A stretch of DNA of 20,130 nucleotides, taken from positions 1 to 20,130 of the forward strand of contig BAAFSQ010000185.1 in assembly GCA_054661495.1 (NCBI GenBank), in the 5' to 3' direction. Positions 1 through 20,130 of the stretch are shown here, piece after piece; positions within the stretch are counted from its first letter, which is position 1, and every line of letters begins with the position of its first letter. This stretch comes from Zygophlyctis sp. KS116. Lineage: Eukaryota > Fungi > Chytridiomycota. Below the pieces are notes generated by a model. It was given only the letters and a program-made list of their open reading frames with translations. It was not told the origin of the DNA and made no database searches. Position numbers and translations under genes: made by a program.

Positions 1-264
1 AGAGCTCACATTCTAAACACACACCTTTCAGTAGCATCTAGAAAGCCAGTCTCTCAAGTAAGTGATTTTATCGTTACCTTTTTAAGTATCAATTCACACT
101 TCATCTTCCTCGCTAGACGGTAAAATATACTATCTAGACTTTCAACTCTTCGTTTACTGTTGTCTGGATAGTTTCTATTATTAATTGTAGTTAAATCACT
201 GGAACTACGTTCCTTTTGACTAAAATTACCTAGAATAGAAGCCTTGGGTAACTCCATAGTCTTA

Positions 265-1470
265 TTAACTCTTTATGATTCGATTTACTTTTTGTAACCA
301 AGGAATACCAAGAACCAAACCGTATTTCAGACCGCTATTCACCAGTAAATCGATTATGCAGTCTTTTGACTGTCCATTGCAAGTAACAGTCACTTTGACG
401 TTTGGTAAACAATTCTTAATTTCCACCGAACTACCGTCAGCCAAGACTGCCGAACATGGTTTGTCAAGTCTTTTCAGTTCTAATTGTCTTCGATCAACAT
501 AATCTTTAGAAATGAAATTCGAATTAGCTCCACTATCTACGAGTGCAGGAAGATTGAACAAGTAATTATTCCCATTACCACTAACATGAAGAGAAGTGTT
601 AATGAAAATAGCTGAGTCTCTTCGATTATAAGAGAAGTTGAGAGCCGATATTTCGATTGAATTAAGAGCTTTTTTAACTGGTCTTTTAGGGAAGAGTTAA
701 AATCATGACCAGGCTCTCCACAATAGGCACACAAATTCAAATCTTTTCTTCTCTTAAGGAGAAACATGGCGAAATCCCTTAGAATCAGTTAAATAAACTG
801 AATCTAATTGTTTGAGGAGAGGAGGAGCCTCTCTGATCACGATCAGATGGTATCGGTCCTCGATAAAATGAAGTTTTGGGATGATTATTGTAACCACTTG
901 AAATATTTCGAGAATTTTGGTAATGACCACGGTCCAATTTTCTGTCGTATAATCTCTGATCAATCTTAATACAGAAATTAATAAAATTATCCAAATCTTG
1001 AGGTTCTTCAAAGGAAGTTGCAAGAATATCCTTGATATCATCATTTAATCCAAAACGAAATACGTCCAAGAGTGCATCCTCATTATAACCGGTCTCCGAG
1101 GCAAGACGTCGAAATTTAGCAGAGTAAGTTAATACAGATCCTTTTCCCTGGCGAAGTCGTTTCAGGGAAGCACAAGCATGATGCTTGGCATTTGGGTCAC
1201 CAAATAGAGCTTTAAATTCCTAAACAAACTGAGGGTAATCATCCAACAAGTAATTTTTGTTTTGAACCACATCTCTGAACCAGGACAAAGCTTCATCGGT
1301 CAGAAGAGTACCAATAAAGCGAGTTTTGAATTGATCACTCCCATATCTAGCAGGTTGGAGTGCAAAAATATTTTCTATCGAGACCAAAAAATCCCGAAAT
1401 TTTGAGATAGATCCACTGAACTTCTCTGGAAGAGAAACTTCTCGAGACAAACCATGATGTGGAGTAGAGA
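265..1470 (-). mobile_element. Ty3/gypsy LTR retrotransposon gag-protease relic with stops and frameshifts
   Basis: LPEKFSGS..FRDF, FIGTLLTDEALSWF, then past a stop at 1220 LRQGKGSVLTYSAKFRRLA and FRFGLNDDIKDIL (retrotransposon gag). Degenerate knuckle CAYCGEPGH. Aspartic protease ALVDSGANSNFIS..LVLGIPWL. Confidence 0.92.
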
Positions 1471-1475
1471 CACTA

Positions 1476-1744
1476 ACTTTAAGGAGCCGTTTATAATCAC
1501 ATGACTTTAATGGCTCTTTTAGAGAGCCAATTGTGATCATCTGATATGAATTCGAATCAAATATTATACAATAATACTTGAGTTTTAATTGTATTTTTCG
1601 TAATCAATAAATAAATTATTGACAAAATTTACCTCCATTTCCTTGATTAATTTTTTATAGAAGGCAAGCTATCTTCAAACATATTTGCGGCAGGCTATCT
1701 TCAAACAAATTTGCAGCAGGCTAGTTTAAAACAAATTAGCGGCA
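1476..1744 (-). repeat. Dispersed repeat copy A, inverted homologue of 14935-15204
   Basis: Its reverse complement aligns collinearly with 14935-15204 (gaagatagcct, ctataaaaaattaatcaa, ggaggta, tcaagtattattg, atatttgatt, tggctct, catgtgatt, ttaaagt). Confidence 0.85.
1663..1744. repeat. 26-bp tandem repeat, about 3.2 copies
   Basis: ggcaagctatcttcaaacatatttgc / ggcaggctatcttcaaacaaatttgc / agcaggctagtttaaaacaaattagc / ggca. Confidence 0.93.
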
Positions 1745-1882
1745 TCTTGTTTCACTTGTACAGTCAACTAAAACACATAGCCGCACATTCTTTAAAAAAT
1801 TCAATATGAAACTAACAGCTATTATCAAGAACTGCGACATGAACATAAATATCATTCATGATACAGACCATTACAATCAAAT

Positions 1883-2627
1883 ATGTCAAGAGCATTGGCT
1901 GAAGAGGCGGAACGTTCCTCTAGACAGAGTGTACTAGAGGCAACTCTAGCAAACAGACCAGAGTAAGACAGTTTAAAACAAGTTTTTTTTAGAAATGCTT
2001 CAAATGCATATAAATCAAAGCAGAATGAGTTCTTTATCTGGTGTCAAAACAATCCACTCTACGCATATGAACGGGTACCTGAGTTGGTAAACGGGGGAAA
2101 ATTACTCCTTTTTTTGAATACGCAAGACGGCAGAGTAAGAAGAAAGCGTCGAAGAGGTGATGTGGAAGTATCTGTTATTGGAATAAAAACTTATGAAGGA
2201 TATTTAAACGCAATTGTGAACTTGTGGAAACAGCAGGTAATTTTCTGACCATTTGCTGAATCTTAGCCAGCCCAAGAGATAACTATGTTACTAGGTTTTT
2301 AGAGCACAAGAAAAACATACTGAACCACTGCGAAAGGGATAAATTAGAGCGGAGATAATAGCTCAAACTGCTCCACGACAGAAATTTGAAATGATCCGAG
2401 ATGAAAAAATGACCTTAAAATAGCTTTGGGAAGAATATTCTATTGGATATCCACTTAGGGTACCTCCCATTCCTTCTATAAGGTCACTGGAAACTGAAGG
2501 TATCTACTGGAGAGAAGGTTCAGAATGTCGTTTCTTTAAGTAAGGTCCAGTTATCGATAATGGTATGTCAAATGATGCAGCAATGATTGCGGTGGAAGCT
2601 ATTTTAATGAAATTGAGCAATTCTTGA
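1883..2627 (+). mobile_element. CryptonF-like relic: N-terminus fused to a GCR1_C-like domain, recombinase core missing
   Basis: Removing a 30-nt intron (1963-1992) gives RPENASNAYKSKQNEFFIWC..VNGGKLLLFL..YLNAIVNLWKQQ. A second 30-nt GT-AG follows at 2237-2266, then SPRDNYVTRFL and FEMIRDEKMTLK*LWEEYSIG..PSIRSLETEGIYWR (GCR1_C pattern). Confidence 0.8.
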
Positions 2628-2848
2628 GTCCGAGCAAGGTCCGAATGCATCCTTGAATGCATCCTTTAACTTTCTTTTGATTATTTACCGTACTAGGTCT
2701 AAAGACGAGAATAAGATCGAATGATATTATTATGTCAAAATTAAATATAACCAGCGGTCTTCATTTAACGTGGAGGACTTGGTCGCGACACGGAAATTTT
2801 TTTGGGTTATATTTTTTAATTATACATGAACTCCAACCAAGTAATTAA

Positions 2849-2859
2849 GGAGATGTAGT
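2849..2859 (+). other. Putative gypsy polypurine tract/LTR junction GGAGA|TGTAGT
   Basis: The identical 11-mer occurs on the minus strand at 3594-3604 and 13995-14005. It is preceded by a weak chromodomain-like relic (YYVK..EDL). Confidence 0.5.
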
Positions 2860-3593
2860 GTATAATTATTTTTAATTTTATCCTTATATTTCTAGCTTTG
2901 GATATAAAAGTTTAGTTGTAATTTGCGATGCTAGGTATCATTGACCTTTCCCATCAAAGACGTACAATCGTAAAAAGTGTAATAGAACATGCGACAAATT
3001 AAGATAATGCAAGGTATAAAACGCCAGCTATCGCCCGCTATCGAGAGGTACCGACTTACCAACTCCTGATTGGCCTATCTTGATTACATAGCAGCTAAAA
3101 CATTATTTTAAGTAGCAATCAAGAAATTTAACAAACCAAATGTCCATTGGACAAGGATTGACAAGAAGTTTGATAGATTAATTGACAAATAAACCAATTA
3201 TAATATAATATTTTTAATGAGAAATCAATGAAGTTGACCGTCAACCCGAGAAAAATGTTTCAACAAGATACAGAACAAGAATCAGCACAAGCTTAAAACA
3301 AATATTAAGTGTAAGAGCTGAAGGAAGAAGAATCAGTCTAATGACTGAAAGAAGCCAATCCCGACAACATAACCTTTGGCGAATCTCAAGAACATCAGGA
3401 TGTTGATAGTCGAATTATACTTGTTCCGGTCGGATGGACTATAACTTTGAAAACGGCTTATAAGTAAGCTAAAAGATATTCCTACTAAAAAAACAACTTT
3501 TATCCCTTTTATAATCTGCGGGTTTGAGTTTTTTTTGAAGTGTTCATGATTCACGATCGAAAAGCGAGAGTAATTTGAGAATTGAAAGTAAAT

Positions 3594-3604
3594 ACTACAT
3601 CTCC
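3594..3604 (-). other. Putative gypsy polypurine tract/LTR junction
   Basis: Minus strand reads cagggaga TGTAGTA. Confidence 0.5.
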
Positions 3605-3962
3605 CTGATTAAGGAAGTACATACCTTACTTCTTTTTATTAGAGATCTGAAGAACCCTTAAGCGTAACATTAGAGTTTGCAATTTGATATAAGCTATACA
3701 GATCTTAAATATGAGTGAATTAGCTGAAGAAATTAGAAATAGATTTAATTGAATTCAGCCAGAGATACGGGATTTATTATTGATTTAAAGATAAACCTCT
3801 AAAAAAGAATAAACCCAACCACAAAGATGTACCACCCGTAAAATCTTTAATGTCTGACTTATCATGAGTAATCCAAGGCTTTAAGTTAACCCTAAGAGTC
3901 GAATCTAACACTATCAGGTCCAATTAACCAATCAGTACCATACATTTACTGTAAGATCATCT

Positions 3963-4190
3963 GTGGTTTGTATGATATCACATTCAAATTATCCCCGACA
4001 AGCAAGTGGCATGCCTAACGACGTTTACATCAGGGAGTAAATAAATCAATTACCTGAAAGAATGGAAAGGATGCTTGATAATAAATATTTGGCAGCTGGT
4101 CAGCTAACTGCCAGTGCTTTCGATGAAACGATGAACGAGGTTTGCCGAGAATATAAACAATCAAATGAGTCAGGCAATAAGAGACATACG
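3963..4190 (+). pseudogene. Possible CryptonS-like C-terminal region relic
   Basis: ASGMPNDVYIRE*INQLPERMERMLDNKYLAAGQLTASAFDETM resembles the ATGIPPHV..AAG.IT segment I recall from oomycete-type Cryptons. Confidence 0.4.
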
Positions 4191-4639
4191 AGCATTGCAC
4201 TCACCAATTGATCAACAGAATTTGTCTTTACAAGAACAAGAATCCCTTCCTACTCAAAATAATAGATCAGAGAGCGGTTTTGGATCATGGTGATTTATTT
4301 CTCAATTTAACATGGTGCCTCGCAACTTTAAATTGCCAGCTGATTTTAATTGAAAACTATTTTGTAGCTAGGTCGTCTGGACGAACATTTTGTCGTCATC
4401 GCCCAATTTTTGTTTTTCATGACGGGGAATTACTACCCTTAGACCCTTATTATTAATTAACAGAAGTTTACCTTAAGAGTGGTTGTCTGCTGCACATTGC
4501 CATATTGATCATCGCTGTACTAAGCACATGAGCCCCGCTTACTCCCTCTGTATTAAACATTTTAATTCCAATCTCTGAAATTTTAGGTTTAGACCGTAAG
4601 AAAAAAGTCGGCTGAAGGTTAGGGTTAGTTTCTTTTTTT

Positions 4640-4960
4640 GGTATATAGAGTTACCTCATTATTATCCTTCCAAAAACCATAGACTATTTAATCAAAGAAG
4701 TCCGAGTCGACCATATCTACCATTGTATTTTTCCCCTATCGACCAAACCAACTTCCTCATCCTGCATTTCTTCAATTTTTTTCAATTTCAGGATTGTGGA
4801 CACACGCTTTGGACGAGTGGGCGGTGGTCCGGATAAGAGTTTTCTGGCCCTGTTGACAGCTAAGAAGTGTTTAAAAATTATGATATATACAGCATGTTGC
4901 TGGTCACTCCATAAGCTGACAATCGGGTTTGCATATTGGCAAAGTGATCTTTTATTTCCT
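4640..4960 (-). mobile_element. Second CryptonF-like N-terminal relic
   Basis: YANPIVSLWSDQQHA|31-nt intron 4890-4860|LSTGPENSYP, frameshift, PTRPKRVSTILKLKK..VDRGK. Same LW..Q / PR..V / DRG motif order as CryptonF and the 1883 relic. Confidence 0.65.
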
Positions 4961-5080
4961 CTAAAAATAAAATCATTTTGTTTTCTGTGACATAGTTTCA
5001 TAGCCTTTCTGTTTACAACATTCCTATCATTAAAATAATTAATAAATATATAATGAATTCTAATGCCTTGGGGTCATACA

Positions 5081-5879
5081 CTACTGAGCATTAACAACGG
5101 AGAAATGCTTCAGGTTGCTAATGGAGCAGAAACCTTTTTTAATTGACTTTATTCAATTAAAGGTATGCTTTTATTTAAAACTAAATGATTAGATGATAAT
5201 AAGTATAGGAATATGTATTTGAAATGTTTTGGAGGAGGAAAATTAAAAAATATTACCAAAACTAGAGGCGCTACAGAGGTGCCGCATGTAGCTTTAAATT
5301 TTATTGGTTGTGTACATCCAGAAACGTTAATTGAGTTTCTGAATATGCACGACAAAAACCACGACGGGTTTCTTGAAAGGTGCCGTCATAATATATAATA
5401 TGTAGATTTATCCTCATTTTTTTTATTAGGGTTAGGTTATTAACTTTTAAAGAATAGAATTTTGTTAAAAGAGGGAGAATTGGAAAAGGTTAGAATTAAG
5501 TTGATAAACTCTTTTAAATACAACAGAAGAATTAGAAACTTATTCAATAAATCTCCCGGTAGTTCTGTAGCAATGATCGAAAGGTAATGTAAAAATTTTA
5601 ATTCAAAGAATCATGTATTTGAAATAATTGGAAATTCTGTTTCAGACTTTTTAAGACAAATTTTCTGGGTTAGGGGTGTGGTTACATCATGACACAATAT
5701 TGAAAATGTTTCAACGTATTCAATTACATAAATTTGGGGATGTGCGATTAATATCATCCTCGTCTAATAGAAATATTGGAAAAGAATTAATCGTTTTAAC
5801 AAAAAGAAGTTTGGTGGACATTTTGCAGACAGCTCAAGGTCGAGCGAGATTTCGCCTATTTAGATTGAATAACCCTTAA
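5081..5879 (+). pseudogene. Intron-containing DUF3987-like (YfjI-type ATPase) gene relic, copy 1
   Basis: Splicing 5163-5192 and 5380-5405 gives LLSINNGEMLQVANGAETFFN*LYSIKDDNKYRNMYLKCFGGGKLKNITKTRGATEVPHVALNFIGCVHPETLIEFL..HDGFLERFIL. This matches the DUF3987 order: Walker-B DE (decayed to NG), G..(Q/H)P, DGFL.RF. No Walker A is present. Confidence 0.7.
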
Positions 5880-5929
5880 ACTTTTTTGAGTTTTTGCGTT
5901 AAATAGTGTACACAAGTTAAAAATGATGA

Positions 5930-6570
5930 ACAAATGATCAATTCAAGAACTGGGAAGATAAACAAACTTTGTAATACCTGCTTACGCATGTAGAGGATAT
6001 ATTATTCACCAAATTTACTATGACTCAAAGAATTGCCTTTATAATTGAAAACGACAAAGATTTTGATTTAAAAGGACTTTTCAAAGAACTGAACTAACCC
6101 TTCCCCGTACTATTTTTAAGCAATTAAAGTCAACCATGGATTTGGAAGATCTATTAAACCTCTCTTTATCTCAGATTGCTTATATTTGGAAAAGAAAAAA
6201 TGGCAATCTATTGAAAGGTACCATAGCTTGTACTGGACTGCTCGAAAATTCATCCGTTATGGATTTATTGAATTTAGATATTACTCAAGGTATTTTTGTT
6301 TACTTATGGAAGAATATGTTATTTTGAATACTGTATATAAAAATTTAAAAGCAGAGTATGGTATTGTTGATTCTACTTTTATAACGAATCAAGAAGTATT
6401 TGAAGTTTTCGTATACATACTTCTATCGGATGGGGAAGGTCATCCAGTCAGTTATCTTTTCAAAAGCAGAAATAGTAGTGAAGGAGATAGAAAGAATGCA
6501 CTTATTAGTTGGTATCTTATCATGATTATGTAATAAGTAGGTTTAATTCTTGAAATAAAACCTGAAATTT
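5930..6570 (+). mobile_element. Mutator/MULE-like DDE transposase relic
   Basis: SRTGKINKLCNTC. A 23-nt intron (6290-6312) joins ORFs 6136 and 6186 in frame: SQIAYIW..IVDSTFITNQEVFEVF..DGEGHPVSYL (first catalytic D motif, D.T..TN..G.P). Further intron at 6512-6540. Confidence 0.78.
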
Positions 6571-6572
6571 AT

Positions 6573-7050
6573 CCGAATTTCAATGCTCTTTTCAATTTAA
6601 AACGCCAAGATTCAGTTGATGAAGTTTACTCAGGAGACCTATCTTAGCTTCGTAGGACAGTACGTACTTAGACTGTCTGCCATTTTACATATTATAGAGG
6701 AGGTATAATTAATAACATTTACGAAGAGGCTTTAAACTCTATGATTGAAAAAGGATTAGTTTTAGCGCAGTGTTTTATGAACATGAAGTTTCCTTTTAAT
6801 TATTAAATTTTTACAGAATAATTATGAAAGACGATTGTCTTAAAACATTTATCAGTTATTCATTTGAAGAAGAATCCGAACAAATTGAAGCGCTGGCAAT
6901 AAATCCTACTCCAGAAATAGTTTCTTTGGTTCAGAGGTTGTTAAAATTGATTTAATAATAGGATCTTATCCAAAGTTACAAACTAATTGAAGTAGAAAAA
7001 TTTTGAAATATTGCGGTCAAAAATTCTACTTCAAATCGTAATTTTGGAAA
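6573..7050 (+). pseudogene. DUF3987-like gene relic, copy 2 (C-terminal part)
   Basis: YSGDLS*LR, frameshift, GQYVLRLSAILHII (K...LRLA..LH pattern). SEQIEALAINPTPEIVSLVQR|IL aligns with copy 1 TEELETYSINxPGSSVAMIER|IM, with a 25-nt phase-2 intron at the same position. Confidence 0.6.
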
Positions 7051-7149
7051 AGAAATATATATATTGAAAAAATATATATCATCTTATTTAATCTCTACTG
7101 CTCAAGGGTGAGCCAGATTTAATCTATTTCGATTAAATAGAGATTTACT

Positions 7150-7760
7150 TGATAGATCTTTTGATTAAAATTTACTAAGAATAGTGAAACAGAAACATGA
7201 TTTTGCCCGCAAAAGAATGTAAGAATTTTTAACTTCATTCTGCATAATGCCATAATCCAATTCGTTTCCTTCTTTACAATTTACATAACAAAGTGGATTC
7301 TATCTGCATGACTAAAAGTTATATTTAAAGCCGGAGAACCATTATTAATAATTGCTGATTTAACTTCATGCCTGCGGCATTTTTTGTGGGTTTTACAAAA
7401 TCTAGCATGTAAAGAAATTACACGAGTATGATATAAAAAATCATCGGCTGTATTTGAATGGGTTTTATTTCCTAACTTTGCTTATAACGATGTACGAATT
7501 TCTTCCAAAGTGATATGATTGATGTTATCCAGTGACATCGATTTAACTTTAAATGAAATTTTGGTGAACAATAGAATCATAAGCGTGAAATATGAAGTTG
7601 ATATCTCTACGGAATATTGGATTATCAATTTCTAGTAAATATTTTATAGTCTCCTCGTAAGTGGTTTTGGACGCCCTTTTTTATTAAAAGATTGTCCTAT
7701 AGCCAGTGGAATAACCTAATAATTGTGGGAATGCATGCGTATAAAAATGTTATGATTGAT
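7150..7760 (-). mobile_element. Helentron/Helitron2-type Rep N-terminal (Helitron_like_N) relic
   Basis: Minus strand: AFPQL..G..GRPKPLT..ETIKYLLEIDNPIFRRDINFIFHAYDSI..RRHEVKSAIINNGSPALNITFSHAD..QNHVSVSLF. Confidence 0.8.
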
Positions 7761-7929
7761 GATCTAAAGAAGATGAACCTTCCAACATGGCTATACAGTC
7801 TTCAGGAAGGTTAGAAGTTAGGGTTGGATATGATTCTTATTTCGAAAACCAGTCTGTCGTTCAGGGATGAGAGATTTATTCAATTACTCTCATACATTTC
7901 CTTAAAAGAGAAAACCTTCATCAAAAATA

Positions 7930-9130
7930 CATGATGACTGCAATTCTTCTAAACTTTTGCCTACATCGATTGTTGAAGGCTTTCCTAATGAGCATTCTGC
8001 TATTAAATCTTGTGATTCCTCGTCCACTATTGTTGTAGTACACTGATCAAAATCATCAAGGAATTCATTTTCTGGATATTGATTTATAATATCATGAGAT
8101 AGCTGTACGTTCTAATAACCGGGACAGTAGTTTTTTAACCACTGAAGCCACATTTCAACTTTCGACTTTGAATTACTAAAATATTTATTGAAGGTAGCTA
8201 GCGATCAATGTTAATTGGGAACTGTACCAGGTACTTCTAGTACTGAATTTTCAGGAAAAGTAGAAGTTCTGATTTTAGTTATTTCTTCCAAGGGGGCTTT
8301 ATCAGATTTTTGGCTTTTGCTAGAGTTTTCATCTGGAAAAAATGGGGTTTAGGGTATGTTATAAAAGCAACATCCTTGAAAACGAGAAATGAGTTAAATC
8401 TTCCTTCAGGGTTTACATCAATCACATTGTACCCTTTGGATTCCTTGGAAATACCAACAAAGCGAAGAAGAGATTTTGAGCGCCTAGTAAGTATGTAAGT
8501 ATGAAGAAGCTCCCCTGCACGCGATAAGGGAGAGCCGCTTTCAGGTGGAAAAGAAATTCTTGTACACTCAAGACATGTCTTACAGTCTGAAAAAACATCA
8601 TTAAAAGCGATCTTTTGCGAAATGAGGAGTTTCTTAGTAGCTTGGTTGTTCAGATGACCGAATAAATTATGCCAATTATGTCGACAACATGTTGCAGCAG
8701 GTCTTCTTTCCACAACGTAGAGTCCATTTATCTGACTACAGTTCAATATTGATTCCTTTTTTTCTTTTTGAATAAACTGCTCTACTCCAATTGTTCTCTG
8801 AATTTTAATATAGTTACCTTTATAAAATATAGAGACAAAGTTTTCATTAGCAAGGCTAGAGACAAAGATGATTCCACCATACGATTGTTACACGTTCCGT
8901 CAATTATTGAGGCCATTGTAACATCTTTGTTTGCCTCTGCTTTTTCTCCTGCATACTCCTTTGGCAATTTTGACAGTAGGCGCTAAATGGTCAACTTTAA
9001 TACTTCAGTTGAGCCTCCTAGGGCAGCTACAAATGATCTTTCAATTAATTTGTTTGATTCTTGTGCACTTGTATTTATATCTTCCTCAGTAGATACCGTC
9101 ATTGGTGCAGATAACTTGTAGAGTAATACA
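7930..9130 (-). mobile_element. Ty1/copia relic: gag remnant, GAG-pre-integrase, deleted integrase, SH3-like tail
   Basis: GLYV..WHNLFGHLN..CKTC..GELLHT joined almost directly to FVGISKESKGY..KDVAF. Confidence 0.85.
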
Positions 9131-9329
9131 CTAGATTGTCAATTCTGAAAAAATTCGAAAAGACTACTGGGTAAAACCTAACATTTTTTTCGGGTTAGAA
9201 TTTTTTCAAAAGTCCTAGGTTAGGGAACACCTGAATTATTTTGAGGCAGAAGAAATCCTAGGAACAAAACTAGCAGAGTTGCAAGTACTTATCTTTTTAT
9301 CCTGTCTTAGCCGGTAAAATCGGTTATCC

Positions 9330-9600
9330 AAGTCCACAATATAAGGGTTTTCAAAATATCGGGGAGATCTTAGGGTTGGCGATCTCTTAATTCATTCTTA
9401 AAGCTCTGCCAATGAGTGGCATGGCTGAGTCAGGAGAAATATTGGAACGATATACCGACTCCGAAAATTTAGTTCAATAGCTTAGAACAGATTAGGATTT
9501 ACCCTGACTTAGACACAAACGTACATCAGTTGCATTTCTCTTTGCAAAGCTTAGCAGGAACTCGGCAATCTCGAGGGACAGAAGTTTTCTCTGGTTTTTA
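9330..9600 (-). mobile_element. Highly decayed gypsy gag remnant
   Basis: LSQGKS*SVLSY*TKFSE fits the L.QG..SV..Y...F gag motif. Confidence 0.45.
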
Positions 9601-9894
9601 TTAAGTCTAAGGTAAATTGATTGCAAGATTAAAATTGGCTCCTTTGTGTGCGGCTGGTGAGGACTAGAAAGACTTGCTGAGTATTCTTAAATAACTACCC
9701 GATGGAAAATTAGGAAAGGTTCCTTTTACTGCTACAATTTGGAATACTTCTGCTAAATCGTATGCTTTGCAACCGGAATTAGATTAAAAGTCCTCCTGGT
9801 TGCAAAGTATGGGGTGAAAGCCCTCAATAGTAACTGAGGATCCCTTGAGCGCCCATTGGAGTTTGAGGTTGGGATGTATTATTTTCTGCATTCA

Positions 9895-10202
9895 TACTTT
9901 CGTTTTCTTTAGAGCAGAGATATTTCACAAAGGTAGGAAATATTGGCACTTTATCAACTAAACAAGCTTTGAAATGGTAATCAACTCTGGTTCAAAGTTA
10001 ATCTGCTCTTATACAAGGCTTAAGTAACTCAAAACTGAAAGCTGAAATGATGATACAGAAACGTAAAAAGAAATGGATCAGCTCTGTCTTACTATACAAG
10101 ACTCAGAGCTATCTCAATATTACAGGATTTGATCAAGATGCTCAAATTTCTGCTTTTCGTAATAGAGATTCTGATACGATAAACGATATTTTGGCTACCT
10201 CA
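9895..10202 (+). mobile_element. Decayed gypsy gag remnant related to the gag at 785-1470
   Basis: IGTLSTKQALKW*STLVQ vs IGTLLTDEALSWFRDVVQ. TGFDQDAQISAFRNRDSDTINDILATS vs TGYNEDALLDVFRFGLNDDIKDILATS. Confidence 0.75.
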
Positions 10203-10858
10203 TTGGCATATAGCTTGAGGTAAGAATTCGTCCCATCTGTCTGGTTGTCCCTCTCCTAGTTTAGCAATCACTCCTCTCAGCATTCCATGCATTCTCTCTA
10301 CCATCCCATTTGTTTGAGGATGATAAGGTGTACTTGCTCGATGTTTAATCTTCTGTAATCTTTCATAACTCTTGATACTATCTGCCAACAATGATGATCC
10401 ACGATCAGAAAATATTTCATAAGGTGCACCATAATTAATCAAAATATCATTGTATAAACATTCAGCAACCGTGTTTGCTCCATTTTTTTACTGCCTTACA
10501 CACAACCCACCTAGTTGCATAATCGATAGCAGTGATAATATGTCTGTTACCCCTCTTAGTTACTTGTAAATTTTGTATGAAATCCATACCCCATCGCTCA
10601 AAAGGTAATGCAGCAGGTTGAATGGGCTTTAAATTAGCGTGTTTTACCCTAACCTTTTTTGTGATTGATCCATTTGACATTGTGGACACGTCTTTAAAAA
10701 TTCTTCAATGAATCTCACCATATCCGGAAACCAAAACCGTTCTTGAATTATTCTGAAGATTGACTGAGTTTTTAAGTGTCCAAGAGCTACATGATATTTC
10801 TCCACTATACCTGATCTTTCCTTATATGGCAAGTAAGGAATAGATCCTCCTCCTTGGA
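10200..10858 (-). mobile_element. Ty3/gypsy integrase fragment (HHCC zinc finger and DDE core), frameshifted
   Basis: YHVALGH..CPQCQ, PFERWGMDF, IDYATRW, SDRG, TPYHPQTNGMVER, WDEFLPQA. Confidence 0.95.
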
Positions 10859-11010
10859 TAAATTGGTAGGATCCGAGGACGCATCGATGTAGAAAAGACT
10901 TCCCCGAGAAATTCGTGGATTCGACTCAGGATAAGAGTTTGACAGCAGCATAGTCGTGCCATCTAATAAGTATTTTGTGCACAACTAAAATTAGGACTCT
11001 TCTTCTGAAA
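10854..11010 (+). repeat. 157-bp direct repeat copy 1 (ectopic Helitron coding fragment)
   Basis: Identical to 12745-12901 except for 3 substitutions. Confidence 0.97.
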
Positions 11011-11352
11011 AAAGTGGAAGTTTAAAATTTAGGGTTAGGAGTACTCAGTATAGATTTATATTACTGGGTATTACTCAAGCAATGTAAATCTCTTTGAAGT
11101 AGAAACGTAGTAGTGGTAGTCTAACTTGAAAGAAATAGAGAAGTCCCTCCCATTCAAACGCCATGTAGCGCCGCCAGCGGCATGAAAACTTGAAAAGTTA
11201 TTCGAGCTGCAAAATTTAGTTTAAAAGTTTATCCTCAATTGAATTCGATTGATTTATTTAATGAGATTTATAAAAAACTAACCCTAAAAATTTTCAGAAC
11301 CCACTGACCCAGACATCATTAACTTGAATTGGCCTAACCGTTCAAATGAAAC

Positions 11353-12185
11353 TTAGTTCATAATAAGCTGAACATCCACCAATGTAAATGGATCAGAATT
11401 AACAGAAATATCACGGCCTGGTTGATCAGTCCGCCTTCTACCATCTAACGTCTGAAGAAAATAAGTAGAGTTAAGTCCAGAGTCAACTGCATTAAAAGGT
11501 CCAATATATTTCGATTGAAACTTACCACTTGAATGATTCTTGAGCTTAACCATATCTCCATTTGAAATGTGTTCTACCTTGAGGTTTTAGTCTCTATATT
11601 CGGGTGGTGTGTATTTTCTATCTCTGTAGAGCAGCCGCTCGATTGTTGCCCAAGCTTTCTACAGTAACTATATCCCCAACTAACCCATTAATGCTGACAG
11701 TGTTTACTGATACGCCATTGATGATGTCAGTCTTGTGTCGGAATAACAAAAATAAACTATTATCTTTCCTGATTACGATTAATAATTAAATCATAAAAAG
11801 ATTACCAGGTATTCTGGCTTCTATTCAATGGCATAGCTCTATCCGCATGTTCAAACAAATTCAGCTTGTGTAAGAAACTGATCCCATATCTGAACATAAC
11901 CTTTACACAATTTTGTCAAAATTCCATTTAATTCCATGCGAATTCTTTGAACTACATCATAAGACCTTATGTTGGAAAAAGACGTATAAATCGATCAATT
12001 TTAGGTATCCTTGAAGCAAACGAAGGTATTTTTTCATTCGGCATCTTCCGTATAAATGAGTATATCTCCGTGCAAACTAAAACAACTATATCTATCAGGT
12101 CCCCGATTATTTAAAAAACTCGAAACGTCAAACCAAACGGCATAACTATGTCCATATTGTGTACGAAAAGCATTTAGGTATCACT
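11353..12185 (-). mobile_element. Collapsed gypsy pol remnants (RT, integrase end, C-terminal SH3-like part)
   Basis: AFRTQYGH, VMPFGLT and DILIYT (about 12040-12180). LNGILTKLCKG..WDQFLTQAEF (about 11850-11950). GDMVKLKN..KFQSKYIGPF..TYFL. Confidence 0.8.
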
Positions 12186-12209
12186 TGCCCGGCTTAATTC
12201 TAATTAGAT

Positions 12210-13071
12210 GAAAAGCCGATTATAGATCTATTTTACTGAAATTACATGAATCCCCGACTTTCCCAACATATGTTTAATAATGGGTATTGCGGCTGTATCC
12301 GTTTTAAGTACTTGTTTAAAGAACGAAACCCCACAGAAAGACGCAAACTTCCATCTCGCTTTCTGACAAACGTTACTGGTGATCCTGCTGACGATGAGAT
12401 TGTATCAGTCCAGCCTCAGATGCTTATTGTGGTCCGTGTATGGAATGAAAAACTCAAAGAACTCAATAAGGACCTCAGAAAAAAATTATTTCGAAAGGTT
12501 TTATTTGAAACAAGCCAGCATCAAAGTTGGTGGAGCGAATTTTCACGATCGAGTTTCAGAAACGAGGGCTTCCGCATGCTCATATTTTTATATTTTTCCA
12601 TGAAAAAGACAAGCCAAAAACTACTACGGATTACGATAAAATTTATCTGCCAATGTACCTAATCCGGATTTGGATAAAGAATTCTATGATGCTGTATCAA
12701 AACATTTGCTGCATGGACCTTGCTTTCAACGATGTCGTGTAAAGTTGGATAAATTGGTAGGATCCGAGGACGCATCGATGTTGAAAAGACTTCCCCGAGA
12801 AATTCGTGGATTCGACTCAGGATAAGAGTTTGACAGTAGCATAGTCGTGCCATCTAATAAGTATTTTGTGCACAAATAAAATTAGGACTCTTCTTCTGAA
12901 ATATGACTGTCACATTAACGTTGAAGTATGCTATACTGTCACTGCCATTAAATTATATATTTAAGGGCTCTAATAGGGCCGATGTGGAACTTTCTGAAGG
13001 GGAAACTATAGACGAGATAAAGGTAACACGAATCAAGAGGGATTTATATTGATTAGAACTATTTGGACGCC
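12210..13071 (+). mobile_element. Canonical Helitron Rep (HUH endonuclease) relic with two micro-introns
   Basis: VVRVWNEKLKEL, IEFQKRGLPHAHI, HGPC, RC*KDFP, VVPSNK|TLLLKYDCHINVEVC, FKGSNRA, IDEIK|NYLDA. Confidence 0.95.
12745..12901 (+). repeat. 157-bp direct repeat copy 2 (in its Helitron context)
   Basis: 154 of 157 bases identical to 10854-11010. Confidence 0.97.
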
Positions 13072-13074
13072 CTT

Positions 13075-13510
13075 TTCATCACTTCTCGAATTGGGGCAAA
13101 TTCGGAAGGGAGAGCAGACAAAGCATTGAGTAAAACAAGTTTTTTGATAGGTTGATTGTTTTGCTAATTTCAATTGCTGCTGTAAACGTACGAAGTAACT
13201 CTCTTAGTTTGGTAAAACTTTTTTAGAAGTAAGAACGAATAGATTTCCTTGATAGTTTAAATTGGGAGAGGGATAGATTGTGATGCTAACTTTTCTTTGA
13301 AGATTGCTCAACATAACTGTGGTAACAACGATAGAAAAGATCTAATATCTTCTGGTACGTTCGTAATTATTGTCAAAAATGCAGTAGAGTCAGTCTCTTC
13401 AGTGTCCCAGAGATTGGAAGCAGGTAGGATGAATTTGATCATAAATTGCCATAGTAAGAAAGTATCTTGACTGGAAAGCCAAGGTTCAATAGTCAATGAT
13501 TTGACTTGAG
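13075..13510 (-). mobile_element. Ty1/copia gag (UBN2-type) relic
   Basis: IEP..DTFLLWQFMIKFILPASNLWD..AFLTIITNVPEDI, ending LLSPSEFAPI. Confidence 0.6.
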
Positions 13511-13994
13511 TGTCGTTTTTTAAAGGAACCTCGGCACTCAGTGCCTGGGATCTAGGATCTTGAAGCGCTGTAATTACTTGCTAAACTTAATTAAAGTTAT
13601 CTTGACAATTATGTGATTATAAACAAGGATGAAATATTCAGAGATATTGCGAAATTGGCTAATTATTGGAGTTGTATTTATTTTTTAAATTTAATTTTAA
13701 GGGGGCTTAGCTATAGTAAAATCACTGGGACAATTCTAGCATAGTTACTCAAAAGATTATTTATTAATATGGAATCAATGATTGTAAACTGTCGCAATGA
13801 GCAGCTTATTTTAAAGCATTGGTAAACCTTGCATTAGTCAGTTGAATAATGAGATATTTTTATCACTACTATGGAACCTTGCTGTTGAAAAAAGGTCTAA
13901 TTTAGAAGCTGCAATCATTACTGTAAATGTAGATCTGGTACATCAAATACTCTTTAGTGGCCGGCAGCTACCGGTGAACCTTGCCATGTATCAG

Positions 13995-14010
13995 ACTACA
14001 TCTCCCCTCC
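13995..14010 (-). other. Putative gypsy polypurine tract/LTR start
   Basis: Minus strand reads ggaggggaga TGTAGTC. Confidence 0.55.
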
Positions 14011-14051
14011 ATATTGTAATTATGATTAGGCATTATACCAATGAATTGATT

Positions 14052-14925
14052 CCAACACACCCACACAAGTCATAGGATTCCAATTTTAGAGCACAACTTA
14101 TTAAACTGAGGATTCGATAAAGCTTTTGTAAATATGTCGGCTTGTGTTTCATGTTTTCCAAGATGCTTTATGTCTAAGAATCCGCTTTTAACGAGTTCTT
14201 TCAGGAAGTAATTGCGAATATCAATATGCTTAGTTCGTGAATAATTTTTAGTGCTCTTTGTTAGTTCGATAGCACCTTGGTTGTCTTCAAATATGTTTAT
14301 CGACTTGGTACTTATTCCATTGCTACCCAAATTGTTTGACAGGAAAATGCCTTCTTGAGCGGCCTTCGCAACTAGATAATGCGACAGTTGGTTGTAATTT
14401 TGAATTCCATGAGATTGGAGACTTTCCTAGTTTAAAGCCTTCGATTTTCAGTTTCAGAAGCACAATTTGCGTATGCATATCCAATTATGTCAAGAGAGTC
14501 TGTTTGAAGAGTTATCCAAATATATACTGCTTTTTAAATACCTAAGAATTCGTTTTGCGGACGTTTAATGTTTTAACGCACCCACAGCAGCAGCGATATC
14601 AGGACGAGCTGGGCAGGAGAGATAACAAAAACAATCTGGCGATTCGGTCGCTTGAACAGATGTGAACCATTTGTTTAGCATAGCCGATTTATGTAAGTCC
14701 TGTACATTTAAATTTATAATAATTGGTAAGAAATTTAGTTATTTTAACATAGTGATTGATAGTGCTTTTTCCTAAGTCAAAATTTTCTCGACAGAAAACA
14801 CTGAAAGAAGTCCGGTCATTCTTTTTCACCCAATTTGATTTCATCAATGTAAAGATATCATTGACTTATAAATAGAAATGTTATCAAAGTGTTTTTAGCT
14901 GTTTAAAAACCTAGATTCATGTATG
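14052..14925 (-). mobile_element. Ty1/copia RT-RNase H relic with the start of its 3' LTR
   Basis: Decayed YVDD (IY.VNDIF), RPDIAAAVG, AKRILRYLK, PISWNSKLQPTVALSS, EDNQGAI..RTKHIDIR..ADIFTKAL. The stop is followed by a G-rich tract and TGTTGGAAT at 14057. Confidence 0.93.
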
Positions 14926-14934
14926 AGGTCAGCC

Positions 14935-15204
14935 TGTATGAAGATAGCCTACCGCTCATTTGTCAGAAGTTAGCCTGCCTTAAGACTACCGCAAATAAGC
15001 TGCCGTCAAAATCTATAAAAAATTAATCAAACTTCAAAGGAGGTATAGCAATATTTCGATTATTGATTCTTCAAGGTTGAATTGGAATTCAAGTATTATT
15101 GGATAATCACAATTATATTTGATTTCCAAGTCATATCATAAGATTATAAGTGGCTCTTTCAAGGAGCCTTCACAAGCATGTGATTTATACCGGAATTTTA
15201 AAGT
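14935..15204 (+). repeat. Dispersed repeat copy B with about two 26-bp units
   Basis: tgtatgaagatagcctaccgctcatt / tgtcagaagttagcctgcc match the reverse complement of the 1663-1744 unit, and the following ~200 bp also align. Confidence 0.85.
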
Positions 15205-15579
15205 ATATTAACAAATAGAATAAAAGTCCAACAAAACCCCATCTTCTAAGTCAGAACTCTACAGACGAATTCCTTAAAAAAAGGAAAGCTGAAATACTGA
15301 CTTCAAGAAGAATTAATAGGTAAATGCAAGTGGGCTAAAGCGGATTTAATTGAACATCTATTAGAACTCAAGGTTGATCAAAGGGACAGAGGAATTGATC
15401 AAAAAGACAGAGAGGATAAAAAAGAAACATATACATCATGGTGAGTATTGTGAATATATAATTAAGTATTTAATCCTCATCTAATTGAAACAGAAAACTT
15501 CATCAATAATGACCTACTTGACAGAAAATATAGAGGAAAATGTGATTCGCCACCTTTCTGTCACTCTATCAATAGTTAC

Positions 15580-15885
15580 ATGATGATCGCCAGGGATTTT
15601 AACGATGACTTGGATAAAGAAGATATTAAGTGTGCTGGCGCTTGTCAAGTTTGTGGAATGGTAAAGTTAACAAATGAAATGAATTTGACAAAAAGAAAAC
15701 TATCGCCAAGCCAACTTTCCATTATAGATCATGTTTTACTGAATCGTGTTTTGGAAGAATATACTGTCTGTAATATGTGTCAAAATGCACTTAATACAAA
15801 AGAAATCCCAAAAATGTCACTTTACAATATGGGATTCTCAACCTGATTGTTTGAAAAACATACACTGGCAGAATTAATAATTTAA
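15580..15885 (+). mobile_element. Helentron-type N-terminal zinc-binding region and DUF6570 start, truncated
   Basis: CQVC..VCNMCQNAL..IPKMSLYN then, across frameshifts, PDCLKN.TLAELII (P..L..LT..E..LI pattern). Confidence 0.7.
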
Positions 15886-15903
15886 GTTAGATGGGAGGCT
15901 CGA

Positions 15904-16086
15904 TGTGGCAGCACTATAATCCTAGGAAAGGCTTAGCCACATTCAGACACGTTAAGGGTAGAAGAAAAACGTAAAAGGATTTCATCAGACTTTATCTGAA
16001 AGCCCCTTTAGGTACTGAGATAGTAGTAAATCTTTAGGAATAAATTTTGATAAATTGACCTAGTCTCCAAAATATTCCAAACTACA
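15904..16086 (+). repeat. Candidate LTR of the downstream gypsy element
   Basis: TGTGG...CTACA termini, ending 20 bp before an ATG leading into the gag region. No second copy is present in the window. Confidence 0.35.
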
Positions 16087-16105
16087 TTTTTTTCAATTAT
16101 CGAAA

Positions 16106-17978
16106 ATGGATACAAGCTCTGGAGTTGCCCTCTCAAAGAAGAGTTACAGGAATTAAATGTACTCATAATAGCAAAAACTAATGAACGATCCGCTCTTAAG
16201 AATCTCAGATCAGCTGATAGTGATACTCCTTAGCCCCAAATCGAAGTGTTGAAAGAGGAAATAAACGAGTTACTTCAAGAACATAGTCTACTAAAGAAAA
16301 CTTTATTATCTGTATCCTTTGATGCAGAGAGTTCTGGGAACACAGAAAAAAGGGGCCAGAAATCCAAGTTACCCAGATTACCTATGTTCAGAGGTACTGG
16401 ATCATTCAATTTTAATGAGCCCTGAATTGTTAGAGACCGTAACGGCATTATTGATTGCACATGAAGTGGACGAGTCAAGATGGCCTACAGCAATACTACA
16501 ACCTCACATGAATGGTATCGGGAAACATGTTTAGATCAATCGGATTTTCAAGAGTTCAAGGTGATATTCATCAGTCGCTTCGAGTTGTTTGGCCAAAAGA
16601 TGGCGTGGGTTAGAAAATTATTAGGCTTGCGTCAAGGCGAAAGGAGTGTGCAAGAATATGCAGACGAATTCAAAACTCTCATGGCTAGAGTATCCGCAAA
16701 ATGCAAGGATCCTTGGATATATGAGATGTTTATCTATGGTCTAGCTAGTGATGTGCAGTCTCGAGTTGATAATGCTCGAGCTGTATTGACGAGAAGTCAG
16801 AAAGATAAAGAAGAAGAAATTTCGGTACGTGACATAATTGAATTGGCTATTTCACTGGAATTAAACAAGATGGAAGGTGGATATAAGTCACAGACTAAGA
16901 CACTTCCGCACCAGATGCATCAAGCCTGAAAGGAAAGAGTGGTGATTGTCTGGCTTGCAAATATGCTGGAATCAAAACACCTTGGTCTAAAACACATTGG
17001 GATACATGTGTGCACAAAAAGAAAAATGGAGAATAACAAAATGAATTTGATTGATGATCTCATGAAAGAACTATACAATGTATAGCAATTAGAGGCTAGT
17101 GAACCAAGTCAGCTACCCATCATGCAAGTAGTAGTGAATGGCATGAATGTAGAGGCTCTTGTTGACTCTGGATCAAATATTTAGTTAGGTTTACCCTTCG
17201 CAGTAGATGTTTTAGACGTCAAGTACAATGTCATCATTGGTTATAATATTTTCGAAAAGCTGGGAATCTTACTAGGGTTAGTTCCAAAATTCCAGAAACA
17301 AATGTCACTGAGTCCCTGGTTATAACTTATTAAAAGATGAAGTGAAAAGTCTTATACAAGAGAATCAAGCAATCAGCCCACTCGAGAAGTGTCCTCATCC
17401 ATTGGCCAAATTAACGTTTGAATTTGACAAGAGTTTTCATTTTTATCGCAAGGTCAATTACGTCAAACAAACGGAGGTAGCAGTCTTACTTGAAGCGAGA
17501 TTAGATGAAGACCCAAATATCTTTCCCTTAGTTACAGTTCCAAAGAAGGATGGAGGCATCAGAGTGTGTGTGGATCTTCGGAGTCTAAATGAAGCCGTTA
17601 AATCGGATCTAACCCTATATTACTCAGTTGGTATACCCAATTATAAAGAAAAAGGCTCAAGAGGCACAGGATAAAACTGCCAAGCAACATTCTAATGGAA
17701 AGCTGATGATATCGCCAGAAAAATTCCCTTCAGGTTCATTAGTCATGGTAAAGGATGACACAAGAGCAAATAAAACAGATGCTCCTTATGAAGGTCCACT
17801 TTTGGTAATAAGACGAAATAACGGGGGTGCATATATTTTAAAAGGAAAAGATGGTTCTGAATATCAAACAGTGGCAAATCAAATGAAATTAATTAATCAA
17901 ACAGAAAATGTCAAAATTTTTTTAGATCCTTCATTAAATGAAATTCAAAAAATTATAGCAAAAAAGACAAGGAATTAG
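16106..17978 (+). mobile_element. Ty3/gypsy element with large internal deletions
   Basis: gag LRQGERSVQEYADEF..FIYGL, protease ALVDSGSN, RT start VPKKDGGIRVCVDLRSLN, then a jump to integrase tail GSLVMVKD..PYEGP..GAYIL and a possible chromodomain start EIQKII. Confidence 0.92.
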
Positions 17979-18289
17979 TATTCCTCTGGTTATGTTCAAA
18001 GGCTTAAAGGAACCTCAACGTATACATCAAAGACGGGAAACTTCCGGCCACAGGGAAGGAATTGCAAAGTTTTTGTAGCAAGTTCAGAGAAAGTAGCTGA
18101 TAGGCGAAGATCAAAAGTCAAACTCCGCTTGAATATAAAAGGATCAAAGACGCGTAGCGCACCTTAGAGGAATTAAAGTCAATTAATTCTCTAAGACACT
18201 CTGAGAAAAAAAGGCCAACAACCGTTAACTGTTACATCAACCAAGGATCTTATTTACAAAAAATTGAATTTTTCATTGCTGATATACAT

Positions 18290-20130
18290 ATACCGGTTAT
18301 TTTGGGTATACCCTGGGTTTCTGCAGTTCATATCACTTAAATTGATTGGTGTAGAGTTCTTTGACGGGGAACAATTACATTCATTGACTGGCGAAAAGTC
18401 TGAATTTATTGGAAAACACTCTATTACTATCTTCCCTTGATTTTGAGGATTGCTGTAAAAGTAGTGCATTTGAATCATGGGGAAATTGTTCAATTGCAGA
18501 GTTAGAAGCATGGGGAGAAGTTTCACAGGACACTAAAAGCGACGAAGATCCCGAATTGACAGAGTTATTATTATCATTTGAAGATATATTTGATAAACCA
18601 GCTATGCCCCCGCCTTCCCGGGAAGAAGACCATGAAATTCACCTCCTCCCAGGGTCAAAACCTCCCCCGATCAGAGGTATTGGGAGGCTGAGTGAGGATC
18701 AGCTGGCTCTTTTAAAATCGACAATTACGGAATTGTTGGATAAGGGCTTTATACGTCCCAGCACTAGCCCTTTTAGCGATGAGAGTTTTAGGATGTGCGT
18801 TGACTATAGGGGACTCAATTTAATCACAATCAAGAACAAAGCTCCCTTACCAAATCTCAATGAATTGCGAGATAGAGTCAGAGACGGCCGAATCTTCAGT
18901 AAAATGGACCTCAGAGATGGTTTTTATAATATCCTAGACCGGGAAGAAGATCGCTTTAAAACCGCCTTCCGGACAAGATATGGACACTTTGAATTCAATG
19001 TATTGCCCATGGGATTAACAAACTCACCTGCAACCATGCAGTCGACAATGAATCGGATTTTTGGAAAATTTTATGATTTGTGACTCTTAGTTTATTTGGA
19101 TGATTTATTAGTATACTCTGAAAACATATCCAATCATCTTAATCATCTTAGGATAGTATTTACGCTCTTGCGGGAGAACAAATTATTTCTCAAAATTATT
19201 TCTCAAACGAAACAAATGTCAATTCCTCAAGTCATCTGTTAAGTTTTGTAGTCATATTCTGTCGCAAGAGGGAGTAGCGCTAAATGTTCAGAAGGTGCCA
19301 GGTCTTGATAGTATACCCCCAAGTTCAGCGAAGGAGGTGCAGCAGTTTTTAGGACTGGTCAATTGGTTTCGAGCCTTTATCCCTTTGTGTGGTGAGATCT
19401 ACCACAAACCATTAGTGTGGTTACAATCCCAGCGATTGTTATCAGGTAGGCAAATTCGATGGGTGATAAAGCTGCAAGAGTTTAATCTGAAAATCGAATA
19501 TTTGCCTGGAAAACTGAATTCGGTAGCGGATTATCTTAGCCGACAGCCCAGTCTCTCGCCAAAGTGTCATTATTGCCAAGCCCGAATTGTCTCCTCTGAT
19601 CCTCATGCTAGGGAGATAAGTATAGCTGAAGGAAATCTATTTTCGGTAGCTGTAGTGGATTTAGACGGTGAACCCAAAGCCCAAACTCATTTTTTATCGA
19701 ATTTCCATGATCGATCTCATCGAGGTATAAATCGTACGTTGAAATCCTTGCGTAGATATTATACTTGGCCAGATATGTATAAATCCGTTAAAGAATATGT
19801 CGAGACCTGCGATGTTTGTCAACGATCAAAAGGTCGAAATTTTAAGCCGTATGGAAAGCTTCTTTCCTTCCCGATTCCTTCTCGCAGGTTTAGTGTCATT
19901 GGCATGGATTGGTTCTTTCTACCGAAGTCTTCCACTCAGGAGGATTGTGTCTTAATCATTGTCGATTATCTAACTAAACTGGTTTAGCTAATTCCCTGTA
20001 GATCTACTAACAGTTCGTCAACTGTGGCTAATTTATTCAAAGTGCATTGGCATGATAAAGGCTTTGGCCTTCCTAGCGTAATAGTTTCGGATCGAGACTC
20101 CAAATTAACCAGTAAATTTTGGGTCAAATT
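18290..20130 (+). mobile_element. Ty3/gypsy pol relic running off the window end
   Basis: VILGIPW, RMCVDYRGLN, KTAFRTRYGHFEFNVLPMGLTNSP, YLDD after a stop at 19081, FLGLVNWFR, ADYLSR, H..H..CDVC, IGMDW, VSDRDSK. Most of RNase H is deleted and there are several stops and frameshifts. Confidence 0.96.

Follow-up and report, generated by a model that had tools for sequence, protein, structure and literature searches.

Introduction

What does a DNA transposon need besides its transposase? To our knowledge, the DDE transposons of eukaryotes are thought to require only the transposase and host factors. In prokaryotes, by contrast, dedicated AAA+ partners typify such elements as Mu, IS21, Tn7 and CAST.

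The helicases known as DUF3987 form a superfamily-6, MCM-related family of phages and are reported to be absent from eukaryotic viruses (PMC4889955). A PriCT–DUF3987 protein is a 5'–3' helicase (PMC11724360). A survey of Mutator elements across eukaryotes leaves helicases and ATPases unmentioned (PMC6446971).

Here we examine a stretch of 20,130 nt from the chytrid Zygophlyctis sp. KS116 (assembly GCA_054661495.1, contig BAAFSQ010000185.1, positions 1–20,130 of the forward strand), hereafter the window. We put at about nine in ten the probability that positions 5083–7168 are two dead fragments, relics A and B, from one Mutator-like (MULE) family of DNA transposons that carries a gene for a DUF3987-type AAA+ ATPase/helicase together with a MULE DDE transposase. 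A preliminary description of this DNA had recognised the two helicase pieces; it was silent on the stretch between them (5905–6582), a fragment of Mutator-like transposase.

Layout of the relics

The features are collected in table 1.

Table 1. Features of the two transposon relics and their left flank (window coordinates).
Feature	Positions	Strand	Evidence
Unrelated repeat, adjoins relic A and sets its left breakpoint	4652–5082	none	79–98% identity to C189, C131
Relic A, tail of helicase exon 4 (Walker B region)	5083–5162	+	blastn 92% to C513 (L013:906 onward); tblastn
30-nt GT–AG intron, phase 1	5163–5192	+	sequence reading; aligned GT..AG in 4/4 subfamily copies, 24–30 nt
Relic A, helicase exon 5, open frame	5193–5379	+	Pfam DUF3987, profile positions 172–227
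26-nt GT–AG intron	5380–5405	+	sequence reading; position conserved, 24–29 nt across subfamily copies
Exon 6 stub and scar of internal deletion of ~480 bp	5406–5444	+	global alignment: L013 positions 1239–1726 absent
Relic A, decayed exon of helicase C-terminal region, small indels	5445–5583	+	blastn, tblastn, alignment to C513
25-nt GT–AG intron, phase 2	5584–5608	+	in C513 and window; aligned position without intron in C138, C484, C431
Relic A, last helicase exon (C-terminal, winged-helix-like region)	5609–5879	+	75% amino-acid identity to L013:1853–2152
Relic A, 5' half of MULE transposase	5905–6582	+	tblastn 87–93% amino-acid identity to L013:2180–3153
9-nt filler between relics A and B	6583–6591	none	similar to neither reference
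Relic B, 3' 40% of helicase gene, subfamily other than that of relic A	6592–7168	+	tblastn E 9e-21; natural stop 7166–7168

Where does the first piece begin? The copies of the left-hand repeat in C189 and C131 run on beyond the point at which the window changes to helicase sequence. Its start, 5083, falls inside helicase exon 4, the 5' end of the gene being missing. A CGA to TGA change has placed a stop at 5144–5146 of this exon, and at the Walker B position (5120–5125) the relic encodes Asn-Gly, a further change beyond the Asn-Glu of the family. Exon 5 carries the motifs YLKCFGGG, TKTRG, ALNFIGCVHP and DGFLER, with FIL following after the next intron, and is 64–68% identical to exon 5 of C138, C431 and C484 (tblastn). 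Through the internal deletion that follows, the ATPase domain has lost its distal half. The last helicase exon, which closes with TAA at 5877–5879, bears one stop, an insertion of 16 bp and a deletion of 12 bp.

The transposase part of relic A comprises an N-terminal Cys-rich region (5905–6095) and the beginning of the DDE core (6303–6512). The latter corresponds by homology to the opening part of the MULE domain (tblastn E 1e-14 to 1e-16), the remainder of which is absent. The transposase part is interrupted by three deletions, of 23, 37 and about 295 bp, and ends abruptly at 6582. Over its whole extent (5083–6582) relic A is collinear with C513, at a DNA identity of 92%, 80% or 93.5% depending on the segment; judged by sequence, it is a single copy from the C513 subfamily. 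Gone are its 5' end, some 480 bp of the helicase gene, about 350 bp of the transposase gene and everything past the first third of the DDE core.

Relic B had been placed at 6573–7050. The piece is real; its bounds required correction at both sides, the reading continuing to the natural stop. Positions 6592–6702 are 92% identical to C340:107-1 and 91% identical to C270:1-107, after which the relic is collinear with C704 at 67–75%. It contains two introns (6788–6816, 29 nt; 6937–6961, 25 nt), at least six stops and at least two frameshifts. A tblastn search of the window with the family sequences found no transposase 3' of it.

Both copies are dead: they are truncated at either end and interrupted by stops and internal deletions, and neither is able to act. 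A deletion or rearrangement inside a transposon nest probably joined them. Since the relics are without termini, their membership of the element rests on internal homology, the family exons matching the window at E values down to 1e-59 (tblastn). A search of the window peptides against NCBIfam gave no match.

The intact element

If both relics are fragments, what is the whole? Intact, the element measures 4.63–4.67 kb and contains two genes on the same strand, the DUF3987-type helicase gene and then the MULE transposase. About 20 helicase copies are present in the 12.7-Mb assembly, most of them broken. Three full-length insertions, each with both genes inside, are bounded by inverted repeats and target duplications: C138 (20139–24769, 4630 bp, AAAATTTA), C513 (179–4848, 4.67 kb, CACCAATCC) and C431 (241–4888, GTTGTGGATA). 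In that order, the target-site duplications are 8, 9 and 10 bp, and the inverted repeats 22 nt (95%), 23 nt (100%) and 32 nt (94%). The repeats start 6–9 nt inside the ends set by the target duplications; the outermost 6–9 nt are non-complementary, so the repeats are sub-terminal. Further ends, 98–100% identical, were found in C576, C363 and C380.

Against the MULE profile PF10551 (cut-off 27.6 bits), the stretch of C484 homologous to the transposase of relic A scores 34 bits, C513 scores 27.4–27.9 bits and a single exon of C138 scores 23.8 bits. A possible SWIM zinc finger downstream of the DDE core stays below the cut-off (E 0.084, 12.9 bits).

The preliminary description had proposed the DUF3987 gene as the marker of a eukaryotic mobile element of its own, as yet unclassified. 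The adjoining transposase would then be a chance nested insertion. In phages, satellites and plasmids, DUF3987 does mark replication modules (PMC4889955, PMC5862659), and no transposase lies beside relic B, C236, C340 or C704. However, these transposase-less copies are truncated or lie at contig ends, and wherever the length of a copy allows a judgement, the MULE transposase follows directly downstream of the helicase gene. Gene order, strand and spacing are constant at eight loci (C138, C431, C513, C484, C128, C598, C379 and the window), in subfamilies only 37–69% identical. In the three full-length insertions, a single pair of inverted repeats and a single target duplication enclose both genes as one unit. 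No primase or polymerase domain was found in any exon or in the rest of the 4.6 kb, and no integrase or capsid gene. The idea of a separate element is largely refuted, and we consider it very improbable.

We conclude that the element belongs to the known Mutator superfamily rather than to a new one, and that a Mutator family has the DUF3987 gene as its partner gene. The copies thus do map inside a described element at the level of the superfamily, though not at that of the family. We found in the literature no description of a Mutator element with a DUF3987-type gene, and the two-gene form, helicase plus MULE, is apparently undescribed.

The helicase-like gene

How firm is the assignment of this gene, of roughly 500 codons, to DUF3987? 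Exons were searched singly against profiles. Window positions 5213–5395 match DUF3987 (PF13148) with E 4.7e-6 and 26.5 bits over 56 of its 364 positions, this exon by itself falling just under the gathering cut-off of 27 bits. Three successive exons of C138 are collinear with the profile, at positions 7–63, 165–226 and 263–332 (27.5, 24.1 and 21.4 bits), and the top PF13148 score in a profile scan of the organism's own genome is 38.7 bits. The exon-4 profile aligns with bacterial DUF3987 proteins at a probability of 99.7% (hhalign, E 3.5e-25); against PDB sequences it gave only a chance match to ParM. Among the distant relatives drawn from 1.84 billion representatives, 41 of the 42 scanned are DUF3987 proteins, some of them fused to Prim-Pol, PriCT, toprim or a DnaB N-domain. 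The initial identification of the peptides as DUF3987-type was correct.

The Walker A exon is missing from both window relics. In 11 copies the key residues of this motif, G-K/R-K-G-T/S-K/R-K-S/T-P, are invariant, and it aligns with the bacterial G-R-S-G-T-x-K-S-P. Walker B reads Asn-Glu in all 11 aligned copies and in metagenomic kin, against a bacterial consensus of Asp-Glu. The copies retain Lys in Walker A and Glu in Walker B, as well as a conserved Gly..Arg motif. Given the change from Asp to Asn, true helicase activity and ATP hydrolysis are putative.

In the metagenome scan, kin with flanks were confined to one contig of 1.6 kb, which is below the length needed to show a transposase, as are the kin contigs P0001, P0010 and P0016. 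Outside the kin group, relatives are detectable by profiles only, at E 1e-8 or weaker, and the nearest of them are bacterial, for example cyanobacterial toprim–DUF3987 proteins. Might the pieces then be bacterial or phage contamination, or else pseudogenes of a host (domesticated) helicase family? Against this stand spliceosomal-type introns at conserved positions, a GC content of 30%, eukaryotic retroelements on the same contig as the pieces, some 20 copies of which most are broken, and target duplications as flanks; moreover, exons 4–5 found no tblastn match at E 0.01 in 50,697 phage records. We regard either origin as scarcely credible. The gene is, as first proposed, intronised, multi-copy, diverged and decayed, and belongs to a mobile element and not to the host gene set. 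Its source is probably a mobile element of bacteria or phages, from which it would have been captured long ago, gaining its introns afterwards.

Comparison of copies predicts 9–10 spliceosomal-type introns of 19–30 nt in the intact gene. Because an unconstrained search for GT–AG paths in AT-rich DNA also prolongs 'ORFs' past the true stop, we counted only intron positions conserved between subfamilies. At seven positions GT..AG is present in all four diverged subfamily copies, the lengths again being 19–30 nt. Invariant positions make up 14% of the intron interiors versus 34% of the exons. On re-reading, the 30-, 26- and 25-nt introns of the preliminary description are where it had put them, and its other statements about the sequence hold. 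The 25-nt phase-2 intron is common to both relics and splits an Arg codon after VAMIE or VSLVQ; it is confined to some subfamilies. A ciliate genetic code was considered for the stops and rejected: under the standard code no stop interrupts the exons of intact copies, the stops falling in introns or in decayed copies.

Is the helicase gene under selection? Between subfamilies, of which at least two have diverged to about 45% protein identity, exon 4 gives pN of 0.15–0.33 and pS of 0.72–0.96. Synonymous sites are thus saturated while pN remains low, which argues for purifying selection on the helicase. Among five copies, conservation is 49–69% for the helicase versus 37–56% for the transposase. 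The pairwise identities of the two proteins correlate weakly (r 0.39, 10 pairs), so that strict co-descent is not established and recombination between elements is possible.

Predicted structure and mechanism

An AlphaFold model of the ATPase region was made from L029:622–1218, a contiguous in-frame reference in which the 30-nt intron is translated as well. Its pLDDT is 85.8 and its structural matches are all AAA+ ATPases (MCM, ORC/Cdc6, TnsC, MuB, ClpX); the modelled fold of the helicase-like protein is AAA+. Foldseek places MCM subunits first (E 1e-3 to 2e-2), while the VIA Z values of 6.3–8.3 are tied among ORC/Cdc6, TnsC, MCM and Clp and do not single out the MCM clade. The model of the C-terminal region (pLDDT 49) has a helix–helix–strand–strand pattern, suggestive only of a winged helix, and this region has no match in Pfam.

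What might such a protein do for the transposon? In intact copies it would be a partner that selection maintains beside the transposase, most likely a DNA motor, oligomeric and driven by ATP, that aids transposition at the DNA level. The motor could unwind or remodel the donor ends or the target DNA; alternatively, it could link the gap to replication and repair by the host. By analogy, the pair may be comparable in logic to MuA/MuB, IstA/IstB and TnsB/TnsC. A bolder account, tentative and held at somewhat less than even odds, is that a Mutator lineage captured a phage or bacterial DUF3987 (MCM-related) AAA+ motor and kept it, with tiny introns, as the obligatory partner of its DDE transposase. 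This would be the first eukaryotic machine of the MuA/MuB, IstA/IstB or TnsB/TnsC type; otherwise, it would point to a step of Mutator transposition that is coupled to replication.

A DDE transposase with an AAA+ regulator is a recurrent prokaryotic design, and the protein may be such a regulator instead: an ATP-dependent DNA-binding switch, like MuB, TnsC or IstB, that chooses or marks target DNA and is not a helicase. The Asn at Walker B in all copies, which keep the Lys of Walker A, the Glu of Walker B and the Gly..Arg motif, fits this reading, as do the lack of a primase partner and the presence of TnsC (Z 7.9, 7.3, 6.6) and MuB (Z 6.7) among the structural matches. But these scores lie less than 1 Z from those of ORC, Cdc6, MCM and Clp and do not discriminate, and by sequence the protein belongs to a family whose one member of known activity, a bacterial protein, unwinds DNA (PMC11724360). 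We consider a switch rather unlikely; it would alter the mechanism and leave the identity of the relics unchanged.

Were the captured motor indeed kept under purifying selection by a Mutator family, this family would offer a tractable system for the role of an ATP-driven DNA motor in eukaryotic transposition. The capture of a prokaryotic gene by a eukaryotic transposon would be documented, and the gain or loss of an intron inside a transposon gene shown. The relics in the window are the dead end of the element's history: they record the decay of its copies, old subfamilies and an intron present in only some of them.

Comparison with known systems

How does the element compare with systems already described? 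With the DUF3987 family of phages and of bacterial and archaeal mobile elements, whose members include AgaPH (PriCT–DUF3987), phage N4 dns and primase–helicase fusions, it shares a collinear profile match over the whole domain and the predicted AAA+ fold. It also shares the Walker A variant G-R/K-x-G-T-x-K-S-P, the motifs T-x-E-G/A-L, Gly..Arg-Phe and K-x-x-G-x-x-L-R-I-A-G, and a small C-terminal domain where the family has a winged helix. It differs in residing in a eukaryotic nuclear genome, in its 9–10 tiny introns, in having a DDE transposase as partner and no primase or polymerase, in the Asp to Asn change at Walker B and in being detectable by profiles only.

Like Helitrons (Rep/Hel), the known helicase carriers among the DNA transposons of eukaryotes, it encodes a helicase-type ATPase. 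The Helitron enzyme, however, is a Pif1-like superfamily-1 helicase fused to an HUH nuclease, and Helitrons have neither a target duplication nor a DDE transposase.

MuDR (mudrA/mudrB), Mutyl (mutA/mutB) and Hiun (vanA/B/C) resemble it more closely in their MULE DDE transposase, their second element-encoded gene, their target duplications of 8–10 bp and their terminal or sub-terminal inverted repeats. Their second genes, in contrast, encode lineage-specific proteins without an ATPase or helicase domain.

The prokaryotic pairs MuA/MuB (phage Mu), IstA/IstB (IS21) and TnsB/TnsC (Tn7, CAST) have their ATPase in the IstB, MuB and TnsC families, whereas by sequence that of the present element is of the DUF3987/MCM-like clade. 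Here the transposase gene comes second, downstream of that for the putative ATPase. As in those systems, a DDE transposase stands beside an AAA+ ATPase in one element, and TnsC and MuB are among the structures that its model resembles.

Two relics in the window

The preliminary description had placed two spliced, paralogous relics of a DUF3987/YfjI-like ATPase at 5081–7050. Its peptides are recovered by three-frame reading of that interval, and all four introns are found (30 nt, 5163–5192; 26 nt, 5380–5405; 25 nt, 5584–5608 and 6937–6961), with GT..AG ends and in the phases proposed, both 25-nt introns interrupting the same Arg codon. The exon 5193–5379 (inside ORF 5213–5395) matches the Pfam DUF3987 profile at positions 172–227 of 364 with E 4.7e-6 and a score of 26.5 bits (cut-off 27). 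The relics are thereby confirmed but their boundaries had to be mended: relic A starts at 5083 and relic B occupies 6592–7168.

What lies between the two supposed copies? By blastn against the other contigs of the assembly (C-numbers; L013, L014, L015 and L016 are stretches of C513, C484, C431 and C138), 5083–6582 is a single copy collinear with the C513 element. Downstream of its helicase gene, C513 encodes a product with the Mutator-like (MULE) transposase domain PF10551. From this gene order and the collinearity it follows that 5905–6582 represents the 5′ half of such a transposase, with the beginning of the DDE core at 6303–6512. Upstream, 4652–5082 is an unrelated repeat, common to C189:14467-15004 and C131:11423-11472, which ends abruptly where relic A starts. 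Since those copies run on beyond the point matching 5082, the junction marks a breakpoint rather than the terminus of an element.

A 9-nt filler separates relic A from relic B. Positions 6592–6702 are 92% identical to C340:107-1 and 91% to C270:1-107, and 6664–7168 is collinear with the C704 copy (67–75%) as far as the natural stop at 7166–7168. Relic B carries at least six stops and at least two frameshifts, and comparison of the family's exons with the window found no transposase remnant downstream of it. Over their common C-terminal part the relics share about 46% protein identity, and on sequence they are assigned to different subfamilies. Both are dead and without function. They lie in an AT-rich window (GC 29–41%) on contig C185 of a 12.7 Mb assembly in 1175 contigs, in a nest of gypsy-like, copia-like and gag-like retroelement remains.

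We conclude, with a probability of about 0.9, that the relics are fragments of a helicase-carrying Mutator-like element. The earlier interpretation, a mobile-element gene outside any classified superfamily, holds in its first part only: the gene does belong to a transposon, but with a MULE transposase adjoining it this is no new superfamily.

Features of the window, lesions of relic A and full-length insertions elsewhere in the assembly
Feature	Position	Strand	Details
gag-like ORF	1220-1540	-	judged from ORF translation only
Relic A, first segment	5083-5424		L013 906-1247, 92% identity
Relic A, second segment	5445-6093		L013 1727-2430, 80% identity
Relic A, third segment	6103-6582		L013 2726-3204, 93.5% identity
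Lesion, 5′ truncation inside exon 4	5083
Lesion, CGA>TGA	5144-5146
Lesion, ~480-bp deletion	scar 5416-5444		distal half of ATPase domain gone
Lesion, insertion			16 bp
Lesions, deletions			12, 23, 37, ~295 bp
Lesion, truncation inside transposase	6582
ORF resembling copia-type integrase zinc-finger region	8279-8746	-	judged from ORF translation only
gypsy-like gag/protease/RT/integrase series	16480-19987 (16.5-20 kb)	+	judged from ORF translations only
Full-length insertion, C138	L016:3140-7769		4630 bp; inverted repeat 22 nt, 95%; target duplication AAAATTTA (8 bp)
Full-length insertion, C513	L013		about 4.67 kb; inverted repeat 23 nt, 100%; target duplication CACCAATCC (9 bp)
Full-length insertion, C431	L015		about 4.65 kb; inverted repeat 32 nt, 94%; target duplication GTTGTGGATA (10 bp)

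The intact element

All three full-length insertions end 3′ in GGGTTT (L016:7763-7769; L013:4843-4848; L015:241-247, reverse strand), a terminus common to three subfamilies although their inverted repeats differ. The outermost 6–9 nt of the ends are not complementary; the inverted repeats begin 6–9 nt inside and are therefore sub-terminal. Ends 98–100% identical to those of C138 occur on C576, C363 and C380, two of them at contig ends, and this near-identity suggests recent activity. C138, C431, C513, C484, C128, C598, C379 and the window all have the helicase gene ahead of the transposase, in the same orientation and at a distance of about 2 kb. Two MULE matches missed by the transposase query (C89:1269-1535 and C149:17297-17572) have long open frames and lie on contigs without a helicase match, which shows that Mutator lineages lacking the helicase are present in the genome as well.

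In three subfamilies a motif block, TTGATTGGT.AAAA ... ACGTCAT, is kept 40–100 nt upstream of the helicase ATG (L016:3230-3300, L014, L015). It resembles a CCAAT box and a TGACG-type site and may be a promoter of the element.

Tiny introns of the helicase gene

The Pfam DUF3987 family was found at 12 places in the genome and one exon of the helicase gene at 21; sequences of the gene were searched as single exons throughout. Are the tiny introns real? An unconstrained search for GT-AG paths yields ‘ORFs’ that run past the true stop in AT-rich DNA, and for this reason our argument rests on conserved position. We aligned four copies (C138, C513, C484 and C431) from subfamilies only 49–69% identical in protein. 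At seven intron positions GT..AG is present in all four, with lengths of 19–30 nt that vary independently; invariant sites make up 14% of intron interiors versus 34% of exons. By codon phase and coordinates only, the C138 frame is open from the ATG at L016:3336 to the stop at L016:5096 once nine introns of 23–29 nt are skipped. In C484 the first intron (L014:4585-4692, reverse strand) no longer has a GT donor, showing GA there, and the reading frame continues across it.

C513 (L013:1860-1884) and both relics have the 25-nt phase-2 intron; C704, C128 and C525 probably have it too, since their protein match breaks at that codon. At the aligned codon C138, C484 and C431 lack it, and the match to C400 and C403 runs through there uninterrupted and free of stops. 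Another intron (L016:4929-4952) occurs in C138 and C484 and is missing in C513 and C431. As read from these alignments, this is intron gain or loss within a transposon gene.

Family and fold of the helicase-like protein

Three successive C138 exons are collinear with the DUF3987 profile (positions 7–63, 165–226 and 263–332). An exon-4 profile built from 11 copies, searched against 1.84 billion representative proteins, gave only 68 matches at E<=1e-3. Nine of them, with E of roughly 1e-10 or lower, are short metagenome fragments of the same kin, one nearly identical to the C236 copy. Pfam DUF3987 was present in 41 of the 42 more distant matches scanned; several are fused to Prim-Pol, PriCT, a DnaG-type zinc ribbon or a DnaB N-domain, and those with named sources are cyanobacterial. 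By hhalign the profile matched 13 bacterial DUF3987 members at 99.7% (E 3.5e-25), the family-specific P-loop being aligned. At Walker B, all 11 copies and the metagenomic kin have Asn-Glu where the bacteria have Asp-Glu; relic A has changed further, to Asn-Gly (5120–5125). The Asn is invariant in spite of the purifying selection on the gene.

The helicase exon also has close kin on two environmental contigs, L053 (JGI sample 3300045541, 1787 bp; E 1e-54) and L060 (Ga0315905_10282838, 1598 bp; E 2e-55, 65% identity). The second gene called in L053 follows the first at 35 nt, a spacing suggestive of similar tiny introns. The two samples contain the host or its relatives.

An AlphaFold model of the contiguous in-frame stretch of C513 from exon 4 through exon 5 reached pLDDT 85.8 and pTM 0.82. 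The top Foldseek ranks were weak (E 1e-3 to 2e-2): MCM2/3/5, archaeal MCM, MCM8/9, ClpX, papillomavirus E1 and the NrS-1 helicase region. Exhaustive structural comparison returned AAA+ ATPases only (Z 6.3–8.3), with ORC4, Cdc6, TnsC, MCM5, MuB and DnaA tied. The model supports an AAA+ fold, its scores being tied between AAA+ clades. For the C-terminal region, the part kept by both relics, the DUF3987 literature leads one to expect a winged helix; the model there is poor, with a pLDDT of 49.

Selection and possible role

In comparisons between subfamilies, pN of exon 4 is 0.15–0.33 with pS saturated at 0.72–0.96, and dN/dS is 0.08–0.18 for pairs with computable dS. Identity among five copies is higher for the helicase (49–69%) than for the transposase (37–56%). 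These low values and this conservation indicate long purifying selection on the helicase gene, which is found inside the transposon only. Helicase and transposase identities correlate weakly between pairs (r 0.39); recombination between elements is possible.

What might the helicase do? The element contains no primase, polymerase or integrase, and so has no means of replicating on its own. This absence of a primase and the Walker B Asn make attractive, as the main alternative, an ATP switch for target choice like MuB, TnsC or IstB, though we think it less likely than the reading that follows. Most likely, we infer, the helicase-like motor serves transposition by the DDE enzyme. As an ATP-driven oligomeric DNA motor it would act at the donor ends, at the target, or in gap repair or replication, a proposal to which we give slightly under even odds.

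Relation to known elements

The DUF3987 proteins of phages belong to the MCM-related replicative helicases of superfamily 6 and are found, ‘curiously, not in eukaryotic viruses’ (PMC4889955). DUF3987 proteins replace known helicases beside the primases of mobile elements (PMC5862659), and one PriCT-DUF3987 protein acts as a helicase with 5′-to-3′ polarity (PMC11724360). The DUF3987 literature searched contained nothing on eukaryotes or transposons. Nor did the literature searched yield a report of Mutator-like elements paired with an MCM-like, helicase or AAA+ protein, or a relevant one of a MULE transposase with a primase-helicase in eukaryotes; helicases and ATPases go unmentioned in a eukaryote-wide and in an arthropod survey of Mutator elements. 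The window holds only wreckage of the family, but a helicase-bearing Mutator family is unusual and worth experiments. It is an element of the Mutator superfamily that has captured a DUF3987 AAA+ gene, without prior description in the literature searched. Whereas the second genes of known Mutator elements are, in the eukaryote-wide survey, only mudrB, mutB, vanB/C and one unknown ORF, the second gene here encodes a DUF3987 AAA+ protein.
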